The notes under the pieces: model-generated
Seen by the model: only the letters and a program-made list of their open reading frames with translations
Told to the model about the DNA's origin: nothing
Databases searched by the model: none
Source: Myxococcales bacterium
Lineage (GTDB): Bacteria > Myxococcota_A > Polyangia > Polyangiales > Polyangiaceae
Direction of reading: 5' to 3'
Assembly: GCA_016720545.1 (NCBI GenBank)
Contig: JADKKK010000003.1
Coordinates: 537,516-601,515, forward strand
Length of the DNA stretch: 64,000 bases
Part shown: positions 1 to 64,000 of the stretch, in pieces
Numbering within the stretch: position 1 is the stretch's first letter
Layout of the letters: every line of letters starts with the position of its first letter
Position numbers and translations under genes: made by a program

Positions 1-422
1 TCGCGGACGCGGAGCGAGGGGACCGTGGCCGCCCGCCTGACGTCGGCGTCGCGGACGAAGGCCTCGAGGTCGACCTCGCGCGAGGGGTTGGCGGTGGCCA
101 GCGCGTGCGCGCGGGCCTCCGCGATCGGCAGGGGCTCGACCAGCACTTCTCCGGTCGGCTGGGTCTTGTCGCGCACACGCTGAGGCACGCCCGCGCCGCC
201 CGAGAAGCGCGCGTTCTTCGCGCCGGCCGAGTCGGGGCGCTCGGGGATCGCGGGCGTGCCTCGCGCGGCGTCGAGCAGCTCGTCGAAGTAGCCGTCCGGC
301 ACCGGCGCCTCCGAGGGATGCCCGCCCTGCAGCAGCGCGGGGCGCCCGGGCGCCGTGTCGAGCAGCTCGCTCGGCAGGTTCTCTTCGCCGGGAAAGGGCT
401 TGGTCTTCATGGGCGGGTTCAT
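1..422 (-). CDS. hypothetical protein (5' part of gene; 3' end lies outside the window)
   Basis: Minus-strand reading frame open to the window edge, with in-frame ATGs at 422 and 410 (MNPPMKTKPFPGEENLPSELLD...). GC3-rich codons. No recognisable domain. Confidence 0.4.
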   Translation of the reverse strand, partial: MNPPMKTKPFPGEENLPSELLDTAPGRPALLQGGHPSEAPVPDGYFDELLDAARGTPAIPERPDSAGAKNARFSGGAGVPQRVRDKTQPTGEVLVEPLPIAEARAHALATANPSREVDLEAFVRDADVRRAATVPSLRVR

Positions 423-674
423 GGTGGACGGGCGGATCGCCCCCCGCGGCGAAGTGTAGACGCCTCGCCCCGGAGAAGTCGAACCCACGACGTATCGGGC
501 CCACGACACCCTCGACCGACTCGCGGGGCCGAAGCGGCCCGTTGCGGCGGTCGCGCGGGGCCGATAGCCTCCAGCGTTAGGGGATAGCGGTGCGCTACGT
601 CTCCGCGGCTCCCGCTCCTTCCCCCTTCGCGCACGCCCACCGCCGCCCGCCGCCCGCCTCGCCGCGCCCGCCCC

Positions 675-2246
675 ATGCTCTCGACCACCGGCCTCGCCTC
701 CTCCACCGACTCGAGCTCTGGCAGGGCCGGAGCGACCTATGGGCGCGGCGACGTGCTTCGCGCGGGGCCGCAGGCCTTCCGTGTGCTTCGCTGCCTGGGG
801 ATAGGCGCGATGGGCGAGGTCTACGAGGTCGAGGACCAGAACCTCGGCGTCACCCGAGTCGTCAAGCTGCTGCTCCCCGAGATCGCGCGCGCCCACGCCG
901 GGTTGGTCGACCGCTTCGTGCGCGAGGCGAAGGTGCTCGCGAAGCTGCAGCACCCGAACGTGGTGCGGGTGCTCCAGGCCGGGCGCCTCGACGAGGGCAC
1001 GCCGTTCTACATGATGGAGAAGGTCGAGGGCGTGAGCCTCGCGAGCTTCATCGCGAAGAAGGCGCCGCTCGCGCCGAGCGTGGTGATCCCGATCGTCGTC
1101 CAGCTCGCCGCCGGCCTCGAGGCGGTCCACGCGAGGGGCGTCGTGCACCGCGACGTGAAGCCCGACAACATCCTCATTTTCAAAGATCGCGGCGAACTTC
1201 GGGCGATCTTGCTCGATTTTGGCGTGATGAAGCTCGCGAGCGATCCCACGCCGGAGGGCTACTGCGGCACGCCGCTCTACTCGGCGCCCGAGCAGATCCT
1301 GGGAGAGCCCGTCGACGCGAAGATGGACGTGTTCGCGCTGGGGCTCGTGGCCTTCGAGATGCTCACGCGGAAGCGGGCGTACGAGGACTTCCCGAACCCG
1401 CTCCACCGCGTCACGGTGCCGGCGCCGCTCGTCTCGGACGTGGGCCCGCGCGTGAGCGACGCGCTGTCGCTCGTGCTGACCGACACGCTGTCGCTCGATC
1501 CTTCGAAGCGGCCCGCGGCCGACCTCTTGGCGAACCGCCTCCTCGAGTGCCCGGAGGCCACGGCGCGCTCGGCGCCGCTCAGCGACGTCGCCGCGATGAC
1601 CCAAGAAGAGCTGCTCGCGATCCCGCCGCTCTACGAGGCGCCCATCACCGTGGGCGAGCTCGACCAGCACACTGTGCCCGGCGGACCGCCACCGGAGGTC
1701 CTGGAGGCCGCGCGGCGGGCGCTCAACCCGACCCTCCGCGGACAGACGCACACCGGCGGATCGGCGGCGTTCAGCGACGACGTGGTCTACCAGACGGCGG
1801 CGAACGACGGCGGCGACACCTTCGACGTGATGGCGCACGCGATGAATATCGCGAAAGAAAAAGCGAGGTTACGCGCGGCCACCACGCGCACCGCGCTCCC
1901 CGGGCGCGCGCCCGAAGGCCCTGGCAACGCAGGCCCGGGCGGCACCGCCCGCATGAACGGCACGGCCCGCATGGGGAACCCCGACGTCCCGACCGGCCCC
2001 ACGGGCACCGCGCTGCTCGCCCCCGGTGCAGAGCGCGCCCCGTCCTCCGCGGGCTCGTCTCCGGGCGCCACCTCGGCGCCCGAGCCCGAACAGGTGGCGA
2101 GCGCGGTGGACGCGGCGCGAGAGGCCCATGACGCCGAGCGCCTCCAGAGCGCGGCCCAGCGGCGCACGATCGCGCTCGCGTGCGTGCTCGTCGTGCTTGG
2201 CGCCGGCTCCCTGATCGCGGCGCGCATGCTGGCAGATTCGCCATGA
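675..2246 (+). CDS. Hanks-type serine/threonine protein kinase with C-terminal transmembrane anchor
   Basis: Gly-loop/VAIK-like LGIGAMGEVYEV..VVKLL, catalytic loop HRDVKPDNILI, DFG motif DFGVMK, and APE (SAPEQ). A C-terminal hydrophobic segment TIALACVLVVLGAGSLIAA. Confidence 0.85.
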   Translation: MLSTTGLASSTDSSSGRAGATYGRGDVLRAGPQAFRVLRCLGIGAMGEVYEVEDQNLGVTRVVKLLLPEIARAHAGLVDRFVREAKVLAKLQHPNVVRVLQAGRLDEGTPFYMMEKVEGVSLASFIAKKAPLAPSVVIPIVVQLAAGLEAVHARGVVHRDVKPDNILIFKDRGELRAILLDFGVMKLASDPTPEGYCGTPLYSAPEQILGEPVDAKMDVFALGLVAFEMLTRKRAYEDFPNPLHRVTVPAPLVSDVGPRVSDALSLVLTDTLSLDPSKRPAADLLANRLLECPEATARSAPLSDVAAMTQEELLAIPPLYEAPITVGELDQHTVPGGPPPEVLEAARRALNPTLRGQTHTGGSAAFSDDVVYQTAANDGGDTFDVMAHAMNIAKEKARLRAATTRTALPGRAPEGPGNAGPGGTARMNGTARMGNPDVPTGPTGTALLAPGAERAPSSAGSSPGATSAPEPEQVASAVDAAREAHDAERLQSAAQRRTIALACVLVVLGAGSLIAARMLADSP

Positions 2247-3343
2247 GCAGCGGCGCGATGCCGCCGACCGCTTGTTTGCCGCCCGAAGCGCACTCTCCCG
2301 GGGTGGGGCAGGTCCTCCCTGGCACGAAGTATTTGCTCCTCTCGAAGCTGGGAGAGGGCGGCATGGGCGTGGTGTACGAGGTCCTGAAGCCGCCGGAGAT
2401 CGCCGGCGTGCTCAAGCGCATGAGCCTCGATCTCGCGCGGAGCAGCCGCGCCAAGGCGATGTTCCTCGCCGAGACGAGCATCCTCGCCCAGCTCGACCAC
2501 CCCAACATCGTGCGTGTGTACGACTTCGACGAGGACGCGTTCGGCGTGCCCTTCTTCGTGATGGAGCGCCTGATGGGGCGCACCGTGCGCGATCTGCTGC
2601 TGAGCCGGAGCCGCGTACGTCCCGCGGAGGCCTACGAGATCACGCGGCAGCTCCTGGAGGCGCTCCACGCAGCGCACACCCACGACACGCCCGTCGTGCA
2701 CCGCGACGTGAAGCCGGAGAACATCTTCCTTCACCAACCGAAGCACGGCGCCGCGGCGCTCAAGCTCATCGACTTCGGCATCGTCGCCGACGCTGGCGAG
2801 AAGGCCGGCGAGTTCGTCGGGACGATCGACTACGCCGCGCCCGAGCAGCTCTTCGGCCAGCGGGTCACGGCGAAGGCCGACCTCTACGCGGTGGCGTCGG
2901 TGCTCTACGAAATGTTGAGCGGGCGCCTCCCCTTTCCCGGCAAGACCCTCGCCGAGACCGGCGCGGCGAAGGGCCGCGGCGCGTTCCCGCCGCTGCGGAG
3001 CTTCGTGCCCGAGATCCCCGAGGCGGTGGCGGCGCTGGTCGCGCGGGCCCTCGCGAAGGACCCGGCGGCGCGCCCCGCGAGCGCGAGGCACTTCCGCGAT
3101 CTGCTCGACGCGGCGATCGCGACGGGCGACGGCCCGATCGCCACGAAGGTCCCCGCCTTCACGCGCCCAGGGCTCGAGGTCGAGCGCGAGGCGGCGGGGG
3201 CGCGGTCCGACGGCGCCGCCTACGCCCGCACGACCCTCGAAGAGCCCCAGGGAGGCCGCTTCTTCGCGCTGCTCCCATCGATCGCGGCCGGGGTCGTGGC
3301 CGGCGCGGCGCTGCTCGCCGCGCTCCACTGGACGCTGCGCTGA
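2243..3343 (+). CDS. Hanks-type serine/threonine protein kinase, paralogue of the upstream kinase, with C-terminal TM anchor
   Basis: GEGGMGVVYEV, HRDVKPENIFL, DFGIV and APEQ motifs. A C-terminal TM segment FFALLPSIAAGVVAGAALLAAL. The ATG at 2243 overlaps the upstream TGA (ATGA), so the two are translationally coupled. The track ORF 2180 is an N-terminal over-extension. Confidence 0.85.
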   Translation: MSSGAMPPTACLPPEAHSPGVGQVLPGTKYLLLSKLGEGGMGVVYEVLKPPEIAGVLKRMSLDLARSSRAKAMFLAETSILAQLDHPNIVRVYDFDEDAFGVPFFVMERLMGRTVRDLLLSRSRVRPAEAYEITRQLLEALHAAHTHDTPVVHRDVKPENIFLHQPKHGAAALKLIDFGIVADAGEKAGEFVGTIDYAAPEQLFGQRVTAKADLYAVASVLYEMLSGRLPFPGKTLAETGAAKGRGAFPPLRSFVPEIPEAVAALVARALAKDPAARPASARHFRDLLDAAIATGDGPIATKVPAFTRPGLEVEREAAGARSDGAAYARTTLEEPQGGRFFALLPSIAAGVVAGAALLAALHWTLR

Positions 3344-3355
3344 GCGAGAGGGCCG

Positions 3356-4130
3356 CTACGGGAAGGTGATCTCGGCGCTGCCCGTGTAGGTCTGGCCGGC
3401 CACGCTCGTCGTCGCCGCGACCTTCACGCTGCCGCTGGTGGGCTTGCCCGCGGTGTACTTGACGTCGTTGAAGGTCGTGTCGGAGGTCCACGCGACCGTG
3501 CCCACGCCCGCGGGCGCGCCGGAGTCGCCGAGGTTGAGCGAGGTGCTGCCGGTCGACTTGACGAAGCCCTTCAGCGACGAGGCCGACGCCTGCACGTCGC
3601 AGTCGAGGGTGATCTTGGTCTTGCTGCCGCCCGTGGTCGCCGCGGAGATGTCGTAGGTGAGGCCTACGCACTTGAGGTTCCCGCCGGTCCACGAGAGCAC
3701 GCCGGAGATCGTGACGCTGCTCTGCGGGGTCTCGGTGCCGCACCCCTTGAAGTCGCAGGTGGTGCCCGTGCACGCGCCCTCGCAGCTGGTGATCGCCTGA
3801 GACACCTGGCCGACGAAGTCGCGCAGCGCCACGTTGGAGGGCTTCGCGGCCCCGCCACCGGCCGAGGGTGTCACGACGCTCTGGCTCTGTTGGGCGCCCT
3901 GGATGAGCAGCGCGAGCGAGGCGTTGCCGTCGTTGCCGTCGACCGCCTTGGACACGCCACCGACGAGGGTGGTGGAGCTCGACTTTGCGGCCTGAGGGTT
4001 GACGGTGCCGGGCGTGCCCGGCGGCCCCGCGTCGGCCGCGGTCGTGGTGTCGGAGCTACAAGCGAGCCAGCACGAGGCCCCGAGGGCGAGCGAGGCAAGC
4101 GAAAAATACAGCGATTTCATGATGTTCATT
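3356..4130 (-). CDS. secreted Ser/Thr/Gly-rich protein, probable lipoprotein
   Basis: Signal peptide MNIMKSLYFSLASLALGASCWLACSS. Low-complexity T/S/G-rich mature part with a beta-rich C-terminus. The start is trimmed from the track's 4162 to the ATG at 4130 (or 4121). Confidence 0.55.
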
Positions 4131-4278
4131 CTCCAAACTTGAACCACGGGGGGAGCGCGCACGGGGCGACGCTCGGGCAGAGTGGACTCTAGCTTGACGT
4201 GGCTGGGGTCAGAAGATTCTGACCAATCTCAACCCGTAGGACCCGGCGCCCACGTTGGCCCCGCGCATACGCCGGCCT

Positions 4279-4740
4279 TCAACCCCGGACGCGACCCGCC
4301 CACGGCTTGGCGCGGAGGTGGGCGACGAGCGCGCCGAGGTCGAGCTGCTCGACGGCCTCACCCTCGAAGATCACCGCGCCGCCGCCGGCAGCTTCGTCGA
4401 AGTGGCCTACCGCGACGACCTCCACGCCCGAGAGGCCGAGCCGCTCACCCTCGTGCAGGCAAATCAGGAGCGGGCGCGAGGCGGCGGTGGCGGCGCGGTC
4501 CACCACGGGTGGGCGGGTCGACCTGTGGCGCGCCCCGCAGCCCAAATCCAACACCGGGACGAGCGCGCCGGAGACCGCCGCGACGCCTACGAGGGGGAGT
4601 GTCCCACCGACGACCGGCGTCGTCTTGGGCATGGGCGCGAGCGCCTCGATGGACGCGACGCCAACGAAGGCGCGCACGTCCCCGTGGTCTCCGCGGTGCC
4701 GCACCACGACGCCACCCTGCCTCGCTCCCATGGAAGACAC
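4279..4740 (-). CDS. hypothetical protein (weak call)
   Basis: The 153-aa minus ORF has a protein-like composition (hydrophobic stretches, LICLHEGERLGLSGVEVVAVGHFDE). It sits in an otherwise unexplained 800-bp gap. The antisense plus-frame ORFs there are Arg-rich junk. Codon-position GC cannot separate the frames. Confidence 0.25.
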   Translation of the reverse strand: MSSMGARQGGVVVRHRGDHGDVRAFVGVASIEALAPMPKTTPVVGGTLPLVGVAAVSGALVPVLDLGCGARHRSTRPPVVDRAATAASRPLLICLHEGERLGLSGVEVVAVGHFDEAAGGGAVIFEGEAVEQLDLGALVAHLRAKPWAGRVRG

Positions 4741-4970
4741 GGTACCGCGAGTCGCCGCGCGCGCCCACGCGAAGGCGCTCGTCGCGCTCTACGGGGGCAC
4801 GGAGAACGCCGAATCCCAGGGGGTTTCAGAGGTTTCGGATCGCCTCGCGCGCTGGCTCTGCCCGCGCCACTGGCGCGCCAACCCGGGCCGCGCGAAATCG
4901 TCGGACCCGCGACTGGACCCGTGCTCTAGACTCAGCGCGCGATGCGCGAACCCGACCTCACGGGGGTGGC

Positions 4971-6338
4971 ATGAGCCGCTCCTCCACGACGCTCCCCGCG
5001 CGGGAGTCGGTGCTTGTCACTGGCGGCCGGGTCGTCACCTGCGATCCGGACGATCGCGTCGTCGACGGCGACGTCCTGATCGAGGACGGGCGCATCACCG
5101 CGATAGGCCCCGACGCCCTGTCGAAGCGCTCGCGCCCGGGCCTCGTTCGGGTGCTCGACGCCTCGGGCTGCGCCGTGCTCCCGGGCTTCGTGCAGCCGCA
5201 CATCCACCTCTGTCAGACGCTCTTCCGCGGCATGGCGGACGACCTGCCGCTCCTCGATTGGCTTCGCGAGCGCGTGTGGCCGCTCGAGGCCGCGCACGAC
5301 GAGCGCTCACTGGCCGCCAGCGCCGAGCTCGGCCTGCTCGAGCTCGTCCTCGGTGGGACGACGACCCTCCTCGACATGGGCACTGTGAGCGGCCACGACG
5401 CCGTGTTCGACGCGTGCGCGCGGAGCGGCCTCCGCGTGTTCTCGGGCAAGGCCATGATGGACTCCGGCGCGGGCGTGCCGAAGGGCCTCCGCGAGACGAC
5501 CCGCCGGAGCCTCGACGAGAGCGACGCGCTCTTCGCCCGCTGGGACGGCGCGGCGGAAGGGCGGCTCCGTTACGCCTACGCCCCGCGCTTCATTCTCTCG
5601 TGCACCGAGGGCCTCTTCCGGGGGGTGGTGGAGCGCGCGCGCGAGAACGGCGCGAAGCTCCACAGCCACGCGGCGGAGCACCCAGGGGAGCGCCGCGCCG
5701 TGCGCGAGCTGCTGGGACAGGACGACGTGGATGTGCTTGAATCTTATGGGTTTTGCGGCGAGAACACGCTCCTCGCCCACGGCGTCCAGCTCACGAAGGC
5801 GCAGGAGCGCCGCGCCGCCAAGCTGGGCACGCGCTTCATCCACTGCCCCAGCTCGAACCTGAAGCTCGGCTCCGGCATCGCGCGGGTGGCCGATCTGCTC
5901 GCGTCGGGAGTGAAGGTCGGGCTCGCCGCCGACGGCGCTCCCTGCACGAACAACCTCGACGCCTTCACCGAGCTCCGCCACGCCGCCCTGCTGGCCAAGA
6001 CACGCTCGGGCACGACCAGCCTCCCGGCGCGGCACGCGCTGCGCCTCGCGACCGTGCTCGGCGCGGAGGCCCTCGGCATCGCGGATCAGGTGGGCTCGCT
6101 GGAGCCCGGTAAGCGCGCCGATCTCCAGGTGGTGCGCGTCGACGGGCCCCACGTGGAGCCGGGCGGCGACGTGTTCTCTCGCCTCGTGTACGCGTGCCGC
6201 TCGAGCGACATCGTGCATGTGCTCGTCGACGGTCGCCTGCTCGTCAAGCTGGGCGAGTCGCGAGTGTACGACCGTGAGCGCGTGACCCGCGTCGCTCGCG
6301 TCCAGGGCGACGCGGTCCGCGCCAGAGCAGGCCTGTAG
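4971..6338 (+). CDS. amidohydrolase, MtaD/SAH-deaminase-like (metal-dependent hydrolase superfamily)
   Basis: MSRSSTTLPARESVLVTGGRVVTCD..DGRITAIG..LPGFVQPHIHLCQTLFRG is the HxH metal-binding start typical of MTA/SAH deaminase and guanine-deaminase-like enzymes. The track ORF 4182-6338 carries a 263-aa Arg-rich artefactual extension; the true ATG is at 4971. Confidence 0.8.
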   Translation: MSRSSTTLPARESVLVTGGRVVTCDPDDRVVDGDVLIEDGRITAIGPDALSKRSRPGLVRVLDASGCAVLPGFVQPHIHLCQTLFRGMADDLPLLDWLRERVWPLEAAHDERSLAASAELGLLELVLGGTTTLLDMGTVSGHDAVFDACARSGLRVFSGKAMMDSGAGVPKGLRETTRRSLDESDALFARWDGAAEGRLRYAYAPRFILSCTEGLFRGVVERARENGAKLHSHAAEHPGERRAVRELLGQDDVDVLESYGFCGENTLLAHGVQLTKAQERRAAKLGTRFIHCPSSNLKLGSGIARVADLLASGVKVGLAADGAPCTNNLDAFTELRHAALLAKTRSGTTSLPARHALRLATVLGAEALGIADQVGSLEPGKRADLQVVRVDGPHVEPGGDVFSRLVYACRSSDIVHVLVDGRLLVKLGESRVYDRERVTRVARVQGDAVRARAGL

Positions 6339-6359
6339 CGACGCGCGTTCCGGCTCGGG

Positions 6360-9218
6360 CTACTCGCCGTCGTGCGAGGCCTGGGCCTCGGTGGCCTCGA
6401 TCTGCGCGAGGACCACGGCGAGCGCGTCTTTCGCGCGGTCGAGCGACGCGCGGTCCGCGTCCCACTTGCTGGCCGCCGCGCGCGCACGCTCGCGCTCCTT
6501 GGAGAGATCGAGCTCGACGGCCGCGAGGCGCGCCAGGGTCGACTCGTGCGACGCCTGCAGGGCCGTGTAGAGCCCGTCGAGCGCGAGGCCGTGCCGGCGC
6601 GCGACCTCGAGCTCGGCGAACACCCCGTCGCGCTCGCGCGCGCGTTCGGCGACGGACTGCTCGAGCGTGGCCGCGCGCCGCGTCTCGGCGTCGAGGCTGG
6701 CCCGCGTCTCGCCGAGCACCCCCTCGAGGAAGGCCACGCGAGAGGTGAGGTCGGCGTTGAGCGACGCGAGCGCGTCGTGCCGCGCGTGGGCCTCGCCGAG
6801 CGCCTCGACGCCGGCCGCGCGCGCCGTCTGCGCGGCCTGGAGCTCCTCGCGGGTGGCCGCGTGCCCGGTCTGCTCAACACGGAGATCTTCGCGGGTGGTC
6901 GCGAGCGAGGTCTGCTCGGCGCGCAGCTCCTCGCGGGTGGTCGCGAGCGAGGTCTGCTCAGCGCGGAGCTGCTCGCGGGTGCTCCCGAGCGAGGCCGCGA
7001 GCCCCTCGAGCTGCTCGGTGAGCTCGGCGCGCGTGTCCTGAAGCGCGGCCTGCTCCCGCGCGAGCGCGCTCGCCGTGTCGTCCCGCGCGGTCGCGAGGTC
7101 GCGGGCGGTTGCCGTGAGGCGCGCGACGTCCTCGGCGTGGGCGGCCTCCGCGACGGCCACGGCCTCGCCGTGGGCGGCTTCGGCGCGGGCCAAAGCCTCC
7201 GCGCGGGCGGCCTCCGCGACGGCCAAGGCCTCGGCGTGGGCGGCTTCGGCGCGGGCCAACGCCTCGGCGTGGCCGGCCTCGGCGCGGGCCAACGCCTCGG
7301 CGCCCGCGGCCTGGCGCTCGGCGAGCGACCGCCCGAGTACGTCCTCGAACATCGCCTCGAGGGAGGCGGCCTGCTCGGTCAGCGCGGCGTCGCGCTCGGC
7401 TTCCTTCTCGACGATCGTCCTCGCGACGTCGGCGGCGGCTTCCCGGCGCGCGGCCTCGAGCTCCGCCACGCGGCGGCCCTCGGCTTGGGCGAGCGCGGTC
7501 TCGTGCGCAGCCTGCGCCTGGAGAGCGGCCGCGGTGGCGGCGTCGATGCGCGCGTCGCGCTCCGCGATCCATGTGTCGCGCACCACGGTGTCGTTCGTGC
7601 GTTCGGCGAGGCGCAGCTCGCGGTCGACCAGCATCGTGTTGAGGGTCTGGATGGCCTCTTCGCGATCGACCAGGGCCCGGCTTCGCTCGGCGATCGTCGC
7701 GTCCCGCTCGGCGATCGTGCCGTCCCGCTCGGCCAGCAAGGCCTCGAGGGAAGTCCGCCGGGTGTCGCCCTCCGCCATCCTGGCGTCGCGTTCCCTGAGG
7801 CTCGCCTCGACCGACGCGTGGGAGGCACGAAGCTCGTTGAGCACCGCCTCCCGGTCCGCGAGCGTCGCCGTCTGCTCCAGCAGGTGGGCGCGCAGCGAGC
7901 CGACGGCGGCGTCGCGCTCGGCGATGGTCGCCTCCGCGGTGGCGAGCGAGCTACGCGCGGCGTCCGCGAGGCGCTTCGCCTCGTCGAGCTCCCACTGCGC
8001 GGTCTGCGCGCTCTCCCGGGCGTCCGAGAGCTCGCGCTCTTTCGCGATCACCCTGTCTTCGAGATCCGCGCTCGCGCGCTCCACGGCGAGGGAGCGATCC
8101 CGGGACTCGGTGATCTCGTGATCTTTCGCGGAGAGATGCTCTCTAAGTGATAGTATCTCCTTGTCTTTTCGGTTCAGTGCCTCGCGCAGATCGAGGAACT
8201 CGCGGCTCGTCGCGGGTGCGACGGCTCGCTGCGGCGCGGCGTTGATGCGACGGCGGAGCTCTTCGACTTCTCGCTGGAGGGCAGCGACCTCGGCGGCCCG
8301 GGGATCGACCGCGGCCATCACCAGCGTCGGGTACACGGGCGGCGGCTGCGAGGCGGCGACGGGGCTGGGCGCTCCAGGAGGTGGCGCGGTCTCGACGAGC
8401 GAGGCCGAGGGCGCGGGAGGTGGCGCGGCGGTGCGCGTCGGGACGGCGGGGCGGTCGAGCTCGTCGAACGCGGGGGGCGGGGCGGGTGGGCGGCCGGTCT
8501 GCGCGATGCGCTCGCGCGCCTCGCCCCGGCCGGGGTCCGGCACGGCGACGGTGTCTGGATTGTCGCTGCCGCTCGGGACCACGACGCTGCTCGGCGGCGA
8601 CGCGCCGTAGGGGACCGGCATGCCTGGCGTCGTCACGGGGCGGGCGGAGAGGGGGTTCTCGCGGTGGCCGGGGATCTCGACGGTCTTGTCGATCGCGTCG
8701 TAGGCGGGCGGGGGCACGGCCAGGGTGATCTCCCCCGAGCCGTGCCTCAGGAGCGGGCGGGCGGCGACCGTGATCTCCCCCTCACTGCTGAGATCGTCGT
8801 CCTGGACGTCGATCGACACGTCGTACGAGTCGTCGCGCGAGTCGCCGAAGTCGACGAAGGTCTCGATGCGTCGGATGAGGGAGTCGACGGCGATAGGCTT
8901 GTGGACGTACTCCTCCGCCCGCGTGCGGAGCTTGCGGTGCTGCTCGAAGGTCTCCTCGCTCGACTCGCTCGAGAGGATGACCAGGGGCACCTCCCGAAAG
9001 ACCATGTCCTTCTTCAGCTTGTTGCAGACCGAGAACCCGTTCATGCGGGGCAGCTCGATCGCCAGGAGGATGAGGTCGGGCTTGAGCTGCGACGCGAGCA
9101 TGAGCCCCGCGTTGCCGTCCTCGACGATCTGAACCGCGCAGCCTTTCGCTTCCAAACCAGCGCGAAGCGCCGCCGCGAAGGCGGGGTCGCCCTCGAACAC
9201 TAGGACGTTGAGGGGCAT
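6360..9218 (-). CDS. pseudo-receiver domain + Pro-rich linker + long coiled-coil protein (FrzS/AglZ-like)
   Basis: N-terminal CheY-like receiver (LVFEGDP...KPDLILLAIELPRMNG...LVILSSESSE...VHKPIAVD) with the phospho-acceptor Asp replaced by Ala (LLAIELP). Then a PAPPPA-rich region and ~600 aa of heptad-rich Ala/Glu/Arg/Leu sequence with internal repeats (AEALARAEAAH.., TREELRAEQTSLATT x2). Confidence 0.8.
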   Translation of the reverse strand: MPLNVLVFEGDPAFAAALRAGLEAKGCAVQIVEDGNAGLMLASQLKPDLILLAIELPRMNGFSVCNKLKKDMVFREVPLVILSSESSEETFEQHRKLRTRAEEYVHKPIAVDSLIRRIETFVDFGDSRDDSYDVSIDVQDDDLSSEGEITVAARPLLRHGSGEITLAVPPPAYDAIDKTVEIPGHRENPLSARPVTTPGMPVPYGASPPSSVVVPSGSDNPDTVAVPDPGRGEARERIAQTGRPPAPPPAFDELDRPAVPTRTAAPPPAPSASLVETAPPPGAPSPVAASQPPPVYPTLVMAAVDPRAAEVAALQREVEELRRRINAAPQRAVAPATSREFLDLREALNRKDKEILSLREHLSAKDHEITESRDRSLAVERASADLEDRVIAKERELSDARESAQTAQWELDEAKRLADAARSSLATAEATIAERDAAVGSLRAHLLEQTATLADREAVLNELRASHASVEASLRERDARMAEGDTRRTSLEALLAERDGTIAERDATIAERSRALVDREEAIQTLNTMLVDRELRLAERTNDTVVRDTWIAERDARIDAATAAALQAQAAHETALAQAEGRRVAELEAARREAAADVARTIVEKEAERDAALTEQAASLEAMFEDVLGRSLAERQAAGAEALARAEAGHAEALARAEAAHAEALAVAEAARAEALARAEAAHGEAVAVAEAAHAEDVARLTATARDLATARDDTASALAREQAALQDTRAELTEQLEGLAASLGSTREQLRAEQTSLATTREELRAEQTSLATTREDLRVEQTGHAATREELQAAQTARAAGVEALGEAHARHDALASLNADLTSRVAFLEGVLGETRASLDAETRRAATLEQSVAERARERDGVFAELEVARRHGLALDGLYTALQASHESTLARLAAVELDLSKERERARAAASKWDADRASLDRAKDALAVVLAQIEATEAQASHDGE
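6840..7340. repeat. intragenic tandem repeats (~42-bp and ~48-bp units) inside the coiled-coil gene
   Basis: cgcgggtggtcgcgagcgaggtctgctcggcgcgcagctcct repeated ~3x at 6880-7010. gcctccgcgacggccaNggcctcgScgtgggcggcttcggcgcgggccaa repeated ~3x at 7141-7320. These encode the coiled-coil repeats. Confidence 0.7.
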
Positions 9219-9347
9219 GGCGTCTCAACGATACGAGGGCCCCAGAAGCAGTGTCAAACCCGGTCTTCTCGAGACCAGGGCGGCCACGACATTCCGCGAG
9301 GGCGACGACTTCCGCGCAGCCTCGCGGGTTTTCTGCGATGGTGCGCC

Positions 9348-10292
9348 GTGGCCCGTGAGACGCTCGCCTTCGCGACCCCTCGAAAGCTCCCGCGGGCGAA
9401 GGACCTCGAGGGCCGCGTCGCCGTGCTCGACGTGGCCTTCGCGTCGGAGGCCTCGGGCGGCGGCTTCGACAAGATCACCCTCCCGCTGATCGAGGGCCTG
9501 GGCACCCGCCTCGCGGCCTGGATCGATCACCACGACCACGTCCTGCACGGGCGCTACGCCGCGGATCCGCGCTTCGTGCTCGCGACCAAAGCGCAGCACG
9601 GCGCCTGCCCCGAGATGCTGAGCCCCGAGCGGGTGCGCCGGCTCGGCCCGGTCGACACGATCGTGTGCCACACCGACTTCGACGGGCTCGCGAGCGCGGC
9701 GAAGTGGATGCTCGGCGGCGAGGAGCCGTACCCCGGCTGCGACGACGACGCGCGGGCCATCGACACGCGCATCGGCGCGCCGAGCCCCATCGCCGCGCGA
9801 GTCGACCGGGCCCTCCGCGCGCGTGGGCGCGATCCGGCGCTGTTCGGCGCCGTCGTGCGCCTGTTGGTCTCGCGCCTCGCCGACGCCGCGCTCTGGGAGC
9901 CCATCGACCGCGCGGGCGCGGAGCTCGTCGTCATCGAGCGGGCCACGCGCCGAATCGCGGAGGGCTACGCGCGCGTCGAGCTGCGCAAGTGCCCCTTCCC
10001 CCGCGTCACCACGCTCGCCTACCTCGACGCGACCGGCGCGACCGCGCGCGGCGAACGCTACGACCGCACTCAGCTCTTGCTGCTCGGCCAGGAGCGCGCG
10101 AGCGTCGCGTTGCTCGTCGACCGCGACAACCTCACGCTCGCCGCGCCGTTCGACAGCGGGGTTAACTTCCTGAAACTACTAGGTCTTTCCGGCGGGATGC
10201 CGACCCTCGTCTCCGTGCCCAAGGCGCGCCTCGGTGAGGCGCTGGCGGGGCTCGGCGTGGGCGCCGACGACGCCTCCCGCCTCGTCGGCTGA
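9348..10292 (+). CDS. hypothetical protein with DHH-phosphoesterase-like motifs
   Basis: GTG-initiated 314-aa ORF. Motifs AWIDHHDH and CHTDFDGLASAAKW resemble DHH-family motifs, but the order is atypical. No confident family assignment. Confidence 0.5.
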   Translation: MARETLAFATPRKLPRAKDLEGRVAVLDVAFASEASGGGFDKITLPLIEGLGTRLAAWIDHHDHVLHGRYAADPRFVLATKAQHGACPEMLSPERVRRLGPVDTIVCHTDFDGLASAAKWMLGGEEPYPGCDDDARAIDTRIGAPSPIAARVDRALRARGRDPALFGAVVRLLVSRLADAALWEPIDRAGAELVVIERATRRIAEGYARVELRKCPFPRVTTLAYLDATGATARGERYDRTQLLLLGQERASVALLVDRDNLTLAAPFDSGVNFLKLLGLSGGMPTLVSVPKARLGEALAGLGVGADDASRLVG

Positions 10293-10347
10293 TGACCGCG
10301 ACCACGTCACTCCGGCCGCGCGCGCGAAGGCGAGGCAGCGCCGGGCG

Positions 10348-11757
10348 TCAGAGCGGTCTGCCGAGGGCGGCGAGCTCTTCGTAGAGGTACACGTTCGCGG
10401 CCACGGTCTTGCGGTACACGCCGAGGTGCATCGACTCGTTCGGCCCGTGCGCGCCGGTCTCGGGGTCGATGACCCCGTTCAGGATGAGCGGGAGGGTGGA
10501 GAAGCGCTCGCCGAAGAGCGCGACGAACGGGATCGAGCCGCCGATGCCGATGCGGAGCGGGGCGCGCCCCCACGCCTTCGTGTACGCGCGATCGGCCGCG
10601 TCGAACGCGCGCCCCTCGGCGACGTAGTCCCACGAGGCCGACGCCGCGGGCAGACGGCGGACCTCCACGGCGAGGCCACCCGGCACGTCGCGCCCGAGCT
10701 CCGCCGACACGAGCGCGAGGAGCTCGTCGCCGGTCTGGCCAGGCGCGACGCGCAAGCTGAGCTTGGCCGACGCGCGGGCGCGGATGGCGTTCTTCTCGGT
10801 GCCCGGCGCGGGGAACGTGGTCGAGAGCACGGTCACCGCGGGCTGGCGCCACGCCCACGCCGCGGGGCTGAGGCCCTTCGCCGGGAGCGGCTCGACGCCC
10901 TCGCGGAGGCGCGCGCCGACCCGGATGACCTCCGGCGTGAGCGGCACGTCCCACGAGCTGGCGAGCCAGCCGGGCTCGATGTCCTTCCGACCGAAGCGCA
11001 GGCGGCCGTCCTCGTCGACCAGGCGAGCGAGCAGCGCGACGAGCGTCACCGCGGGGTCGGGCACGATGTTGCCCCAGAGCCCCGAGTGCACGTCGCTCTT
11101 TGCGCTGGCGAGCTCCACCTCGACCTCCAGCAGACCCCGGAGGCTCACGGTGATCCCCGGGAGGTCGAGGCTGGGGTTCTCGCAGTCGGTGAGGACCATC
11201 GCGTCGGCCCCGAAGGCGTCGGGGTAGGCGTCCATGAAGCGCGCGAGGTTCGGGCTCCCGATCTCCTCCTCGCCCTCGATGAGGAGCTTGACGTTGCAGG
11301 GGAGCGCGCCGGTCTCGCCGAGCCACGCCTCCATCGCGAGCAGGTGGCTTAGCCAGCCGCCCATGTCGTCGGCCGAGCCACGCCCGTAGAGGCGATCGCC
11401 CTTGCGCACGAGGGTGTGAGGGGGCGTGTCCCACGCCTCGCCCGCGACAGGCTGCACGTCGAAGTGCCCGTACACGAGGATCGTCGGCTTGCTGGGTCCG
11501 GCGCCCATCCACTCCGCGGCGACGCAGGGGAGCGCGTCGGGGAGCTCGAGCACCCTCGCGCGGCTCATGCCGAGGGCGCCGAGGTCGGCCACGAGCACAC
11601 GCGCCAGCTCGAGCACGTGCGGGGCACGCGACGGATCGCTCGAGATGGGCGCGAACGACAGATAGCGGTCGAGCCGAGAGAGCGAGCCCTCGACGGCCTG
11701 CTCGGCGCGCGCGGCGACGCGGACCGCGGGGGATTCGTGGGCGGGGGTCGTGCTCAT
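10348..11757 (-). CDS. M20 family metallopeptidase (dipeptidase/ArgE-DapE-like)
   Basis: GHFDVQPV...GRGSADDMGG...LLIEGEEEIGS are M20 zinc-ligand and catalytic motifs. The track ORF start at 12195 is trimmed to the ATG at 11757 (MSTTPAHE), because the upstream extension is Arg/Pro junk overlapping pdxH. Confidence 0.8.
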   Translation of the reverse strand: MSTTPAHESPAVRVAARAEQAVEGSLSRLDRYLSFAPISSDPSRAPHVLELARVLVADLGALGMSRARVLELPDALPCVAAEWMGAGPSKPTILVYGHFDVQPVAGEAWDTPPHTLVRKGDRLYGRGSADDMGGWLSHLLAMEAWLGETGALPCNVKLLIEGEEEIGSPNLARFMDAYPDAFGADAMVLTDCENPSLDLPGITVSLRGLLEVEVELASAKSDVHSGLWGNIVPDPAVTLVALLARLVDEDGRLRFGRKDIEPGWLASSWDVPLTPEVIRVGARLREGVEPLPAKGLSPAAWAWRQPAVTVLSTTFPAPGTEKNAIRARASAKLSLRVAPGQTGDELLALVSAELGRDVPGGLAVEVRRLPAASASWDYVAEGRAFDAADRAYTKAWGRAPLRIGIGGSIPFVALFGERFSTLPLILNGVIDPETGAHGPNESMHLGVYRKTVAANVYLYEELAALGRPL

Positions 11758-11828
11758 GGTTCGCCGCGTAGCACATCGAGCGACGCCGGGCCTCGCTCGA
11801 TCGCGTCTCAGGTCTGGCGACGAACCGC

Positions 11829-12539
11829 TCAGGGGGAGAGGCGCACGCGGGTCCACGCGCCGTCGGGGCCGCGGGTGTAGCGCACGCGGTCGTGGAGGCG
11901 GCTCGCGCGGCCCTGCCACAGCTCGACCTGCGTGGGCACGACGCGGAAGCCGCCCCAGCCGTCGGGGAGCGGCACCGGTCCGCCCTCGAAGCGCGCCGTC
12001 ACCTCGGCCATCTTGGCCTCGAGCTCGTCGCGCGACGCCAGCACGGCGCTCTGCCGTGACGCCCAGGCGCCGAGCTGGCTCTGGCGCGGGCGCGTGCGGA
12101 AGTACTCCCCCGACTCCTCCCGCGACACGCGCTCGGCGCGCCCCCTCACGCGGACCTGGCGCATCGCCCCGAGCCAGTCGAACACGAGGGCGCACGCCGG
12201 GTCGCGCGCGAGCTCACGCGCCTTGCCGCTCTCGTAGCTGGTATAGAAGACAAATCCCCTTTCATCTCGTGCTTTTAGCAGCACGATCCGGGCCTCGGGG
12301 CCGGCCTCTCCCAGGGTGGCGAGGGTCATCGCGTTGGGCTCGGGGAGGCCCGCCGCGAGGGCCTCGCCGAGCCACACGTCGAACGCGACGAGCGGGCACT
12401 CCGGCAGGGTCGCGGGGTCGATGCCGTGATCGCCGTACTCTTCCCGCAGCGCCGCGAGGGCGACGGGATCCACGCGCGTCGACGAGGGCGTCGAGGGCGA
12501 GGGCGAGGGCGAGGGCGAGGGGCGCGACGAGGGCGGCAT
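11829..12539 (-). CDS. pdxH: pyridoxamine 5'-phosphate oxidase
   Basis: RIVLLKARDERGFVFYTSYESGKARELARDPACALVFDW..RQVRVRG..ESGEYFRTRPRQSQLGAWASRQS...GWGGFRVVPTQVELWQGRASRLHDRVRY aligns along its full length to PdxH. There is an N-terminal (SP)6 extension. ATG at 12539; 12581 or 12620 are possible alternatives. Confidence 0.85.
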   Translation of the reverse strand: MPPSSRPSPSPSPSPSTPSSTRVDPVALAALREEYGDHGIDPATLPECPLVAFDVWLGEALAAGLPEPNAMTLATLGEAGPEARIVLLKARDERGFVFYTSYESGKARELARDPACALVFDWLGAMRQVRVRGRAERVSREESGEYFRTRPRQSQLGAWASRQSAVLASRDELEAKMAEVTARFEGGPVPLPDGWGGFRVVPTQVELWQGRASRLHDRVRYTRGPDGAWTRVRLSP

Positions 12540-12618
12540 CCGCGCGAGGTTACCAGCGGCGGAGCTTCGGGTAGGATGCATTCCGAGGGGTCCGCTGGGG
12601 CCCTTGCGGGAGCGCACC

Positions 12619-14604
12619 ATGACCCACTCGGCGGACACCCCCCCACGCAGCGAGCCGCAAGCGGGCGGCGCGAGCCTCGCGCCCATCGACCCGCCGCGCC
12701 TCTACGACGAGATGAACCGCCTCGCCGAGCGGCTGCTCGAGCTGCCCCACGGCGCGAAGGCCGGGCGCCCGCACCCGCTGCTCGTGTCGCTGCTCCGCGA
12801 CGGGGCGATGGTCGTGTACGTGCCCGCCCGCGTGTGGGACGACGCGCGCTCGCTCGTCGCGCCGTTCGCGCAGCGGTGCGCCGAGGGCACCGCGCTCCTC
12901 GTGCTCGTCGGGCGGCCCCGCTTGCGCGACTACACGCGGGCGAGCGGCCTCGGCATCTCCACGGTGCTCCCCGAAGACGCCTGCCGCGAGGAGCTGGAGA
13001 TCGCGACTGACCGCGCGTTCGAACTGCTCGAGGCGAAGGGCCACGCCGAGAGCCGCGCCGCCTCTCTGTCGCGCTTTCGCTTCGAGACCGACGAGCTCGT
13101 CGACATCGCGCGGGCCATGACCACCGAGCGCGACGTCGACAAGCTGCTCGGTCTCATCCTGCAGAAGAGCCGCTTCGTCACCGGCGCCGACGCGGGCAGC
13201 ATCTACGTCGTGGAGAACGAGGGGGAGACCCTCCGCTTCAAGCTCTCTCAGAACGACAGCATCTCGTTCGACTCGCGCGAGTTCACGATGCCCCTCTCGA
13301 ACCGCTCCATCGCGGGCGCCGCGGCCGTCGAGAAGCGCGCGATCATGATCGAGGACGTGTACGCGCTGCCCCCGTCGTCCACGTTCGCCTTCGACCGCCG
13401 CTTCGACGAGAAGATCGGGTACCGCACGAAGAGCATGATGACCGTGCCGCTCATCTCGCAGCGCGGCGAGGTGCTGGGGGTCATCCAGCTCATCAACAAG
13501 AAGCGCGATCCCCGGGCGAAGGTCGTGGGCGACGACGCCGTGGCGCTCCAGGTGGTGCCCTTCGACGAGCGCAGCGCCGAGCTGCTCGGGCTCGTGGCCG
13601 CGCAGGCGGGCATCTCGCTCGAGACGGCCACGCTCTACCAGGAGATCCAGGCGCTGTTCGAGGGGTTCGTGGGCGCGAGCGTCGAGGCCATCGAGTCGCG
13701 CGATCCGACCACCAGCGGTCACTCGCGTCGCGTCGCGAACCTCACCGTGGCGCTCGCCAAGGCGGTCGACCGCACGGCGAGCGGCCCCTACGCCGCGGCG
13801 ACCTTCGGCCGGGAAGACCTCCGCGAGCTCGAGTACGCCAGTTTACTTCATGATTTCGGAAAGATAGGGGTACGCGAGAGCGTGCTCGTGAAGGCGAAGA
13901 AGCTCTTCGACGAGCGACTCGAGCTCATCCGCGCGCGCTTCGATTTCGTGGCGCGCTCCATCGAGACCGACATCCTCTCGCGCAAGCTGCAGGCGGTGGA
14001 GCGCCAGGCCCCGCTGTCGGAGCTGCGGGCGCTCGACGACGAGCTCACCCGGCGGATCCGCGCGCTCGACGAGTCGATGCAGACCATCCTCGCCGCGAAC
14101 GAGCCCACCGTGCTCGCGGCGGGCGACTTCGCGAAGATCGAGGCGCTCGCGAAAGAGTGGTACCTCGACCTCCGGGGTGAGACCCGCCTCTTGCTCGAGC
14201 CCGACGAGGTCACGGCCCTGTCGGTGAAGAAGGGCTCGCTCACCCCGGTCGAGTACGACGAGATCACCCAGCACGTGACCCACACGTTCCGCTTCCTCTC
14301 GCGCATCCCGTGGGGCAAGGCGCTGCGGCGCGTGCCGCACATCGCGGGGGCGCACCACGAGCGCGTGAACGGCACGGGGTACCCGAACCGCCTGCGCTCG
14401 GAGGAGATCCCCGTGCAGTCGAAGATGATGAGCGTCACCGACATCTTCGACGCCCTGACGGCGAGCGATCGCCCCTACAAGAAGGCCGTTCCGCTCGAGC
14501 GCGCGATCGACATCCTCGAGTACTCGGTGAAGGACGGCCACGTCGACGGCGACCTCGTGCGCATCTTCAAAGAGGCGCGCTGCTGGGAGGCGACACGGCC
14601 GTGA
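12619..14604 (+). CDS. GAF domain / HD-GYP domain protein (putative c-di-GMP phosphodiesterase)
   Basis: Central GAF-like region, then an HD-GYP domain: HSRRV..LLHDFGKIGV...HHERVNGTGYP. Divergent from pdxH. The alternative start at 12604 adds 5 aa. Confidence 0.85.
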   Translation: MTHSADTPPRSEPQAGGASLAPIDPPRLYDEMNRLAERLLELPHGAKAGRPHPLLVSLLRDGAMVVYVPARVWDDARSLVAPFAQRCAEGTALLVLVGRPRLRDYTRASGLGISTVLPEDACREELEIATDRAFELLEAKGHAESRAASLSRFRFETDELVDIARAMTTERDVDKLLGLILQKSRFVTGADAGSIYVVENEGETLRFKLSQNDSISFDSREFTMPLSNRSIAGAAAVEKRAIMIEDVYALPPSSTFAFDRRFDEKIGYRTKSMMTVPLISQRGEVLGVIQLINKKRDPRAKVVGDDAVALQVVPFDERSAELLGLVAAQAGISLETATLYQEIQALFEGFVGASVEAIESRDPTTSGHSRRVANLTVALAKAVDRTASGPYAAATFGREDLRELEYASLLHDFGKIGVRESVLVKAKKLFDERLELIRARFDFVARSIETDILSRKLQAVERQAPLSELRALDDELTRRIRALDESMQTILAANEPTVLAAGDFAKIEALAKEWYLDLRGETRLLLEPDEVTALSVKKGSLTPVEYDEITQHVTHTFRFLSRIPWGKALRRVPHIAGAHHERVNGTGYPNRLRSEEIPVQSKMMSVTDIFDALTASDRPYKKAVPLERAIDILEYSVKDGHVDGDLVRIFKEARCWEATRP

Positions 14605-15855
14605 GCCTGCTCGGAGCCGGGAGGCGCGCGGCCACCCACCTCACACGCCGAGGGTTCCTCGCGGGGTGCGCGGCGTTGGGGGCGAGCGGGGCCAGCGGGT
14701 GCACCTCCACGACGCCCAGCGACGCAGGGGACGCGGGCGACGCGGGCGAGCTCCCGCTCGACGTCTTCGTGACGGAGCAGCTCGCGCTCGCCAAGCTGCC
14801 GGGCCTCTCGGCCGCCATCGTGAAGGGCGGCAAGCTCGCGCTCCTGCGCCACTACGGCGCCGCCGATCTCGAGGCCCGCCGCGCGCCGGCGGACGACACG
14901 GCGTTCTTCCTCGCGTCGCTCTCCAAGACCACCACGGGCATCGGGGCCATGCGCCTCGTGGAGGCCGGCAAGCTCGCGCTCGACGAGGACGTGAACACGT
15001 ACCTGCCCTTCAAGGTGCGCAACCCGCGCTTCCCCGAACAGAAGATCACGACCCGCCACCTCATGACCCACACGTCGGGTGTCCACGAGACCGGCGTTCG
15101 CCTGCTCTCGCTCGCGAAGCCGGGCGATCCGACGACGTCGCTCCAGGAGCTGCTCGAGCCGTACCTCGTGCCGGGAGGCGCGACGTACGTCGCGGGCGAG
15201 AGCTACTCGCCCGAGGTGGCGCCGGGGCAGCGGTTTCTCTACTCGAACTTCGGGGCCGCCCTCGTGGGGCTCGTGATCGAGCGCGTCAGCGGGAAGCCCT
15301 TCGCGGCGTACATGCGCGACGAGGTGTTCGCGAAGCTCGGGCTCGTGAACACTGGGTTTTCTGCTGCGCGATCTCGACGCGGCGAAGATAGCTGTACCCT
15401 ACACCTACGTGACGGGCAAAGGCCAGGTCGCCGAGCCGCAGACGAGCGTGCCCTACCTGCCCGCCACAGCCCTGCGGACACCGGCGAAGGAGCTCGCGAA
15501 GCTGCTGCTCGCGGTGGCGCGCGGCGGCGAGCTCGACGGCGCGCGCGTCCTCTCCGCCGAGACCGTCCGCGAGATGACCCGCGCGCAGGTTCCGGCCGCG
15601 GAGAAGGGCAACGACATCGACGGGCAAGGCCTCTTGTGGGAGCACCGCGTGGTGGCCGGGGAGCGGTGTTACGGCCACGGGGGCAGCTACTACGGCGCGT
15701 CCACGCGCATGCACATCCGCCCCGACGGTCTCGGCGTCATCACCCTCGCGAACGGCGACGTGCACCTGCGGCTCTCGGCCACCCGCCCCGAGGAGCTCTC
15801 GGCCTACCAGGCGATCGAGGCGCGGCTCTTCGCCGAGGGCGCCCGGCTCGGATAG
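14601..15855 (+). pseudogene. beta-lactamase/transpeptidase-like serine hydrolase (class C / EstB family), frameshifted
   Basis: GTG at 14601 overlaps the HD-GYP stop (GTGA). Tat-like signal RRGFLAGCAALGA. SxxK motif FLASLSKTTTG. The frame is lost at the T4 run 15357-15360: deleting one T joins ...NTGF to LLRDLDAAKIAVPYTYVTGKGQ... (track ORF 15409-15855), and the downstream frame carries the conserved C-terminal part (HGGSYYG). Confidence 0.7.
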
Positions 15856-16047
15856 CTCGCCCTCCTCCGGGTCGTGCAGGCGATTCCCTTGGTCGCCGGC
15901 CACCGTGGGCCCTACGGCCTTCGTCTTGACCGACGAGATGCTCGGCGGGCCGGCCTACGGCGAGCGCGACCACGGCCGGCCAAAGAGCGCCGGCGCGACG
16001 CCCGAGCGTGGTCCATACACGTGCATAGTACACATGTCACCGCGACC

Positions 16048-17112
16048 TCAGGGGAGCCGCGACAGGCCAAAGAAGCGCGCCGCGCTCGCGGCCGCGCAGA
16101 CGCCCACGTCGAGCGCGTAGGTGCCGGGGGCGCCGCAGGGCGCGTCGGCCCCGCGCGTGGCCATGGGCGCGCCGTGGCCCATGCCTCGCACGAGGCCGAG
16201 CTCGACCCGCACCGTGCCGGCGGAGTCCTTGTAGGCGCGTCGGGTCACAGCGCCGAGGGTGGTCTCCTCGTCGGCCACGGCGTCGATCCCCGCGACGTGG
16301 GTCCACTGGCTGACCAGCGCGTCGGCGTTGGCGGGCTTCACGATCGGGTCCTGATCGCCGTGCCAGAGCTGCACGCGGACCCGCGCGCTCGGGGCCGCCG
16401 CCGCGCGCACGAGATCGCCCCATTGGGCCGGGGAGAGACTCTTTGGAGCGCTGGCGCACCCCGCGCCCTCGAACGCGGTCTTCGCGCAGCCGAACGGGAT
16501 CGCCGCCTGGAGGCTCGCCGCCTCGAACAGCTCCGGGTACCCCGCGAGGAGCGCGGCGGCCATCGCGCCACCCGCGGACAGGCCGGCGACGTACACGTGG
16601 TCCGCCCCGAGGCGCGCCTTGGCGTCGAGAGCTAGCGCCGCGATCGAGGCGGCCTCGCCCCTGCCCCGCGACGCGTGCTCGGGCGCGAACCACCGGAAGC
16701 AGGTCGTCGGATCGTTCGGCGCCGTCTGCTCGGGGTAGAGCGCCGCGAACCCGTACGCGCGCGCCGCGTCCGACCAGCCGCTGCTCGCCGCGTCGGACGC
16801 GCGCTGCGTGCACCCGTGCAGCACCACGACCAGGGCGCGGGCCGGGTTGCCCGCGGGCGCCTCGGCGAAGGCGACGAGCCCGCCAGGGTTCTCCGGTGGC
16901 GACGCGTACGCGCGCAGCGAGAAGCCCGGCAGGGGCCCGCCGTCAGCCGGCGGCTCGGGCACGGCCGCGTCGACGGGCGTCACGGGTCCCCCGTCGACCG
17001 GCGGGGCGGGCGCCACGGGCCCCGCGTCCCCCGAGGTGGTCGAGGAGCTGCACGCGAGCGGCCCGAGCGAGGTGGTCACGGCGAGGGCGACGAGGGCGGC
17101 AGCGCGCTTCAT
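16048..17112 (-). CDS. PHB-depolymerase-family esterase (LpqC-like), lipoprotein
   Basis: Signal MKRAAALVALAVTTSLGPLACSSS. VVVLHGCTQRASD and GLSAGGAMAA (GxSxG) are typical of the esterase_PHB family. The start is trimmed from 17313 to the ATG at 17112. Confidence 0.75.
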   Translation of the reverse strand: MKRAAALVALAVTTSLGPLACSSSTTSGDAGPVAPAPPVDGGPVTPVDAAVPEPPADGGPLPGFSLRAYASPPENPGGLVAFAEAPAGNPARALVVVLHGCTQRASDAASSGWSDAARAYGFAALYPEQTAPNDPTTCFRWFAPEHASRGRGEAASIAALALDAKARLGADHVYVAGLSAGGAMAAALLAGYPELFEAASLQAAIPFGCAKTAFEGAGCASAPKSLSPAQWGDLVRAAAAPSARVRVQLWHGDQDPIVKPANADALVSQWTHVAGIDAVADEETTLGAVTRRAYKDSAGTVRVELGLVRGMGHGAPMATRGADAPCGAPGTYALDVGVCAAASAARFFGLSRLP

Positions 17113-17584
17113 GGCCGGCACCCTGCCACCGTTTGCACCGTGCTGCAACGCAACACGCCACGCCGAAGCCGTGTGTGAGAGGCGTTGGAAGCCGATGGAT
17201 CTGGATGCTGCGTCGCAACATGGCGCCCGCCCGGGGGATGCAGGTACTCCATCTCGTCGTCGCTCCACATGCTGGACGTCGAGCTCGGCTGGGAGTGGAC
17301 GCTCGTGAGGCACCTCTTCCTGCGCGCCGCGGTGGGCGGCGGTTCACGCTGGGCTCGTCGACGAACATCGCTCCCGAGTTCGCGCGCGCGCGCGCCGCGC
17401 CTCACGGCGGCCTTCGCGAAGGCAGGCGAGACCTACCTCGACGACACGTACCGCTCGTACGTGTTCACACCCGTGGTGTAGGCCTGGCTCGGCTACGCGT
17501 TCTAGATTCACGCCCCGCCGCTGATTTGCTCCCCGCCGACGCGCGCGGCACGGCGACGCGCAACTCTGCTATTTCCACCGGTGC

Positions 17585-19084
17585 GTGGAAGACCTCCCCG
17601 ACACCGCCTACCGACGCACCCTCGATCGCTACGCGCTCTACGGCGAGATCGCGGCCGGGGGGATGGCGCGCGTCCATTTCGGGCGAGTGCTCGGCGCGCA
17701 GAGCGTGCCGCGCGTGGTCGCCATCAAGTGCCTCCTGCCCGAGCTCGCGGTCGACCCCACCTTCGTCCGCATGTTCCTCGCCGAGGGCCGGCTCGCGTCG
17801 CGCGTTCGGCACCCGAACGTCGTCGCGACCCACGACGTCGTGTCGCTGCCCGCCGGCGCGGAGGGCTCGCCCGGCCAGCTCTTCCACGTCATGGAGTACG
17901 TGGCGGGTGACTCGCTGTCGCGGCTGGTGCGCAAGTCGCGCGAGCGCGGCGTCCCGGTGCCACCGCGCGTCGCGGTGAGCGTCGCGTGTGGCCTGCTCGA
18001 GGGGCTGCACGCGGCCCACGAGGCGAAGAGCGAGACCGGCGAGCCGCTCGGCCTCGTGCACCGCGACGTCTCGCCGCAGAACGTGATGGTCGGCGTCGAT
18101 GGCCTCGCGCGCGTGCTCGACTTCGGCGTCGCCACGGCGACCCACCTCGTGGACGAGGCGCCCGACCAGATCAAGGGCAAGGTCGGCTACATGGCGCCCG
18201 AGCAGCTCGCGCACGAGGGGGTCGATCGGCGGACCGACCTGTACGCCGCCGCCGTGGTGCTGTGGGAGACGCTCACGGGTCGACGCCTCTTCAAGGCCGA
18301 CAACCTCTCCGCCCTCATCGTGAAGGTGATGGCCGATCCGGTGGAGGTACCCAGCACCTACGCAGACGGAATCCCTAGCGATATCGACATGATACTCATG
18401 AAGGCGCTCTCGCGCGACGTGCGCGATCGGTGGACGACCGCGCGCGAGCTCGCGGTGTTGCTGGAGGGCGCGCTGCCGCCGGCGCCGGCGCGCGACGTGG
18501 GCGCGTGGGTCGAGGAGGTCGGCGGAGACCGCCTGCGGTACCGGGCCGAGGTCGTCGCGGCGATCGAGGCGCAGTCGATCGCCCACCTGAAGGTGCCGAG
18601 CGCGGCGCGCTCGCTCGGGCGCATCACGGTCGAGAGCGCGAGCTCCGATCTGACCGGCCTCGACGCGGACGCGCTGCCGGGCGCCGTCGAGCAGGCGCTC
18701 GCCAGCGATCCGCAGATCAAGGCCGTCATGCTGCGCCGCTCGCAGCCGCTCTTCGGGGCCGAGCCGTCGACGTCCAGGCTCCCTCAGCTTCAGGCCGGGC
18801 GCGCGAATCCCTGCGCGCCGGAGCGCGGGCAAGAGCCGCCGCCCGGGGCGCAAGCGACTCTTGGGGCCGCGCCCGTCGCGCCCGTCGCGCCCGTCGCGCC
18901 CGCGCCGTTCGCGCCGGTCGTGGACACCCCCGCTCCGACCCCACCGCGACCGCAGCCCGCGCGCGCTGCCAAGCGTGGCCTGAGCAGCGGCGCGCGCTCG
19001 GCGCTCCTCGCCCTCGGGGTGCTCGTGCTCATCGTGTGCGCGGCCTACGCGGGGCTCACCCTCGGCAGGATCGATCCGCCGTAG
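17585..19084 (+). CDS. Hanks-type serine/threonine protein kinase with C-terminal TM anchor
   Basis: GEIAAGGMARVHFG..VAIKCL, HRDVSPQNVMV, DFGVA and APEQ motifs. A Pro/Ala-rich linker, then a TM segment ALLALGVLVLIVCAAYAGL. GTG start. Confidence 0.85.
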   Translation: MEDLPDTAYRRTLDRYALYGEIAAGGMARVHFGRVLGAQSVPRVVAIKCLLPELAVDPTFVRMFLAEGRLASRVRHPNVVATHDVVSLPAGAEGSPGQLFHVMEYVAGDSLSRLVRKSRERGVPVPPRVAVSVACGLLEGLHAAHEAKSETGEPLGLVHRDVSPQNVMVGVDGLARVLDFGVATATHLVDEAPDQIKGKVGYMAPEQLAHEGVDRRTDLYAAAVVLWETLTGRRLFKADNLSALIVKVMADPVEVPSTYADGIPSDIDMILMKALSRDVRDRWTTARELAVLLEGALPPAPARDVGAWVEEVGGDRLRYRAEVVAAIEAQSIAHLKVPSAARSLGRITVESASSDLTGLDADALPGAVEQALASDPQIKAVMLRRSQPLFGAEPSTSRLPQLQAGRANPCAPERGQEPPPGAQATLGAAPVAPVAPVAPAPFAPVVDTPAPTPPRPQPARAAKRGLSSGARSALLALGVLVLIVCAAYAGLTLGRIDPP

Positions 19085-19121
19085 CGCGCGCGGACTCGGG
19101 CTCGCCGCCCGATCCTGCGGA

Positions 19122-19817
19122 TCAGCTGCCCCGCGCGCCCGGCAGGGGGCACGACTCTCGGCCGGTCTTCTCGTCGTACTGCTGGTGGTAGTCCTCCGCC
19201 TTCCAGAAGACCTTGAGCGGCGCGAGCTCGGTGGTGATGGGGCGGGGGCGGCGGGTCTGCTCGGCCGCCATCGACGCCCGCGCGGCCGCGTCCTGCGCCG
19301 CCGAAAACGTGTAGATTGCACTCCTGTATTGGTCGCCCACGTCGGGCCCCTGGCGGTTCTTCGTCGTGGGGTCGTGCGAGCTCCAGAAGGTCTCGAGCAG
19401 CTTGAGGTAGGTGACCTGGCCGGGGTCGAACTCCACGAGGACGACCTCGGCGTGGCCGGTGCCGTGCGCGCACACCGTCTCGTAGGTAGGGGCCTCGGTG
19501 TGGCCGCCCGCGTAGCCGACCGCGGTCGCGACCACGCCCGGGACACGGCGGAAAGTGTTCTCCGAGCCCCAGAAGCAGCCCTCGGCGAAGGCGGCGAGCT
19601 CGTGGCCAGGCGCGGGAGAGAGCGGCGTGCCGCGCCCCGCGTGCCCCGGATCGGCGCCGATCTTGGGCACAGTCTTCGCCGCCACGCCTAGCGCGAGGGT
19701 CGCGTCGGCGGGTGCCGTGGTCGCGCCGCCGCGGCATCCCGCCAGGGTCGCCAGCGCGGCGACGGCGACGGCAGAGGTGAACGCGGAGGTGAGGATTCCA
19801 GGGATGATCGCGCGCAT
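19122..19817 (-). CDS. msrA: peptide methionine sulfoxide reductase MsrA, lipoprotein
   Basis: Motifs AAFAEGCFWGSE...AEVVLVEFDP..YHQQY. Signal MRAIIPGILTSAFTSAVAVAALATLAGC. ATG at 19817. Confidence 0.85.
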   Translation of the reverse strand: MRAIIPGILTSAFTSAVAVAALATLAGCRGGATTAPADATLALGVAAKTVPKIGADPGHAGRGTPLSPAPGHELAAFAEGCFWGSENTFRRVPGVVATAVGYAGGHTEAPTYETVCAHGTGHAEVVLVEFDPGQVTYLKLLETFWSSHDPTTKNRQGPDVGDQYRSAIYTFSAAQDAAARASMAAEQTRRPRPITTELAPLKVFWKAEDYHQQYDEKTGRESCPLPGARGS

Positions 19818-19905
19818 GCTCACCCCTACGCGTGGCGCGTGGCGCGGTATCGCGGCGCGACGCCGCGAGGCCACGACACCGAGGGCCGTGTAGAGTCAGC
19901 GCGAG

Positions 19906-21087
19906 ATGGAACCTGTCGATCCGCGCGCGCTCCGGCCGCACTACGGCGCTTTTCTCCGACCTGGCCGCGTGCTCCTCACCGGGCACTCCCACCAGGCCTG
20001 GCCGGACGCGGCACGCGCGGGCCACCTCGAGGCGTTCGAGGCCGCGGCGGCGCACGTCGACGACAAATGGGCGAGCGCGTTCGAGGCCGCGGGGGCCGTC
20101 CGGGCGAGCGTCGCGTCCCACCTCGGCGTGCGCCCCGGCTCGGTGGCGCTGGGCGCGAGCACGCACGATCTGGTGGTGCGGCTGCTGTCCGCTCTGCCGC
20201 TCGGCAGGAGACGCCACGTCGTGGCGACCGCCGGCGAGTTTCACACCCTGTACCGCCAGCTGACCCGCCTCGCCGAGGAGGGCGTCGAGGTCGAGCTCGT
20301 CCCGACCGAGCCCGTCGCGACGCTCGCGGAGCGCTTGGCGGCGGCCGTCCGCGACGACACGGCCGCGCTGTTCGCTTCGACCGTCCTCTTCGAGAGCGGC
20401 GCGGTGGTCCCGCACCTCGCCGACGCCGCCGTCGCCGCGCGGGCTCGCGGGGCCGAGGTCGTCTTGGACGCGTACCACCACTTCATGGTGAGGCCGCTCT
20501 CGGCCTCGGACTACGCGGGCGGCGACGTGTTCGTCCTCGGCGGCGGCTACAAGTACGCGCAGTGGGGCGAGGGCGTGTGCTTCATGACCGTGCCCGCGTC
20601 GTGCGCGCTGCGCCCGGTGGTGACGGGCTGGTTCTCCGACTTCGCCGGCCTCGGGGCGCCCCGAGGCCAGGGCCCGGTGGGGTACGGGCCGACCCTCGCC
20701 GACCGCTTCGCGGGCTCGACCTACGACCCCACGAGCCACTTCCGCGCGCGCGCCGTCGCGGCGTTCTTCTCCACGCAGGGCCTCACACCTGGGCGCCTCG
20801 AGGAGAGCTACATGCGCCAAACAACACGTATTTTTGAGGGCCTTGCGGGCGCGGGGCTCGCGCTCGTCTCCCCCACCGACGCGCTCGCTCGCGGCGGGTT
20901 CGTGGCCGCGCGCCTCGCGAGCCCGGACGCGGCATCGGCGGTGGTGAAGGGCCTCCGCGACGAGGGCGTGTGGGTCGACGCCCGCGGCCCGTTGGCGCGC
21001 CTCGGGCCCGCGCCGTACGTCACGGACGACGAGCTCGACCTCGGGGTGGAGGCGTTCGTACGCCACGCGCTGGCTGCGCGGTCGTGA
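19906..21087 (+). CDS. class V aminotransferase-fold PLP-dependent enzyme (kynureninase-like)
   Basis: 393 aa with a fold-type-I PLP enzyme layout, resembling the kynureninase/SufS family by eye. The assignment is tentative. Confidence 0.55.
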   Translation: MEPVDPRALRPHYGAFLRPGRVLLTGHSHQAWPDAARAGHLEAFEAAAAHVDDKWASAFEAAGAVRASVASHLGVRPGSVALGASTHDLVVRLLSALPLGRRRHVVATAGEFHTLYRQLTRLAEEGVEVELVPTEPVATLAERLAAAVRDDTAALFASTVLFESGAVVPHLADAAVAARARGAEVVLDAYHHFMVRPLSASDYAGGDVFVLGGGYKYAQWGEGVCFMTVPASCALRPVVTGWFSDFAGLGAPRGQGPVGYGPTLADRFAGSTYDPTSHFRARAVAAFFSTQGLTPGRLEESYMRQTTRIFEGLAGAGLALVSPTDALARGGFVAARLASPDAASAVVKGLRDEGVWVDARGPLARLGPAPYVTDDELDLGVEAFVRHALAARS

Positions 21088-21124
21088 GCGAGCCGTCGTT
21101 TCGAGCGTAGGCGCCCTCGCGTGC

Positions 21125-22102
21125 TCAGCGCGCGAGGAGCGCCCGCAGCGCCGCGAGCGGATCGAACCCGAGCACGCCCGCGAGGTCGGTGTCGCCCGCC
21201 GCCGCGCCCACCGTGTCGCGGAGCAGCGAGAGCACCGGCTCGAGCCTGCGCACGGCGGGGAGCCTCCCGATGCGCTCGGCCGCGAACCTCGCCCCGTCGA
21301 TGCCGAGGGCGAGCGCGATGGCGGGCGGCACCGGGGACACGGACACCTCGCGGATGGCCACCGCGCGGCCCCACTCGCCGGGTCGGGCCTCGCGCTGGAG
21401 GCGCTGGAAGGTGTCGACCTCGGCGAAGACGCCCAGCGCGAGCGGGCCGTAGAGCTCCTCGACGGTACGTGCGAGATACATGTCGTCTCGGCGCCAGTCA
21501 CCCGAGAGGTGCCCCGTGCGAGGGAGCACCTCCGCGGGCCCGGCGAGGACATCGAAGCCGCTGCCCTGCCGACGGAGCACGGCCATCGTGTAGAGCTCGC
21601 CCTGGTCGAAGAGGCCGAGCATCACCGACTTGCCCGACGGGCACACCGAGTCGAGGGCGCGACGCACCACGGTCTGCGTGGGCGGCGGCACGCCGTGCAG
21701 GCGACGCGGCCAGCGCTCGAGCAGTCCCTCGGCGGTCATCTGCTGCACGATCCCCACGAGCGTGAGCGCCTGCGCCGTGAGGTCGTCGCTGCGCCGGAGC
21801 CGCGCGCCGAAGCGCTCCATGATCTCCTCGAGGGCGTAGCGCTCGGCGGCGATCGCGAAGCTCGCGCCGTGGCGCGCGGCGAGCTCCGGGAGCGGGGTCG
21901 GCCAGGGACCGCCCGGCGTGAGCCGGCCGCGCTTCGTGTGGACCAGCTTCCGGATGACGCCGCCCTCGTGGAGCACGAAGAGCCCGCCGCGCGCCCGCTC
22001 GGCCTCGCGATCCTCGGTGCGCGCCCGCGGCTTCCACAGCGCGAGGAACCGAGACCACGACTCGTGGGTCCACCCTTCGAAGCGAACGTCGGCGGTCAAC
22101 AT
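21125..22102 (-). CDS. hypothetical protein
   Basis: 325-aa protein-like C-terminal part of track ORF 21125-24358 (MLTADVRFEGW...). The upstream 750 aa are Arg/Glu junk that overlap real plus-strand genes. ATG at 22102. Confidence 0.55.
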   Translation of the reverse strand: MLTADVRFEGWTHESWSRFLALWKPRARTEDREAERARGGLFVLHEGGVIRKLVHTKRGRLTPGGPWPTPLPELAARHGASFAIAAERYALEEIMERFGARLRRSDDLTAQALTLVGIVQQMTAEGLLERWPRRLHGVPPPTQTVVRRALDSVCPSGKSVMLGLFDQGELYTMAVLRRQGSGFDVLAGPAEVLPRTGHLSGDWRRDDMYLARTVEELYGPLALGVFAEVDTFQRLQREARPGEWGRAVAIREVSVSPVPPAIALALGIDGARFAAERIGRLPAVRRLEPVLSLLRDTVGAAAGDTDLAGVLGFDPLAALRALLAR

Positions 22103-22213
22103 GGGCTGAAAAACAAAGACCCCAAGCGCGCCCGTTCTGCAATCGTTTCCCGCGAGCCCGCGGCGTGTCGCTTCGCCGAGCGGCGCCGCCTCGTGGGCTG
22201 CTAGGTTCGCGCC

Positions 22214-23161
22214 GTGGACGCCACCCCCACGACCGCCGAGTCGCTCTTCCTCTCCCACTTCCTGCCGCTCTACCCCGAGTCGGCCCGCGCCGACCTCGGG
22301 CTCGCCCGGGCGACCGACGCGAACCCGGGCAAGAACCCCGCGCTCGTCGACCAGCTCGAAGACACGGCGCTGCGCTTCGCGGCCCTCTTTCCGCGGCTGG
22401 TAGAGGGCGCCGTCCTCGACTTCTCCGACGCCAGCGTGCACCGGCTGAGCGCGTCGCTCACGAGAGAGCGCCGCGAGGCCTGGGCGAGCGACGGCGGCGC
22501 CGCGGGGGCGGCCGACAACACGCTCTTCAACGTGGTGGTGCATGGCGCCGCGTACGTGGCGGCGTGCATCGTCAAGAACCACGGCGGCCGCTGGGCGGTC
22601 CGCAACCCGCTCTGGGAGAGCCTGGTGTCGCTCACCTCGCGCGCGGGCACGGGCGATCTGCCCGTGTTCCACTGGTGGCTCAAGGCGCTCTCCGACGCGG
22701 CGCTGGCGGGCGAGGCGAACCTCTCGGACCGGTACCGAGCGCAGGTCGAGCTCCCGTGCGCGCGCCCCGAGACCTGGCCGCGATTGTTCGAGGGCGAGCG
22801 GTCGCTGCCGCGCATCACCAAGGTGCGGTACGACGTGCTGCACAAGTACCTGAAGGCGCACGTGCCCGAGGTCCGTGATCTCGGCGTGGTGTTCCCCTCC
22901 CCGGAGCGCTTCGACGAGCTCGGCTTCAAGTGGCTCGACGTGCGGGCGCTCGGCGACAACCGAGTGCTGCTCATCTCGGGCCTCGCGCGCGCCGGGTTTC
23001 ACCTCTTCTTCCTGACGGCGTCCGGCTTCGACAAGGCACTTTACTATCCCGCCGACTCGTTCCCCGAGCCGGTGGTGCGCCCCCGCGGCGACAAGCTGGA
23101 GGTGCACCTCGCCGTCGGCACCCAGCCGGTCGTCCACGAGATGCTCTACTGGGGCCTGTAG
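22214..23161 (+). CDS. hypothetical protein
   Basis: GTG-initiated 315-aa ORF with balanced composition, divergent from the preceding gene. No recognised domain. Confidence 0.55.
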   Translation: MDATPTTAESLFLSHFLPLYPESARADLGLARATDANPGKNPALVDQLEDTALRFAALFPRLVEGAVLDFSDASVHRLSASLTRERREAWASDGGAAGAADNTLFNVVVHGAAYVAACIVKNHGGRWAVRNPLWESLVSLTSRAGTGDLPVFHWWLKALSDAALAGEANLSDRYRAQVELPCARPETWPRLFEGERSLPRITKVRYDVLHKYLKAHVPEVRDLGVVFPSPERFDELGFKWLDVRALGDNRVLLISGLARAGFHLFFLTASGFDKALYYPADSFPEPVVRPRGDKLEVHLAVGTQPVVHEMLYWGL

Positions 23162-23230
23162 CAGCTCGCTCGCGCCGCCCGCGGGCGCCGACCGTGCGGC
23201 GGTTTTCGCGCGCCGTGGTAGAGAGTCCCC

Positions 23231-23842
23231 ATGACCGCGAAGGCCGAGACCCCCGCGCCAAAGCCCGATGAGACCCCCGCGAAGAAGGCCGACCCGTCGG
23301 ATGGCGCGTTCTACGTCGTGAGCCTCGCCGTGGTCGTGCTCGCGCTCCTCTTCGGCTTCTTCGGGCTCCCCAAGATGTTCCGCACGGCGCACGCCGAGCG
23401 CATCGGGAAAGTGGCGCCCGACTTCACCCTGCCGGTCCTCTCCAACGGGGACGCGCTCGGCCCGAAGACCGAGCAGATCGCGCTCGCGTCGCTCAAGGGG
23501 CGGCCGGTGCTGCTCGACTATTGGGCCACGTGGTGCGGCCCCTGCCAGGCCGAGGCGCCCGTCGTCGATCGCATCTACCGTCGCCACAAGGAGCGCGGCC
23601 TCGTGGTCCTCGGCGTGAACGTGAACGCGAAGAACGACCTCGACTCGGTGGCGCCCTGGGTTCAGCGCAAAGGGCTGAGCTTCCCCATCCTGCACGACTT
23701 CGACAACTCGGGGTCGGCCGCGTTCAACGTCACGAACATCCCCACGCTGGTGCTCATCTCGCGCGAGGGCAAGGTGGTCGCGATCCGCACCGGCGTCACG
23801 AGCGACGAGGACCTCGATCGCCTCGTGAAGGAAGCCCTGTAG
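23231..23842 (+). CDS. TlpA/ResA-like thiol:disulfide oxidoreductase (thioredoxin fold), membrane-anchored
   Basis: N-terminal TM segment VVSLAVVVLALLFGFFGL. Thioredoxin active site LLDYWATWCGPCQAEAP. Confidence 0.8.
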   Translation: MTAKAETPAPKPDETPAKKADPSDGAFYVVSLAVVVLALLFGFFGLPKMFRTAHAERIGKVAPDFTLPVLSNGDALGPKTEQIALASLKGRPVLLDYWATWCGPCQAEAPVVDRIYRRHKERGLVVLGVNVNAKNDLDSVAPWVQRKGLSFPILHDFDNSGSAAFNVTNIPTLVLISREGKVVAIRTGVTSDEDLDRLVKEAL

Positions 23843-23956
23843 CGTCGGCTGCTGACCGGCCTCGGCTCGGCCTCGGGTCCGCGGCGGCGCCGAACGCGCC
23901 GGGGCGCGCGGCCGCCCGGGGCGCCCCGGCGGGTTTCCCTTCCTTGGCCACGAAGC

Positions 23957-24403
23957 GTGCGCAATCATGCGGGCGTGTCGGATGACGAGACCCACGGCCC
24001 AACTCCGAGGCCCTTCCCCCCCTTTCCGTCGGTCAAGGCGCCGCCGCCGGGACGCGGCCTCGACCCGCGCCAGGCGCACGCGCTGAAGCTCGACGAGGGG
24101 CTCGCCGGCAGGCTGCCGACCGCGGTCGACACCGGCGTGGGCTTCCGGGCTTCCGCGGTCGATCTCGGAGAATTGAAGGAGCTCATCGAGGGCGGCACCC
24201 GGCGGCTCACCCTCCAGCAGCTCCACACGCGCTGGGACGACGACGTGCGCGGCTTCATCCACTCGGTCGTGACGAGCTGGGTGCAGCGCCCCCGCGACAT
24301 CGCGGGCGAGCTGCTCGCCGATCGGGTGCGCGTGCGCTTCGTGACGCAGGACGACCACGGCGAGTACTCGTACGCGTTCGACGTCTTCCCAAGGAGCCCG
24401 TGA
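23957..24403 (+). CDS. hypothetical protein
   Basis: GTG-initiated 148-aa ORF. Its stop overlaps the next gene's start. Confidence 0.4.
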   Translation: MRNHAGVSDDETHGPTPRPFPPFPSVKAPPPGRGLDPRQAHALKLDEGLAGRLPTAVDTGVGFRASAVDLGELKELIEGGTRRLTLQQLHTRWDDDVRGFIHSVVTSWVQRPRDIAGELLADRVRVRFVTQDDHGEYSYAFDVFPRSP

Positions 24404-24672
24404 CCGCGAGCGACGCGCTCGGCGCGGCCGAGATCGCGCTGCTACGCGAGGTGCGCCTGTCCGACGAGGACCACGGCGGGCTCGACTCGCGCGAGCTCTC
24501 CCGCGACGAGTACGACACCATGGACCGCCTCTGCGCGCTCGGGCTGGTCGAGGCGATCGGCGAATACGGCGAGGCGCCCGACGGCGAGGAAGACGAGCGC
24601 GAGGCGGGCGACTCCGAGATCGTCTACCGCGTCACCGGCGCCGGGGTGGCGGCGCTCGCGGAGCGTGGCTGA
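24400..24672 (+). CDS. small acidic hypothetical protein
   Basis: 90 aa, Asp/Glu-rich. GTG overlaps the upstream stop (GTGA). Confidence 0.4.
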   Translation: MTASDALGAAEIALLREVRLSDEDHGGLDSRELSRDEYDTMDRLCALGLVEAIGEYGEAPDGEEDEREAGDSEIVYRVTGAGVAALAERG

Positions 24673-24816
24673 GGTGGGGCAGCCGGTGCGGCGTGGGTGT
24701 GAGGGCGTTCCCCCCTCACGCTCCCCCCTTCGCGGCGCGTGTTGTCGGCGTGGCTGAGGCGCGCGAGCGGCGAAAGAGAGGGCGCCGCTGCGATGAACGG
24801 GCGTGGCCGCCGTGCG

Positions 24817-25233
24817 TCAGTCGTGAGAGTGCGCCGCGTCGGTGGCGGCGTCCGCCTGGGGCTTCGCGTCGGTCGCGGCGTCGCCCGAGCCCGCGTCGGC
24901 GGTCACCGGCGGCGCGGCCTTGCAGAGCGCGAGGCAGGAGTCCTTCTTCGCCACGCACGCCTCGTCGCTCGTCGCCGACTCCGCCGCTTCGTGGCACTCG
25001 TGGATCTGCCCGGTGCCCGGATCGACCGGGTGGCAGGCGTCGATGATGGCGAGGCACGTGGCGAACGAGGTCGTCCCGTGGGAGTGATCGTCCGAGCACC
25101 CCGCCCCGACGACGAGGGCCATGGTCGCGAGGGCGGAGGCGAAGAGCAGGGAGCGCAGGGAGCGCAGGGAGCGCAGGGAGCGCAGGGAGCGCAGGGAGCG
25201 CAGGGAGAACGAGGCGAGCGACGGCGACTTCAT
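24817..25233 (-). CDS. Cys/His-rich lipoprotein (putative metal-binding), with SLR-repeat signal peptide
   Basis: MKSPSLASFSLRSLRSLRSLRSLRSLRSLLFASALATMALVVGAGCSDDHSHG... The mature part has 9 Cys and HxH/CH pairs (IDACHP, HECHEAA, DAAHSHD). Confidence 0.5.
   Translation of the reverse strand: MKSPSLASFSLRSLRSLRSLRSLRSLRSLLFASALATMALVVGAGCSDDHSHGTTSFATCLAIIDACHPVDPGTGQIHECHEAAESATSDEACVAKKDSCLALCKAAPPVTADAGSGDAATDAKPQADAATDAAHSHD
25145..25210. repeat. 9-bp tandem repeat (AGCGCAGGG x7) inside the signal-peptide coding region
   Basis: Perfect tandem copies. On the minus strand they encode (SLR)n. Confidence 0.85.
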
Positions 25234-25260
25234 GGCGCCAGGGAACCACGTCACGCGCGC

Positions 25261-25359
25261 CTACCCATGCGACCCGTTGTCGCACCATGTTCCTGCCGTG
25301 CTCCCTTCGGTCGCGTGGCCTAGGCACGCCGCTCGCCTGCGGCTCGCTTGCATGTTCAT
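25261..25359 (-). promoter_or_regulatory. copy A of conserved leader element / mini-ORF (MNMQASRRRAACLGHATEGSTAGTWCDNGSHG*)
   Basis: About 60 nt are near-identical to copy C: ATGAACATGCAAGCGAGCC-GCAGGCGAGCGGCGTGCCTAGGCCACGCGACCGAAGGGAG. It ends 28 nt upstream of the lipoprotein ATG at 25233. Confidence 0.5.
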
Positions 25360-25416
25360 GCAACTTGCATGCAGTTCTACTGGGGAGCCCCGAGTGGTTG
25401 CGTGGCGACGGACGCC

Positions 25417-27159
25417 TCACCAGTTCCACGGCGTCGGCGGCGGCCACAAGCCTTCGGCGCTGCCGTTCGCAAAGAAGTACTCCGCCCAGCGCCGCTCCGT
25501 CTGGGCGGCCTCGCCGGTGAGGCGCGGATTGATCGGCGGCGCGCGGAGCGTGCCCTTCTTGAGGCCTTCTTCCATCGTGGCTGCGAACGGACGCTCGAGG
25601 AAATACGCAGCTTCCCTATCGAACTCGCCCAACAAGAGCCTCGTCGCCTCGGCCTCGCCCTTGTTGCTCTCGATCTCGACCCTGACCGAGAGCGGCTCGT
25701 CGAGCACGATGGGCGGGGAGGTCGCGAGGGTGATGCGCTGCCGGACCTTCGCCGTCCAGATGGTGAAGTGGTCGGTCTTGGTCGTGGTCGACGTCTTCAT
25801 CACGGGGCGTTGAGCGGGCGGGAGCTTCTGGATTTCGTCGGCGATCCGCTTCTCTTGCGCTGCGACCAGCGGTCGTAGCTCCGCGGCGCGGCGCTCGGCC
25901 TGCCCCTGTTGGAGCACGGCCGAGCCACACTGGACCTTCGAGTAGACCGGCCCACCGACCCGGCTGTTCGCGCCGGTCTTGCCGGGGTCGACGCCCTCGA
26001 ACTTGTCGCAGCCTCGGTTCGCCTTCGCCGTCTCGATGTCCTTCTCGACCGCGGCGAGCTCGCTCCGCAGCTCTCCGAGCCTTCGATCCAGCTCGCGGAG
26101 CGGGGCGAGCGCCGCCTCGCGCGCCGGGTTCGCTTCTTGAACCGTGAAGTTCTTCGAGACGGTGCTCGTCGAGCGGGTGTTCCCCGCGCGCTTCACGTCG
26201 GAGATGCTGCGCGGGCCGACCGTCACCGCATAGAGGGTCCTGCCCGCCGCGACCGCGTGTTGCTTGAGCGCGTCTGGCTGGTACAGCCTGCCGTCCGACA
26301 TGCAGTATCGGTAGCCGGGCGGGGCGTTCGCGCTGAGGCCGCCTCGAAACCAATAGGCCGTCTCAGGGACTTGTCTCCCCCAATCGACGAGCGGCATCGC
26401 GCGTCCACACGCCGGCAGGAGCGCTCGCAGGAGGCCGTCCCGCGTGTGTCTCGTCAGCGCGTCGTTGACGTCGTCGACGGAGATGCTGAATTTGAGGTGG
26501 TAGTAGATGCCGGCCGCGGTGAACGGGGCTTCGGCCTCCAACTTCGCCGTGCGCGCGAGGAACCGCGAGAACCCGGGCTTGTTGAGCAGCGTCAGCGGGC
26601 TCACCTTCGTGCGGTCCAGCTCGGCGAGCTGGGCGTCTCCGAGGGCGGCCTCCTTGTCGCTCGCGATCTTGGCCGCGGCGCTCTGACGCGCGGCGACTTC
26701 TCGGTCGCGTACGGCCTCGCGAGCCATCACACGCGCGTGCGCCGCCTGGTCGAAGACTTTGTAGGAGGCTCGGGCGGTTTTGTCGCGGGTTCCGTTGATG
26801 TCTTCGGTCGCGCCTCTCCACCCGACGGCGACGAGGCGGCTTCCCTCGAAGACCCACTCGAGCGTCACCGGGACGTCCCGCCTTCGCCCGTCGTCGTACA
26901 GCGGCGCGTCCGTCCGGAGGATCGTCACGTGATAGACCTCGGGGCCTCCGGTGATGCGCTCTCCGACTCGATCGACGAACACCTCAGCGGGCAACGCGGC
27001 GGCCTGTTGCTTGAGGGTCGCGAGGTCGGTCCCTGCGATGGGCATCCCCGCGACCGACTTGCCCGCCTCGAAGTCCGTGAAACGCACGCTCGACACGCCG
27101 CCGCCACACCCTGCGAGCAAGAGAGCGGCGAGGGCACCGAGCGAGAAGAAGGCGCGCAT
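25417..27159 (-). CDS. large lipoprotein, hypothetical
   Basis: Signal MRAFFSLGALAALLLAGCGGG (LAGC lipobox). 580 aa, no recognised domain. Confidence 0.6.
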   Translation of the reverse strand: MRAFFSLGALAALLLAGCGGGVSSVRFTDFEAGKSVAGMPIAGTDLATLKQQAAALPAEVFVDRVGERITGGPEVYHVTILRTDAPLYDDGRRRDVPVTLEWVFEGSRLVAVGWRGATEDINGTRDKTARASYKVFDQAAHARVMAREAVRDREVAARQSAAAKIASDKEAALGDAQLAELDRTKVSPLTLLNKPGFSRFLARTAKLEAEAPFTAAGIYYHLKFSISVDDVNDALTRHTRDGLLRALLPACGRAMPLVDWGRQVPETAYWFRGGLSANAPPGYRYCMSDGRLYQPDALKQHAVAAGRTLYAVTVGPRSISDVKRAGNTRSTSTVSKNFTVQEANPAREAALAPLRELDRRLGELRSELAAVEKDIETAKANRGCDKFEGVDPGKTGANSRVGGPVYSKVQCGSAVLQQGQAERRAAELRPLVAAQEKRIADEIQKLPPAQRPVMKTSTTTKTDHFTIWTAKVRQRITLATSPPIVLDEPLSVRVEIESNKGEAEATRLLLGEFDREAAYFLERPFAATMEEGLKKGTLRAPPINPRLTGEAAQTERRWAEYFFANGSAEGLWPPPTPWNW

Positions 27160-27246
27160 CGTTCGATGTTCTCGTGCGCGTGGCCGCGACGCAACCTCAC
27201 TGGTCGTCGTGGGCGCGCCGCCCCGCGGGCACGCGGGGACGAGAGC

Positions 27247-28023
27247 CTACTTGAGGAGCCAGCCGAACAGCAGCTGCTTGGTGGCCTGTCGGGACACCTG
27301 CGCGATGCTGTCCACCAGGGGGATCTCCTTCGGGCAGACCTCGACGCAGTTCTGCGCCTTGCCGCAGTCGGCCACGCCGCCCTCGCCCATCAGGGTCTCG
27401 AGGCGCTCGGCCGCGTGCATCTTGCCGCTCGGGTGCAGGTTGAAGAGGCGCACCTGGCTGATGGCGGAGGGGCCGATGAAGCTCGACCCTTCGTTCACCT
27501 GCGGGCACGCCTCCATGCAGCAGCCGCAGGTCATGCAGCGCGAGAGGGGGTAGGCCTCCTCCTGGTTCTCGGGCGACTGCCGCGGCGCCGGGCCGAGCTC
27601 GTGCGAGCCGTCCAGGTTGATCCAGGCCTTCACCTTCTTGAGATCGTTGAACATTCGGCTGCGGTCGACGACGAGGTCCCGCACGAGCGGGAACTTGGTC
27701 ATCGGCGCGAGCTCGATCGGCTCGCCGTTCGGGGAGAGCTGATCGATGAGCGCGGTGCAGGACTGCCGCACCTTGCCGTTCACGAGCATCGTGCAAGCGC
27801 CGCAGACCTCCTCGAGGCACACGGACTCCCACACGACGGGCGCCACGGTCTTTCCCTGGACGGTGACCGGGTTCCGCTGGATCTCCATCAGGACGCTGAT
27901 GACGTTCATCTGCGGGTGCCACTCGACGTCGAACTCCTCGACGCGCTTGGTCTCGGGGGAGTGCGGCCCGTCTTGGCGGTGGACGCGCACGCGCTGGGTC
28001 TTCGCGGACTTGTTGGTTGCCAT
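27247..28023 (-). CDS. sdhB: succinate dehydrogenase / fumarate reductase iron-sulfur subunit
   Basis: 2Fe-2S (CxxxxC..C), 4Fe-4S and 3Fe-4S cysteine clusters: SVCLEEVCGACTMLVNG, CMTCGCCMEACP, CGKAQNCVEVCPK. Confidence 0.9.
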   Translation of the reverse strand: MATNKSAKTQRVRVHRQDGPHSPETKRVEEFDVEWHPQMNVISVLMEIQRNPVTVQGKTVAPVVWESVCLEEVCGACTMLVNGKVRQSCTALIDQLSPNGEPIELAPMTKFPLVRDLVVDRSRMFNDLKKVKAWINLDGSHELGPAPRQSPENQEEAYPLSRCMTCGCCMEACPQVNEGSSFIGPSAISQVRLFNLHPSGKMHAAERLETLMGEGGVADCGKAQNCVEVCPKEIPLVDSIAQVSRQATKQLLFGWLLK

Positions 28024-28039
28024 GGTGGTGTCGTTCTCC

Positions 28040-30082
28040 TCAGGCGCTCGCGCCTGCGTCCTTTGCGGCGTCCTTGGGCTCGGCCTTCGCGCCGGTCGCG
28101 GTGGCGCTCGCGGCGCCCGCGGTCTCGTACTTGCGCGCGCGGGGCGTGACGAGCGAGATGTCGACCGCGTCGGTGACGTGAACGCTCTTGCCGAGCAGGT
28201 TGTAGTCGACCGACCGCACGAAGTTGACCTCGCTCTTTCCGCCGTCGCCCTCCTTGTAGAGGGCCATCGTCGTGCGGAGCCAGTTCTCGTCGTCGCGGGT
28301 CTTGAAGGCGGGCTTGAAGTGCGCGCCGCGCGACTCGTCGCGGTTCTTCGCGCCGGTCGCGATGACGCGCGCGATGATGAGCATGTTCTTCAGGTGCCGC
28401 ACGAACTGCGTGCCCTGGTTGGCGCGCGGGCTCGTGTCGGTCACGCCGATGTTGAGGTAGCGCTCCTCGAGCTCGCTCACCTTCTCCAGCACCTTGTCGA
28501 GCACGTCGTTGTGCCGCTCGATCGTGACGTCGCGGAGCATGGTGTCGCCGAGCTCCTTGTGGAGCACGTACGCGTTCTCCTTGCCGTCCATCTTGAGGAT
28601 GGCCTCGTAGCTCTTCTGTTCGCGCTTCTCGGCCTGCTCGAACACCGAAGAGGAGAGGTCCCACGAGCTCTTCTGCAGGTTCGCGCGGTAGGTGGCCATC
28701 GCCGGGCCGGTGACGAGGCCGGCGTAGATGCACGACAGGAGCGAGTTGGCGCCGAGGCGGTTTGCGCCATGGTACTGGTAGTCGCACTCGCCGGCCGCGT
28801 AGAGGCCCTCGATGTTGGTCGCCTGGTTGCGGGGGGAGCCCTTGACGAGGCCTCCGTCCGCGGAGCGCTCGAAGTCGACCCAGAGTCCGCCCATCGAGTA
28901 GTGCACCGCGGGGAACACTCGCATCGGGTTGTGGTACGGGTCCTCGCCGACGAACTTCTCGTAAATTTCGAGAATTCCCGCGAGTTTACGACGCAGCGTG
29001 GCCTCGGGGATGTGGGTCAGATCGAGGTAGACCTCGTTCTCGTTCTTGCCGCTCTTCTGGTTGAAGACGCCCCGGCCGTCGTGGAAACATTTGAGGAACA
29101 GCTCGCGGCTCGCGATGTCGCGCGGCACGAGGTTGCCGTAGCCGGGGTACTTGTGCTCGAGGAAGTAGTCGCGGTCGCGCTCGGGCACGTCCTTGCCGCG
29201 GCGCTTCTCCTTCGGGTCCTTGGGCACCCACACGCGCCCGCCCTCGCCGCGCGCGCTCTCGGAGATGAGGCGCAGCTTGTCGGCGCCCGGGATGGCGGTG
29301 GGGTGCACCTGGATGCACTCGCCGTTGCCGTAGACCGCGCCCTGCCGGTACACCGCGCCGGCGGCGGTGCCCGTGTTGATGACGCTGTTCGTGCTCCGGC
29401 CGAAGACGATGCCGGGGCCGCCGGTGGCGAGGCACACCGCGTCGCCCGGGAACGACTCGATCTGCATCGACTTCAGGTCCTGCGCCACGATCCCGCGCGC
29501 GCGCCCCTCGTCGTCCAGCACGAGCGACAGGAAGTCCCAGAACTCGAACTTGCGGACCATCTTCTCGCCGCGGATGACGATGCCCTTGTCGTCCTCCACG
29601 TCGACGGTCTCGTAGCGCCGCACCTGCTCGTCGAGCGCGTAGAGCAGCTGCTGACCGGTGGTCGCGCCCGCGAACGCCGTGCGGTGGAAGAGCGTGCCGC
29701 CGAAGCGCCGGAAGTCGAGGAGCCCCTCGGGCGTGCGGTTGAACGGCACGCCCATGCGGTCGAGCATGTAGACGATGCCCGGCGCCGCGTCGGCCATGCC
29801 CTTCACGGGGGGCTGGTTGGCCAGGAAGTCACCGCCGTAGACGGTCTCTTCGAGGTGCACCTGGGGCGAGTCGCCCTCGCCCTTCGTGTTCACGCTCGCG
29901 TTGATGCCGCCCTGCGCGCACACCGAGTGCGATCGCTTGACCGGCACGAGTGAGAACAGGTCGACCGGGACCCCCGCCTCGCAGAGCTTGATGACCGTGG
30001 TGAGGCCGGCGAGCCCGCCGCCGACGACGATGACGCGGCGGACTTTGCCGGATTCTGAGGTGGTGGTGGCCTTGGCTGCCAT
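28040..30082 (-). CDS. sdhA: succinate dehydrogenase / fumarate reductase flavoprotein subunit
   Basis: FAD-binding VIVVGGGLAGL. HSVCAQGGINA (covalent-FAD His region). Full-length alignment to SdhA/FrdA. Confidence 0.9.
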   Translation of the reverse strand: MAAKATTTSESGKVRRVIVVGGGLAGLTTVIKLCEAGVPVDLFSLVPVKRSHSVCAQGGINASVNTKGEGDSPQVHLEETVYGGDFLANQPPVKGMADAAPGIVYMLDRMGVPFNRTPEGLLDFRRFGGTLFHRTAFAGATTGQQLLYALDEQVRRYETVDVEDDKGIVIRGEKMVRKFEFWDFLSLVLDDEGRARGIVAQDLKSMQIESFPGDAVCLATGGPGIVFGRSTNSVINTGTAAGAVYRQGAVYGNGECIQVHPTAIPGADKLRLISESARGEGGRVWVPKDPKEKRRGKDVPERDRDYFLEHKYPGYGNLVPRDIASRELFLKCFHDGRGVFNQKSGKNENEVYLDLTHIPEATLRRKLAGILEIYEKFVGEDPYHNPMRVFPAVHYSMGGLWVDFERSADGGLVKGSPRNQATNIEGLYAAGECDYQYHGANRLGANSLLSCIYAGLVTGPAMATYRANLQKSSWDLSSSVFEQAEKREQKSYEAILKMDGKENAYVLHKELGDTMLRDVTIERHNDVLDKVLEKVSELEERYLNIGVTDTSPRANQGTQFVRHLKNMLIIARVIATGAKNRDESRGAHFKPAFKTRDDENWLRTTMALYKEGDGGKSEVNFVRSVDYNLLGKSVHVTDAVDISLVTPRARKYETAGAASATATGAKAEPKDAAKDAGASA

Positions 30083-30201
30083 GGCGACTTGCGACTCCTA
30101 GCTGACGTTGCGGGGGCGGACGGCGAGACGAGACGGACGAGACGGACGAGACGAACGAGCGACACACGGACGAGACGGACGAGACGGCGCGCGGGCAGCG
30201 T

Positions 30202-30960
30202 TCATGGGCAAGCGCTCCCCGCGGGGGCAGACGTGAGCGACGCGGGGAGGCGCGCGCCCGTGGCCACCGAGAGGACCGTGGAGGCGCCAACCAGAAAGAG
30301 CAAGGCCCCAAGCACCGCCGCGACGCGCGAGAGGCGGCGCTGCGCGGCGCGCGAGGTCACGAGGCCCCAGGTGAGGGCGAAGGTGACGAGCCCGTTGGCG
30401 AGGTGAAACACGCTGGCCGCGATGCCGAGGAGGTAGCCGATGGCGATGACGGGCAGGCCGGCCGTCACGGCGGACAGGTGGGCGACGAGCGTGTCGTAGA
30501 ACGCGAGCTCCGACATGCCGAAGAGCCACTTCTGGACGCGAAGCTCCCACAGGTGGGCGAGGACGAAGGCGAAGGTGACGACGCCCGTGAGCCGCTGGAA
30601 GACGTAGGCCCACGCCCGCGCGTAGGGATAGGCGGCCACGTTGGCGCGGCCCCGCGTGGCCAAGTAGACGCCGAAAATCGCGTGAAATGCGAGCGGGAGC
30701 AGCACGCCGAGCACCTCGACGGCGGGCAGCATGGGCGTGCGCTGGATCTCGCCCACAGCGTGGTCGAAGGGCGCGCGGCCCCCGAGGAGCGACGCGTTCG
30801 TCCACAGGTGGACCGCGAGGAACAGCCCGAGGGGCGCCACGCCGGAGAGCGAGTGGAGCCGCCTGAGCAGGAAGGCACGCCGCCGGCCCCCGAGCGAGCC
30901 GCTCGCGGCGTGCTCGCCGCCCGGCGCGGCCGTCGCTGAACCTGTAGACACGGTTCGCAT
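30202..30960 (-). CDS. sdhC: succinate dehydrogenase cytochrome b558 membrane-anchor subunit (single-subunit anchor type)
   Basis: Five predicted TM helices. Conserved His in HLWTN and FHLANGL. Immediately upstream of sdhA-sdhB on the same strand. Confidence 0.8.
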   Translation of the reverse strand: MRTVSTGSATAAPGGEHAASGSLGGRRRAFLLRRLHSLSGVAPLGLFLAVHLWTNASLLGGRAPFDHAVGEIQRTPMLPAVEVLGVLLPLAFHAIFGVYLATRGRANVAAYPYARAWAYVFQRLTGVVTFAFVLAHLWELRVQKWLFGMSELAFYDTLVAHLSAVTAGLPVIAIGYLLGIAASVFHLANGLVTFALTWGLVTSRAAQRRLSRVAAVLGALLFLVGASTVLSVATGARLPASLTSAPAGSACP

Positions 30961-31180
30961 CTAGAAGAAGGGGGCGCCGACGTCAAGGAGCGTGGAGGGC
31001 GCCGAGGGGCCCCCTGAGCTCACGTATCCACTGATTATCACAATACAATTGTGCCGACGCTGCGGCTCGCCCGCCCGCGGCGAAGACGCCCGCCCCCCGT
31101 GCTCCGCGCGGCGCGCGGGGCGAGCGCGCCCCGGCAGCCCGGCCGGTCCGTTCGTTCACGGGCTGCTAAGCTCCCCGGCG

Positions 31181-33124
31181 ATGGGCTCCTCGACGTCGCG
31201 ACGCGCCGCCCGTGCGGTCGCCGTGGTCGGCGCGCTCGCCGCGTGTGCGGCGTGTGCGGCGTGCGGCAGAGGCGCGCGCGACGCACGGCCGGTGTACGCG
31301 ACGGCCAGCACGATGGAGGCGACGCTCGCCTTCGAGGAGCTGCGCGACGCGTGGGAGCGGCGCGACGTAGGCGCCGACCGTCAGCGCGAGGCGCTCGAGC
31401 GGCACCTCAAGCGCTTCCCGGGGGACGGGACGGCGACCACGGCGCAGCTCTACCTCGCGTTCCTGCTCATGCAGGCGGGCGAATATTACAAGGCCGACGC
31501 GCTGCTCGCGCTCCTCGAGTCGAACCCCAGGGCCCTGCGCGCCGGCCCGGAGCGCGACATGTTCGCCGTGGCGCGGGCCAAGTCGCTGCGGCACCGCGGC
31601 GCCCACCCGCAGGCGCTCGCGCTGCTCCAGCCGCTCGCCGGCAAGGCCGTCGACGAGACCCTCCGCGGCATCTTCCTCGAAGAGCTCTGCCTCGCGGCGC
31701 TCGGCGCTGGCGAGGACTACGAGGCGATCGGCTACATGGACGCCTGGCTGCGCGGGGTGTCCGAGGACAAGCGCGTCGCGAGCCGCGCGAAGATCGCAGC
31801 CGGCCTCGAGGGCATGCCGGCCGGCGTGCTCCAGGCCACCTACCGCGCCATGCGCACGGCCCAGCAGACCGGCTACAGCGCGGAGATCCAGCGCCTGGTC
31901 GCGATGAGGGTCGCCGCGATCGTCGTCCAGAACGAGGACGCGACGCTCGCGCGATGGCTCCTCGACGTGACGCCCGGGGGATCCGACGCGCTCGGCGACT
32001 CGGGCCCCACGATCCTCGAGCTCGCCGCGAGCCGACGAGGCCTCCGCGAGGTGCAGGGCCGCACCGTCGGCCTCTTGCTCTCCACGGGCGACGCGGAGCG
32101 CCGAGAGGCCGCCGCCGCCGTGCTCCGCGGGGTCTCTTGGGCCCTCGAGCTCCCGAAGGCGCCGGCGGCGCGCACCGACCCGCTCCGCCTCGTGGTGCGG
32201 ACCGACGCGAGCGAGGGCAAGGGGTTGGCCTCCGACCTGGCGATGGAGGAGCTCTTCGGCGAGGGCGCCGGGGTGGTGCTCGCCGGCCTCGATGGGCGCT
32301 CGGCCGACCACGCGCTCAAGTGGGGCGAGGACCACGGCCTCCCGGTCGTTCTCCTGCATCCCCCCGCGCGCCAGCCAGTCCCCACCCAGGCGGGCTACGT
32401 GATCGGCGAAGCGCGGGCGACGCAGGCCGCCATGCTCGCGCGCGCGCTGGCCCCGCTCGGCGATCGGCGGGTGCAGCTGCTCACCACCTCGCGGGGGAAG
32501 GGCCGCGACGCGCTCGAGGCGGCCCTGGCGCTCGGCGGACTCGGCAGGGCACGTGAGACGGTCGACTGCGACGCCGAGGCGCCGCGCCCGGGCATGCCGC
32601 GATTCCCCTTCGAGGCCTGGGCGAAGGAGCGCGTCCGCACCTTCGTGGTCGCGGGCGCGAGGGAGTGCCTGACCGACACGCTGGCCGAAATCAAGCTCGC
32701 GACGCGTGGCGCCGCCGCCGGTCCAAGACCGCTCGTCGGCGTGGTGCTCGACACCGAGCCGCCCGCAGAGCCCTCCCCTGCCCCCGCGCCGCGGGTGTTC
32801 GCCGTCAGCGCGGGCATCCTGCCGCTCGAGCGGGACCGCGTCGCCGCCCTTGGTGATCCGGAGGTCGCTGCATATTACAACGAATTCGGTCAGGTGCCTG
32901 GGTGGTGGGCCGCGCTCGGGCGCGACGCGGGGATCCTCGCGCGCCAGGCCGTGAGCGTGCTGCCCTCGAACACCACGGCAGACCCCAAGGCGGTCGCCCA
33001 GCGCCACGCGATCGTCGCCGCCGCGCTCGGCCGAGCGCAGGCGCCTTTGTGGACCACCGAGGCCAGCGGCTTCGCGGGCCAGCGCGTGCTCTCGCGCTCA
33101 CTGCGGGTCGTGGAGCTGAAGTAG
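31181..33124 (+). CDS. secreted hypothetical protein
   Basis: Signal MGSSTSRRAARAVAVVGALAACAACAACG. 647 aa, Ala/Leu-rich, with TPR-like helical content likely. The start is trimmed from 30992. Divergent from sdhC. Confidence 0.55.
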   Translation: MGSSTSRRAARAVAVVGALAACAACAACGRGARDARPVYATASTMEATLAFEELRDAWERRDVGADRQREALERHLKRFPGDGTATTAQLYLAFLLMQAGEYYKADALLALLESNPRALRAGPERDMFAVARAKSLRHRGAHPQALALLQPLAGKAVDETLRGIFLEELCLAALGAGEDYEAIGYMDAWLRGVSEDKRVASRAKIAAGLEGMPAGVLQATYRAMRTAQQTGYSAEIQRLVAMRVAAIVVQNEDATLARWLLDVTPGGSDALGDSGPTILELAASRRGLREVQGRTVGLLLSTGDAERREAAAAVLRGVSWALELPKAPAARTDPLRLVVRTDASEGKGLASDLAMEELFGEGAGVVLAGLDGRSADHALKWGEDHGLPVVLLHPPARQPVPTQAGYVIGEARATQAAMLARALAPLGDRRVQLLTTSRGKGRDALEAALALGGLGRARETVDCDAEAPRPGMPRFPFEAWAKERVRTFVVAGARECLTDTLAEIKLATRGAAAGPRPLVGVVLDTEPPAEPSPAPAPRVFAVSAGILPLERDRVAALGDPEVAAYYNEFGQVPGWWAALGRDAGILARQAVSVLPSNTTADPKAVAQRHAIVAAALGRAQAPLWTTEASGFAGQRVLSRSLRVVELK

Positions 33125-33183
33125 ACGAGCTGACGTAGACGAGCTGACGTAGACGAGCTGACGTAGACGAGCTGACGTAGACG
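33121..33183. repeat. 14-bp tandem repeat GTAGACGAGCTGAC x4.6
   Basis: Perfect copies spanning the stop codon of the upstream gene. Every unit contains TAG and TGA. Confidence 0.85.
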
Positions 33184-33216
33184 AGGCGCGATCCTGGGGC
33201 CCAAGCCGTGACTGCG

Positions 33217-33954
33217 TCAGCGCGCGGCCTCCGCCGAAGCGTCGACCACCACCAGCCGGTACGACGCCATGTCGAGGTGAAAGTGGTCCGCGTGGCCCGG
33301 GTAACCCGGGCCGAGCACCACGCGAAACAGCGACGTGTCCCGCGCGAGCCGGAGCGCGAGGCGGTGCAAGAAGCGGCGGTGCAGCGCGCGCACGGGAGAC
33401 TCACGCCCACGGGCCGCCCCGACCGCCCCGAAATGGGCGGCCACGCTCACGTCGAAGGCGCCTCGGAGCGCGCGCGGCGCGCCGGCCGGCAGCGCCGCCC
33501 CAGGGGGCAGCGCGCCGAAGCTGAAGGCGTCGACGTCGATGGCGTTGCCGAGGCCATGCTCGCTCACCAGGTGGGGATACGCCGGGATGCGCCGGCAGTT
33601 GAAGGTCCCCAGGTGGTGCATGCGGATCGGCGGGCGCCCGTACACCTCGATCGCCACGGCGCGCGCGGCGTCCTCGAGCCCGCGGAGCTTCGCGACGAAC
33701 GCCGGGTGCACGCGGGCCGGCGCGTGGAAGCGCAGCGCGCTGCCCGAGTAGTCGGTGAGCGGCATGGCGGGGCAGCGCACCGGCCCCCGCGCGGGGATCT
33801 CCCGCGAGACCTCGTCGAGCGCGTAGGTGTCGTCGGCGCGCGCAGGCGATGTGTGAAGCGCGAAGCCGAGGACGACCGACGCGGCGACCGGAGCGATGCG
33901 TGCGACCGACGCGACCGACGCGACCGACGCGACCGACTGGTTCAGGAGGGTCAT
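33217..33954 (-). CDS. extensin-like C-terminal domain family protein, secreted
   Basis: Signal MTLLNQSVASVASVASVARIAPVAASVVLGFALHTSPARA. C-terminal region with the conserved Cys/His pattern of the bacterial extensin-like family. Contains a 9-bp repeat (GCGACCGAC x4) encoding SVASVASVA. Confidence 0.5.
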   Translation of the reverse strand: MTLLNQSVASVASVASVARIAPVAASVVLGFALHTSPARADDTYALDEVSREIPARGPVRCPAMPLTDYSGSALRFHAPARVHPAFVAKLRGLEDAARAVAIEVYGRPPIRMHHLGTFNCRRIPAYPHLVSEHGLGNAIDVDAFSFGALPPGAALPAGAPRALRGAFDVSVAAHFGAVGAARGRESPVRALHRRFLHRLALRLARDTSLFRVVLGPGYPGHADHFHLDMASYRLVVVDASAEAAR

Positions 33955-34076
33955 GAGGATTCCTCGCGCGAGCGGCGCGACCTGTGACCACCTTTCTCGG
34001 TGGCCGACGAGCGCGCGGCACATACCAAATAGTCAAGCATTCTCGGCTGATTGCGCCATCTTCTGTCGAGCCCACG

Positions 34077-35630
34077 TCACGCCTTCCACACGAGGAGCAC
34101 GGCGAGGAGCGCGAACCCGAGCACGACGACCGCGAGGCCCACCACCACGCTGCCGGCGCTGCCCCGCTTGGCCACGATCGGGGTGCCAGCGCCCTCGCCG
34201 GCTTGCCCGTCGGCCTCGCCGTCCGCCTCGCGCACCGCGATCTCGATCGCGTCGCGCGCCTCGCGCACGGCGGCGAGGGCGAGCATCACCTCGATGACCG
34301 CGGCCGCCAGCAGCCCCGCGAGGCCCATGCCCACGCCCACGCGCTCGCGGAAGGTGTCGTCCCGACGGCGCGACGGGAGCCCATCGAGCAGCTCGGTGCG
34401 CACGAACCCGCTGCCCGGGTGCATCGACAGATCGGCCCGCTCCTCGCACGTGAGCTTGGCCGCGCGCTCCGACCCCGGAGGCTCGCCGGGGGACAGGGCG
34501 CGCACGCGGAAGGCCCGGGCTACCGTCGAGTCCTCGATGCGCTCGGCGCCGCGCGGATCCCCGGAGGTCACGAGCCAGTAGCGACCCGGCGGAAGCGCAG
34601 GCGCCTGGAACGTGGCGCTCGGGCCGAAGCGATCGGGCCGGAGAACGAGCGTGGTGCCGAAGACCCGGCCCTCGGCGCTGTCGATCTCCACGTAGGCCAC
34701 GTCGCGCGTGGCGGGCGCGCGCACCGTCACGGGGAACGGCGTCACGCCGACGTCGCGCGGCGCCTCGACGAGGTTCGCGCCGTGCGCCACCGGCAGAGCC
34801 GCGAAGAGCGTGCCCTCTCGACCGTCCATCGCCTTGGCGGAGACCTGGAGCCCCACGGTGTGGAAGAGCGCGATGAGCTCGCCGAAGGCGTACCCCTCGC
34901 GGCAGGTGCGCGAGAACGGCTTGGCGTCCAGGCCCGGCTCGGGCGTCACGTTCACCTCGGCGCCGTCGACCGGCCTCCCGCGGTCGTCGGTGATCTTGGC
35001 CACCACGGGGACGGGCTGCCCGACCACCAGCCGCTCGTCGGTCACGAAGAGATCGACCGTGAGGCCCCCGGTCCGCTTCGTAGGCCGCGAGGGGGCGACG
35101 CGCTCGCGCGAGGCGGGGCCCGGCCCGAACGGTGGCGCGCCGGTCGAGGGCACGCGCACGTCGCCCTCGGCGAGGGGGAGGCGCTCGCCCGGCGCGGTCA
35201 CCACCACGTGGAGCTCGTCGCCGGGGGCCACGTCGAGCGCGAGGCCGGCCTCTGCGACGCCGTCGTCGTTCGTATCCCCTCGAAATGTAGCGACTTTTCC
35301 GCTGCGTGTGGTCGCAGTGAGTGTGAGGTCCCGCGCCGTGACGGCCTCGCGCACGCCTCGATCGTCGACGAACGTGACGATCTGCCACGCCAGCGTGGTG
35401 CCGGCGGCGGTCTTGCCCGGCGGGGCGCCCCACACTGTGGCGGCGCGCACGGCGCCCTTCGCGCCGACGCGGAGGCCGAGCGCGAGCACCACCACCGCGA
35501 GGAGCGGAGTGACGACGAGGACGAAGGTGCGCAGGCGGCCGAGCACGCCGGCCCTCGGCCCGGGCGGGCGGCGTGGGTGCGCGCGCGGTCCGGGCGGGCG
35601 CGCCGCCGGCGGCTCTTCCTTCACTCCCAT
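34077..35630 (-). CDS. membrane protein, hypothetical (N- and C-terminal TM segments)
   Basis: N-terminal TM segment FVLVVTPLLAVVVLALGL and C-terminal TM segment VVVGLAVVVLGFALLAVLLVW. The large middle region has no recognised domain. Confidence 0.5.
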   Translation of the reverse strand: MGVKEEPPAARPPGPRAHPRRPPGPRAGVLGRLRTFVLVVTPLLAVVVLALGLRVGAKGAVRAATVWGAPPGKTAAGTTLAWQIVTFVDDRGVREAVTARDLTLTATTRSGKVATFRGDTNDDGVAEAGLALDVAPGDELHVVVTAPGERLPLAEGDVRVPSTGAPPFGPGPASRERVAPSRPTKRTGGLTVDLFVTDERLVVGQPVPVVAKITDDRGRPVDGAEVNVTPEPGLDAKPFSRTCREGYAFGELIALFHTVGLQVSAKAMDGREGTLFAALPVAHGANLVEAPRDVGVTPFPVTVRAPATRDVAYVEIDSAEGRVFGTTLVLRPDRFGPSATFQAPALPPGRYWLVTSGDPRGAERIEDSTVARAFRVRALSPGEPPGSERAAKLTCEERADLSMHPGSGFVRTELLDGLPSRRRDDTFRERVGVGMGLAGLLAAAVIEVMLALAAVREARDAIEIAVREADGEADGQAGEGAGTPIVAKRGSAGSVVVGLAVVVLGFALLAVLLVWKA

Positions 35631-37087
35631 CGGACCGGCACCGTGTCTGGGCCGCTCTTCTCGACGGGCGCCCCGGACGCGACGCCGAGCGCGCCCGGCT
35701 TCAGCACCACGGCCCTCACCCCCGAGGCCGCGTGGACGACCACGCGCCCGTCTTTGCCCTCGAGGTCGACGAACGCGTCACTCGCGCCGGCACGCTCGAG
35801 GCGCACGCCGTAGGTCGAGGTGTCCTCCGCGCGCACGCTGCGAAAGGTGACGCGGGCGGGGTGCTCGGGCGCCACGGCGACGGCCGCGCGGCGCACCACC
35901 TCCGCCGCGAAGCGCTCGACGAGGCGCCCTTCGTGGCCCACCCCGGGAGCCCGATCGAACCGTACGGCGAACCCGCGCGCGCGGAGCGCTTGGTCGAGCA
36001 GCTCGCTCTGGCGGATGGGCGAGACCCGATCGGCCTCCCCGTGCACGAGCCAGATCGGCACGTGCCGCGCGTTGTCGATCACGTCGAGCGCGTTCACCGC
36101 GTGCGCGCCGGCCTCGTCGTGGAGGATCGAGCGCACGTACGTGGACAGATCGTAGCGCGCGTCGCCGAAGAAGCTCGTGACGCTGGCGAACCTGTCGGGG
36201 CGGTGGAGGCCGATGGTGGTCGCCCCGGCGCCGCCCATCGACGCGCCCCAGATCGACACGCGCCGCGGATCGACCGGCAGCGCGTGACCGAGGGCCTCGA
36301 GCGCGCGCATCACCTCGGCCTCGGCCTCCGCGACGTAGAGAGAGTTGCCGAGCCCCGAGGGGTGGAGCAGCACCACGTCGAGGCGCTCCGCCTCTTGGAC
36401 CAAATGCGTGTACTGTGCATACGTCCAGATCCCGCCGTTCCACGGGTGGACGCCCACGAGGACGCTCGCGGGTCGAGCGCGGTCGTGGGCCTTGGGCACG
36501 TACACGGCCGCCACGCCGCCCCCGCGCGCCGTCGACGGACTAGGGAACGCGAGGCTGGAGAATCCCCACGGCCCGCGCCCGGGCTCGCCCGCGCGCGGCG
36601 CCTCGCCACACGCGACGCGCCGCTCGTACGGCGACACCACGACGTCGATCGCCACGTCGACCCGCCCGCCGGGCAGCGGCGCGACGAACGGCCCGGACGC
36701 CGCGGTAGGGCGCGTCGACGCCGCGTCCCCTGGCGCGCGGACCTCACGCCCGGCCACGCGTACGGCGCGCCGGCCGCCGCACCACGGCACGCGGAGGGCG
36801 CGGCCCTCGGCCGTGAACGAGAGGGTCACGAGGCCAGGCTCGAGGCGCTTGACGGCCAGCTCGTCGAACACGACGTTCTCCGTGCGCTTTCCGCGCGCCA
36901 GCACCATGTGGGCGATCGCAGGCCCGTCCACCGTCGCGTGCTCGAGCGGATCGCCGGGGCTCGGCTCGGCGTCGGCGCGCGCGGCCGCAGGCGCCACCAG
37001 GGCACCCGCGAGGGCGCAGATCGCGACCCGCGCCGCGCGGGCCGCACGATCCGCGCGCGGGAGGCGCGTTCGCCGAGAGCCGGTCAC
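35621..37087 (-). CDS. alpha/beta hydrolase (S9 prolyl-oligopeptidase/esterase-like), secreted
   Basis: GTG at 37087 gives the signal RAARAARVAICALAGALVAPAAARA. Nucleophile elbow IWGASMGGAGAT, and VHGEADRVSP (catalytic Asp region). The track's upstream extension is junk. Confidence 0.65.
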   Translation of the reverse strand: MTGSRRTRLPRADRAARAARVAICALAGALVAPAAARADAEPSPGDPLEHATVDGPAIAHMVLARGKRTENVVFDELAVKRLEPGLVTLSFTAEGRALRVPWCGGRRAVRVAGREVRAPGDAASTRPTAASGPFVAPLPGGRVDVAIDVVVSPYERRVACGEAPRAGEPGRGPWGFSSLAFPSPSTARGGGVAAVYVPKAHDRARPASVLVGVHPWNGGIWTYAQYTHLVQEAERLDVVLLHPSGLGNSLYVAEAEAEVMRALEALGHALPVDPRRVSIWGASMGGAGATTIGLHRPDRFASVTSFFGDARYDLSTYVRSILHDEAGAHAVNALDVIDNARHVPIWLVHGEADRVSPIRQSELLDQALRARGFAVRFDRAPGVGHEGRLVERFAAEVVRRAAVAVAPEHPARVTFRSVRAEDTSTYGVRLERAGASDAFVDLEGKDGRVVVHAASGVRAVVLKPGALGVASGAPVEKSGPDTVPVRWE

Positions 37088-37554
37088 CGCGGCTCTTCCT
37101 CGCGCCGCGACCTCAGGTAGGGCAAGACCTTGGCGCGGAACGCGTCGGTCCACGCGGTGGAGGTCCGCGTGGCGACGTCGATGCGCACGAGCGCGCGCGT
37201 GCCCACCGCGAAGTCGACGTCCTCGTCCATGGGCATCACGCAGAAGCCGAAGACGAGGCTCGAGCGCCCGAGCCGCTCGATCCAGATGCGCACGCGGACT
37301 TCGCCGGTCCCCACCACCGGACGCAGGTACTCGATGTGGTTTTCCCGCACGAGGTGCTGGGCGTCGACGTTCTCCTGCATGTCGCGCCAGCTGCCCCAGC
37401 CCAGGCGCTGCCAGAACGAGCCGATCGTCCGCTCGATGAGGAGCAAATAACGTGCGTTGTGCAATATCTGGAACGCGTCGAGATCGTCGAAGTAGATGCC
37501 GTGGACGTTCTCGTGGAAGCGGACGCCGGAGGAGAGGGTGGTCACCTCCCACAC
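37084..37554 (-). CDS. acyl-CoA thioesterase, 4HBT/YbgC hotdog family
   Basis: FHENVHGIYFDDLDAFQILHNARYLLLIERT is typical of the YbgC/4HBT family. The start is taken at the GTG at 37554. The track's upstream extension runs through the conserved leader element. Confidence 0.6.
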   Translation of the reverse strand: MWEVTTLSSGVRFHENVHGIYFDDLDAFQILHNARYLLLIERTIGSFWQRLGWGSWRDMQENVDAQHLVRENHIEYLRPVVGTGEVRVRIWIERLGRSSLVFGFCVMPMDEDVDFAVGTRALVRIDVATRTSTAWTDAFRAKVLPYLRSRREEEPR

Positions 37555-37604
37555 GATAGCGGAAGTGGAGGCCGACCGTGCCCCCGGGGACCGTTTCGTC
37601 GGTT

Positions 37605-37643
37605 CTAGCCGCGCCGCTCGCCCGGGCTCGCTTGCATGTTCAT
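37605..37643 (-). promoter_or_regulatory. copy B of conserved leader element / mini-ORF (MNMQASPGERRG*)
   Basis: ATGAACATGCAAGCGAGCCCGGGCGAGCGGCGCGGCTAG... is shared with the copies at 25261-25359 and 40846-40914. It lies 51 nt upstream of the thioesterase start, in the same orientation as that gene. Confidence 0.5.
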
Positions 37644-37758
37644 GGCGAGACCTCGCCTTCGGCTCGGGCACGCCATCGACCTTGGTTCGCCCCTTCGGGG
37701 CTCACTTTCAGGTTCCTCTTGTCAACCCTGGAGAAAGAGTCCTAAACCCGCATCCACC

Positions 37759-38415
37759 ATGTCCGAAGCCACCGCCGACGCCCCCACGAAGACCACCGAC
37801 GGCGCGTTCCTGCGCTCCCGGCTCGGCAGCTTGTTGGCCGTGTTCCCGCTCGGCGTGTGGACCGTGGGCCACTTGTGGAACAACCTCGCCGCCTTCAAGG
37901 GCGGCGGCGCGTGGCAGAGCGCCGTCACCGAGTACCCGCACCCCCTCGCGCACCTCGCGACGATGATCGTGGTGCTCCTGCCCCTCGTGCTCCACATGAT
38001 CTGGGGCATGGCGCGCATGGCGCAGGCGCGCCCGAACCTGCACCGGCACGTGTCGTTCAACAACCTGAAGTACGTCGTGCAGCGCCTCTCGGCGATCGGC
38101 CTCATGCTGTTCCTCGGCGCGCACATCTGGCTCGCGATGCTCCACCCCCGCTTCGTGGAGGGTCACCCCGAGCCCTTTGCCGACATCGCCGGGCAGATGC
38201 GGCACCACGGGCCGACGCTCGCGGTCTACGTGCTCGGCACGCTCGGCGTGTCGTTCCACCTCGCGAACGGCCTCCACACCTTCGCGATGGGCTGGGGCGT
38301 CGTGGCGAGCCGCCGCGCTCTCCGCAAGCTCGACGCCGCCGTGATCGGTCTGTTCCTCGCCCTGCTCGGCATGGGGTGGGCGGTGATCTACGCGCTCTGG
38401 TCCGCCGGCGCCTGA
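37759..38415 (+). CDS. orphan SdhC-like cytochrome b558 membrane protein (paralogue of sdhC)
   Basis: Five TM helices and the same conserved His motifs as sdhC (HLWNN, FHLANGL). No adjacent sdhA/sdhB. The ATG at 37759 is trimmed from the track's 37636. Confidence 0.7.
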   Translation: MSEATADAPTKTTDGAFLRSRLGSLLAVFPLGVWTVGHLWNNLAAFKGGGAWQSAVTEYPHPLAHLATMIVVLLPLVLHMIWGMARMAQARPNLHRHVSFNNLKYVVQRLSAIGLMLFLGAHIWLAMLHPRFVEGHPEPFADIAGQMRHHGPTLAVYVLGTLGVSFHLANGLHTFAMGWGVVASRRALRKLDAAVIGLFLALLGMGWAVIYALWSAGA

Positions 38416-38534
38416 CCCTCGCTCGACGGGAAAAATCGACGCGGTCGAGCGGGCGGTGATCGATCCGCGCCGGCGGCACACCAGACCCCGCGAACCCCAT
38501 CACGACCGCCCCGCGGGGCCGCGGGAGTTTTCTC

Positions 38535-38930
38535 ATGCACGCTTCGTCCGCTGCCCCTCCCTCCCTGGCGACGCCTCACGGGCTCGGGCGCCTCGCTCTT
38601 GCGGGCGCCGTCGTGCTCGCCCTCCTCGCGCTCCACTGCGGCGGAGGCACCCAGGGCGCCGACACGGGCGCGGTGTGCCCGCCGGGCTCGACGCTCACCT
38701 ACGCGAGCTTCGGCAAGCCGTTCATGGACAACTACTGTGTCTCTTGCCACTCGGGCAAGGAGCGCCCGAACCTCGACTCGGCGACCTCCGTCAAGCGCGA
38801 GATCCGCGGGATCCTCAGCACCACGGCCGCCGGCCCCAAGGCCACGAACGACTCGATGCCCACCGACAGCGACGTCCCTCAGGACGAGCGCGTGAAGCTC
38901 GGCGAGTGGCTCGCCTGCGGCGCTCCGTAA
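38535..38930 (+). CDS. small secreted protein with CxxCH haem-binding motif (putative c-type cytochrome)
   Basis: Signal-like N-terminus LALAGAVVLALLALHCGGG. Single CVSCH motif in FMDNYCVSCHSGKERPNL. 120 nt downstream of the orphan sdhC-like gene on the same strand. Confidence 0.5.
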   Translation: MHASSAAPPSLATPHGLGRLALAGAVVLALLALHCGGGTQGADTGAVCPPGSTLTYASFGKPFMDNYCVSCHSGKERPNLDSATSVKREIRGILSTTAAGPKATNDSMPTDSDVPQDERVKLGEWLACGAP

Positions 38931-38944
38931 ACGGGAGGGCGGCG

Positions 38945-39439
38945 CTAGATCATCTCGAAGTACCGCGAGTGGATCGCCACGGTCACGAGGACCGCCACCT
39001 CGCGCGGCACACCGTCGGCCGCCTCCACCACGAAGCGATCCCGCACGTGCGTGAGGCCCTCGCGCTTCTTCACCTCGATGGCCACCTTGCCGGCGGCGTC
39101 GGCGCACCTGAAGTCGTACTCGAGCGCGAGCACGCCCGCGTCGGCGGTGTAGGTCTCGCTTCCCACCTTGAGCGCGAGGGTCTTCTTGAACGCGATCGAC
39201 GGGAAGGTCACGCTCGCGACCTCCTTGCGCTCGCCGTCGAGCACGTGGAACGCGGTCTTGTTGAAGTTGCCCTCCAGGCTCGCGAGCTCCTTGTCGCTCC
39301 CGTCGACGATGGCGAACCGCGGCGTGAGGCTCATCGGCGCGCCGCGCACGGTGAGCGCCACGTCTTCTTTGCCCTTTTCGCGCACGTCGTACGTCGTCGC
39401 GACGGCCGCCAAGCGCTGAACAACCTCGTACTGACCCAT
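38945..39439 (-). CDS. LURP-one-related / tubby-like (DUF567) family protein
   Basis: 164 aa. Composition and spacing resemble the LOR/DUF567 family by eye. The assignment is tentative. Confidence 0.45.
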   Translation of the reverse strand: MGQYEVVQRLAAVATTYDVREKGKEDVALTVRGAPMSLTPRFAIVDGSDKELASLEGNFNKTAFHVLDGERKEVASVTFPSIAFKKTLALKVGSETYTADAGVLALEYDFRCADAAGKVAIEVKKREGLTHVRDRFVVEAADGVPREVAVLVTVAIHSRYFEMI

Positions 39440-39453
39440 GGTGGTACCTTTCT

Positions 39454-39525
39454 CGTGTCGCTCGTGTCGCTCGTGTCGCTCGTGTCGCTCGTGTCGCTCG
39501 TGTCGCTCGTGTCGCTCGTGTCGCT
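39454..39525. repeat. 9-bp tandem repeat CTCGTGTCG x8 (CGACACGAG on the minus strand), immediately upstream of a start codon
   Basis: Eight perfect copies. They end 15 nt upstream of the ATG at 39439, in the divergent intergenic region shared with livK. Confidence 0.9.
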
Positions 39526-39663
39526 CGTCGTAGGGGTTCGCGGCGACGCGTGACCGCTTTGCGGCGGCGCTCGCGCACGGTCACGAGCAGCGTACGGGCG
39601 CCGAGGCGCCGCGGGGAACAAATCTCCACGGTTTCGTGGTACCCGTCCATGCCTGGAGGGATC

Positions 39664-40818
39664 ATGCTCACTCGCCGAAGGTTCACGCTCTCGCTCGCCA
39701 CGCTCGGCCTCGTGGTCGTCGCCGCCGCCGGCTCCACCGGCTGCGAGAAAAAGAGCGACGATCTCGTGGTCGGCGCGTTCCTCTCGCTGTCCGGCAGCGA
39801 CTCCACCTTCGGCACCGACACCCGCGACGGCATCGAGCTCGCGCTCGACGAGACCAACAAGGCCGGCGGCGTGAAGGGCAAGAAGGTCAAGGTCCTTTAC
39901 GAGGACGACAAGTCTCTCCCGCAAGAGGCGTCGAACAAGGTCCGGCAGCTCATCGACCGCGACAACGTGCTCGCGATCCTCGGCGAGGTGGCGTCGAGCC
40001 GCACGATGGCCGGCGGTCTCATCGCGAACACGAAGAAGGTGCCGCTCGTCACGCCTTCGTCCACGGCGGTCGAGGTCACGAAGGACCGCGAGTACGTCTT
40101 CCGCGTGTGCTTCACCGACGACCAGCAGGGCGACGTCGCGGCGCGCTTCGTGTTCGAGACCCTCAAGAAGAAGAAGGTCGGCCTCTTCTTCGCCGCCCAA
40201 GACAACTACTCGTCCGGCCTGGCGGCCTCTTTCAAGGAGCGCTTCGTGAAGCTCGGCGGCCAAATCGTCGTCGACAAGGGGTTTCAGAAGGGCGAGACGA
40301 ACTTCACGACCTACCTCTCCGAGCTGAAGTCGAAGGACCCGGAGGTCATCTTCGTACCTGTATACTACAACGACATGGTGCAGATCGCGCGGCAGGCCAA
40401 GCAGGCCGGCATCCCCGGCACCACGTTCGTCGGCGGCGACGGCTGGGACTCGGCGGAGCTCACGGAGGGTGCGGGCGCGGAGCTCGAGGGCGCCTACTTC
40501 ACGAACCACTACGCGCCAGACGTACCGTGGAAGAACTCGGCGGCCTTCGTGACCGCGTTCAAGGCCCGCTTCAACCGCGAGCCGACGAGCCTCGCGGCCC
40601 AGGGCTACGACGCCGCGAAGCTCCTCTTCGACGCCATCAAGCGCGCGCCCGAGACCAACCGCGAGGCCATCAAGGTGGCGCTCGCCGACACGAAGAACTT
40701 CGAGGGGGCCACCGGGCAGCTCACGATCGACAAGAACCACAACGCGAACAAGCCCATCGTCGTGGTCCAGATCAAAGGCAAGAAGTTCAAGTTCACGACC
40801 CAGCTCATGAGCCAGTAG
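39664..40818 (+). CDS. livK: branched-chain amino acid ABC transporter substrate-binding lipoprotein
   Basis: RBS GGAGGG, then ATG at 39664. Signal and lipobox LVVVAAAGSTGC. LivJ/LivK (periplasmic-binding type I) family similarity throughout. Confidence 0.85.
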   Translation: MLTRRRFTLSLATLGLVVVAAAGSTGCEKKSDDLVVGAFLSLSGSDSTFGTDTRDGIELALDETNKAGGVKGKKVKVLYEDDKSLPQEASNKVRQLIDRDNVLAILGEVASSRTMAGGLIANTKKVPLVTPSSTAVEVTKDREYVFRVCFTDDQQGDVAARFVFETLKKKKVGLFFAAQDNYSSGLAASFKERFVKLGGQIVVDKGFQKGETNFTTYLSELKSKDPEVIFVPVYYNDMVQIARQAKQAGIPGTTFVGGDGWDSAELTEGAGAELEGAYFTNHYAPDVPWKNSAAFVTAFKARFNREPTSLAAQGYDAAKLLFDAIKRAPETNREAIKVALADTKNFEGATGQLTIDKNHNANKPIVVVQIKGKKFKFTTQLMSQ

Positions 40819-40845
40819 GCGGAAGGCTCGGGGCCCGGTCACACG

Positions 40846-40914
40846 ATGAACATGCAAGCGAGCCTCCGGCGAGCGGCGTGCCTATGCCACGCGACCGAAG
40901 GGAGGAAGGCATGA
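40846..40914 (+). promoter_or_regulatory. copy C of conserved leader element / mini-ORF (MNMQASLRRAACLCHATEGRKA*)
   Basis: ATGAACATGCAAGCGAGCCTCCGGCGAGCGGCGTGCCTATGCCACGCGACCGAAGGGAGGAAGGCATGA. The mini-ORF stop overlaps the livH ATG (ATGA). GAAGGGAGG doubles as the livH ribosome-binding site. Confidence 0.5.
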
Positions 40915-41816
40915 AGATCCTCGAAGCGCTCGTCACCGGGCTCACGCAGGGCGCGATGATCGCGCTCGTCGCGCTCGGGTACACGATGGTGTACGGCGTG
41001 CTGAAGCTCATCAACTTCGCCCACAGCGAGGTCTTCATGATGGGCGCGTACATTGGCGTCTTCGTGCTCGGCGCCGTGGGCATCTCGAACCCCTTGTTCG
41101 CTGGCGCCTGCGCGACCGTGGTCGCCATGATCGGCGCGTCCCTCATCGGCATCACCGTCGAGCGGGTCGCCTACCGGCCGCTCCGCGGGCGGGGCAAGGG
41201 CGCGCTCGTGCGCATCACGCCGCTCGTGACGGCGCTCGGCGTCTCGGTGCTCCTCCAGAACGCCGCGCAGCTCTTCTTCTCGGCGCGGTTCCGGTCGTAC
41301 CCGCAGCTCATCGCCGGCAGCGTGCAGGTGCCGGGGGTAGGCCCGGTCGGCACGTCCCGCGTGCTCATCCTCGTGGTCGCCGTGGCGGTCATGGTGGGCC
41401 TCGAGCTCATCGTGAAGAAGACGTGGTTCGGCAAGGCGATGCGCGCGCTCTCCTCCAACGAAGAGGCCGCGCGCCTCATGGGCGTGCACACCTCCCGCGT
41501 CATCTCGACCACCTTCGCGCTCGGCTCGTCGCTCGCGGCGCTCGGCGCGGTCCTCTACTGCCTCGATCAGTCGCAAGCCTACCCCACCATGGGCGTCGTC
41601 ATCGGCACGCGCGCGTTCGTGGCCGCGGTGCTCGGCGGCATCGGCAGCATCCCCGGGGCCATGCTCGGCGGGCTGCTCCTCGGCGTGGTCGGCGAGCTCG
41701 TGAAGCTCACCGATTACTCGGGCGGCGTCGACGTGCTCGTGTTCGTCGTGCTCATCGCCGTGCTGCTCGTCCGCCCCGCGGGCCTGTTGGGCTCGACGCG
41801 CGCCGAAAAAGTGTAG
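40911..41816 (+). CDS. livH: branched-chain amino acid ABC transporter permease
   Basis: MKILEALVTGLTQGAMIALVALGYTMVYGVLKLINFAHSE is a typical LivH N-terminus. Eight hydrophobic segments. No livM/G/F follows. Confidence 0.85.
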   Translation: MKILEALVTGLTQGAMIALVALGYTMVYGVLKLINFAHSEVFMMGAYIGVFVLGAVGISNPLFAGACATVVAMIGASLIGITVERVAYRPLRGRGKGALVRITPLVTALGVSVLLQNAAQLFFSARFRSYPQLIAGSVQVPGVGPVGTSRVLILVVAVAVMVGLELIVKKTWFGKAMRALSSNEEAARLMGVHTSRVISTTFALGSSLAALGAVLYCLDQSQAYPTMGVVIGTRAFVAAVLGGIGSIPGAMLGGLLLGVVGELVKLTDYSGGVDVLVFVVLIAVLLVRPAGLLGSTRAEKV

Positions 41817-41961
41817 CGCACCTGTATCGTCCTGTTCACGCCTCGGCCGCGCAACCGCCCAGCCTGCCGCGTGATGGCGTCGGCCCAGACCTTGCTCTTG
41901 GGAGCCCACCCCCGCGCGCCTCGCTCGCCGAGCGGTCCCGCGCTACCTTGTCGAGGCGCCC

Positions 41962-43056
41962 ATGTCCGCTCATCGTCACGCCGCTCGCCGCCACGCCGCA
42001 CCTCATCGTCCCCCCGCGCGAGTGCGCTCGCGGCTCGCGCTCCTCCTCGTCGCCTGCGGGCTCACGGCGGCGACCCCGGCCGCCGCGCTGCCGCCGCTGC
42101 CCGGGCCCGCGGGGCCAGGCGGCGCAGCCCCGACCGCTCCGACGGCTCCCACGACGACGCCCGCCCTCGGGGCGGCCGCGAACCCGGCCGACCGGGCCCG
42201 CCGCGGCGTGGTCGCGGTCGAGCTTCAGGGCAAGCCCGTCGCCATCGGCACGGTGCTCGCCAACGATGGCCGAATCCTCACCGCCCTCTCGGGCCTGACA
42301 GGGATGGGCACCGCCGAGACCGTGCAGGTGCGCTACGCGGACGGCTCCGCGGTGGCGGCCAAGGTCGGCCACAAAGACGCCGACTGGGACCTCGCGCTCC
42401 TGGTTCCTCAGGCCATCAAGTGGAAGGAGGGCCTCTCCGCGAGCGACATCGAACCGAACGCCACCGATCTCCGCCTCGTGCTGCCGCTGCGCGGAAAGCT
42501 CGGCCCGATCCCGGTGGGGCTCAAGGGACGCACCGACGCGAAGTCGCGGGCCGGCGCGCCGCTCCTGAACACGCTCGACCTCGACATGAAGGGCGCCCTC
42601 GCGGTGCCCGGCGCGCCCGTGCTCGACAGCCGGGGCAACGCGGTCGGGCTGCTGGTGCACGCCTGCCAGGTGCGCTCCACGGCCCGCTGCGCGCCCGTGT
42701 CCGTAGGCGCGCCGATCTCCGCCATCCGCACGTTCCTCATGCGCACGCCGGCCACGGCGGTCACCCCGCAGCCGTGGCTCGGCCTGCGAGGTGCGCCGTC
42801 GCAGGCCGGGAGCATCAAAGGGGTCCGCGTGTTGGCGCTCGCGCCCCACTCGCCGGCGGAGCGGGCCGGCCTCAAGGCGAGCGCAGAGCCCGAGGGCGGC
42901 GACATCATCGTCGCGGTCGACGGCACCCCCGTCGAGACGCCGGAGCAGCTCGCCGACGCCATCGGCCGCAAGTCGATCGGCGACTCGGCCAAGCTGCTCG
43001 TCTTCGACGGCGCGAAGTTCCGCGAGGCGCCCGTCACGCTCCGCCCCGCGCCGTGA
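41962..43056 (+). CDS. HtrA/DegP-like trypsin-fold + PDZ domain protein, catalytic residues apparently not conserved
   Basis: Signal RLALLLVACGL. The DegP-like core aligns by eye: the Asp motif DWDLALLV is conserved, but the His position reads TALSG and the Ser position reads PGAPV instead of GNSGG. A C-terminal PDZ-like region (GVRVLALAPHSPAERAGLKA..GDIIVAVDG). Confidence 0.55.
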   Translation: MSAHRHAARRHAAPHRPPARVRSRLALLLVACGLTAATPAAALPPLPGPAGPGGAAPTAPTAPTTTPALGAAANPADRARRGVVAVELQGKPVAIGTVLANDGRILTALSGLTGMGTAETVQVRYADGSAVAAKVGHKDADWDLALLVPQAIKWKEGLSASDIEPNATDLRLVLPLRGKLGPIPVGLKGRTDAKSRAGAPLLNTLDLDMKGALAVPGAPVLDSRGNAVGLLVHACQVRSTARCAPVSVGAPISAIRTFLMRTPATAVTPQPWLGLRGAPSQAGSIKGVRVLALAPHSPAERAGLKASAEPEGGDIIVAVDGTPVETPEQLADAIGRKSIGDSAKLLVFDGAKFREAPVTLRPAP

Positions 43057-43269
43057 CCCGAGCGCGATGTAGAGAAAGGTAAGCATCGAGCACACAGAAC
43101 CGGCCCGTAACCGGCCCGTACGCCGCGTCGACAGACGTGGTAATGCACGATGAGGCGCCTTCGCCGCTCCTCCCGCGCCCGCGGCAGGAGGGAAAATCTG
43201 CCCGCTCGCGCACTGTTGGGTTGACACATCGGCCCTCCATTCGCGACGATTTCGCCCAGGTACCCGACC

Positions 43270-44046
43270 TTGACCACCACCCAGCTGCGGATAGAAGTCG
43301 CCGGCGAGACCAACGTCGGCATGAAGCGTCAGCACAACGAGGACAACTTCTCGATCCTCGAGGAAGCTGGGCTCTACATCGTCGCCGACGGGATGGGCGG
43401 CCACGCCTCCGGCGAGGTGGCAAGCCAGATGGCGGTCGACGCGCTGAAGGACTTCTTCATCTCGACCTCGGAGGACCCCGAGCGAACCTGGCCCTACAAG
43501 ATGGACCGGTCGCGCGGGTACGAGGAGAACCGCCTCATCACGGGCATCAAGCTCGCGAACCTGCGCATCTACGAGAGCGCCCAGCGCGACGCGCGGCAGC
43601 GCGGCATGGGCACCACGATCGTGGTGCTCTTCGCCGTCGAAGACGGGGTGTACTGCGCCCACGTCGGCGACTCCCGCGGGTACCGCATCCGCGACGGCAA
43701 GATCGAGCAGCTCACCGACGACCACTCTCTCTTGAACGACTACATCAAGATGAAGCGGCTCACGGCGGAGGAAATCGCGAATTTTCCGCACAAAAACGTG
43801 ATCGTGCGCGCGCTCGGCATGAAGGACACCGTCAAGGTGGACACCCGCTTCGAGGCGTCGCGCGCCGACGACGTCTACGTGCTCTGCTCCGACGGCCTGT
43901 CGGGCCCGGTCACCGACGAGGAGCTCCTCGAGATCGTTCAGGGCGCCCCCGACCTGAAGCAGGCGGCGTCGCAGCTCATTCAGCGGGCCAACGAGAACGG
44001 CGGCCCCGACAACATCACCGTCATCCTCGCGCGATGGGTGAGTTGA
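43270..44046 (+). CDS. PP2C-family serine/threonine protein phosphatase
   Basis: Metal-binding motifs of bacterial PPM/Stp: ETNVGMKRQHNEDNF...YIVADGMGGHASGEVAS...CSDGLS. Confidence 0.85.
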   Translation: MTTTQLRIEVAGETNVGMKRQHNEDNFSILEEAGLYIVADGMGGHASGEVASQMAVDALKDFFISTSEDPERTWPYKMDRSRGYEENRLITGIKLANLRIYESAQRDARQRGMGTTIVVLFAVEDGVYCAHVGDSRGYRIRDGKIEQLTDDHSLLNDYIKMKRLTAEEIANFPHKNVIVRALGMKDTVKVDTRFEASRADDVYVLCSDGLSGPVTDEELLEIVQGAPDLKQAASQLIQRANENGGPDNITVILARWVS

Positions 44047-44107
44047 CGGGAGAGCTTGTTGCGCGAGTTGACGTGAGCGCCGCGGGCGAGCCCACGGCGA
44101 GCGCCCC

Positions 44108-45202
44108 GTGAGCGCGCGCGCCGCCCCGACGAGGCTCTCTCGGGTCGACCGCGTGAAGGTGCGGTACGCCGGCCCGATCGTGCGTCACGTTTTTCGCTCG
44201 CCGTGGCTCCGCGAGCGCCTGCTCCGCGCCCGGGAGGCCGACCTCGCGCGTGGCCTCGACCCGGACATCGCGCTGCTCCTCGTCCTCGGCGAGCGCACCG
44301 GCGACGCCGAGGTCGCGGGGCGCTCGCCGGACGCTGCGCGGCGTTCGATCCTGGCGTCGGTCTCGATCATCGAGGACACGCCGAGCGGATCGGTCCGCGT
44401 GCGCGAGCGCGAGCTCCCCGACGCCAACGGGGGCGTCATGCGGGCGCGCTTGTATGAGCCCGCCGGGCTCGCCTCGCCCTCGCCTGGGTTCGTCTTCATC
44501 CACGGCGGCGGGTGGGTCGTGGGCGATCTCGACACCCACGACACGCTCTGTCGCCGGCTCGCGCTCGAGGCCCAGGTGCGCGTGCTCTCCGTCGAGCCGC
44601 GGCTCGCCCCGGAGCACCCGTTCCCCGCGGCCGTGCACGACTCGCTCGCGGCCTTCCGCTACGCGGCGCGCGAGGCGGCCGCGCTTGGCTTCGATCCGGG
44701 GCGCCTTGGCGTGGCAGGCGACAGCGCGGGCGGCAATCTGTCGGCGGTCGTGGGCCAGCTCACCCGTGGCGACGTGGTGCGCCCGAAGCTCTCGCTGTTG
44801 ATCTACCCGGCAGTCGACGCCACGTGCTCGTTCGCCTCGCACCGAGAGCTCGGAGAGGGCTACTTCCTCACCCGCGAGTCGATCGCTTGGTACCTCGATC
44901 GGTACGCGGGCACCACCTCGCAGCCCGGGCACGCCTCGCGCACCGACCCGCTCTTGTCGCCGCTCCACACGAAGGATCTGGCCGGCGCCCCTCCCGCGCT
45001 CGTGGTGGTCGCGGGATTCGACCCGCTGCGCGACGAGGGCGAGGCCTACGCCGAGAAGCTGATCGCGGCGGGCGTCACGGCGGAGGTGCTGCGCTCTCCT
45101 TCCCTGCCCCACGGCTTCGCCCTTATGACCGGCGTGTGCGGCCGCGCGCTCCGCGACACGGAGCACTTCGCGCGCCGCGCCGGGGAGCTGCTCCGCGCCT
45201 GA
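44108..45202 (+). CDS. alpha/beta-hydrolase esterase, hormone-sensitive-lipase (family IV) type
   Basis: Oxyanion motif FIHGGGWVVGD and nucleophile motif GDSAGGNL, then DPLRDEG...H (catalytic Asp/His region). Confidence 0.8.
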   Translation: MSARAAPTRLSRVDRVKVRYAGPIVRHVFRSPWLRERLLRAREADLARGLDPDIALLLVLGERTGDAEVAGRSPDAARRSILASVSIIEDTPSGSVRVRERELPDANGGVMRARLYEPAGLASPSPGFVFIHGGGWVVGDLDTHDTLCRRLALEAQVRVLSVEPRLAPEHPFPAAVHDSLAAFRYAAREAAALGFDPGRLGVAGDSAGGNLSAVVGQLTRGDVVRPKLSLLIYPAVDATCSFASHRELGEGYFLTRESIAWYLDRYAGTTSQPGHASRTDPLLSPLHTKDLAGAPPALVVVAGFDPLRDEGEAYAEKLIAAGVTAEVLRSPSLPHGFALMTGVCGRALRDTEHFARRAGELLRA

Positions 45203-45218
45203 GCGGCGCGATTTCTTA

Positions 45219-47189
45219 CTAGGGTTCGACGGGTGCCGCGGGCTTGGGCGCTGGCTCGACAGGCTTGGGCGCCGGCTCGGCGGGCTTGGGCTCGACCGGC
45301 TTGGGCTCGGCGGGCTTGGGCTCGACCGGCTTGGGCTCGACCGGCTTGGGCGCCGCGGTCTCCGCGGGCTTCGGCTCCGCGGGCTTCGGCTCGGCGGGCT
45401 CGGCGGGCTTCGGCTCCGCGGGCTTCGGCTCGACGGGCGCGGCGGGCTTCGGCTCGGCGGGCTTGGGCGCGACAGGCGCGACCGCAGGCTTCGGCGCGAC
45501 AGGCGCCGAAGGTGCGACGACCGGGACGGCCGCGGACGCCGCGGCGCTCGCGGGTGCTGCAGGGGCCGCGTCGACGGCGGGAGCCGCGTCCTCTCCGGTC
45601 GCAGCGCTGGCGCTGGCGGAGGGTGCAGCAGCCGCCGAGGGCGCCTCGGACGGGGCGGCGGACGGCAGGGGCGCGACGCTCGCCGAGGTCGCCGGGGGCG
45701 CCCCGCCGAACAGGTGCGCCTTGTAGGCGAAGATGCCACCGCCGGCGAGGAGCGCGACCGCGACGACGGCCCCGATGAGCGCCCCACCCCCGCGCTTCTT
45801 GGGCTCCGGGAGCGGCATCACCTGCTGGCCCGCGCTGGCCATCGCGAGCTCGGCGACCGGCGGGGGCGCGGGGGTCGAGGCCATCTGCAGGGGCACGACC
45901 TGCGACGCGCGAGGCTCCGCAGGCTCGTACGCGGGCACGGCGGGCGCTGCGCCCGGGAGCGACGCCCGCTCGGCAGGCTCCGCGCCACGGATGGACGCGA
46001 GGAGGTCGTCGGTGCCGCCGAGCGACGGCGCCGGTCCGCTCGGGAGGCCGCCCGCCACCGTGTACAGCGGGTTGGCCTGCACCTCGTCCATGGAGCCGCC
46101 GGCCTCGCGGAGGGCCTCCTCGAGGAGCTCGGCGGCCTGCTTCATCACCGTGGGCTCGGCGCGCTCGAGGGCGTTCTGCGGCTTGCGCGGGCCATCCACC
46201 GGGAACATCGGCTTGGCCGAAACCGGCGGATCGTCTGGGAAGAGCTTCGACCGATCGAGCGGCAGGGTCGATGCGAAGTCGGTGCCCACGATGGGGCGCG
46301 TGGCCTCGAGCTCGCGCAGCTCTGCTTTCTTGGCGGCCTCGGCCGCGGCGAAATCGGGGAGCGCATCGCGGCTCAGCGGCAGGGTGGACGAGAACCCTTG
46401 GGATTCGTCAGGTCCCGCCTTCGGCAGCGCGATCATCGTGGGCGGATCGGGGTCGAACGGCGACGGGTACCCGACGGGCTCGCGCTCACGCGGCTGCTCC
46501 AGGTTGGCGAAGAACTCGTCGTCGGAGGAGCCAGGGGTGTCGGTGCCGAACGTGAGCGCGCCGAAGGGCTGCGTGGGCGCGGCCACGGGGACGGGCATCT
46601 CGGAGGTCTTGTTGAGTTGGGACGCGAGCCCGAGCGGCACTCCAGCCCGACGCCGCGACTCGACCGGTGCCTCGTCGGCCGGTGGAGGCGGAGGCGGCAG
46701 CGGCTCGGCCGCGGGGCTGGGATCCCAGGGGACCGTGCCTTTCAGGGCGGCGCGCGCGGGGGGAGGTGCGGGGGTGACCGCGCGCGGCGGCGGCGCGGAA
46801 GGCTTCGGCAAGGGCGCGGCGGCCGTCGGCTCGGCCGGCGGGGCGGCCAGCGCGGCGGTCACGAGGCGATCGATGGTCTGCCGCGAGACATCGTCGATCT
46901 TGATGAACTTGACGCCCATGCCAGCGGGGCGCTCCGCCGCGGCCTGGGTCGGCTCGCGCTTCCACACGACCCGCCCGACACCCGTGAGGGAGGACGACTC
47001 GCCCGCGACGATGATCTCGAGCTTCAGGAGGGTGCCCGGAGCGAAAGGGGTCTGGGTCTTGACGAACACCCCACCGACGCTGACGTCGAGCGACTGGTTG
47101 TCGATGAACTCGTCGTTGGTCGCGCTCTTGTACCGGACCGTGAGGCCGGGGACGCGCGCGCGCTTGTCCTTACGCGTATCGGAGGTCAT
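45219..47189 (-). CDS. PilZ-domain protein with long Pro/Ala-rich low-complexity region, TM segment and PAEPK-repeat tail
   Basis: N-terminal PilZ signature RKDKRARV...DVSVGGVF. TM segment ALIGAVVAVALLAGGGIFAY. C-terminal (PKPAEPKPVEP)n repeats encoded by 15-bp DNA repeats at 45230-45480. The start is trimmed to the ATG at 47189. Confidence 0.7.
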   Translation of the reverse strand: MTSDTRKDKRARVPGLTVRYKSATNDEFIDNQSLDVSVGGVFVKTQTPFAPGTLLKLEIIVAGESSSLTGVGRVVWKREPTQAAAERPAGMGVKFIKIDDVSRQTIDRLVTAALAAPPAEPTAAAPLPKPSAPPPRAVTPAPPPARAALKGTVPWDPSPAAEPLPPPPPPADEAPVESRRRAGVPLGLASQLNKTSEMPVPVAAPTQPFGALTFGTDTPGSSDDEFFANLEQPREREPVGYPSPFDPDPPTMIALPKAGPDESQGFSSTLPLSRDALPDFAAAEAAKKAELRELEATRPIVGTDFASTLPLDRSKLFPDDPPVSAKPMFPVDGPRKPQNALERAEPTVMKQAAELLEEALREAGGSMDEVQANPLYTVAGGLPSGPAPSLGGTDDLLASIRGAEPAERASLPGAAPAVPAYEPAEPRASQVVPLQMASTPAPPPVAELAMASAGQQVMPLPEPKKRGGGALIGAVVAVALLAGGGIFAYKAHLFGGAPPATSASVAPLPSAAPSEAPSAAAAPSASASAATGEDAAPAVDAAPAAPASAAASAAVPVVAPSAPVAPKPAVAPVAPKPAEPKPAAPVEPKPAEPKPAEPAEPKPAEPKPAETAAPKPVEPKPVEPKPAEPKPVEPKPAEPAPKPVEPAPKPAAPVEP

Positions 47190-47443
47190 GGACGAGGGAT
47201 CTCCAGCCACAGGAGGCGAGGGGGCGAGAAGGGAACCGAGTGGAGCCATGCTACCCGACCTTCGACAAAAAGAGCCAACTCCTGCGCGGGCGAGTTGGCG
47301 ACAGAAGGTGCGACGAGGGGCGCGGGCCCAATCACCGCGGGCACGCGCCCGAACGCACCGAGCCCACACACCTGCGACGGCGAACCAGAACGCCCACCAG
47401 GAAAGGGACCGCGGGGTGCCGACCGTGATAGGCTCGTCGGCGC

Positions 47444-47779
47444 GTGGAGAGGCCGCATCATTTCCGGTCGCAGGCCCGAAAGAAGGTCCGCTACCCGGCG
47501 CAGCTCACCACCGCGCGCGGCGTGGTGCGTGAGTGCATGTTGCTCGATCTCAGCCTGGCCGGAGCGCGCCTCGAGGCCGTCGACGTCCTGCCGCTTGGCG
47601 AGCGCGTGTCGCTGAGCTTCTCGTCGCCCTCGCGGTGGGATCCCATCGTGGTGCCGGCGCGGATCGCGTGGTCGCGGCCGGGCTCACTGGCCCACCTCGG
47701 GCTCACGTTCGAGTTCTCGAGCTCGACCACGGTGTTCGCCCTGTTCGAGACGATCGCGGCGCTCGAATACGGCGCGTAG
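47444..47779 (+). CDS. small PilZ-domain protein
   Basis: 111 aa. RKKVRYPAQL...DLSLAGARL matches the PilZ RxxxR / D-x-S-x-x-G pattern. Divergent from the large PilZ gene. Confidence 0.6.
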   Translation: MERPHHFRSQARKKVRYPAQLTTARGVVRECMLLDLSLAGARLEAVDVLPLGERVSLSFSSPSRWDPIVVPARIAWSRPGSLAHLGLTFEFSSSTTVFALFETIAALEYGA

Positions 47780-47914
47780 GCAACGATCGGGGTTGACCGG
47801 CCGAGGCGGCCCTCGACCCGCGGACACCCGAACGCCCGATGTGGACAATGGCCACATCGGGCGCTCGGCCCCCTCGGTTGCGCGCTTCCCCGGCGGAGAC
47901 CGCGGGGCCGGGTG

Positions 47915-49759
47915 TCAGTCGGCGCCGGGCTTCGCCTTCGAGTACATCGCCTCGACGAGCTCGGCGTATTTGGTGACGACGACCTTGCGCTTCACCTTGA
48001 GGCTCGCGGTGAGCTCTCCGCCCTCGACGGTCATGGGCGTGGGCACCACCTCGAAGTACTTGATGCTCTCGAACGAGGCGAGCGTGCCGTTCACCTCGAC
48101 GATGTGCGCCTGGAGCACCTCGCGGATGCGCGGGTGGTTGGGCTCGGGCTCGATGCCCTCGTTCTTGGCCCAGTCGGTGAGGTTCTCGGTGTCGAGCGAG
48201 AAGAGCGCGACACAGAAGTTCCGGTTGTCGCCGATGACGACGGCCTCCTGCACGAACGGCGGCGCCTTGAGGCGCGCCTCGATCTTGACCGGGGCGATGT
48301 ACTTGCCACCGCTCGTCTTGAGGAGCTCCTTCTTGCGGCCCGTGATGGAGAGGAAGCCCTCGGAGTCGAGCGAGCCGAGATCGCCCGTGTGGAACCAGCC
48401 GTCGGCGTCGAACGCCTCGCCGGTCGCGTCGGGGCGGTTCAGATACCCCGAGGTGATGTTCGGTCCCTTCGCGAGGATCTCGCCGTCCTCGGCGATCTTG
48501 AGCGTGACGTTCTTGAACGCCTGCCCCACCGTGCCGATCTTCATCTTGCCGGGCCGGTTCGTGGTCAGTCCGGGGCAGGTCTCGGTGAGGCCGTAGGCCT
48601 CGACGAGCGACAAGCCGAGCGCGAGGAAGAACTCGTGGACGTCGGCGCGGAGCGGCGCCGACCCCGAGAGCAAGATCTCGGCGCGGTCGAAGCCGAGGCG
48701 GGCGCGGAGCTTCGAGAACACGAGCTTGTCGGCGATGGCGTGGCGGATCTCCAGCCACGGCGGGAGGGGCTTGCCCTGCGTGACGTAGGGCACGGTCTCC
48801 TTGCCGACGCCCAACGCCCAGTGGAAGATTTTCTGACGGAGGGGAGGAGCCGACGCCACCCCCGCCTCGATCTTGCCCTTCACCTTCTCGTACACGCGCG
48901 GCGCGCCTGGGAAGAAGCCCGGGCGAGCGGTCGCGAGATCGGCCGCGAGCGTGGGCACCGACGAGATGACCAGGGGCGCCTGGAAGAACGGGCCCGCGAG
49001 CTCGATGAGGCGGCCAAACGAGTGGGCGAGCGGGAGAAACAGGAAGAGCCCGCCGTCGCGGGTCTTCGGCCCGAAGATACCCACCGCGTCTGCGCTCTCC
49101 AGCATGGAGAGCATGTTGTCGTGCGTCTGCACGACGGCCTTGGGCGGGCCGGTGGTGCCCGAGGTGTACGTGTAGGTGGCGATGTCCTCGCGCTTGACCT
49201 TGTCGATGCGGCGCTTCATCTCGCCGCGCAGCTCCGTGACCTTGGCCTTGCCGCGCGCCTCGAGGTCGGCCAGGCTCTCCCAGTCGTCGGCCGGCTCGAG
49301 CCCGGTGGGATCGACCACGATGATCTTGCCGCGGAGCTTCATGTCGGCGGGGGTGTAGTCCTTGTCGAAGAAGCGGAAGCCGTCGCGCATGGCCCGGACC
49401 TTGGCGACCTGGCCCTTGTTCTCCGCGATGACGAGCACCACGCCGGGATCGGCGTGCATGAAGCCGACCTCCTCGGGGAGCAGGCTGGCGTACACGGGCA
49501 CGGTCTGGAGGCCGACCGACATGGCCGCGGCGTCGAGGATGACCCAGTCCATCGACGTGTTGCCGATGATGCTCACCGCCGCGCCGTCGGCGAGCTCGGT
49601 GGCCGACAGGAGCCCGGCCGCGATGTGCTCGATGCGCGGGAGCACGTCGCGCCACGGGATGTCGACCCATTCGTCGCCGCGGCGAACGCGGAACGCCGGC
49701 GCGGCGGGATCCTTCTTGGCGCGGTCCAGGATCATTCCTGCGATGTGGACGTCGGGCAT
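47915..49759 (-). CDS. long-chain fatty acid-CoA ligase (AMP-dependent synthetase)
   Basis: AMP-binding motif YTSGTTGPPKAV. Full-length FadD/ACSL-like architecture. Confidence 0.85.
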   Translation of the reverse strand: MPDVHIAGMILDRAKKDPAAPAFRVRRGDEWVDIPWRDVLPRIEHIAAGLLSATELADGAAVSIIGNTSMDWVILDAAAMSVGLQTVPVYASLLPEEVGFMHADPGVVLVIAENKGQVAKVRAMRDGFRFFDKDYTPADMKLRGKIIVVDPTGLEPADDWESLADLEARGKAKVTELRGEMKRRIDKVKREDIATYTYTSGTTGPPKAVVQTHDNMLSMLESADAVGIFGPKTRDGGLFLFLPLAHSFGRLIELAGPFFQAPLVISSVPTLAADLATARPGFFPGAPRVYEKVKGKIEAGVASAPPLRQKIFHWALGVGKETVPYVTQGKPLPPWLEIRHAIADKLVFSKLRARLGFDRAEILLSGSAPLRADVHEFFLALGLSLVEAYGLTETCPGLTTNRPGKMKIGTVGQAFKNVTLKIAEDGEILAKGPNITSGYLNRPDATGEAFDADGWFHTGDLGSLDSEGFLSITGRKKELLKTSGGKYIAPVKIEARLKAPPFVQEAVVIGDNRNFCVALFSLDTENLTDWAKNEGIEPEPNHPRIREVLQAHIVEVNGTLASFESIKYFEVVPTPMTVEGGELTASLKVKRKVVVTKYAELVEAMYSKAKPGAD

Positions 49760-49943
49760 GGTCTCTCCTGAAGCAGAACGGGGCGAGAGCTCGCCGGGGA
49801 GCGTCGAAGGCCCCCCGCGCAGCGCGATACGCTACCTCAAACGCGCCCGCGGGTGGGGCGGCTTCTCGGGCGTCCGCGACGACTCCTCGGCCGCCTCGGA
49901 CGCGGCCACTGCGCCGGCCGCGCCGTCAGGGTACGATGACACC

Positions 49944-50810
49944 ATGCGACGCCGCGAGAGGCTCACGTGGACTGCGCGCTCCGTCGCTCCCCTCGCGATC
50001 GGGCTCGTCGCCTGCGCCAGCGCGGCGGCAGATCCGCCCGTGGGGCCGGGGCCGGCCGCCGCCGACGCGGGCGCGGCCCTCGTCGACGCTGGCGAGGTCC
50101 CGGGCTCTGAGCCGGGCGCGATGGACGCGGCGGTCGACGCGGCGGTCGACGCGGCGGTCGACGCGCGGGCCGGCTGCGGCCCCTTCGCGAGCGCGCGGGA
50201 CCGCTTCGTTTGCGCGGGTAACGGGACCAGCCGCGGGAAGTGCCCCGACGGCGTCTCTCGCCAGGAGGAGGCGTGCCCGCGCGGCTGCCTGCGGGCACCC
50301 TCGGGAAAAGATGCAGTTTGCATGGGAACGACCACGACCTGGTCGTGCACGGGGTCGGCGGCGACGGAGAAGGCGCAGAGCGGGGACTACATCGTCACGG
50401 CGTTCGGCTGCTGGGTCGACGCGGCCGGCGGCAAGCACGGCGACGCGGGTGACAACTGCGTGCCGAGCTGCCTCGGCGACCTCCGGCGCCTCGGGCTCTG
50501 CGCGGCGACGGACGCCGGCCGAACCTGCGAGGAGAAGCTCACCTGGTTCGTGGCCGACGCTGGCCGCTTCGGCTGCGGGGCGCGCGTGCGAGTAGAGAAC
50601 CCAGCGAACGGCAAGGCCGTCGTCGCCGTGTCGATCGACCTCGGGCCGGCCTGCAGCGTCGAGCGCGTGGCGCAGGGGGCGGTGCTCGACGCGAGCGGTC
50701 GCGTGAGCCGCGAGCTCTTCGGCAGCGATCGCGGGGTCGTCGATCGGTCGCTCGTGCACGTGATCGAGGTCGACGCGTCCACGCCGCTGGGCCCCGCGGG
50801 CCCTCGCTGA
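49944..50810 (+). CDS. Cys-rich lipoprotein with RlpA-like double-psi beta-barrel (DPBB)-like C-terminus
   Basis: Signal MRRRERLTWTARSVAPLAIGLVACASAAA. The C-terminus FGCGARVRVENPANGKAVVAVSIDLGP...VHVIEV resembles the RlpA/expansin-like DPBB fold. The coordinate follows the track's frame; the printed line 49921 appears one nt short. Confidence 0.45.
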   Translation: MRRRERLTWTARSVAPLAIGLVACASAAADPPVGPGPAAADAGAALVDAGEVPGSEPGAMDAAVDAAVDAAVDARAGCGPFASARDRFVCAGNGTSRGKCPDGVSRQEEACPRGCLRAPSGKDAVCMGTTTTWSCTGSAATEKAQSGDYIVTAFGCWVDAAGGKHGDAGDNCVPSCLGDLRRLGLCAATDAGRTCEEKLTWFVADAGRFGCGARVRVENPANGKAVVAVSIDLGPACSVERVAQGAVLDASGRVSRELFGSDRGVVDRSLVHVIEVDASTPLGPAGPR

Positions 50811-50822
50811 TCCGGCTCGCCC

Positions 50823-52292
50823 TCAGCGCGCAGGCGGCGCAGGCGGCGCAGGCGGCGCCGTGCTGTCCTTGGGGCCTCTTCGGCGCTCCGCGGCCTCGGC
50901 CGCGACGTCGTCCGGCAAGAACGAGTAGTTCGACCCGATGACGCCCACGAGGTTCCAGCGCGTCAGACGGGAGACCCCCTCCGGCTGCGCGCCGAGGTTG
51001 CTGAGCGAGAGCTCGCCCGTGAGCACCTTCGTGTCGGCCTGGCCGTACGAGAAGCTCGCGCCAAACGAGCCGCGGGTCTGGACGCCAATCAAGCTGAGCG
51101 CCGCGCTCAGCCCGAACATGTGGACGCGATCCTGCTCGCCCTGCGCCGGCACCGACGAGATGTCGGTGAAGGCCCCGACATCGATCGCGACCGAGCGGGT
51201 CACCCGCACCTCCGCGCCCAGGTTCAGGTTGGGCTGGAGCACGCGCTCGAGCTTCGACTCCTCGCCGGCGCCGGGGGTGACGCCGTCGATGGGCACGGCG
51301 GCGAGGTCGTACGCGGTGCGCACCGTGTGGGGGAGGTTCACGGAGGCGTCGGCGCTCAGCGTGGTGCTCTCCGTGGTGTAGGCGACGCCGACCGCGAAGC
51401 GCATCGGGAAGCTGGCGGCGCTCTTTCCGGTGAAGCGCGTGGGGATGGCGTCCGCGAGCGGCTGCCCGGTGGTCCGGTCGATGCCGGCGAGGGTGAGGTT
51501 CGAGCTGCTCGTGTAGCTGCCGAACACGTCGAGCGTGGGGGTGACCAACGCGAGCCCCAGCGACAGCGCGCGCGTGGGCGTCCAGCGCGCGCCCGCCTTC
51601 GCGCGGAGGCCCACGGCGAGGACGTCGCTCTGCAGATCGGCGGCGATGAACTCGGTGCCTCCACCGGCGTTCGGGCGGGTGACGAGGAGCGTGTTCGCGC
51701 CGCTCATCACACGCATCATTCCGCCGAGCGACACCCCGAGGCCGAGGGATGGGGTGATCTGGTAGGCATACCCGACGTCGCCCGCCAGGACGTCGTCGCG
51801 CCAGGTGCCCGAGAGGAAGTTCCGCGTGTTGCTCGAGGGCGCCGTCTTCAGGGCGATCGAGTACGGGATCGACACTGCGAAGCCTAGCGCCTGGCGGCCG
51901 GCGCCCGACGCCTCGCCGTCCGCGAGCACGTACACGCCGCCGACCATGCTGGGGATCGAGTGGTACGTGGTCGCGGAGAGGTTCTGCCCATCGCCGAGCG
52001 CCCTAGGCACCGACAGGCTCTGGATCATGTACGCGTTCGCGACGAGCTCCAGGTGCGAGTGTCGTGCGCAGACGAGCCCGGCGGGGTTGTAGTGCAGCGC
52101 GCCCTCGTCGCAGGCGAGGGCCGTGTAGGCCCCGCCCATTCCAGCGGCGCGACTCCCGATCAAATAGAGCTGATGATTGTCGTAGACAGTAGGCTCTGCG
52201 ACGGCGCCGGCTCGCGCGGCGTACGCGAAGGCCACCAGCCACGCGGCGGCGGCGAGCAGCGTCGAGGCGCGGAGCCTTCCCCCAAGGACCAT
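50823..52292 (-). CDS. outer-membrane beta-barrel-like protein, hypothetical
   Basis: Signal MVLGGRLRASTLLAAAAWLVAFAYAARAGA. Alternating amphipathic beta-strand-like composition rich in Gly/Tyr/Thr/Ser. The track ORF 50823-53891 has a ~530-aa artefactual extension; the ATG is at 52292. Confidence 0.55.
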   Translation of the reverse strand: MVLGGRLRASTLLAAAAWLVAFAYAARAGAVAEPTVYDNHQLYLIGSRAAGMGGAYTALACDEGALHYNPAGLVCARHSHLELVANAYMIQSLSVPRALGDGQNLSATTYHSIPSMVGGVYVLADGEASGAGRQALGFAVSIPYSIALKTAPSSNTRNFLSGTWRDDVLAGDVGYAYQITPSLGLGVSLGGMMRVMSGANTLLVTRPNAGGGTEFIAADLQSDVLAVGLRAKAGARWTPTRALSLGLALVTPTLDVFGSYTSSSNLTLAGIDRTTGQPLADAIPTRFTGKSAASFPMRFAVGVAYTTESTTLSADASVNLPHTVRTAYDLAAVPIDGVTPGAGEESKLERVLQPNLNLGAEVRVTRSVAIDVGAFTDISSVPAQGEQDRVHMFGLSAALSLIGVQTRGSFGASFSYGQADTKVLTGELSLSNLGAQPEGVSRLTRWNLVGVIGSNYSFLPDDVAAEAAERRRGPKDSTAPPAPPAPPAR

Positions 52293-52411
52293 GCGCGGAG
52301 TGTAGCCGCCCCTCGGGGCGACGGGAACCCACCGCGGCCGCGGCGCCTCCCGGTCTTCGGCGAGGTTGTCATGGCTCGTCACGGAGACCGCGCGCCCAGC
52401 ACCCAGCGCCT

Positions 52412-53815
52412 TCAGTACCAGAGGCCCCAGGTCCAGTTCCAATCGTAGTAGTCGCGGGCCACGTCGAGGTTCACGCCCAGGCGAAACGGCACGGCCGAGT
52501 CCCACAGATGGAACACGTGGGACTCGAACACGTGGGCCTCGAGCCCCACTGTGGTGTGGAGTCGCGGGGACGACTGCGCGAAGCGCGTCGGCTCGAGGTA
52601 GGCGCCCGCGCGAAGCCAGAGCCAGTTCGGTAGGGCCTCGGTCTCGACGCCGAGGCGAGGCGTGAACGACGCGTGCCGCCCCGACCGATCGACCCGCTGC
52701 GCGAGGAACGACTCCATGCCCACCGCGTTGACCGTGGGACCGGTGATCATGAAAGAGGTCGTGAGGAGGAGCTTGGGGCGCGGGAAGCGCACGCGTCGCT
52801 GCTGCTCGTACCGGTTGATGAGCACCTGGCGCGTGTCGTCGGGCGACGTGCGAAAGCGCTCGAGCTCGGCCCGGGGGATGGTGCGCGGATCGAGCCAGCG
52901 AACGTTGAGCGGCCGCTCGCCGAGCTGCACGGCGACCCCCCACTCGAGCTCCCATGGGCGCTCGATGGCCCGCGGCAGGTACATGGCGCCTACGCGCAGA
53001 TCGCCCGCGGCGTCGGGCTCGATGTCGCTGCTCGTGGCCTTGCCGACGACGGGCGCGCGGGCGGCCGCCCCGACGCGGAGCTGGTGTGCCCTCGGCGCCC
53101 ACAAAAAGCCAAGCTCGGGGGCGAGGCCCGCCATGGTGAGGAGCCCCTCCGTGCCCGGCACGGCGGTAAGCTCGGACTGGCCAGAGTCGCGGAGCGTGAG
53201 CAGCGCGCCCCGCAGACCGAACCCTAGGTGCACCTCGTCGTCGAGGCTGTAGCCCGCCATCAAGTGAAGGGAGGCGAGGCGCACCGAGGCGCTCTTGATG
53301 ACGGGCGCGCCCCCAATGCGACCGAGCTCGTACTGCTGGACGTCGAGCGCGACCCCGATGCCGAGCGGGCCCTCTTGCACGTAGCCGCTCGTGGAGAGGA
53401 AGACGAAGTCGTTGTAGGCGAAGCCCTTGGTGCCGTTGTTGTCGAAGTCGGTCGTGCCGAGTTGGCTTGGGAAGCGCCACTCGATGCCGGCGTTCCAGTC
53501 GGTCACGGAGTGCGACGAGGGGTAGCGCACGGCCGGCGTCGCGGGGTTCGCGGTCATGATGTCCGCACCCGCCGCCAGCGCGACGACCGAGCCGCCGACC
53601 GCGGTGACGCGGGACGAGCCGATGAGCGGCCCCTGGAACAGGTCGATCGTGTAGCTGCTCGTCGTGATGGGCGAGCCCTGCGCGCCGAGCGGGCCGCCCG
53701 CGTGCGCAGGCGAGCCCACGAGCACCAGCAGCACCGCCAGCGCGAGCGCGGGCACGAGGCCGGACACGATGCGTGGTAGCGACCAGGTTCGCACGGCGAG
53801 CGCGGAAGATAGCAA
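52412..53815 (-). CDS. secreted/outer-membrane hypothetical protein (paralogue of 54088-55548)
   Basis: Signal VPALALAVLLVLVGSPAHA. Ends in aromatic GLWY. Shares blocks GPLG.QG.P..TS.YT.DLFQGPL..S.RVT, RGFAY.NF.F, LNV.WLD and PRLGVETEA with the downstream paralogue. Confidence 0.55.
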   Translation of the reverse strand: MLSSALAVRTWSLPRIVSGLVPALALAVLLVLVGSPAHAGGPLGAQGSPITTSSYTIDLFQGPLIGSSRVTAVGGSVVALAAGADIMTANPATPAVRYPSSHSVTDWNAGIEWRFPSQLGTTDFDNNGTKGFAYNDFVFLSTSGYVQEGPLGIGVALDVQQYELGRIGGAPVIKSASVRLASLHLMAGYSLDDEVHLGFGLRGALLTLRDSGQSELTAVPGTEGLLTMAGLAPELGFLWAPRAHQLRVGAAARAPVVGKATSSDIEPDAAGDLRVGAMYLPRAIERPWELEWGVAVQLGERPLNVRWLDPRTIPRAELERFRTSPDDTRQVLINRYEQQRRVRFPRPKLLLTTSFMITGPTVNAVGMESFLAQRVDRSGRHASFTPRLGVETEALPNWLWLRAGAYLEPTRFAQSSPRLHTTVGLEAHVFESHVFHLWDSAVPFRLGVNLDVARDYYDWNWTWGLWY

Positions 53816-54087
53816 GCTTCAGTGTCCGGCGGGGCGGTACGCGGCGGCCGAGGTCCGCGGCCGCTCGGCGCGGCGAGCGCCCGGGCGCCACGGCTTGGGT
53901 TGGTTAGCACACCTGCGAGACTTCATTCTCGCAGTGGTGGTAGTTGGCCGCGGGAGCGGACAAGCCGGAGGGTGAATCGGCCAGCTTTGTGGCCGAGAGG
54001 GGCGCCGCGCCCCCTACGGGACAGGGCTAGCACTACTGCCGTTCGCGCAGCGAACTGCGTAGCGAGAGGGAACCTCTCGCAGTACTG

Positions 54088-55548
54088 CTAGTTCCAAATG
54101 CCCGCGGTCACGCTCCAGCCGAAGTACTCACGAGCGAAGTCGAGCGAGCCGCCGATGCGAAACGGCAGCGGGTCCTCGTAGAGGCCGAACACGTCGGAAG
54201 AGAAGGTCTTCAGGTCCATGCCGACGGTGCCGTGGAGTCGGCGCGCGCCGCCGCGAAATCGCGTGGGCTCGGAGTAGGTGCCGGCGCGAAACATCATGCG
54301 GTTTGGCCACGCCTCGGTCTCGACGCCCAGGCGCGGCGTGAGCGAGACCCGCTCGCCCGAGCGATCGATCTGCCCGGCGAGGAACGACTCGAGCCCTACG
54401 GCGTTCGCGACGGGGCCGGTCGCGGTGAACGAGATCGAGAGCAGGAGCTTCTCGCGCGGCAGCCGCTCGTAGGCGCGCCGCCCCATGCGCGAGACCACCG
54501 CGGAGCGCGGCTCGTCCGGGGTCTTTCGGTGCGACTCGACCACCTCGTGCTGCACCGCCGTCGAGTCGAGCCACTTCACGTTGAGCGGGCGCGGCCCGAG
54601 CTGCACCGCCACGCCCCACTCGATCTGCCAGGGCACCTCGACGCGGTCGGGGAGGTAGAGCTTGCCGAGCCGGCGATCGCCGGAGGCGTCGACCACGGTC
54701 GTGTCTCCGGGGATGAGCTGCCCGGCGACCGGCGCGCGCAGCGAGAGGCCCATGCGGAGCGGGAGCCGCAGCGGCGCCCACAGCGCGCCCACCTCGGGGC
54801 CGACGCCGGCCATGGTGAGCACGCCGCGCAGGTCGGTGATGCTCGAGAAGCCGATGCCCGAGAGCGCCGCGTCGCGGAGGGTGAACAGCACGCCGCGCAG
54901 GCCGCCGCCGATCGTGAGCTCGTCGCCCACGGCCGTGGCCGCGAGGAGCCGGGCCTGCACGAGGCGAAACGCCACGCTGGAGACGCCCTCCGCGCCGGTC
55001 GTCGCGCCGAGGTCGTACTGCTGCACATCGACCGTGGCGCCGAGCCCGAACGGCCCCTGCTGGACCTGCCCCGCCATCGTCACGAAGAAGAAGTTGTCGT
55101 AGGCGAAGCCGCGCTTGCCGTTGTTGTCGTAGTCGAGGTCGCGGATCCCGCCCGGGAGCGTGAGGCCCGCGCTGATGTCGAACTCGGTCACCGAGCGCGA
55201 CGACGCCGTGCGCACCGCGGGCGAGGCCGCGTTGAACGCGTGCATGTCGATGCCCTCCGCGAGCGGCGCGACGGCGCCGGCGAGGCCCGTGACGCGGTTC
55301 GACGCGGCGAGCGGCCCCTGGAACAGATCGACCGTGTAGCGGCTGGTGTCGAGCGGCGCGCCCTGCCGGCCGAGCGGCCCGGCGGCCTCCGCGGGGGTCA
55401 CCGCGAGCGTGACCAGCAGGGCGAACGCCTGGGAGGCCCACGTGCGCAGGCGCCCCCGCGCCCCACCTCGCGACCGGTGCGGGTCACCCCTTCCGATCCT
55501 CGCGCAGGGCACGCGCGAGTGCGCGCGGGCGGATCGGAGGCCTTCCAC
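54088..55548 (-). CDS. secreted/outer-membrane hypothetical protein (paralogue of 52412-53815)
   Basis: Signal ASQAFALLVTLAVTPAEA. The true start is probably internal to the track ORF. Ends in GIWN. The paralogy blocks are listed under the previous feature. Confidence 0.55.
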   Translation of the reverse strand: MEGLRSARAHSRVPCARIGRGDPHRSRGGARGRLRTWASQAFALLVTLAVTPAEAAGPLGRQGAPLDTSRYTVDLFQGPLAASNRVTGLAGAVAPLAEGIDMHAFNAASPAVRTASSRSVTEFDISAGLTLPGGIRDLDYDNNGKRGFAYDNFFFVTMAGQVQQGPFGLGATVDVQQYDLGATTGAEGVSSVAFRLVQARLLAATAVGDELTIGGGLRGVLFTLRDAALSGIGFSSITDLRGVLTMAGVGPEVGALWAPLRLPLRMGLSLRAPVAGQLIPGDTTVVDASGDRRLGKLYLPDRVEVPWQIEWGVAVQLGPRPLNVKWLDSTAVQHEVVESHRKTPDEPRSAVVSRMGRRAYERLPREKLLLSISFTATGPVANAVGLESFLAGQIDRSGERVSLTPRLGVETEAWPNRMMFRAGTYSEPTRFRGGARRLHGTVGMDLKTFSSDVFGLYEDPLPFRIGGSLDFAREYFGWSVTAGIWN

Positions 55549-55809
55549 GAGACCCCAGCGATAGCACGGAGCGGGCGCTCAGGTGGCGCGGTTGTCTCTT
55601 GCGGCGCCCCAGGTGCGGAGCTAGAAGCAACGCGCGCGCACGGTTGGGTCGTTAGCGAACTGACTGCGCCCGCGAGGCCCACGGCCAGCGGCTTCGAAGA
55701 CTCGAATCGTTTCCGCAAGTTACAGCACGCGACAGTTCTAGCACGAAGTTTGCACGTTGCGGGCCGCCGGCCGCGAGCGCGCCAGGGCACCACAGGGAAG
55801 CGGGAAGCG

Positions 55810-57075
55810 ATGAAGAGAGCAGCAGGATCGTTGGCGTTCGTGTTGGCCGTGGCGGGTGTGGGCGTGCTGGGCGTCTTCTCGGTGCGCCCGGCCTACGCAC
55901 AGAGCGCAGATCCCGCGCCTACGACCACCGCGCCCGCCGCGACGACGCCGCCGCCCGCAGAGCCAGCCCCCGCAGAGCCAGCCGCGGCTCCAGCCGCCGC
56001 CGCTCCGGCCACGGGCCTGACGCTCAGCACGGGCGCCCCGAAGAAAGACGCGGCCACGCCGGCCAAGAAGGAAGAGCCGAAGAAGGCGAAGAAGCCGCGC
56101 CCGTTCGCCGGCACGCAGCTCTTCACGCAGGTCGCGACGGCGACCAGCACGTTCGCGGCGGGGCAGACGCAGTACCAGAACCCCACCACCGACATGACGC
56201 TGTTCTTCCTGCCGCGCTACGCGCTGTCGAAGGACTGGCAGATCCGCGCCCGCACGACCTTCACGTACGAGTTCACGAACAGCGACACCACCACGACGCG
56301 GAACGAGCCGCGCTTCGGCGACACGGGCCTCCAGCTGTTCTATCGGGGCATCCCGGCGTTCGCGGGGATCAAGCCTCAGGTCGCGGTCGGCCTCACGGCG
56401 CCCACCTCTCCCGAGTCGCGCGCGCGCACCATGATCGTGACTCCTGCGCTGACGGTGCAGCTCTTCAAGTCCTTCGAGCTGCCTCGTGAGGGCGAGCTCG
56501 ACGTCATCGGCTTCGCGACCTACTCGCACCCGCTCTACTCGAACACCACGGGCGGAATCCGCGGCGACTTCCCTTACAAGCGCGCCTGCTTCGGCGCGGG
56601 CGCGGGCTGCGACGATCAGCTCGGCGGCTCGGCGAACGCCTCCGACATCCTCTCCTGGTCGGCCATCGTGTCGGTGACCTATGGCAAGTTCAGCCCCGCG
56701 TTCTGGTTCAACCTCTCGCACCAGTTCCTCTACAAGTTCAGCCCCGAGAACGACGTCGACGCCACGCGCGGTCTGACAGCGCAGCGCCTCTCCGACCCGA
56801 CCACGGTCCGCAACGGCACGTACTTCAGCTTCTGGCTCGACTACGAGGCGAACTCGTGGCTCACGCCCGAAATCGGGTATTACATGGGCCGCAGCACCCT
56901 GCGGGCCGACGGCACCTTCGGCAACCCGTTCTTCGATCGCTACCAGGACATGCGCGTTTACCTCGGCGCGAACATCAACATCGACAACCTCGAGAAGGCG
57001 ATCGAGGGCGGCGAGGCCGAAGCCGGCGTCGTGCGCGCGAAGAACCGCACGGGCCCCGCGCTCGGCGCGTACTGA
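55810..57075 (+). CDS. secreted outer-membrane-like hypothetical protein
   Basis: Signal MKRAAGSLAFVLAVAGVGVLGVFSVRPAYA. Pro/Ala/Lys-rich linker, then a Tyr/Phe/Thr-rich beta-like region. The C-terminal residue is aromatic (ALGAY). It is the 3' part of track ORF 54232-57075. Confidence 0.5.
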   Translation: MKRAAGSLAFVLAVAGVGVLGVFSVRPAYAQSADPAPTTTAPAATTPPPAEPAPAEPAAAPAAAAPATGLTLSTGAPKKDAATPAKKEEPKKAKKPRPFAGTQLFTQVATATSTFAAGQTQYQNPTTDMTLFFLPRYALSKDWQIRARTTFTYEFTNSDTTTTRNEPRFGDTGLQLFYRGIPAFAGIKPQVAVGLTAPTSPESRARTMIVTPALTVQLFKSFELPREGELDVIGFATYSHPLYSNTTGGIRGDFPYKRACFGAGAGCDDQLGGSANASDILSWSAIVSVTYGKFSPAFWFNLSHQFLYKFSPENDVDATRGLTAQRLSDPTTVRNGTYFSFWLDYEANSWLTPEIGYYMGRSTLRADGTFGNPFFDRYQDMRVYLGANINIDNLEKAIEGGEAEAGVVRAKNRTGPALGAY

Positions 57076-57258
57076 GCGCGCGCGGCACATCGCGGCTTGC
57101 CCTCGCGCGCACGACCCGCGGCCCCGGCCGTGGGTCGTCCGCGTTTGTTTGTGGGCCGGCGGCGATCCAGGTCCGCGCCCGGGAGCACGCCGGCGCCTCG
57201 GAAAAGCGCGAATAGCGCCGCTGTCCTACATTGGCACACGGAGTGCACCCCGCTGGGC

Positions 57259-58461
57259 ATGCGAGCTCTCCTCTACAGCGCGGCGTGCACCCTCGGACTT
57301 CTTTCGCTCGGGCTCGGCGCGTGCAGCGACGGGCCAACCAGCGCCCCCGGGAGCTCCGACGACTCGATCATCGGCGGCGTGGACGCGACCGGGGCCAAGC
57401 TGAACGCGATCGGCACGGTGGGCCACAAGGCGTTCGACGACACCTTCGACTACTTCTGCACGGCGACGCTCATCGCGCCGACGGTGGTGCTCACGGCCAA
57501 GCACTGCGCGGCCCGCGACCCGAAGAGCGGCCACACGATGCTCGACGAGGAGCCCATCTACTTTGCGGTGGGGCCCGACAGCACCAAGCCGCTGAAGACC
57601 GTCCGGGTGAAGAGCGTGCTCCTCGCGCCGGTGCACGACGCGGGCTTCGTCAGCCTCGGGTCGGACGTGGCGCTCTATTTCCTCGAGGCGCCCATCGACG
57701 ACATCACGCCGCTACGCGTCGACGGCGCGCTGCTCAGCGAGTCGAAGGTGGGCCAGAAGTTCACCGCCGTGGGCTTCGGCGTGCACGATCGGGAGCGCAA
57801 CTCGGGGCAGCGCAAGGCCGGGCAGCTCACCCTGCAAGGCGTGAGCGGCAAGCCGGTGCAGAGGGTGTTCCCCACCTACGAACAGTTCGCGGCGTTCATC
57901 GCGAAGCACGACGGCGAGGACTACGTAAAAGCGCAGGAAGAGCGCATGAAGAAGTTCTACGACCTCGAGCTCCTGAAGGGGTACGAGGCGTACCTCGGCC
58001 TTGGCGACAACGACGCGCAGCCGTGCAGCGGCGACTCTGGCGGGCCGCTGCTCGCGCGGGTGAAGGACGAGAACGTGGTCGTCGCGGTGGTCTCAGGGTC
58101 GTTCAAGGGCCGCACCTACCCCTGCAGCGTCGTCGGCGAGGTCTACGCCACCATCGGCCCGCGGGTGATCGATCTGCTCGACAGCGCCGCGCCCGAGTGC
58201 GCGGGCGTGCCGGTGTGGGGCACCTGCGACGCCACGAACAAAGTGGCCACTCGGTGCGTGTCGAAGAAGGAAGGTCCGCAGCGCGTGAACAAGATCGACT
58301 GCTCGGCGCTCGGGCAGGTGTGCAAGATCAACGCGGAGAACACGGCGTTCTGCGACGACCCCGAGGCGCCGCCGCCGCCGCCCCCGCCCCCGCCGGCCGA
58401 CGCGGGCCCCAGCGACGCGGGCCCCAGCGACGCGGGCCCCAGCGACGCGGGCCCGGGCTGA
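57259..58461 (+). CDS. S1 (trypsin-like) serine peptidase lipoprotein
   Basis: Lipobox LLSLGLGAC. Catalytic triad motifs TAKHC (His), DVAL (Asp region), GDSGGPL (Ser). C-terminal (PSDAG)3 tail. Confidence 0.8.
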   Translation: MRALLYSAACTLGLLSLGLGACSDGPTSAPGSSDDSIIGGVDATGAKLNAIGTVGHKAFDDTFDYFCTATLIAPTVVLTAKHCAARDPKSGHTMLDEEPIYFAVGPDSTKPLKTVRVKSVLLAPVHDAGFVSLGSDVALYFLEAPIDDITPLRVDGALLSESKVGQKFTAVGFGVHDRERNSGQRKAGQLTLQGVSGKPVQRVFPTYEQFAAFIAKHDGEDYVKAQEERMKKFYDLELLKGYEAYLGLGDNDAQPCSGDSGGPLLARVKDENVVVAVVSGSFKGRTYPCSVVGEVYATIGPRVIDLLDSAAPECAGVPVWGTCDATNKVATRCVSKKEGPQRVNKIDCSALGQVCKINAENTAFCDDPEAPPPPPPPPPADAGPSDAGPSDAGPSDAGPG

Positions 58462-58508
58462 ACCTCTCGGTATTTGCAAACGCGCGCGGACGCGAGTAAA
58501 CCGCCGCC

Positions 58509-59624
58509 ATGCGCGCGTCGAGCCTCCTCGCCCTGGGCCTTGGAATCGTGGGTCTGTCCGCTCTGCTCCCCGCCTGCGAGGACAGCAACAAACGAAAGGA
58601 TCCGCCGCCGCCGCCGCCCCACTCGGCCTACCTGGAGGCCCCCGCCTCCTCCGGCGTCACCGTCGACCCGGCGCAGGTCGCCGCCTTCGCGGGGCTTCCT
58701 GCCCGCTTCGAGAGCCCAAAGAACGCCCTCACCGACGAGAAGATCGCCCTCGGGAAGATGCTCTACTTCGAGGCGCGCCTCTCGAAAAACCAGCAAATTT
58801 CCTGCAACTCGTGCCACGACCTCGCCAAATACGGCGTCGACGGCGAGAAGACCTCGCCCGGGCACAAGGGCCAGCGCGGCAACCGCAACTCGCCCACCAC
58901 GCTGAACGCCGCGGCGCACGTCGCGCAGTTCTGGGACGGCCGCGCCCCCGACGTCGAGGCGCAGGCCACGAAGCCCATCACCAACCCCGGCGAGATGGCG
59001 CTCGCGAACGACCAGGCGATCGTGACCGTCCTCGAGTCGATGCCCGAGTACGCCGACGCCTTCAAGAAGGCCTTCCCAGGCGACACCCCGGCCCTCACGG
59101 TCGTGAACGTGGGCAAGGCCATCGGCGCCTTCGAGCGCACGCTGGCCACGTCGTCCCGCTTCGACGCGTTCACCAAGGGCGACGCGAAGGCGCTCTCCGA
59201 CGCCGAGAAGGCGGGCTTCCAGAAGTTCCTCTCGGTGGGGTGCAACACCTGCCACTCGACGGCCACGTTCGGCGGCACCGAGTACAAGAAGCTCGGCCAG
59301 GCGAAGCCGTATCCCCCGCTCGCCGAGGGGAAAGACATCGGTCGCGAGGCGGTGACCAAGCAGGCGACCGACCGCCACTCGTTCAAGGTGGCGAGCCTCC
59401 GCAACGTCGAGAAGACCGGGCCCTATCTGCATGACGGCTCGGTGGCGACGCTCGAGCAGGCCGTGAAGCTCATGGGCAGCTACCAGCTCGGTAAGGACCT
59501 CAGCGACGCCGACGTGGCGTCGATCGTCACGTTCCTGAAGACGCTCACCGCCGAGCCCCTCAAGATCGACCCGCCAAAGCTCCCGGCCAGCACCGCCAAG
59601 ACCCCGAAGCCCGCCGCGGGCTGA
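58509..59624 (+). CDS. di-haem cytochrome c peroxidase (CcpA/MauG family), lipoprotein
   Basis: Two CxxCH motifs (CNSCH, CNTCH). Conserved CCP sequence FWDGRA...; LLPACEDS lipobox. Confidence 0.85.
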   Translation: MRASSLLALGLGIVGLSALLPACEDSNKRKDPPPPPPHSAYLEAPASSGVTVDPAQVAAFAGLPARFESPKNALTDEKIALGKMLYFEARLSKNQQISCNSCHDLAKYGVDGEKTSPGHKGQRGNRNSPTTLNAAAHVAQFWDGRAPDVEAQATKPITNPGEMALANDQAIVTVLESMPEYADAFKKAFPGDTPALTVVNVGKAIGAFERTLATSSRFDAFTKGDAKALSDAEKAGFQKFLSVGCNTCHSTATFGGTEYKKLGQAKPYPPLAEGKDIGREAVTKQATDRHSFKVASLRNVEKTGPYLHDGSVATLEQAVKLMGSYQLGKDLSDADVASIVTFLKTLTAEPLKIDPPKLPASTAKTPKPAAG

Positions 59625-59637
59625 GCCCGCACGGGCC

Positions 59638-60120
59638 GTGATTTATCTGTCGGCGGAGCTCGCCGTTCACCGGAGCCCCGAGCTCGTGTGGGCCGTGCTC
59701 GCCGACAGCGCCGCCTACCCCACGTGGGTCACGGGCCTCGTGGACCTCGTGCACGACGGCGGCCCCGCGTTCGGCCTGGGCTCGCAGTTCTTGGTCACCT
59801 GGAAGCTCGGCCCGAAGCGCGTTCGAGCCTCCACCGAGATCACCGAGTGCACGACGGCGCGCTCGCTCTCCACCGAGACCCGCGTGGGCCCCGAGCTCGT
59901 GCTCCTCGACCGCGTGGTGCTAGAGCGAGAGCAAGGAGCCACGCGCGTCGTGGCGACGAGCGAGCTCGTGGAGCAGGCGGGCGTGCTTCGGCTCCTCTCG
60001 CGCCCCGCGGGCCTGCTCGGCTCGCCGCCCGGCCGCCGCGCCGAGCAGGTGCTCTACGACCGCTGCTTCCGCGAGCTTGGCCTCCTCATCGAGGCGCGCA
60101 CCGCCGCCCCGTACCGGTGA
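59638..60120 (+). CDS. SRPBCC (START/polyketide-cyclase-like) domain protein
   Basis: 160 aa. HRSPELVWAVLADSAAYPTWVTG is a typical SRPBCC N-terminal beta-strand/helix signature. Confidence 0.5.
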   Translation: MIYLSAELAVHRSPELVWAVLADSAAYPTWVTGLVDLVHDGGPAFGLGSQFLVTWKLGPKRVRASTEITECTTARSLSTETRVGPELVLLDRVVLEREQGATRVVATSELVEQAGVLRLLSRPAGLLGSPPGRRAEQVLYDRCFRELGLLIEARTAAPYR

Positions 60121-60152
60121 CCTCACGGGCGTGCGCTCCGGCATCGCCACGC

Positions 60153-60196
60153 GGGTGCGCGCGTGCGCGGGTGCGCGGGTGCGCGGGTGCGCGGGT
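60153..60196. repeat. 8-bp tandem repeat GTGCGCGG x5, immediately upstream of a lipoprotein gene
   Basis: GTGCGCGC GTGCGCGG GTGCGCGG GTGCGCGG GTGCGCGG, ending 15 nt before the ATG at 60211. Confidence 0.85.
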
Positions 60197-60210
60197 GGTA
60201 GACTGGCTCC

Positions 60211-61215
60211 ATGTTCGTGTTCGCCCCCCCACCCCCCGCCCCTCGGTCGCTCGTCGGCGCCACCGCGCGCGCGGCGCGCCTCGCGGCGGTCTGCGCGCTG
60301 ACGTTGGCGCTGGCAGCCTGCAAGTCGCCTCCCCCGCCCTCCCCGGCGACGGCGAGCTCGAGCGCCACGGGAGCTTCACCCCCTCCCACCGGCGCCGACG
60401 CCGCCCACGTCGCGCGGGCGGACGCCTCGCCCTGCGTCGACGTGCCGTGCGAGACCTTCGCGCGCCCCGAAGAGGCCGTCGCGGCGCTGCTCTCGAAGGG
60501 ACCTCGCGTCATGGCGTTCGGCGAGGCCCACGCCCAGAAGGACGGCCCCGGCGGGCCTTCCACCACCAAGCGCTTCACCGACGGGCTGCTGCCTCTGTTC
60601 AAGGGGAAGGCGACCGATCTGGTGCTCGAGCTGTGGGTGGCCAACGGGAGCTGCGGCAAGAAGACCGAGCAGAAGGTCGCGCAGCAGCAGAAGGCCGTCG
60701 CCGCCCCGCAGGCCGCCAGTAACCAGAACGAGTTCGTCACGCTCGGCGCCGCCGCCAAGGCCGCCGGCATTCGCCCGCACGTGCTCACGCCGCCGTGCGA
60801 GGACTACCTGCGCATCCTCGACGCGGGCGGCGGCGACGTCGATCAAATGTTGTCGATGATCGCCCGGCTCACCGCCAGCGACATAGGCAAGTTCCTTGAC
60901 CTTACGGCCGGGAAGGACTCGCTCCTCATCGCGTATGGCGGCGCGCTCCACAACGACGTCGTGCCCAAGAAGGGGCACGAGTCGTGGAGCTTCGGCGCGG
61001 AGCTCACGCGGAAGCTCGGCGCGAAGTACATGGAGGTCGACCTCGTCGTGCCGGAGGCCATTCGCGAAACCGACGCGTGGAGGTCGCTCGCCTGGCACGG
61101 CAAGTTCGTGCGCGAGCGGCAGGGCGACCGCGCGGTGCTCATGACCGTGGGGCCGAGCTCGTACGTCATCTTCTTCCCGCCGCGTGCGGCCTCCGCGGAC
61201 GCCGGTCGCGACTAA
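60211..61215 (+). CDS. lipoprotein, hypothetical
   Basis: AARLAAVCALTLALAAC lipobox. 334 aa, no recognised domain. An internal GTG alternative start (~60253) is possible. Confidence 0.5.
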   Translation: MFVFAPPPPAPRSLVGATARAARLAAVCALTLALAACKSPPPPSPATASSSATGASPPPTGADAAHVARADASPCVDVPCETFARPEEAVAALLSKGPRVMAFGEAHAQKDGPGGPSTTKRFTDGLLPLFKGKATDLVLELWVANGSCGKKTEQKVAQQQKAVAAPQAASNQNEFVTLGAAAKAAGIRPHVLTPPCEDYLRILDAGGGDVDQMLSMIARLTASDIGKFLDLTAGKDSLLIAYGGALHNDVVPKKGHESWSFGAELTRKLGAKYMEVDLVVPEAIRETDAWRSLAWHGKFVRERQGDRAVLMTVGPSSYVIFFPPRAASADAGRD

Positions 61216-61398
61216 CAGCCCGTTGATTTACTCCCGTCGGCCCGTCGCCGCCGCATCCCGACCGCCGTCGTTGCGATCCTGCGGTGCGTGCTCACCTAGA
61301 AACGCCCACCTGGAACACGCTCCGCCCGCTCCTCGGATCGCGCCTTGGCGGGCCGGGCGCGGACGACGCCGAGCCTCGGTCCGTAAATCAACAGGCTG
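61216..61398. mobile_element. 183-bp element bounded by 16-bp imperfect inverted repeats (MITE-like or structured RNA element)
   Basis: Left CAGCCCGTTGATTTAC (61216-61231). Right GTAAATCAACAGGCTG (61383-61398), whose reverse complement is CAGCCTGTTGATTTAC (15/16 match). The AT-rich ends contrast with the GC-rich genome. It begins right after the stop codon of the upstream gene. Confidence 0.4.
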
Positions 61399-61401
61399 CT
61401 A

Positions 61402-61432
61402 AGCGCCGATCCGCTTGATTCGGATCGGCGCT
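61402..61432. terminator. perfect 12-bp-stem hairpin between convergent genes (terminator-like, no U-tract)
   Basis: AGCGCCGATCCG cttgatt CGGATCGGCGCT. 18 nt downstream of the minus-strand esterase stop and ~190 nt downstream of the plus-strand gene. Confidence 0.45.
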
Positions 61433-61449
61433 CTAGAAGCGCACGCGGC

Positions 61450-62394
61450 TCAGAGCGCCTTGAAGAAGTCCCACTGCACCTTCGCGGCCTGGGGCCATAT
61501 CTGGTGTCCCATGCCCTGAATAGGGCAGTAGATCGTGGGCTTTCCGGGCTTGCAGCCCGAATAGGCCTCGCACGGCGCCGAGGCGACCGCGCGCGTCCCC
61601 CCGCAGCCGTTCACGTAGGCCCAATACGCGGCGCTGAACTCGCCGCCGCTGGGCTGGACGGTGCCGTCCGCCAAGCCGTGGATGGCGAGGTACGGGACCG
61701 GCGCCTGGTTCGGGCAGTGTTGGAAGCCGTTGGGCCACTTGTCGTTGGGCGACTCGGGCTCGTAGGGCGCGCCCCCGGAGCTCGACGCGGCGCCACGCAG
61801 CAGCGCGCTCCGGCGGCACGCGAGCTGGTTGACGAAGAAGCCACCGTTGCTCCACCCGGACGCGAATACGCGCGCGCGATCGACGGCGACACGCCCCGCG
61901 AGCTGCGTGAGGATGGCCTCCACGAAGGCGATGTCCTTGTTGCGATCGGCGGGCGTGTAGAGGTCCCACGTGGCGCCCTCGCCGCTCGGGTACACCAAGA
62001 TCGCTGCGTCACCGCTGGCCTCTTGGAACTTGAAGTAACGATAGAGCGAGAAGCCGTCCTCGCCGTCGCCGTGGAAGACGAAGACGAGCGGAGTGGGCGT
62101 CCTCGGATCGTGGTTCTTCGGGAGTCGGAGCCCGTAGGTGCGCGAGCGCCCGGCGGCCGTGACCTGCTCGCGGCTCAAGAGGTCGGGCGGCGGCGCCTCC
62201 GCCTCGCGCGCGTCGGGCGGCGGCTCGGGAGCGCTGGCCGTCGCTGTGGCCGTCTCCGTGGCCGTCGGGGTCGGGGCGGGATCGCCGTCGAGCGTCGGCG
62301 CGGACGGGAGCGGCGCCGGCTTGGAGCACGCGACCGCGAAGAGCGCGACGGCGGCGGCGTGCGCGGGCCACACGAGCGGGCGGTGGACGCTCAC
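61450..62394 (-). CDS. PHB-depolymerase-family esterase (LpqC-like), lipoprotein
   Basis: AAAVALFAVACS lipobox. LVFVFHGDGEDG and the nucleophile motif FASGWSNGGFF. Confidence 0.7.
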   Translation of the reverse strand: MSVHRPLVWPAHAAAVALFAVACSKPAPLPSAPTLDGDPAPTPTATETATATASAPEPPPDAREAEAPPPDLLSREQVTAAGRSRTYGLRLPKNHDPRTPTPLVFVFHGDGEDGFSLYRYFKFQEASGDAAILVYPSGEGATWDLYTPADRNKDIAFVEAILTQLAGRVAVDRARVFASGWSNGGFFVNQLACRRSALLRGAASSSGGAPYEPESPNDKWPNGFQHCPNQAPVPYLAIHGLADGTVQPSGGEFSAAYWAYVNGCGGTRAVASAPCEAYSGCKPGKPTIYCPIQGMGHQIWPQAAKVQWDFFKAL

Positions 62395-63578
62395 GGGCAG
62401 GCCTCCGCCGCGCCGGCGGCTCGGTAGGGATCAGCGGGCGTCGTGTGCGGCGGCACACCTTGCCCGACCGCGGTGAGCGGGTAGCCGCGCCCAACGCCGC
62501 AGCGCCGGGTGAAGTCGTAGGTGTCGGTCGGCGCGTCGAGGCGCAGCACCGACATGTCGCGGTACACGAGCGGCTGCCCCGCCAGCACCCGATCGGGGAC
62601 GCCGCCTCGCACGATGAACGCAGAGCCCGTGGCCCCCTGCCGCAGCGCCCGGCCAACGCCGCGCTTGTCGATGAAGAGCGTCGTGCCCTCGTCCACCGCG
62701 ACGCCATAGACGCCGATGGGCGCGCCGGTGATGACGCCGTCGGCGACCTGCCGCGCCATGAACCCGGCGAGCCGCCCCATTCGGTCGCGCTCGGTGAAGT
62801 GGCTGTCGGTGATGGCCCGCGAGAGCGGCGGGAAGACGAGCATGTTCTGTGTAAAGTGCACAATTGGGTCGTAGGGGTTCGCGAGGAGGGTCTTCGACGT
62901 GATCGGCACCGTGCCCGCGAGCGTCGCGTCGTTCACGCTCGGGCCGAGAATGGCGGCGCCCGCGCTGGTGCCGCCGACCACCCCTCCGCGATCGTAGACC
63001 CCCTGCACGGCCTTCATGAGCGCGCTCCCCTTCCACGCCACGTAGTCGGCCTGATCGCCCCCCGCGAAGAAGACGAGCTCCGCCTTGTCGACGGCGGCCG
63101 CCACGTAGGCGAGATCGCGGGGCGGTGCGAGCGCCGGCACGACGAACGTCTGCACCGAGCTCCACGCCGCGAGGCCATCGAGGTAGGCGTCGTAGGCGTT
63201 GGCGCCCGTCGCCCGGAGGACCACCACGTCGCCGCCGCGCCCGGCGCTCCCGACGACGAGATCGTGAGCCGCCACGAACGCGGCGTCGACGTCGGCGCCA
63301 CCTCCGCCGAGCAGCAGGCCCGGGCCTTGGGGCGCGCGGGCGTCATCGATCGGGGAGCCTCGTCGCGGGTACTCCGTGAGCGTCAGGCCCGCGTCGGCCG
63401 CGGCGTCGGCCGCGGCATCGGGTGAGCTCGCGTCCACCGCTGGCGGCGTCGCGTCCGTCGGCGGGACGCTCGCGGTGGGGGCCGGCGGCGGGGCGGCGTC
63501 CTCGACGCCCGGCGTGGGCGGGGCGGTCGAGGTGCACGCGACGCAGAACGAAAGGATCGCGACGAGTCCGAAGCGCAT
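62391..63578 (-). CDS. S51-family peptidase (cyanophycinase/dipeptidase-E-like), lipoprotein
   Basis: ILSFCVACTS lipobox. GGTSAGAAILG nucleophile motif typical of the S51 family. A 4-bp overlap with the downstream gene's start. Confidence 0.7.
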   Translation of the reverse strand: MRFGLVAILSFCVACTSTAPPTPGVEDAAPPPAPTASVPPTDATPPAVDASSPDAAADAAADAGLTLTEYPRRGSPIDDARAPQGPGLLLGGGGADVDAAFVAAHDLVVGSAGRGGDVVVLRATGANAYDAYLDGLAAWSSVQTFVVPALAPPRDLAYVAAAVDKAELVFFAGGDQADYVAWKGSALMKAVQGVYDRGGVVGGTSAGAAILGPSVNDATLAGTVPITSKTLLANPYDPIVHFTQNMLVFPPLSRAITDSHFTERDRMGRLAGFMARQVADGVITGAPIGVYGVAVDEGTTLFIDKRGVGRALRQGATGSAFIVRGGVPDRVLAGQPLVYRDMSVLRLDAPTDTYDFTRRCGVGRGYPLTAVGQGVPPHTTPADPYRAAGAAEACP

Positions 63579-63596
63579 CGCGTCATGCTAGTCCCC

Positions 63597-63860
63597 GGGG
63601 GGGGGGGTCCCCCCCGGGGGGGGGGGGGCCGCCGCCCCCCCCCCGGGGGGGGGGGGGGGGGGCCGCGGGGGGGGGGGGGGGGGGGTGTGCGGGGGCGGGG
63701 GGGGGGCGCCCGGGGGGGCCACCCCCCCCCCCCCCCGCCCCCGGGGGGGGCGCCCCCCCCCCCCCGGGGGGGGGGGGGGGGGGGGGGGGGGGCGGCCCCG
63801 CCCCCGGGGGGGGGCCCCCCCCCCCCCCCCCGGCCCCGGAGGGGCGACCCGGGCCGGGAG
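63597..63860. repeat. ~265-bp block composed almost entirely of alternating long poly-G and poly-C runs, flanked by 10-bp inverted repeats
   Basis: Runs such as G11, C7, G13, C11, G20, G23 and C16, with very few A/T, then an A7 tract. Flanks GCTAGTCCCC (63587-63596) and GGGGACTAGC (63875-63884). It begins ~20 nt upstream of the S51 peptidase start codon. Confidence 0.8.
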
Positions 63861-64000
63861 AAAAAAAGACTCCAGGGGACTAGCAAATCAGCCGCTGCCA
63901 CGAGCGCGGCGACGGCGATCCGAGAACCATGCCCGCGAGGCGACCACCGAGCGCAGAGCCCCTCCCATGACCCTCAAAGTGAGCAACGAAGGGGCGGCGG

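Follow-up and report, generated by a model that had tools for sequence, protein, structure and literature searches.

The window analyzed here is a 64,000-nt stretch of DNA from a Myxococcales bacterium, in which two plus-strand genes encode a LivK-like periplasmic binding protein and, downstream of it, a LivH-like ABC permease (coordinates and supporting evidence for all features are collected in Table 1). The space between the two genes holds a 22-codon mini-ORF that begins 27 nt past the TAG of the livK-like gene and whose TGA (40912-40914) overlaps the livH-like ATG (40911-40913), an overlap that the first-pass annotation had described and that we confirm; the plus strand from 40846 to 40914 reads ATGAACATGCAAGCGAGCCTCCGGCGAGCGGCGTGCCTATGCCACGCGACCGAAGGGAGGAAGGCATGA. 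LivH homologs of 301 to 302 aa have their starts called at the same Met as ATG 40911. The livH-like gene is followed by genes for a trypsin-PDZ protease, a PP2C phosphatase, and an alpha/beta hydrolase, a synteny kept in relatives, and a reading of the neighboring genes revealed no livM, livG, or livF adjoining it.

Two features of the surroundings stand apart from the mini-ORF. The pair formed by a LivK-like gene and a single LivH-like gene (window positions 39664-41816; loci L035, L041, L043, and L044) is conserved without an adjacent LivM-type second permease or LivG/LivF ATPases, making it an orphan or incomplete ABC importer arrangement, and in several relatives the trypsin-PDZ protease and PP2C phosphatase come after it. 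In addition, a perfect 9-nt tandem repeat (CTCGTGTCG, 8.6 copies, 39452-39528) lies between the start of a minus-strand gene (39440) and the livK-like gene; its length could vary, affecting the livK promoter or 5′ UTR.

Table 1. Features of the livK-livH locus, further repeat units in the window, conserved blocks of the type-1 unit, and livK-livH junctions compared
Feature	Coordinates	Strand	Description or evidence
LivK-like periplasmic binding protein gene, 384 aa from ATG 39664	39664..40818	+	Pfam Peripla_BP_6, E 3e-69; ortholog 384 aa
Mini-ORF, 22 codons + stop	40846..40914	+	translation MNMQASLRRAACLCHATEGRKA, then stop; in-frame ATGs 40846 and 40852
Copy C, 65-nt type-1 repeat unit	40846..40910	+	nhmmer 72.6 bits; empty orthologous sites
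Left ATGA	40846..40849	+	presumed original livH start (ATG + first base of codon 2); now opens the mini-ORF
3′ hairpin	40883..40913	+	40883-40896 pairs with 40901-40913; TATGCC/GGCATG (start codon included) + inner CC/GG; SD inside
SD-like GGGAGG, unit-borne	40900..40905	+	5 nt before livH-like ATG
LivH-like ABC permease gene, 301 aa	40911..41816	+	Pfam BPD_transp_2 (LivH/LivM-type permease family), E 1.2e-38
Copy A, type-1 unit	25295..25359	-	90% identical to copy C over 73 nt
Copy B, truncated/diverged type-1 unit	37592..37643 (~37592)	-	5′ half conserved, 3′ half diverged; upstream of 4HBT thioesterase gene
Type-2 unit, 74 nt	37644..37717	-	nhmmer 77 bits; directly 5′ of copy B; start codon decayed to AGG
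Type-1 unit, 5′ and 3′ blocks			5′ block ACATGCAAGCGAGCC; 3′ block CCGAAGGGAG...NTGA
Conserved block	unit positions 1-19		ATGAACATGCAAGCGAGCC; alignment of units
Conserved block	unit positions 23-32		GGCGAGCGGC; alignment of units
Conserved block	unit positions 49-59		ACCGAAGGGAG; alignment of units
Window livK-livH junction			filled: ...CAGTAG GCGGAAGGCTCGGGGCCCGGTCACACG ATGA[ACATGC...GGAAGGCATGA]AGATCCTCGAAGCG
L041/L042 junction			LivH 97%; empty: ...CAGTAG GCGGCGGGCTCGCGCGACC ATGAAGATCCTCGAAGCG
L043 junction			LivH 95%; empty
L035 junction			LivH 88%, same synteny; empty
L039 junction			LivH 82%; empty

The first-pass annotation had also taken the mini-ORF for copy C of a repeated element, and correctly so: copies A and B bring the type-1 units in the window to three, and no match to the 69-mer of copy C is expected in shuffled sequence. 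Beyond the window, we found about 20 further copies, all in Polyangiaceae/Myxococcales MAGs and metagenomes. A scan of one genome per GTDB species with the invariant 19-mer ATGAACATGCAAGCGAGCC gave eight matches, six of which are real loci, all in MAGs named Polyangiaceae or “Myxococcales”; the matches in a gammaproteobacterial MAG (L003) and in Massilia (L006) have the seed alone in common with the unit and were set aside as chance. A degenerate pattern applied to JGI metagenomes added 26 loci, among which three (L009, L015, and L022) are the copy A and copy C loci of the window itself, independently assembled. The livH locus is identical in two of these metagenomes (L015 and L022), and the insertion is therefore not an assembly artifact. 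The same type of pattern search gave zero matches in viral contigs, by which we reject carriage by phages. The window as a whole has no match in Rfam 15 at gathering thresholds, an E-value scan of 40700-41050 produced only a chance-level snoRNA match (E 7.5), and a tRNA/tmRNA scan found none. Nor did the open-access literature, searched for the unit's sequence, for MIRU-like elements, and for myxobacterial interspersed repeats, yield an earlier description of the unit, which is weak evidence of absence.

The type-1 unit is 65 nt long and consists of three conserved blocks separated by variable stretches. Its 3′ end carries an SD (GGGAG, invariant across 17 aligned units), a 5-nt spacer, and NTGA, and its frame 1 runs from the unit's own 5′ ATG to the TGA within that NTGA. 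At all 16 independent junctions, complete units end exactly at the ATG, GTG, or TTG of a long ORF, and every copy is oriented with the downstream gene. The base following the start codon (+4) is A in 16/16 of these junctions, compared with 12/29 called genes of related loci; the probability of such a run is roughly 0.41^16, about 6e-7, if the junctions are independent. The genes abutted by units are functionally diverse, their Pfam assignments including a metallo-beta-lactamase-fold hydrolase, PilN, a PurC-PurE fusion, a porin, an NAD-dependent epimerase, an AcrB-type pump, and an MFS transporter, and since the Epimerase and ACR_tran profiles begin at residues 3 to 4, the starts that units abut are true starts. 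Read by eye, the right flank is ATGAA in 11/16 junctions, which hints at a slightly longer target or at microhomology. We identified no transposase, terminal inverted repeats, or other mobility machinery, and the RNAalifold consensus fold contains no pairing between the 5′ and 3′ ends of the unit.

On the upstream side, the relation to the preceding gene takes several forms. The TGA of the upstream gene overlaps the first ATG of the unit chain in L001, L005 (pilM-pilN), and L027, and such overlaps on both sides indicate that an original ATGA stop/start overlap was split by the unit and rebuilt on each of its flanks. Elsewhere, the gap from the upstream stop to the first unit is 9 nt (L034), 27 nt (copy C), or about 46 nt (purH-purC), and in one case (L024) the units lie in a 5′ UTR, after a divergent gene.

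Whether copy C belongs to the ancestral organization of the locus can be read from its relatives. We retrieved LivH homologs together with their contigs and compared the livK-livH junctions with that of the window; the closest homologs come from organisms named Polyangiaceae or Labilithrix. Junctions at LivH identities of 82 to 97% are empty (Table 1). The L041 empty site reads ...GCGCGACC ATGA AGATCCTCGAAGCG, versus ...GTCACACG ATGA[65 nt]AGATCCTCGAAGCG in the window, and the empty junctions of L043, L035, and L039 have spacers of 12 to 39 nt and an ATGA start. Moreover, L042 comes from the same MAG (CAZHGG01) as L004, a locus that does have the element, at purH-purC. Together, the empty relatives and this shared MAG mark the 65 nt of copy C as a recent insertion, now lying between two ATGA motifs, in a lineage in which the family is dispersing. 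Because ATGA is present on both flanks, the inserted 65 nt can equally be written as 40850-40914. We are very confident that copy C arose by insertion and belongs to a family of short repeats dispersed in uncultured Polyangiaceae, and the presence and absence of units at orthologous sites, combined with their dispersal, indicate that this family is probably mobile.

LivH homologs of 339 to 344 aa had been suspected of hiding an in-frame element. The two that were checked (P0010/L037, 340 aa, region L037/L038 2501-2620; P0005/L044, 344 aa, region L044 1501-1630) instead have a genuine extra N-terminal transmembrane segment: the extension, about 40 aa with a hydrophobic segment, begins 2 nt past the stop of the binding-protein gene and takes up the room of the short spacer. 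It is a different solution at the same junction and not the repeat.

The empty sites also bear on the function first proposed for the mini-ORF, namely, that of a leader peptide dedicated to the liv genes and exerting attenuation-like, Leu/Ile/Val-responsive control over the permease. What speaks for such a leader is its position right before a LivH-like gene and the stop/start overlap, and nothing else that we found; every other line of evidence runs the opposite way. The peptide MNMQASLRRAACLCHATEGRKA contains two Leu, zero Ile, and zero Val among its 22 residues. The plus strand from 39300 to 42100 has no terminator-like site, the sole conserved hairpin of the unit ending at the start codon without a T-run, and the element sits between the binding-protein and permease genes as opposed to ahead of the operon. 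The same unit precedes pilN, purC, the epimerase gene, and the RND pump gene, and livK-livH orthologs of 82 to 97% identity lack it. We consider a liv-specific leader to be very improbable, and neither attenuation nor a response to branched-chain amino acids is supported for copy C: the element has no specific tie to these amino acids.

A second reading, that the mini-ORF encodes a functional small protein, fares equally poorly. The frame is open in all complete units, as such a protein would require, but open frames come cheaply in sequence this rich in GC, and tandem copies and truncated 11-codon versions of the mini-ORF both exist. Across 22 units, entropy at codon positions 1, 2, and 3 is 0.605, 0.457, and 0.584, respectively, with no codon periodicity and no excess of variation at third positions; conservation follows nucleotide blocks, not codons. 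The peptide is thus not conserved as a protein, we regard it as having no function in itself, and the chance that it acts as one is very slight.

The 3′ end of the unit carries a conserved hairpin. In the RNAalifold consensus of 17 units, columns 38-43 (TATGCC) pair with columns 63-68 (GGCATG, start codon included), with inner pairs at columns 46-47/59-60 and 50-51/56-57 and with the SD inside. Taking the helix alone, 94% of cells are paired, versus 33 to 45% when the partner is slid by 1 to 3 columns, and the covariation score is 0.361, versus 0.112 in shuffles, none of which (0/500) reach the observed value. Double changes occur at four pairs (CG/GC/AU at 42-64, CG/GC at 43-63, UA/AU at 40-66, and CG/GC/GU at 46-60), counts that are inflated by the shared descent of subfamilies, such that independent events are fewer than cells and the TTG type is probably one lineage. 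The presence of both U-G and G-U pairs implies that the hairpin forms on the sense strand. Copies of the TTG-start subfamily (L027, L032, and L034) share subfamily-specific bases together with a compensating A at hairpin column 40, which indicates an element-borne NTGA on the 3′ side and, on the 5′ side, an ATGA that was the start of the host gene before insertion.

Energetically, the hairpin is moderately stable. In single copies, it folds at -12.7 to -16.8 kcal/mol, with z scores of -1.8 to -2.9 in four of the five tested; for copy C, the values are -12.7 kcal/mol and -2.1, and in the L005 copy tested, the hairpin is not the minimum free-energy structure. When whole units are folded, copies A, B, and C do not differ favorably from shuffled sequence (z of +0.1 to +0.7). 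A 5′ hairpin is also predicted (columns 6-10/31-35 and 17-19/23-25), but these columns hardly vary and are hence uninformative. A sigma-54 site or palindromic operator in the 5′ block, considered by eye, was rejected: the palindrome TTGCATG-N2-CATGCAA occurs in copy A alone, and the -24/-12 spacing does not fit.

The covarying 3′ hairpin, which surrounds a GGA-containing SD and the start codon, could also be the operator of a dispersed cis-regulatory RNA, bound by a trans factor (a CsrA-like protein or an sRNA) or responding to temperature, with the unit-bearing genes forming a post-transcriptional regulon. The very strong conservation of the 5′ 19-mer would sit comfortably with such a role, but the downstream genes are functionally unrelated, near-identical orthologous loci lack the element, and the number of tandem units varies, which would be odd for an operator. 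Considering as well that the unit matches no Rfam family and that no factor has been identified, we judge a regulon of this kind to be improbable.

The organization of units into arrays provides further information on the reading frames. Units are single or tandem, and tandem units are linked by NTGA overlaps. Tandem arrays are present at purH-purC in three organisms (L004, L008, and L021), with differing numbers of units, and also at pilM-pilN (L005) and at the 5′ end of the epimerase gene (L024). A second type of unit, 74 nt in length, shares significant similarity with the type-1 unit across the first ~34 nt (2/2000 shuffles) and has the same ATGAAC...|NTGA layout; it either precedes type-1 units or abuts a gene start itself. 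A 32-nt variant is the product of an internal deletion between GCGGCATG direct repeats. Division by 3 leaves a remainder of 2 for the lengths of 65, 32, and 74 nt, and each such unit consequently has its own ORF, whose TGA overlaps the next NTG, whereas the 42-, 66-, and 81-nt variants are exact multiples of 3, and their frame continues into the unit that follows. Tracing by script from start to stop to overlapping start, we obtained unbroken ORF chains leading into a gene start for copy C of the window and for L001, L004, L005, L008, L021, L024, L026, and L027; the chain is broken solely in decayed copies that abut no start (copies A and B of the window and L013). On the L008 contig, arrays flank the PurC-PurE fusion gene at both ends, its TGA being overlapped by the GTG of another type-2 array (1987-2059).

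These chains bear on the choice between a working coupling cassette and a passive footprint of insertion, under which NTGA targeting would be purely mechanistic, the ATGA a duplicated target, the livH-like gene initiated de novo at the SD of the element, and the mini-ORF not meaningfully translated. Several observations are compatible with a mere footprint: GGGAGG at 5 nt from the ATG is a good stand-alone RBS, the mini-ORF of copy C has no SD of its own, the first ATG has been lost in L019, L025, and L029 (GCG/GAG), and the peptide is not under selection. A target-site footprint alone, however, does not predict that the 32-, 42-, 66-, and 81-nt variants, products of internal deletion or duplication, and the 74-nt type 2 all keep the frame relation and the chains. 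Furthermore, every one of the 17 aligned units retains the second in-frame ATG, at positions 7-9 (among 22 units, the diverged first unit of the L008 array is alone in lacking it, with CATCC), and the enclosure of SD and start within a conserved hairpin argues against free de novo initiation. On balance, we regard a passive footprint as unlikely, though deserving of more weight than either a regulatory RNA or a functional peptide.

Copies A and B of the window are decayed, and neither abuts a start. The chain of copy A is broken; its 3′ junction is AGGA rather than ATGA and is followed by ~61 nt of degenerate unit-like sequence that extends up to the ATGA (25233) of a small lipoprotein gene. 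The chain is likewise broken in copy B. At the very end of the window, positions 63969-64000 (ATGACCCTCAAAGTGAGCAACGAAGGGGCGGCGG) resemble the 5′ part of the 74-nt type-2 unit (ATGAACCTCAAAGTGAGCCCCG.AGGGGCG) before running off the edge and are probably a fourth member of the repeat family in the window.

Several other sequence features were recorded in passing. Directly 5′ of the type-2 unit adjoining copy B, in the intergenic region between divergent Sdh_cyt-like and thioesterase genes, the minus strand has a consensus TTGACA (37720-37725), a possible promoter -35 element. Downstream of copy A, the small lipoprotein gene contains a perfect 9-nt repeat in the 5′ part of its coding sequence (GCAGGGAGC, 6.9 copies, 25146-25207, minus strand); translated as (LRS)n within the region of the signal peptide, it is a candidate for an in-frame VNTR. 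Other perfect tandem repeats of short period are found at 33113-33185, 33902-33937, 18868-18902, 58398-58454, and 60150-60197 (periods of 14, 9, 9, 15, and 8 nt, respectively), and the source genome appears unusually rich in exact microsatellite/minisatellite arrays. Positions 52581-55428 hold a tandem duplication of ~1.68 kb at ~71% identity (repeat families D4, D7, D13, and D14), presumably two paralogous genes. Lastly, an intergenic gap at 63597-63860 (~260 nt) consists almost entirely of alternating long poly-G/poly-C tracts and is self-complementary (arms 63629-63692 and 63719-63782, 80%); it may be either a genuine structure of G/C tracts or an artifact of sequencing or assembly.

The translational coupling to livH that the first-pass annotation had put forward is backed by comparison, and the comparison supports a stop/start overlap that would be designed and not accidental: every complete unit ends in NTGA at a real gene start, the frame relation is kept, the chains into gene starts are unbroken, and the hairpin covaries. 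We propose that ribosomes that formerly started livH, through reinitiation after livK or otherwise, would now start the mini-ORF at the old ATG, which at operon-internal sites directly follows the termination of the upstream gene. Translation of the 22 codons would carry them through the hairpin, unmasking the SD and the start codon; termination at the TGA would then be followed by reinitiation on the overlapping ATG, with help from the SD. Expression of livH would in this way stay dependent on upstream translation, and the insertion would be nearly neutral. Hairpin-gated coupling as the working mechanism is a proposal in which we place moderate confidence, and we consider the combination of a start-codon insertion at copy C with such coupling to be likely overall.

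Some practical consequences follow from the nature of the unit. Annotation of the mini-ORF as a regulatory leader of liv genes should be avoided. No stop separates frame 3 of the unit from the gene, and gene callers could therefore mis-extend N termini. Where unit numbers vary at a fixed locus, they could be used like VNTRs to mark strains of uncultured Polyangiaceae, and the family as a whole offers comparative material on whether translational coupling makes such insertions tolerable.

Among known systems, the classical leader-peptide attenuators of branched-chain amino acid operons are the ilvGMEDA, ilvBN, and leu leaders of enterobacteria. The Polyangiaceae unit is similar to these in that a short ORF closely precedes a branched-chain amino acid-related gene but differs in having neither a run of regulatory codons nor a terminator/antiterminator, in its location away from the 5′ end of the operon, in not being kept in orthologs, and in its occurrence before unrelated genes. 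With REP/BIME, ERIC, and Correia-type repeats and MITEs, the unit shares the properties of a short, nonautonomous dispersed repeat with hairpin potential, sometimes mosaic or tandem and sometimes affecting the expression of neighboring genes. Those elements, however, have no fixed orientation, are found mainly at 3′ ends or elsewhere in intergenic sequence, and are not tied to the start codon, whereas the Polyangiaceae units are co-oriented with the downstream gene, the complete ones end at NTG, and no terminal inverted repeats were seen. Engineered bicistronic designs and natural uORFs combine a short ORF, an ATGA overlap, and an SD inside coding sequence, delivering ribosomes regardless of local structure (PMC12548453); by comparison, the Polyangiaceae cassette is a naturally dispersed repeat and neither a locus-specific uORF nor a synthetic part.

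The closest parallel is with the MIRUs (mycobacterial interspersed repetitive units), whose described insertion sites are start codons and whose internal ORF is coupled to the gene at a spacing of -4 (PMC12548453; Supply et al. 1997); they are stated to be specific to mycobacteria (PMC6286618). As summarized in these sources, the two kinds of element are alike in being short (tens of bp), interspersed, and often present as variable-number tandem arrays; in occupying the intergenic spacers of operons, co-oriented with the genes; in having a small ORF whose stop overlaps the downstream start (ATGA); and in that both appear to insert at start codons with little effect on expression. In MIRUs, the start of the ORF often overlaps the upstream stop as well, as it does in L001, L005, and L027 among the Polyangiaceae loci. 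Their sequences, however, are unrelated: local alignment of the unit with MIRU motifs A (TGACGAGGAGCGGCGCAGATGGCA) and B (GGCGCCGGTGACGATGCAGAGCGTAGCGA) (PMC6286618) scores 16, versus a shuffle mean of 17.9, with 1481/2000 shuffles scoring at least as high and neither strand significant. The host also differs, being Myxococcota (Polyangiaceae) and not Mycobacterium, as do the unit sizes of 65 and 74 nt. The covarying hairpin, with the SD inside and the start codon paired, is carried by the Polyangiaceae unit. The unit thus works like a MIRU without being a member of the MIRU family.

That a sequence-unrelated family in another phylum has the same start-codon targeting and ATGA coupling suggests convergent insertion into gene-dense operons without polar effects. 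More broadly, and with somewhat less than even confidence, we put forward the view that an independently evolved mobile element of Myxococcota homes to translation starts (NTGA), bringing its own SD, start codon, and hairpin-gated termination-reinitiation cassette; such an element would colonize operon junctions and 5′ ends almost neutrally, and its variable-number arrays could tune downstream translation. If this is true, then the Polyangiaceae unit and the MIRUs together would represent a general, convergent “start-codon parasite” strategy, for which the Myxococcota provide a fresh system in which to find the mobilization machinery.

Follow-up and report, generated by a model that had tools for sequence, protein, structure and literature searches.

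A 183-bp noncoding element at positions 61216 to 61398 of the window (the whole 64-kb stretch of DNA that we analyzed) is very probably, at about 90%, a miniature inverted-repeat transposable element (MITE) that retains no more of an insertion sequence (IS) than the ends needed for binding and cleavage and would have been moved in trans by the DDE transposase of that IS. We favor this reading because a CTAA duplication borders the element, the site is empty in sister species, at least 14 copies lie elsewhere, the ends are identical to those of an IS, and YTAR target sites are rare in the window. An earlier note on this DNA had put a MITE-like nonautonomous transposon first among its candidates, and the copies, target duplications, empty site, and matching IS bear that choice out.

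The element and its target-site duplication

The element, to which we assign no strand, is delimited by its fold, by its other copies, and by its absence from sister species. It begins with a left terminal inverted repeat, CAGCCCGTTGATTTAC (61216 to 61231, plus strand), and ends with a right one, GTAAATCAACAGGCTG (61383 to 61398, plus strand; reverse complement, CAGCCTGTTGATTTAC). The two are complementary at 15 of 16 positions and bound 183 bp with a GC content of 70%, against 72% for the window; the repeats had been described in the earlier note with exact coordinates and sequences. The lone mismatch is C/A on the plus strand and a G-U pair on the minus strand. The repeats had also been called anomalous for their AT-rich ends, and 9-mers with at least seven A/T are indeed scarce, numbering just 145 of the 63,992 in the window.

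A direct repeat of CTAA, which had gone unremarked, lies at both borders of the element (61212 to 61215 and 61399 to 61402, plus strand). The left copy contains the TAA stop codon (61213 to 61215) of the upstream plus-strand gene at 60211 to 61215, and the last A of the right copy doubles as the first base of the stem of a neighboring hairpin. The element had been noted to begin right after a TAA; it does, because the CTAA target included this stop codon.

The element has no credible coding capacity, since merely spurious high-GC open reading frames (ORFs) of 72 and 44 amino acids (aa) cross it, with no protein-family match. A tRNA/tmRNA scan of the region returned no genes. By BLAST and pattern search, the 64-kb window contains neither a second MITE copy nor a full-length IS.

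The insertion site in related genomes

The element lies between two convergent genes. The upstream gene encodes a 334-aa lipoprotein-like hypothetical protein with no Pfam domain, which is kept in relatives and served as the anchor for the empty site, and the convergent gene (61450 to 62394, minus strand) encodes a 314-aa esterase-like alpha/beta-hydrolase. Four loci from sister species (L007, L008, L010, and L011) have the same five-gene neighborhood and the same convergent pair, with upstream proteins that are 94% (L010 and L011) or 79% (L007 and L008) identical to that of the window. Their convergent genes are separated by a spacer of 21 nt, compared to 234 nt in the window. The upstream gene stops at TGA in these relatives and at TAA in the window. 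We infer that a change from TGA to TAA in the window lineage would have created the CTAA site and that the MITE would then have inserted there, duplicating the 4 bp.

Within the window's own species we found no exact empty site, and the element is on every contig found. Contigs of wastewater metagenome-assembled genomes (MAGs) and metagenomes encode an identical upstream protein, and the window is 99.76% identical to assembly GCA_016704525.1 across 13 kb. Four of the six contigs with the window locus, from four independent assemblies, end 53 to 65 bp within the element, at positions corresponding to 61268 to 61280 of the window (L002, position 11060; L003, 5061; L004, 4287; L005, 3841). These breaks fall just short of the first strain single-nucleotide polymorphism (SNP), at 61289, and we attribute them to the element being a repeat. 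We also considered a retron msd or another hairpin linked to a reverse transcriptase and rejected it, given that the neighbors encode a lipoprotein-like hypothetical protein and an esterase and that the element is flanked by target duplications.

Further copies and target sites

We scanned one genome per species with the pattern GTTGATTTAC-N(136-166)-GTAAATCAACNGG and obtained 41 matches, where roughly 2 would be expected by chance (a rough figure that follows from how large the collection is and from the 22 bases that the pattern fixes). Twelve of the 41 are GC-rich elements of 171 to 183 bp in four other Myxococcota MAGs, one of which is a complete 9.9-Mb Polyangiaceae chromosome. A metagenome scan with one end, in which the matches listed were mostly chance singles, yielded three contigs (L255, L256, and L209). 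One of them (L256) has, at another site, a copy with 98.9% identity and comes from metagenome sample 3300027802, which also holds the window locus; another (L209) carries a 92% identical copy at a third site. The element therefore has at least 14 copies beyond the window, 12 in Myxococcota MAGs and at least 2 in wastewater metagenomes, with 92 to 99% identity to the window element where measured. The earlier note had proposed a search for additional copies and target-site duplications and would have taken a lack of copies elsewhere as evidence against its proposal; the search returned these copies, with YTAR repeats flanking them.

The 13 aligned copies (the window copy and the 12 from Myxococcota) have a mean column identity of 88% and 62 conserved pairs, and the element ends are conserved in all 13. 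The Myxococcota copies lie at unrelated loci and in both orientations. The flanks of the copies read CTAG/CTAG (five), CTAA/CTAA (two, including the window), and TTAA/TTAA (one), and six pairs are imperfect, such as TTAG/CTAG, GTAG/CTAG, and CTAG/CTAA. A perfect 4-bp YTAR repeat is present in 7 of 13 copies and a perfect 3-bp TAR repeat in 9 of 13; a 3-bp TAR duplication suits a few copies better than one of 4 bp. YTAR occurs just 39 times in the 64-kb window (0.6 per kb) and CTAA five times, two of which are the element's own duplication. Because YTAR sites are this rare in a window with 72% GC, insertion at a stop codon is readily accounted for, and we ascribe to the same target the fact that 3 of the 13 copies begin directly after a stop codon.

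These copies also bear on whether the inverted repeat arose by chance in GC-rich intergenic DNA and means nothing biologically. Taken bare, the repeat is not beyond chance: the window contains eight 16-mers with a reverse-complement partner at 100 to 300 bp that matches at 15 or more of 16 positions, against 3.0 ± 2.8 in shuffled versions, and a comparable 19-bp repeat occurs within a kinase gene. The 41 pattern matches against about 2 expected, the near-identical copies, the duplications, the empty site, and the identity of the ends to those of an IS speak against chance, and together the copies and the matching IS refute it, leaving it a negligible probability.

When the 41 genome loci were all compared with one another by BLAST, they shared no repeat as long as 300 bp, which means that none of these copies has a full-length IS beside it. 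Scans of viral contigs with both end variants gave lone chance matches. End pairs spaced 1.1 to 1.3 kb apart in three loci (L062, L063, and L068) were rejected as ISs, as they enclose phage genes and no transposases. One further contig (L228) has a solitary end at 2855 to 2870, CTAG|CAGCCCGTTGATTTACTCCGACCGAGCC, which is possibly a truncated copy; its subterminal sequence resembles a hybrid of both MITE arms, and a membrane glycosyltransferase-like gene is adjacent.

The probable partner insertion sequence

The metagenome contig L255 contains a 1,505-bp IS with the left end CAGCCCGTTGATTTAC and the right end (IRR) CAGCCCGTTGAAGTAC, with CTAG on either side. The left terminal repeat of the MITE matches the left end (IRL) of this full-length IS at 16 of 16 positions, and the right terminal repeat is IRL-like rather than IRR-like, so that the MITE has a left-type end on either side. 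Compared with the left end of a related IS copy (L278), the MITE is identical at 24 of the first 25 nt and has nothing beyond them in common with it. With the likeness confined to these ~25 bp, the MITE is not simply a present-day IS that has lost its interior.

The IS has a single ORF of 481 aa with the domains DUF772, DDE_Tnp_1, and DDE_Tnp_1_6. Against the NCBIfam models, the transposase scored best with IS1182 (NF033551; 191 bits, below the cut-off of 270) and second with the IS5 model NF033581 (122 bits, below the cut-off of 140), and other IS5 models scored far lower. As the protein falls under both curated cut-offs, its assignment stays between IS5 and IS1182. Homologues of ~480 aa number in the thousands, mostly on contigs of ~1.5 to 2 kb, and the cluster names for the transposase ("transposase," K07487) are uninformative. 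IS copies with 74 to 97% identical transposases share the left end, and all have YTAR flanks; the left end matches at 16 of 16 positions in P0134-, P0135-, and P0139-type copies and at 15 of 16 in P0121-type copies (CGGCCC..., differing at position 2). A single assembly has three IS copies on long contigs with the perfect duplications CTAG, TTAG, and CTAA. Plasmid pLB1 has an IS with 45% identity that is annotated as IS5 family and has CAG... ends and CTAA/CTAA flanks.

The transposase ORF (positions 209 to 1654 of L255, minus strand; likewise in L260 to L286) lacks its own stop codon and continues across the right inverted repeat. Its stop is the TAG or TAA within the duplicated YTAR target, and the insertion site thus closes the ORF. 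Judged by end sequences and target duplications, the partner of the MITE is very probably a clade of ~1.5-kb ISs of the IS5/IS1182 type with a 481-aa DDE transposase. A transposase of this clade, recognizing MITE ends identical to the IS left end, would mobilize the MITE in trans at 5'-YTAR-3'.

Folding of the element and strand asymmetry

The entire 183-bp element folds as a single long imperfect hairpin, at -116 kcal/mol on the minus strand and -90 kcal/mol on the plus strand. With its flanks, the minus strand reached -146 kcal/mol (z = -8.0) and the plus strand -116 kcal/mol (z = -4.4), and no shuffled version of the element folded as well as the real sequence. This result answers the folding check that the earlier note had suggested. 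With two IRL-like ends and an interior that folds back imperfectly on itself, the element would form a hairpin with a stem of ~70 bp in any transcript or single strand.

The same element strand folds better in all 13 Myxococcota copies, by 14 to 27 kcal/mol. The 62-pair hairpin is retained in every aligned copy; two of its pairs show double changes, and most one-sided substitutions preserve pairing on the better-folding strand. The window copy has an excess of G-U pairs (9 versus 3) that is not significant alone and is weak evidence, because it would be inherited by descent among copies that are 88% identical. Relative to the upstream gene, the Myxococcota family shows no orientation bias (4 versus 3).

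The pattern scan also brought out an AT-rich sister MITE family in Desulfobulbales, with 30 copies of 173 to 194 bp and up to ~15 per MAG. Its hosts (L012 to L052) include Desulforhopalus, Desulfobulbus, Desulfogranum marinum DSM 2058, and Desulfocapsa. The ends of this family are GAGYCYGTTGATTTAC (GAGYCY...RGRCTC), and the end core GTTGATTTAC is common to both families. Its duplications are ~6 bp and ATNNAT-like (ATAAAT, ATTTAT, ATCTAT, and ATTGAT), and its interior consists of modules, some of which are optional. No autonomous partner of the Desulfobulbales family was found among the 41 loci. The family shows the same fold asymmetry, and its better strand is cotranscribed with the upstream gene in 18 cases versus 9 (P = 0.12). 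Many of these copies lie 2 to 30 nt past a stop codon (for example, L017, L029, L031, L043 to L045, L049, and L052), and where a gene lies within 60 nt, the better strand is in the read-through transcript in ~15 cases versus 4, counted by eye. This orientation tendency could reflect selection, or it could reflect a bias of transposition or replication.

These data bear on whether the element functions as a structured RNA, either an sRNA gene or a structure in a 3' untranslated region acting in cis, with its mobility being secondary. The strength of the fold, chiefly on the minus strand, the uniform strand preference of the Myxococcota copies, the pair-keeping changes, and the read-through counts in Desulfobulbales all point in that direction. 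Set against them, a search of Rfam 15 at a permissive threshold (E ≤ 10) gave noise only (best scores of 10 to 20 bits against gathering scores of 42 to 162, all with E values of at least 0.6), and no promoter-like site for an sRNA was found at the element. The copies occupy unrelated loci in both orientations, the orientation bias is absent from the Myxococcota family and does not reach significance in the sister family, the G-U excess can be put down to shared descent, and the duplications, empty site, and IS-end identity are explicable without any RNA function. We therefore regard a primary RNA function as very unlikely. The sRNA gene that the earlier note had listed as a candidate found no independent support in the Rfam and promoter searches and would be at most a secondary consequence of a mobile element.

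It is somewhat less improbable, although still doubtful, that the family is more than selfish DNA and that there is selection for a strand-specific hairpin of RNA or single-stranded DNA. This reading builds on the existence of two compositionally unrelated families in different phyla that share the end core (C/G)AGYCYGTTGATTTAC, a length of ~170 to 190 bp, and a foldback structure, and in which the better folding of one strand works through G-U pairs. Such a hairpin may have been domesticated as a module for 3' ends or termination, or it may be a single-strand intermediate in transposition.

The neighboring 12-bp hairpin

A GC-rich hairpin with a perfect 12-bp stem and a loop of 7 nt, AGCGCCGATCCG-cttgatt-CGGATCGGCGCT, lies beside the element at 61402 to 61432 (no strand assigned), between the convergent genes, just as the earlier note had reported. 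It is 17 nt from the end of the minus-strand gene at 61450 to 62394, and it is stable (-25.6 and -27.8 kcal/mol). Among the 286 loci that we fetched, the hairpin is unique to the window locus, and in no other copy is it part of the element or adjacent to it. Perfect stems of 10 bp or more are otherwise found at two sites in the window outside a tract of G/C homopolymers, and the sole other perfect 12-bp hairpin outside that tract is CGCCCGATGTGG-acaatgg-CCACATCGGGCG at 47833 to 47863.

The earlier note had tied the hairpin to the element through its loop, which repeats the TTGATT motif of the element ends. That link did not hold up: the hairpin is confined to this locus, it is missing from the other copies, and insertion sites are not enriched for hairpins. 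At 29 reconstructed MITE and IS sites, there was no preference for local structure (median percentile of 0.68 relative to control windows). The TTGATT in the loop is probably a coincidence. The best reading of the hairpin is a terminator-like stem-loop of this locus, with no relation to the element, that would already have been present between the convergent genes before the insertion.

The position of the two structures raises the possibility that the MITE and the hairpin form a bidirectional terminator or RNA-stabilizing block and that the arrangement has been retained for this reason. Both lie inside the 234-nt gap between the convergent genes, the hairpin is stable and close behind the stop of the minus-strand gene, and perfect stems of such length are rare in the window. 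Read-through from that gene would yield a transcript with the hairpin first and the better-folding MITE strand after it, and comparable effects of cotranscription have been suggested by the authors who described MITEPye1 (PMC11578231). An intrinsic (rho-independent) terminator consists of a GC-rich stem-loop and a U-tract; the hairpin supplies the stem-loop, but on neither strand does it lead into a T-run, neither structure has a U-tract, and a terminator scan found no sites. Moreover, the relatives have a 21-nt spacer with no hairpin, and the insertion sites of the family do not favor local structure. We consider such a block unlikely, if less so than a primary RNA function, and we retain the MITE reading of the element, with the hairpin as a separate feature. 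The bidirectional terminator complex, another candidate of the earlier note, would likewise be at most secondary to the insertion.

Other features of the window

Homopolymers of G and C fill ~285 bp of the window at positions 63592 to 63879, with CTAG at 63588 to 63591 and at 63880 to 63883. In a nearly identical MAG contig (L001, positions 13382 to 13674), the same interval has ordinary sequence and holds another MITE-like element, ~293 bp long, TCCCCTGGAAGCGTGAT...ACCACGACTCCAGGGGA, with ends that are complementary at ~14 of 17 positions and CTAG on both sides. The interior of this interval in the window looks like an artifact of assembly or consensus, because the window retains only the ends of the second element. 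Ends of this second family abut copies of the first family in two loci (L015, positions 36 to 50, and L209, positions 39 to 53), sharing a common CTAG.

The kinase-gene repeat is a 19-bp inverted repeat, GCCTCGCGAGCTTCATCGC/GTGATGAAGCTCGCGAGCG, at 1037 to 1055 and 1223 to 1241, in a protein kinase coding region with HRDVKPDN nearby. It has no repeat copies, and chance is its most likely origin.

Relation to known systems

Correia elements of Neisseria and ERIC/IRU elements of enterobacteria are intergenic sequences of 100 to 170 bp with terminal inverted repeats and short duplications; they insert at TA and form long hairpins upon cotranscription with neighboring genes. To our knowledge, no closely matching autonomous IS has been identified for them. 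The window MITE differs in that it targets YTAR and has a partner IS with identical ends, and it has no sequence similarity to these elements.

IS5 is ~1.2 kb long, with a transposase of ~326 to 338 aa and ends starting with GGAAGG, whereas the partner IS measures 1.5 kb, encodes 481 aa, has CAGCCC ends, and stays at 122 bits against the IS5 cut-off of 140. In Escherichia coli, IS5 targets 5'-YTAR-3', duplicates these 4 bp, and is biased toward noncoding DNA (PMC5009759). The partner IS resembles it in its DDE_Tnp_1 transposase with an N-terminal DUF772 and in its 4-bp YTAR duplication. IS1272 of Staphylococcus, a member of the IS1182 family, reportedly targets inverted-repeat structures and makes no target duplication (PMC5678879). 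The model of that family gives the partner transposase its highest score, but the partner clade makes clean 4-bp duplications and has no preference for hairpins.

Among described elements, MITEPye1 of Paracoccus yeei comes closest. It is a low-copy-number, intergenic element of 159 bp with 18-bp repeats, 4-bp direct repeats, and a predicted long stem-loop, and it is tied to the IS1182-family ISPye18 (PMC11578231). Like the window element, it is small and noncoding, is flanked by 4-bp repeats, can form a stem-loop, and has ends like those of an IS with a DUF772/DDE-type transposase. Its host belongs to the Alphaproteobacteria and ours to the Myxococcota, the comparison covers their described features, and ISPye18 is an IS1182-family member, whereas the partner transposase here scores below the curated IS1182 cut-off.

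In the literature searched, we found nothing relevant on the end motif or on MITEs in myxobacteria or Desulfobulbaceae. The MITE and its partner IS clade, both from uncultured Polyangiaceae, thus appear to be previously undescribed in the searchable literature. They can be defined by the ends CAGCCCGTTGATTTAC, a 4-bp YTAR duplication, and a transposase frame whose stop lies in the duplicated target. Although genuine, the finding is an ordinary one, and its value is mainly one of annotation: it accounts for an odd AT-rich inverted repeat that abuts a stop codon and for the breaks in metagenome assemblies at the window locus. For the host, a strict YTAR target in a genome with 72% GC would steer insertions toward stop codons and the intergenic DNA 3' of genes, and transcripts there would thereby gain a hairpin with a stem of ~70 bp, with a putative regulatory effect.

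Follow-up and report, generated by a model that had tools for sequence, protein, structure and literature searches.

A G/C-run tract beside an S51-like gene in a Polyangiaceae MAG is probably a mis-called consensus over an IS630-type MITE

The G/C tract and its neighbouring genes

The window, by which we mean the whole 64,000-nt stretch of DNA analysed, has a G+C content of 72%. Close to its end, a 395-aa S51-like ORF lies on the minus strand at 62391–63578. It matches PF03575 with 27.5 bits (cutoff 23.9), and its NCBI name is type 1 glutamine amidotransferase-like. The N-terminus of the predicted protein, MRFGLVAILSFCVAC, resembles a signal or lipoprotein sequence, and the gene product is probably a lipoprotein. 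The ATG of this ORF is located 9 nt from a CTAG at 63588–63591, and just upstream of this gene start, as the first-pass annotation had recorded, lies a tract of alternating G and C runs.

The tract itself occupies positions 63597–63850. Its 254 nt comprise 147 G, 101 C, 3 A and 3 T (248 G/C), and 14 of its G or C runs reach 7 nt or longer (G11, C7, G13, C10, G18, G19, G10, G7, C15, G8, C13, G27, G9 and C17), the longest being G27. The earlier description of near-pure G/C runs with almost no A/T was accurate, and a tract of about the given size (~265 bp) is present; more exactly, the G/C stretch measures 254 nt, and the segment that disagrees with sister assemblies measures 271 nt (63597–63867). 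On the side of the S51-like gene the tract is bracketed by GCTAGTCCCC (63587–63596), and on the other side by its reverse complement GGGGACTAGC (63875–63884), with an A7 run at 63861–63867; both 10-bp inverted repeats are as previously described. In the remaining ~63.7 kb of the window, runs of this length occur just three times, each time as C7, which bears out the remark that nothing else in the window is alike.

Several other features of the window were recorded. Short tandem repeats with 6–15-nt units in 4–9 copies, 95–100% perfect, are found at 25146–25207, 39452–39528, 33113–33185, 58398–58454, 60150–60197 and 12492–12521; examples are GCAGGGAGC (6.9 copies) and CTCGTGTCG (8.6 copies). 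Two adjacent paralogous genes on the minus strand (52415–53794 and 54091–55401) encode proteins of 460 and 437 aa that are ~49% identical and have no Pfam family on record. Neither tRNA genes nor any Rfam family were found in the window.

The same site in other assemblies

The locus was compared with eight other contigs from seven other datasets. These contigs, which represent several independent datasets, were found by exact-protein look-ups; the queries were the S51-like protein, the 314-aa protein next to it, and two close variants. Two MAGs belong to the same species: the flanks of the window are 99.7% identical over 11 kb to GCA_016704525.1 (L001/L007) and 99.6% identical over 12 kb to GCA_963852875.1 (L006). 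In both, an element of complex sequence, 303–304 nt long, lies between the same GCTAG...CTAGC. The counterpart of the whole feature at 63587–63884, which comprises the insertion site and the G...C that borders it in the GCTAGC target, is L001 9690–9992 (303 nt; it includes CTTCCAGGGGACTAG and CTAGTCCCCTGGAGTCGTGG), and the L006 counterpart measures 304 nt. Three short-read contigs from three other samples (L004, L008 and L132) begin 29, 48 and 54 nt inside the normal element, on the side of the S51-like gene. Three further contigs (L002, L003 and L131) have a precise empty site, ..GATTTGCTAGCATGACG.., with a single CTAG (GCTAGC), while the filled alleles carry CTAG on both sides.

G/C runs were seen at this locus in none of the eight other contigs, independent assemblies included; a MITE of normal sequence or an empty site was found instead. 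Sequence resembling the G/C runs of the window was not found either when a pattern matching the window was run against genome, metagenome and viral contig collections. The first-pass annotation had proposed a look at related genomes at the syntenic position, and sequence is indeed present there; its suggestion of a real G-quadruplex, i-motif or slippage structure in the promoter finds no support in that sequence.

Comparison with L001 places the disagreement within the feature precisely. Window 63868–64000 is 100% identical to L001 9574–9706, and on the other side identity resumes only at 63596. Counted from the CTAG, agreement between the window and its sister thus ends 16 nt into the element at 63868 and 9 nt into it at 63596. 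The 271 nt in between (63597–63867) are a G/C-run rendering of L001 9707–9982 (276 nt). Over 11 kb of flanks, the window and L001 differ by 27 substitutions and one 4-nt indel, and no differences in homopolymer length were seen.

The differences from L001 are clustered, with 6 substitutions in ~100 nt (62541–62643) and 10 in ~110 nt (56346–56457) against ~0.1% elsewhere, a distribution that points to tracts of recombination or to a consensus of mixed strains. In L006 (CAWKVH010000008.1), gene calls at 11180–13883 are shortened (234 aa vs 334, 144 vs 160), and 9 gap openings against the window were counted over 12 kb; this MAG probably carries uncorrected long-read indel errors. About 8 kb past the site, beyond the window end (L001 1–1515), lie a large multi-domain ketoacyl-synthase/FabA gene of 2276 aa that is PUFA-synthase-like by its domains, a phosphopantetheinyl transferase, and a Ser/Thr kinase that carries an FGE-sulfatase domain.

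An IS630-type MITE inserted at CTAG

In the sister assemblies, the element has a perfect 13-nt terminal inverted repeat, CTAGTCCCCTGGA, and imperfect inverted arms of ~95 nt. Its G+C content is 66%, and its predicted fold is a single long hairpin (-93 kcal/mol as single-stranded DNA, with z = -7.9 against shuffles). The ends of the element were described by the pair pattern CTAGTCCCC...GGGGACTAG. Comparing the empty with the filled alleles points to duplication of TA within CTAG, although the junctions by themselves fit a 4-bp CTAG duplication (IS5-like) equally well. CTAG is the classical target of IS630, with TA duplicated upon insertion. In the window, the CTAG that adjoins the S51-like gene (63588–63591) and a second copy at 63880–63883 would hold the two copies of the putative target-site duplication, at 63589–63590 and 63881–63882. 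The insertion site lies within a 137-bp divergent intergenic region between the S51-like gene and a neighbouring 503-aa gene.

The element was assigned to IS630 on the strength of a transposase. The JGI contig Ga0073904_10001518 (L117) contains a 1187-bp IS at 4427–5613 whose ends, CTAGTCCCCTGGAAGCGTGAT... and CTAGTCCCCTGGAAGCAAGAT..., are the same as those of the MITE. Its 363-aa ORF matches NF033545 (transpos_IS630) with 280.6 bits, well above the cutoff of 100, as well as Pfam DDE_3 and HTH_32. The MITE and a transposase-encoding IS of the IS630 family thus have their terminal inverted repeats in common, and this IS is a candidate autonomous partner of the MITE. At 295 bp, the MITE is too small to encode a 363-aa transposase. 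As the same ends occur on the IS and on MITEs, the 10-bp inverted repeats reported earlier are genuine transposon ends together with the CTAG target.

The element is present in many copies. Six further ones, 97–100% identical and with six different flanks, were found in two series of JGI samples; each is beside a CTAG and each is at a contig end. Contigs of other samples also break inside the element. The terminal repeat CTAGTCCCCTGGARNCGTG is widespread, with at least 119 stretches of JGI metagenome sequence (L012–L130) containing it. Among the matches listed, most of these repeats either end elements of a 166-bp MITE size class (for example L012 1750–1915) or fall within ~150 nt of a contig end. 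The many copies at contig ends imply that this MITE family breaks short-read assemblies. A 293-bp element of Tropicibacter sp. R15_0 (NZ_JAGHRD010000003.1; L005 4441–4733) has the same 14-nt ends and, like the six other copies, abuts CTAG; its interior is unrelated and of lower G+C content. These IS630-type ends therefore also occur in a bacterium that bears the name of another genus. A blastn search of the window with the true MITE returned no second copy.

Taken together, these sequence comparisons indicate that the organism carries at this site a non-autonomous IS630-family MITE of ~295 bp with a TA duplication in CTAG, and that wastewater Polyangiaceae populations are polymorphic for this insertion. 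This is a known kind of element, of which the copy at this site is new. As any promoter-proximal MITE insertion can, the real MITE may alter the expression of the adjacent S51-like gene. Little of the element is readable in the window, where agreement with the family is confined to 63868–63880 and 63591–63596. The former is one terminal inverted repeat, distal to the S51-like gene and called correctly (GTCCCCTGGAGTC on the minus strand); the same repeat ends the IS630-family IS and many MITEs. The latter, GTCCCC on the plus strand, is the surviving tip of the other terminal inverted repeat, and G runs stand in place of the rest of that repeat, which the sister assemblies give as TGGAAGCGTGAT.

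Collinearity with the true element and origin of the tract

The tract and the true element could be aligned end to end (298 vs 303 nt). The global alignment score was 4, compared with -56 ± 9.6 for 1000 permutations of run order, none of which reached 4; random pieces of genomic sequence scored -50 ± 14, with -4 as their maximum. The score of the tract lies 6 SD above the run-permuted controls. Local G-minus-C skew was correlated between the two sequences with r = 0.75, 0.83 and 0.86 in windows of 5, 9 and 15 nt, while circular shifts gave values of 0.29 or less. The lag profile of the positional correlation had its maximum at 0 and decayed near-symmetrically over ~5 nt. Of 87 columns with C in the true element, 75 remained C, and of 96 with G, 62 remained G. 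A and T gave way to whichever of G and C prevailed nearby: A became C in 22 cases and G in 18, and T became C in 27 and G in 11. The 14 A/T letters of the tract sit where the local A+T content of the true element is 50%, against 33% elsewhere, and a T7 run (A7 on the plus strand) overlies the T-rich GTGGTTCGTATCAG.

A non-biological transformation of the true sequence can account for the tract. When the true bases were replaced by the sign of the local skew, identity to the tract reached 76–78% (62 ± 3% in controls, with a maximum of 71%), and the run boundaries matched those of the tract over most of its length. Simple local-majority filters raised the identity from 53% to at most 73%, as against 78% for the skew-sign filter. 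A net plus-strand bias to G (78 changes to G vs 40 to C) falls outside the simple local-majority model, which is descriptive rather than exact. Two other transformations were tried and rejected: recoding purines as G and pyrimidines as C, as in transition hypermutation, predicted the tract worse than plain local G-C skew, and reads of the near-palindromic element in opposite orientation gave r = 0.07–0.11 with a regression weight of ~0.

With a probability that we put at roughly 93%, the G/C tract would not be a real feature; it would be a mis-called consensus over a real MITE. To judge from the sequence, it looks like a failure of consensus, basecalling or polishing, rather than the outcome of a mutational process or of dark-cycle poly-G reads. 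In the window's assembly, correct calls would be limited to the unique flanking sequence and to the terminal-repeat tips (16 nt and 9 nt, with the CTAG as starting point), and the 271-nt interior would have been replaced by a degenerate consensus that kept the length and the local balance of G versus C and lost all else. Each position would have been given the base that dominates locally, over about ±3–5 nt; in an element of 66% G+C, such local-majority smoothing yields alternating runs of G and C. If the consensus is mis-called, it follows that the tract has no biological function.

One alternative is that the interior is filler unrelated to the template, made up of Illumina no-signal (dark-cycle) poly-G reads or of junk gap-filling. 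The long G runs and the excess of G over C on the plus strand (147 vs 101) would suit such an origin, as would the position of the tract exactly where short-read assemblies break. However, on one strand both the run positions and the length of the tract follow the true element, as those of unrelated filler would not. Dark-cycle poly-G would consist of G-only runs, whereas 40% of the tract (101 of 254 bases) is made up of C runs, and these lie on C-rich parts of the true sequence, with which the tract shares its skew (r = 0.83). A keto/amino recoding, as expected from loss of one colour channel (A to C, T to G), explains the tract less well (r = 0.45–0.48) than does plain G-C skew (r = 0.61–0.65). 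The HiSeq X works with four-colour chemistry, in which an absent signal is not called as G. This is the instrument used by the probable source project, and dark-cycle poly-G is thereby disfavoured. We consider filler very improbable. The artefact put forward in the first-pass annotation is supported by the comparison of assemblies, with the exception of its version as unrelated poly-G.

The other alternative, that the tract is real DNA, we hold to be more improbable still. The interior of the MITE would have been rewritten in vivo to blocks of G and C homopolymers, or another MITE with the same ends and an interior of G/C runs would have inserted here, and the resulting sequence would form a G-quadruplex, i-motif or hairpin upstream of the gene. 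The only point in favour is that the tract is present in a deposited assembly with accurate-looking flanks. On the other side, ~47% substitutions, of all types and with G-to-C and C-to-G changes among them, would be needed within 271 nt alone in a lineage that is 0.3% diverged, and the length would have to be kept while each base shifted to the local majority. We know of no mutational process that acts in this way. All other data from the locus, with their normal MITE or empty site, and the failure of the pattern search to return a second such copy from the genome, metagenome and viral collections also speak against real DNA. If it were true, real G/C runs would require a template-tracking, homogenising mutational process of a new kind, 9 nt upstream of a gene. 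The real and artefactual readings had been called just as plausible as each other; the evidence now favours the artefact.

For the mis-called consensus, the most likely cause that we infer has two parts. Long-read signal or alignments would have been poor or mis-registered over a hairpin-forming, multi-copy, presence/absence-polymorphic element at low coverage, and subsequent polishing would have failed to repair the interior. The predicted hairpin of -93 kcal/mol, the many copies, the presence/absence polymorphism between strains and the low coverage make the element a plausible site for a collapse of the consensus and for failed short-read polishing. Such a failure is not systematic, since two other long-read MAGs read the element correctly, one of which belongs to the project suggested for the window.

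The 421-aa protein at 55810–57075 of the window is MBL0194473.1 (locus tag IPQ09_09690), and the style of accession and locus tag, which is the sole basis, suggests that the window MAG comes from the project of Singleton et al., 2021. In the pipeline of that project, R9.4.1 data were basecalled with Guppy flip-flop, assembled with CANU, and polished with Racon, twice with Medaka 0.6.5, and with Racon using HiSeq X reads (Singleton et al., 2021). A sister MAG, JADIZX, is listed there as AalW_18-Q3-R10-53_BAT3C.9, a Polyangiaceae, and its row in the supplement gives 13.3 and 15.0 in two coverage-like columns (Singleton et al., 2021), which we take as the Nanopore and Illumina coverage of JADIZX. 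As to the failing step, we infer only its class, that is, one of basecalling, CANU consensus, Medaka and Racon.

Biologically, the finding is minor, as an ordinary polymorphic IS630-type MITE lies beside a gene start. It serves rather as a warning that a deposited long-read MAG apparently includes 271 nt of 'hallucinated' consensus, to which inverted repeats and strong predicted folding still lend a structured look. Such a garbled tract is open to being mistaken for a G-quadruplex, an i-motif or a contingency locus. The same fault may affect further copies of the MITE in this MAG. For quality control, long-read assemblies of high G+C content and sequence sets used in model training could be screened for this signature: G/C runs enclosed by the terminal repeats of a mobile element, together with a conserved length and agreement in local skew with a sister genome.

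Nothing specific on such a poly-G or polishing artefact was found in a literature search. Several known systems resemble the tract in part. Phase-variable homopolymer tracts and promoter G-quadruplex elements share its position just upstream of a gene start, but those are single tracts that vary in length by strain, whereas the other strains here, rather than a length-variable tract, have no tract at all. Illumina two-colour poly-G artefacts likewise show long G runs without a biological counterpart; here, in contrast, the C runs are equally structured, the tract follows the underlying sequence and the probable project used four-colour chemistry. The element agrees with other IS630-family (Tc1/mariner-type) MITEs in its shared IS ends, TA-in-CTAG target, ~295-bp size, hairpin, multiple copies and presence/absence polymorphism, and the window copy differs from them in that only 16 + 9 nt of it are legible. 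Nanopore mis-calling offers a further comparison: inverted repeats speed up translocation through the nanopore and lead to incorrect and missed base calls (Spealman et al., 2020; PMC7229812). The published case concerns low-quality calls in reads at large inverted duplications, whereas the present one concerns a polished consensus with the appearance of G/C runs and a presumed nanopore cause. In both, a strong inverted repeat is the site of the errors, which here do not extend beyond it, and the low-pass blur of the tract fits the reported faster translocation, with fewer samples per base.
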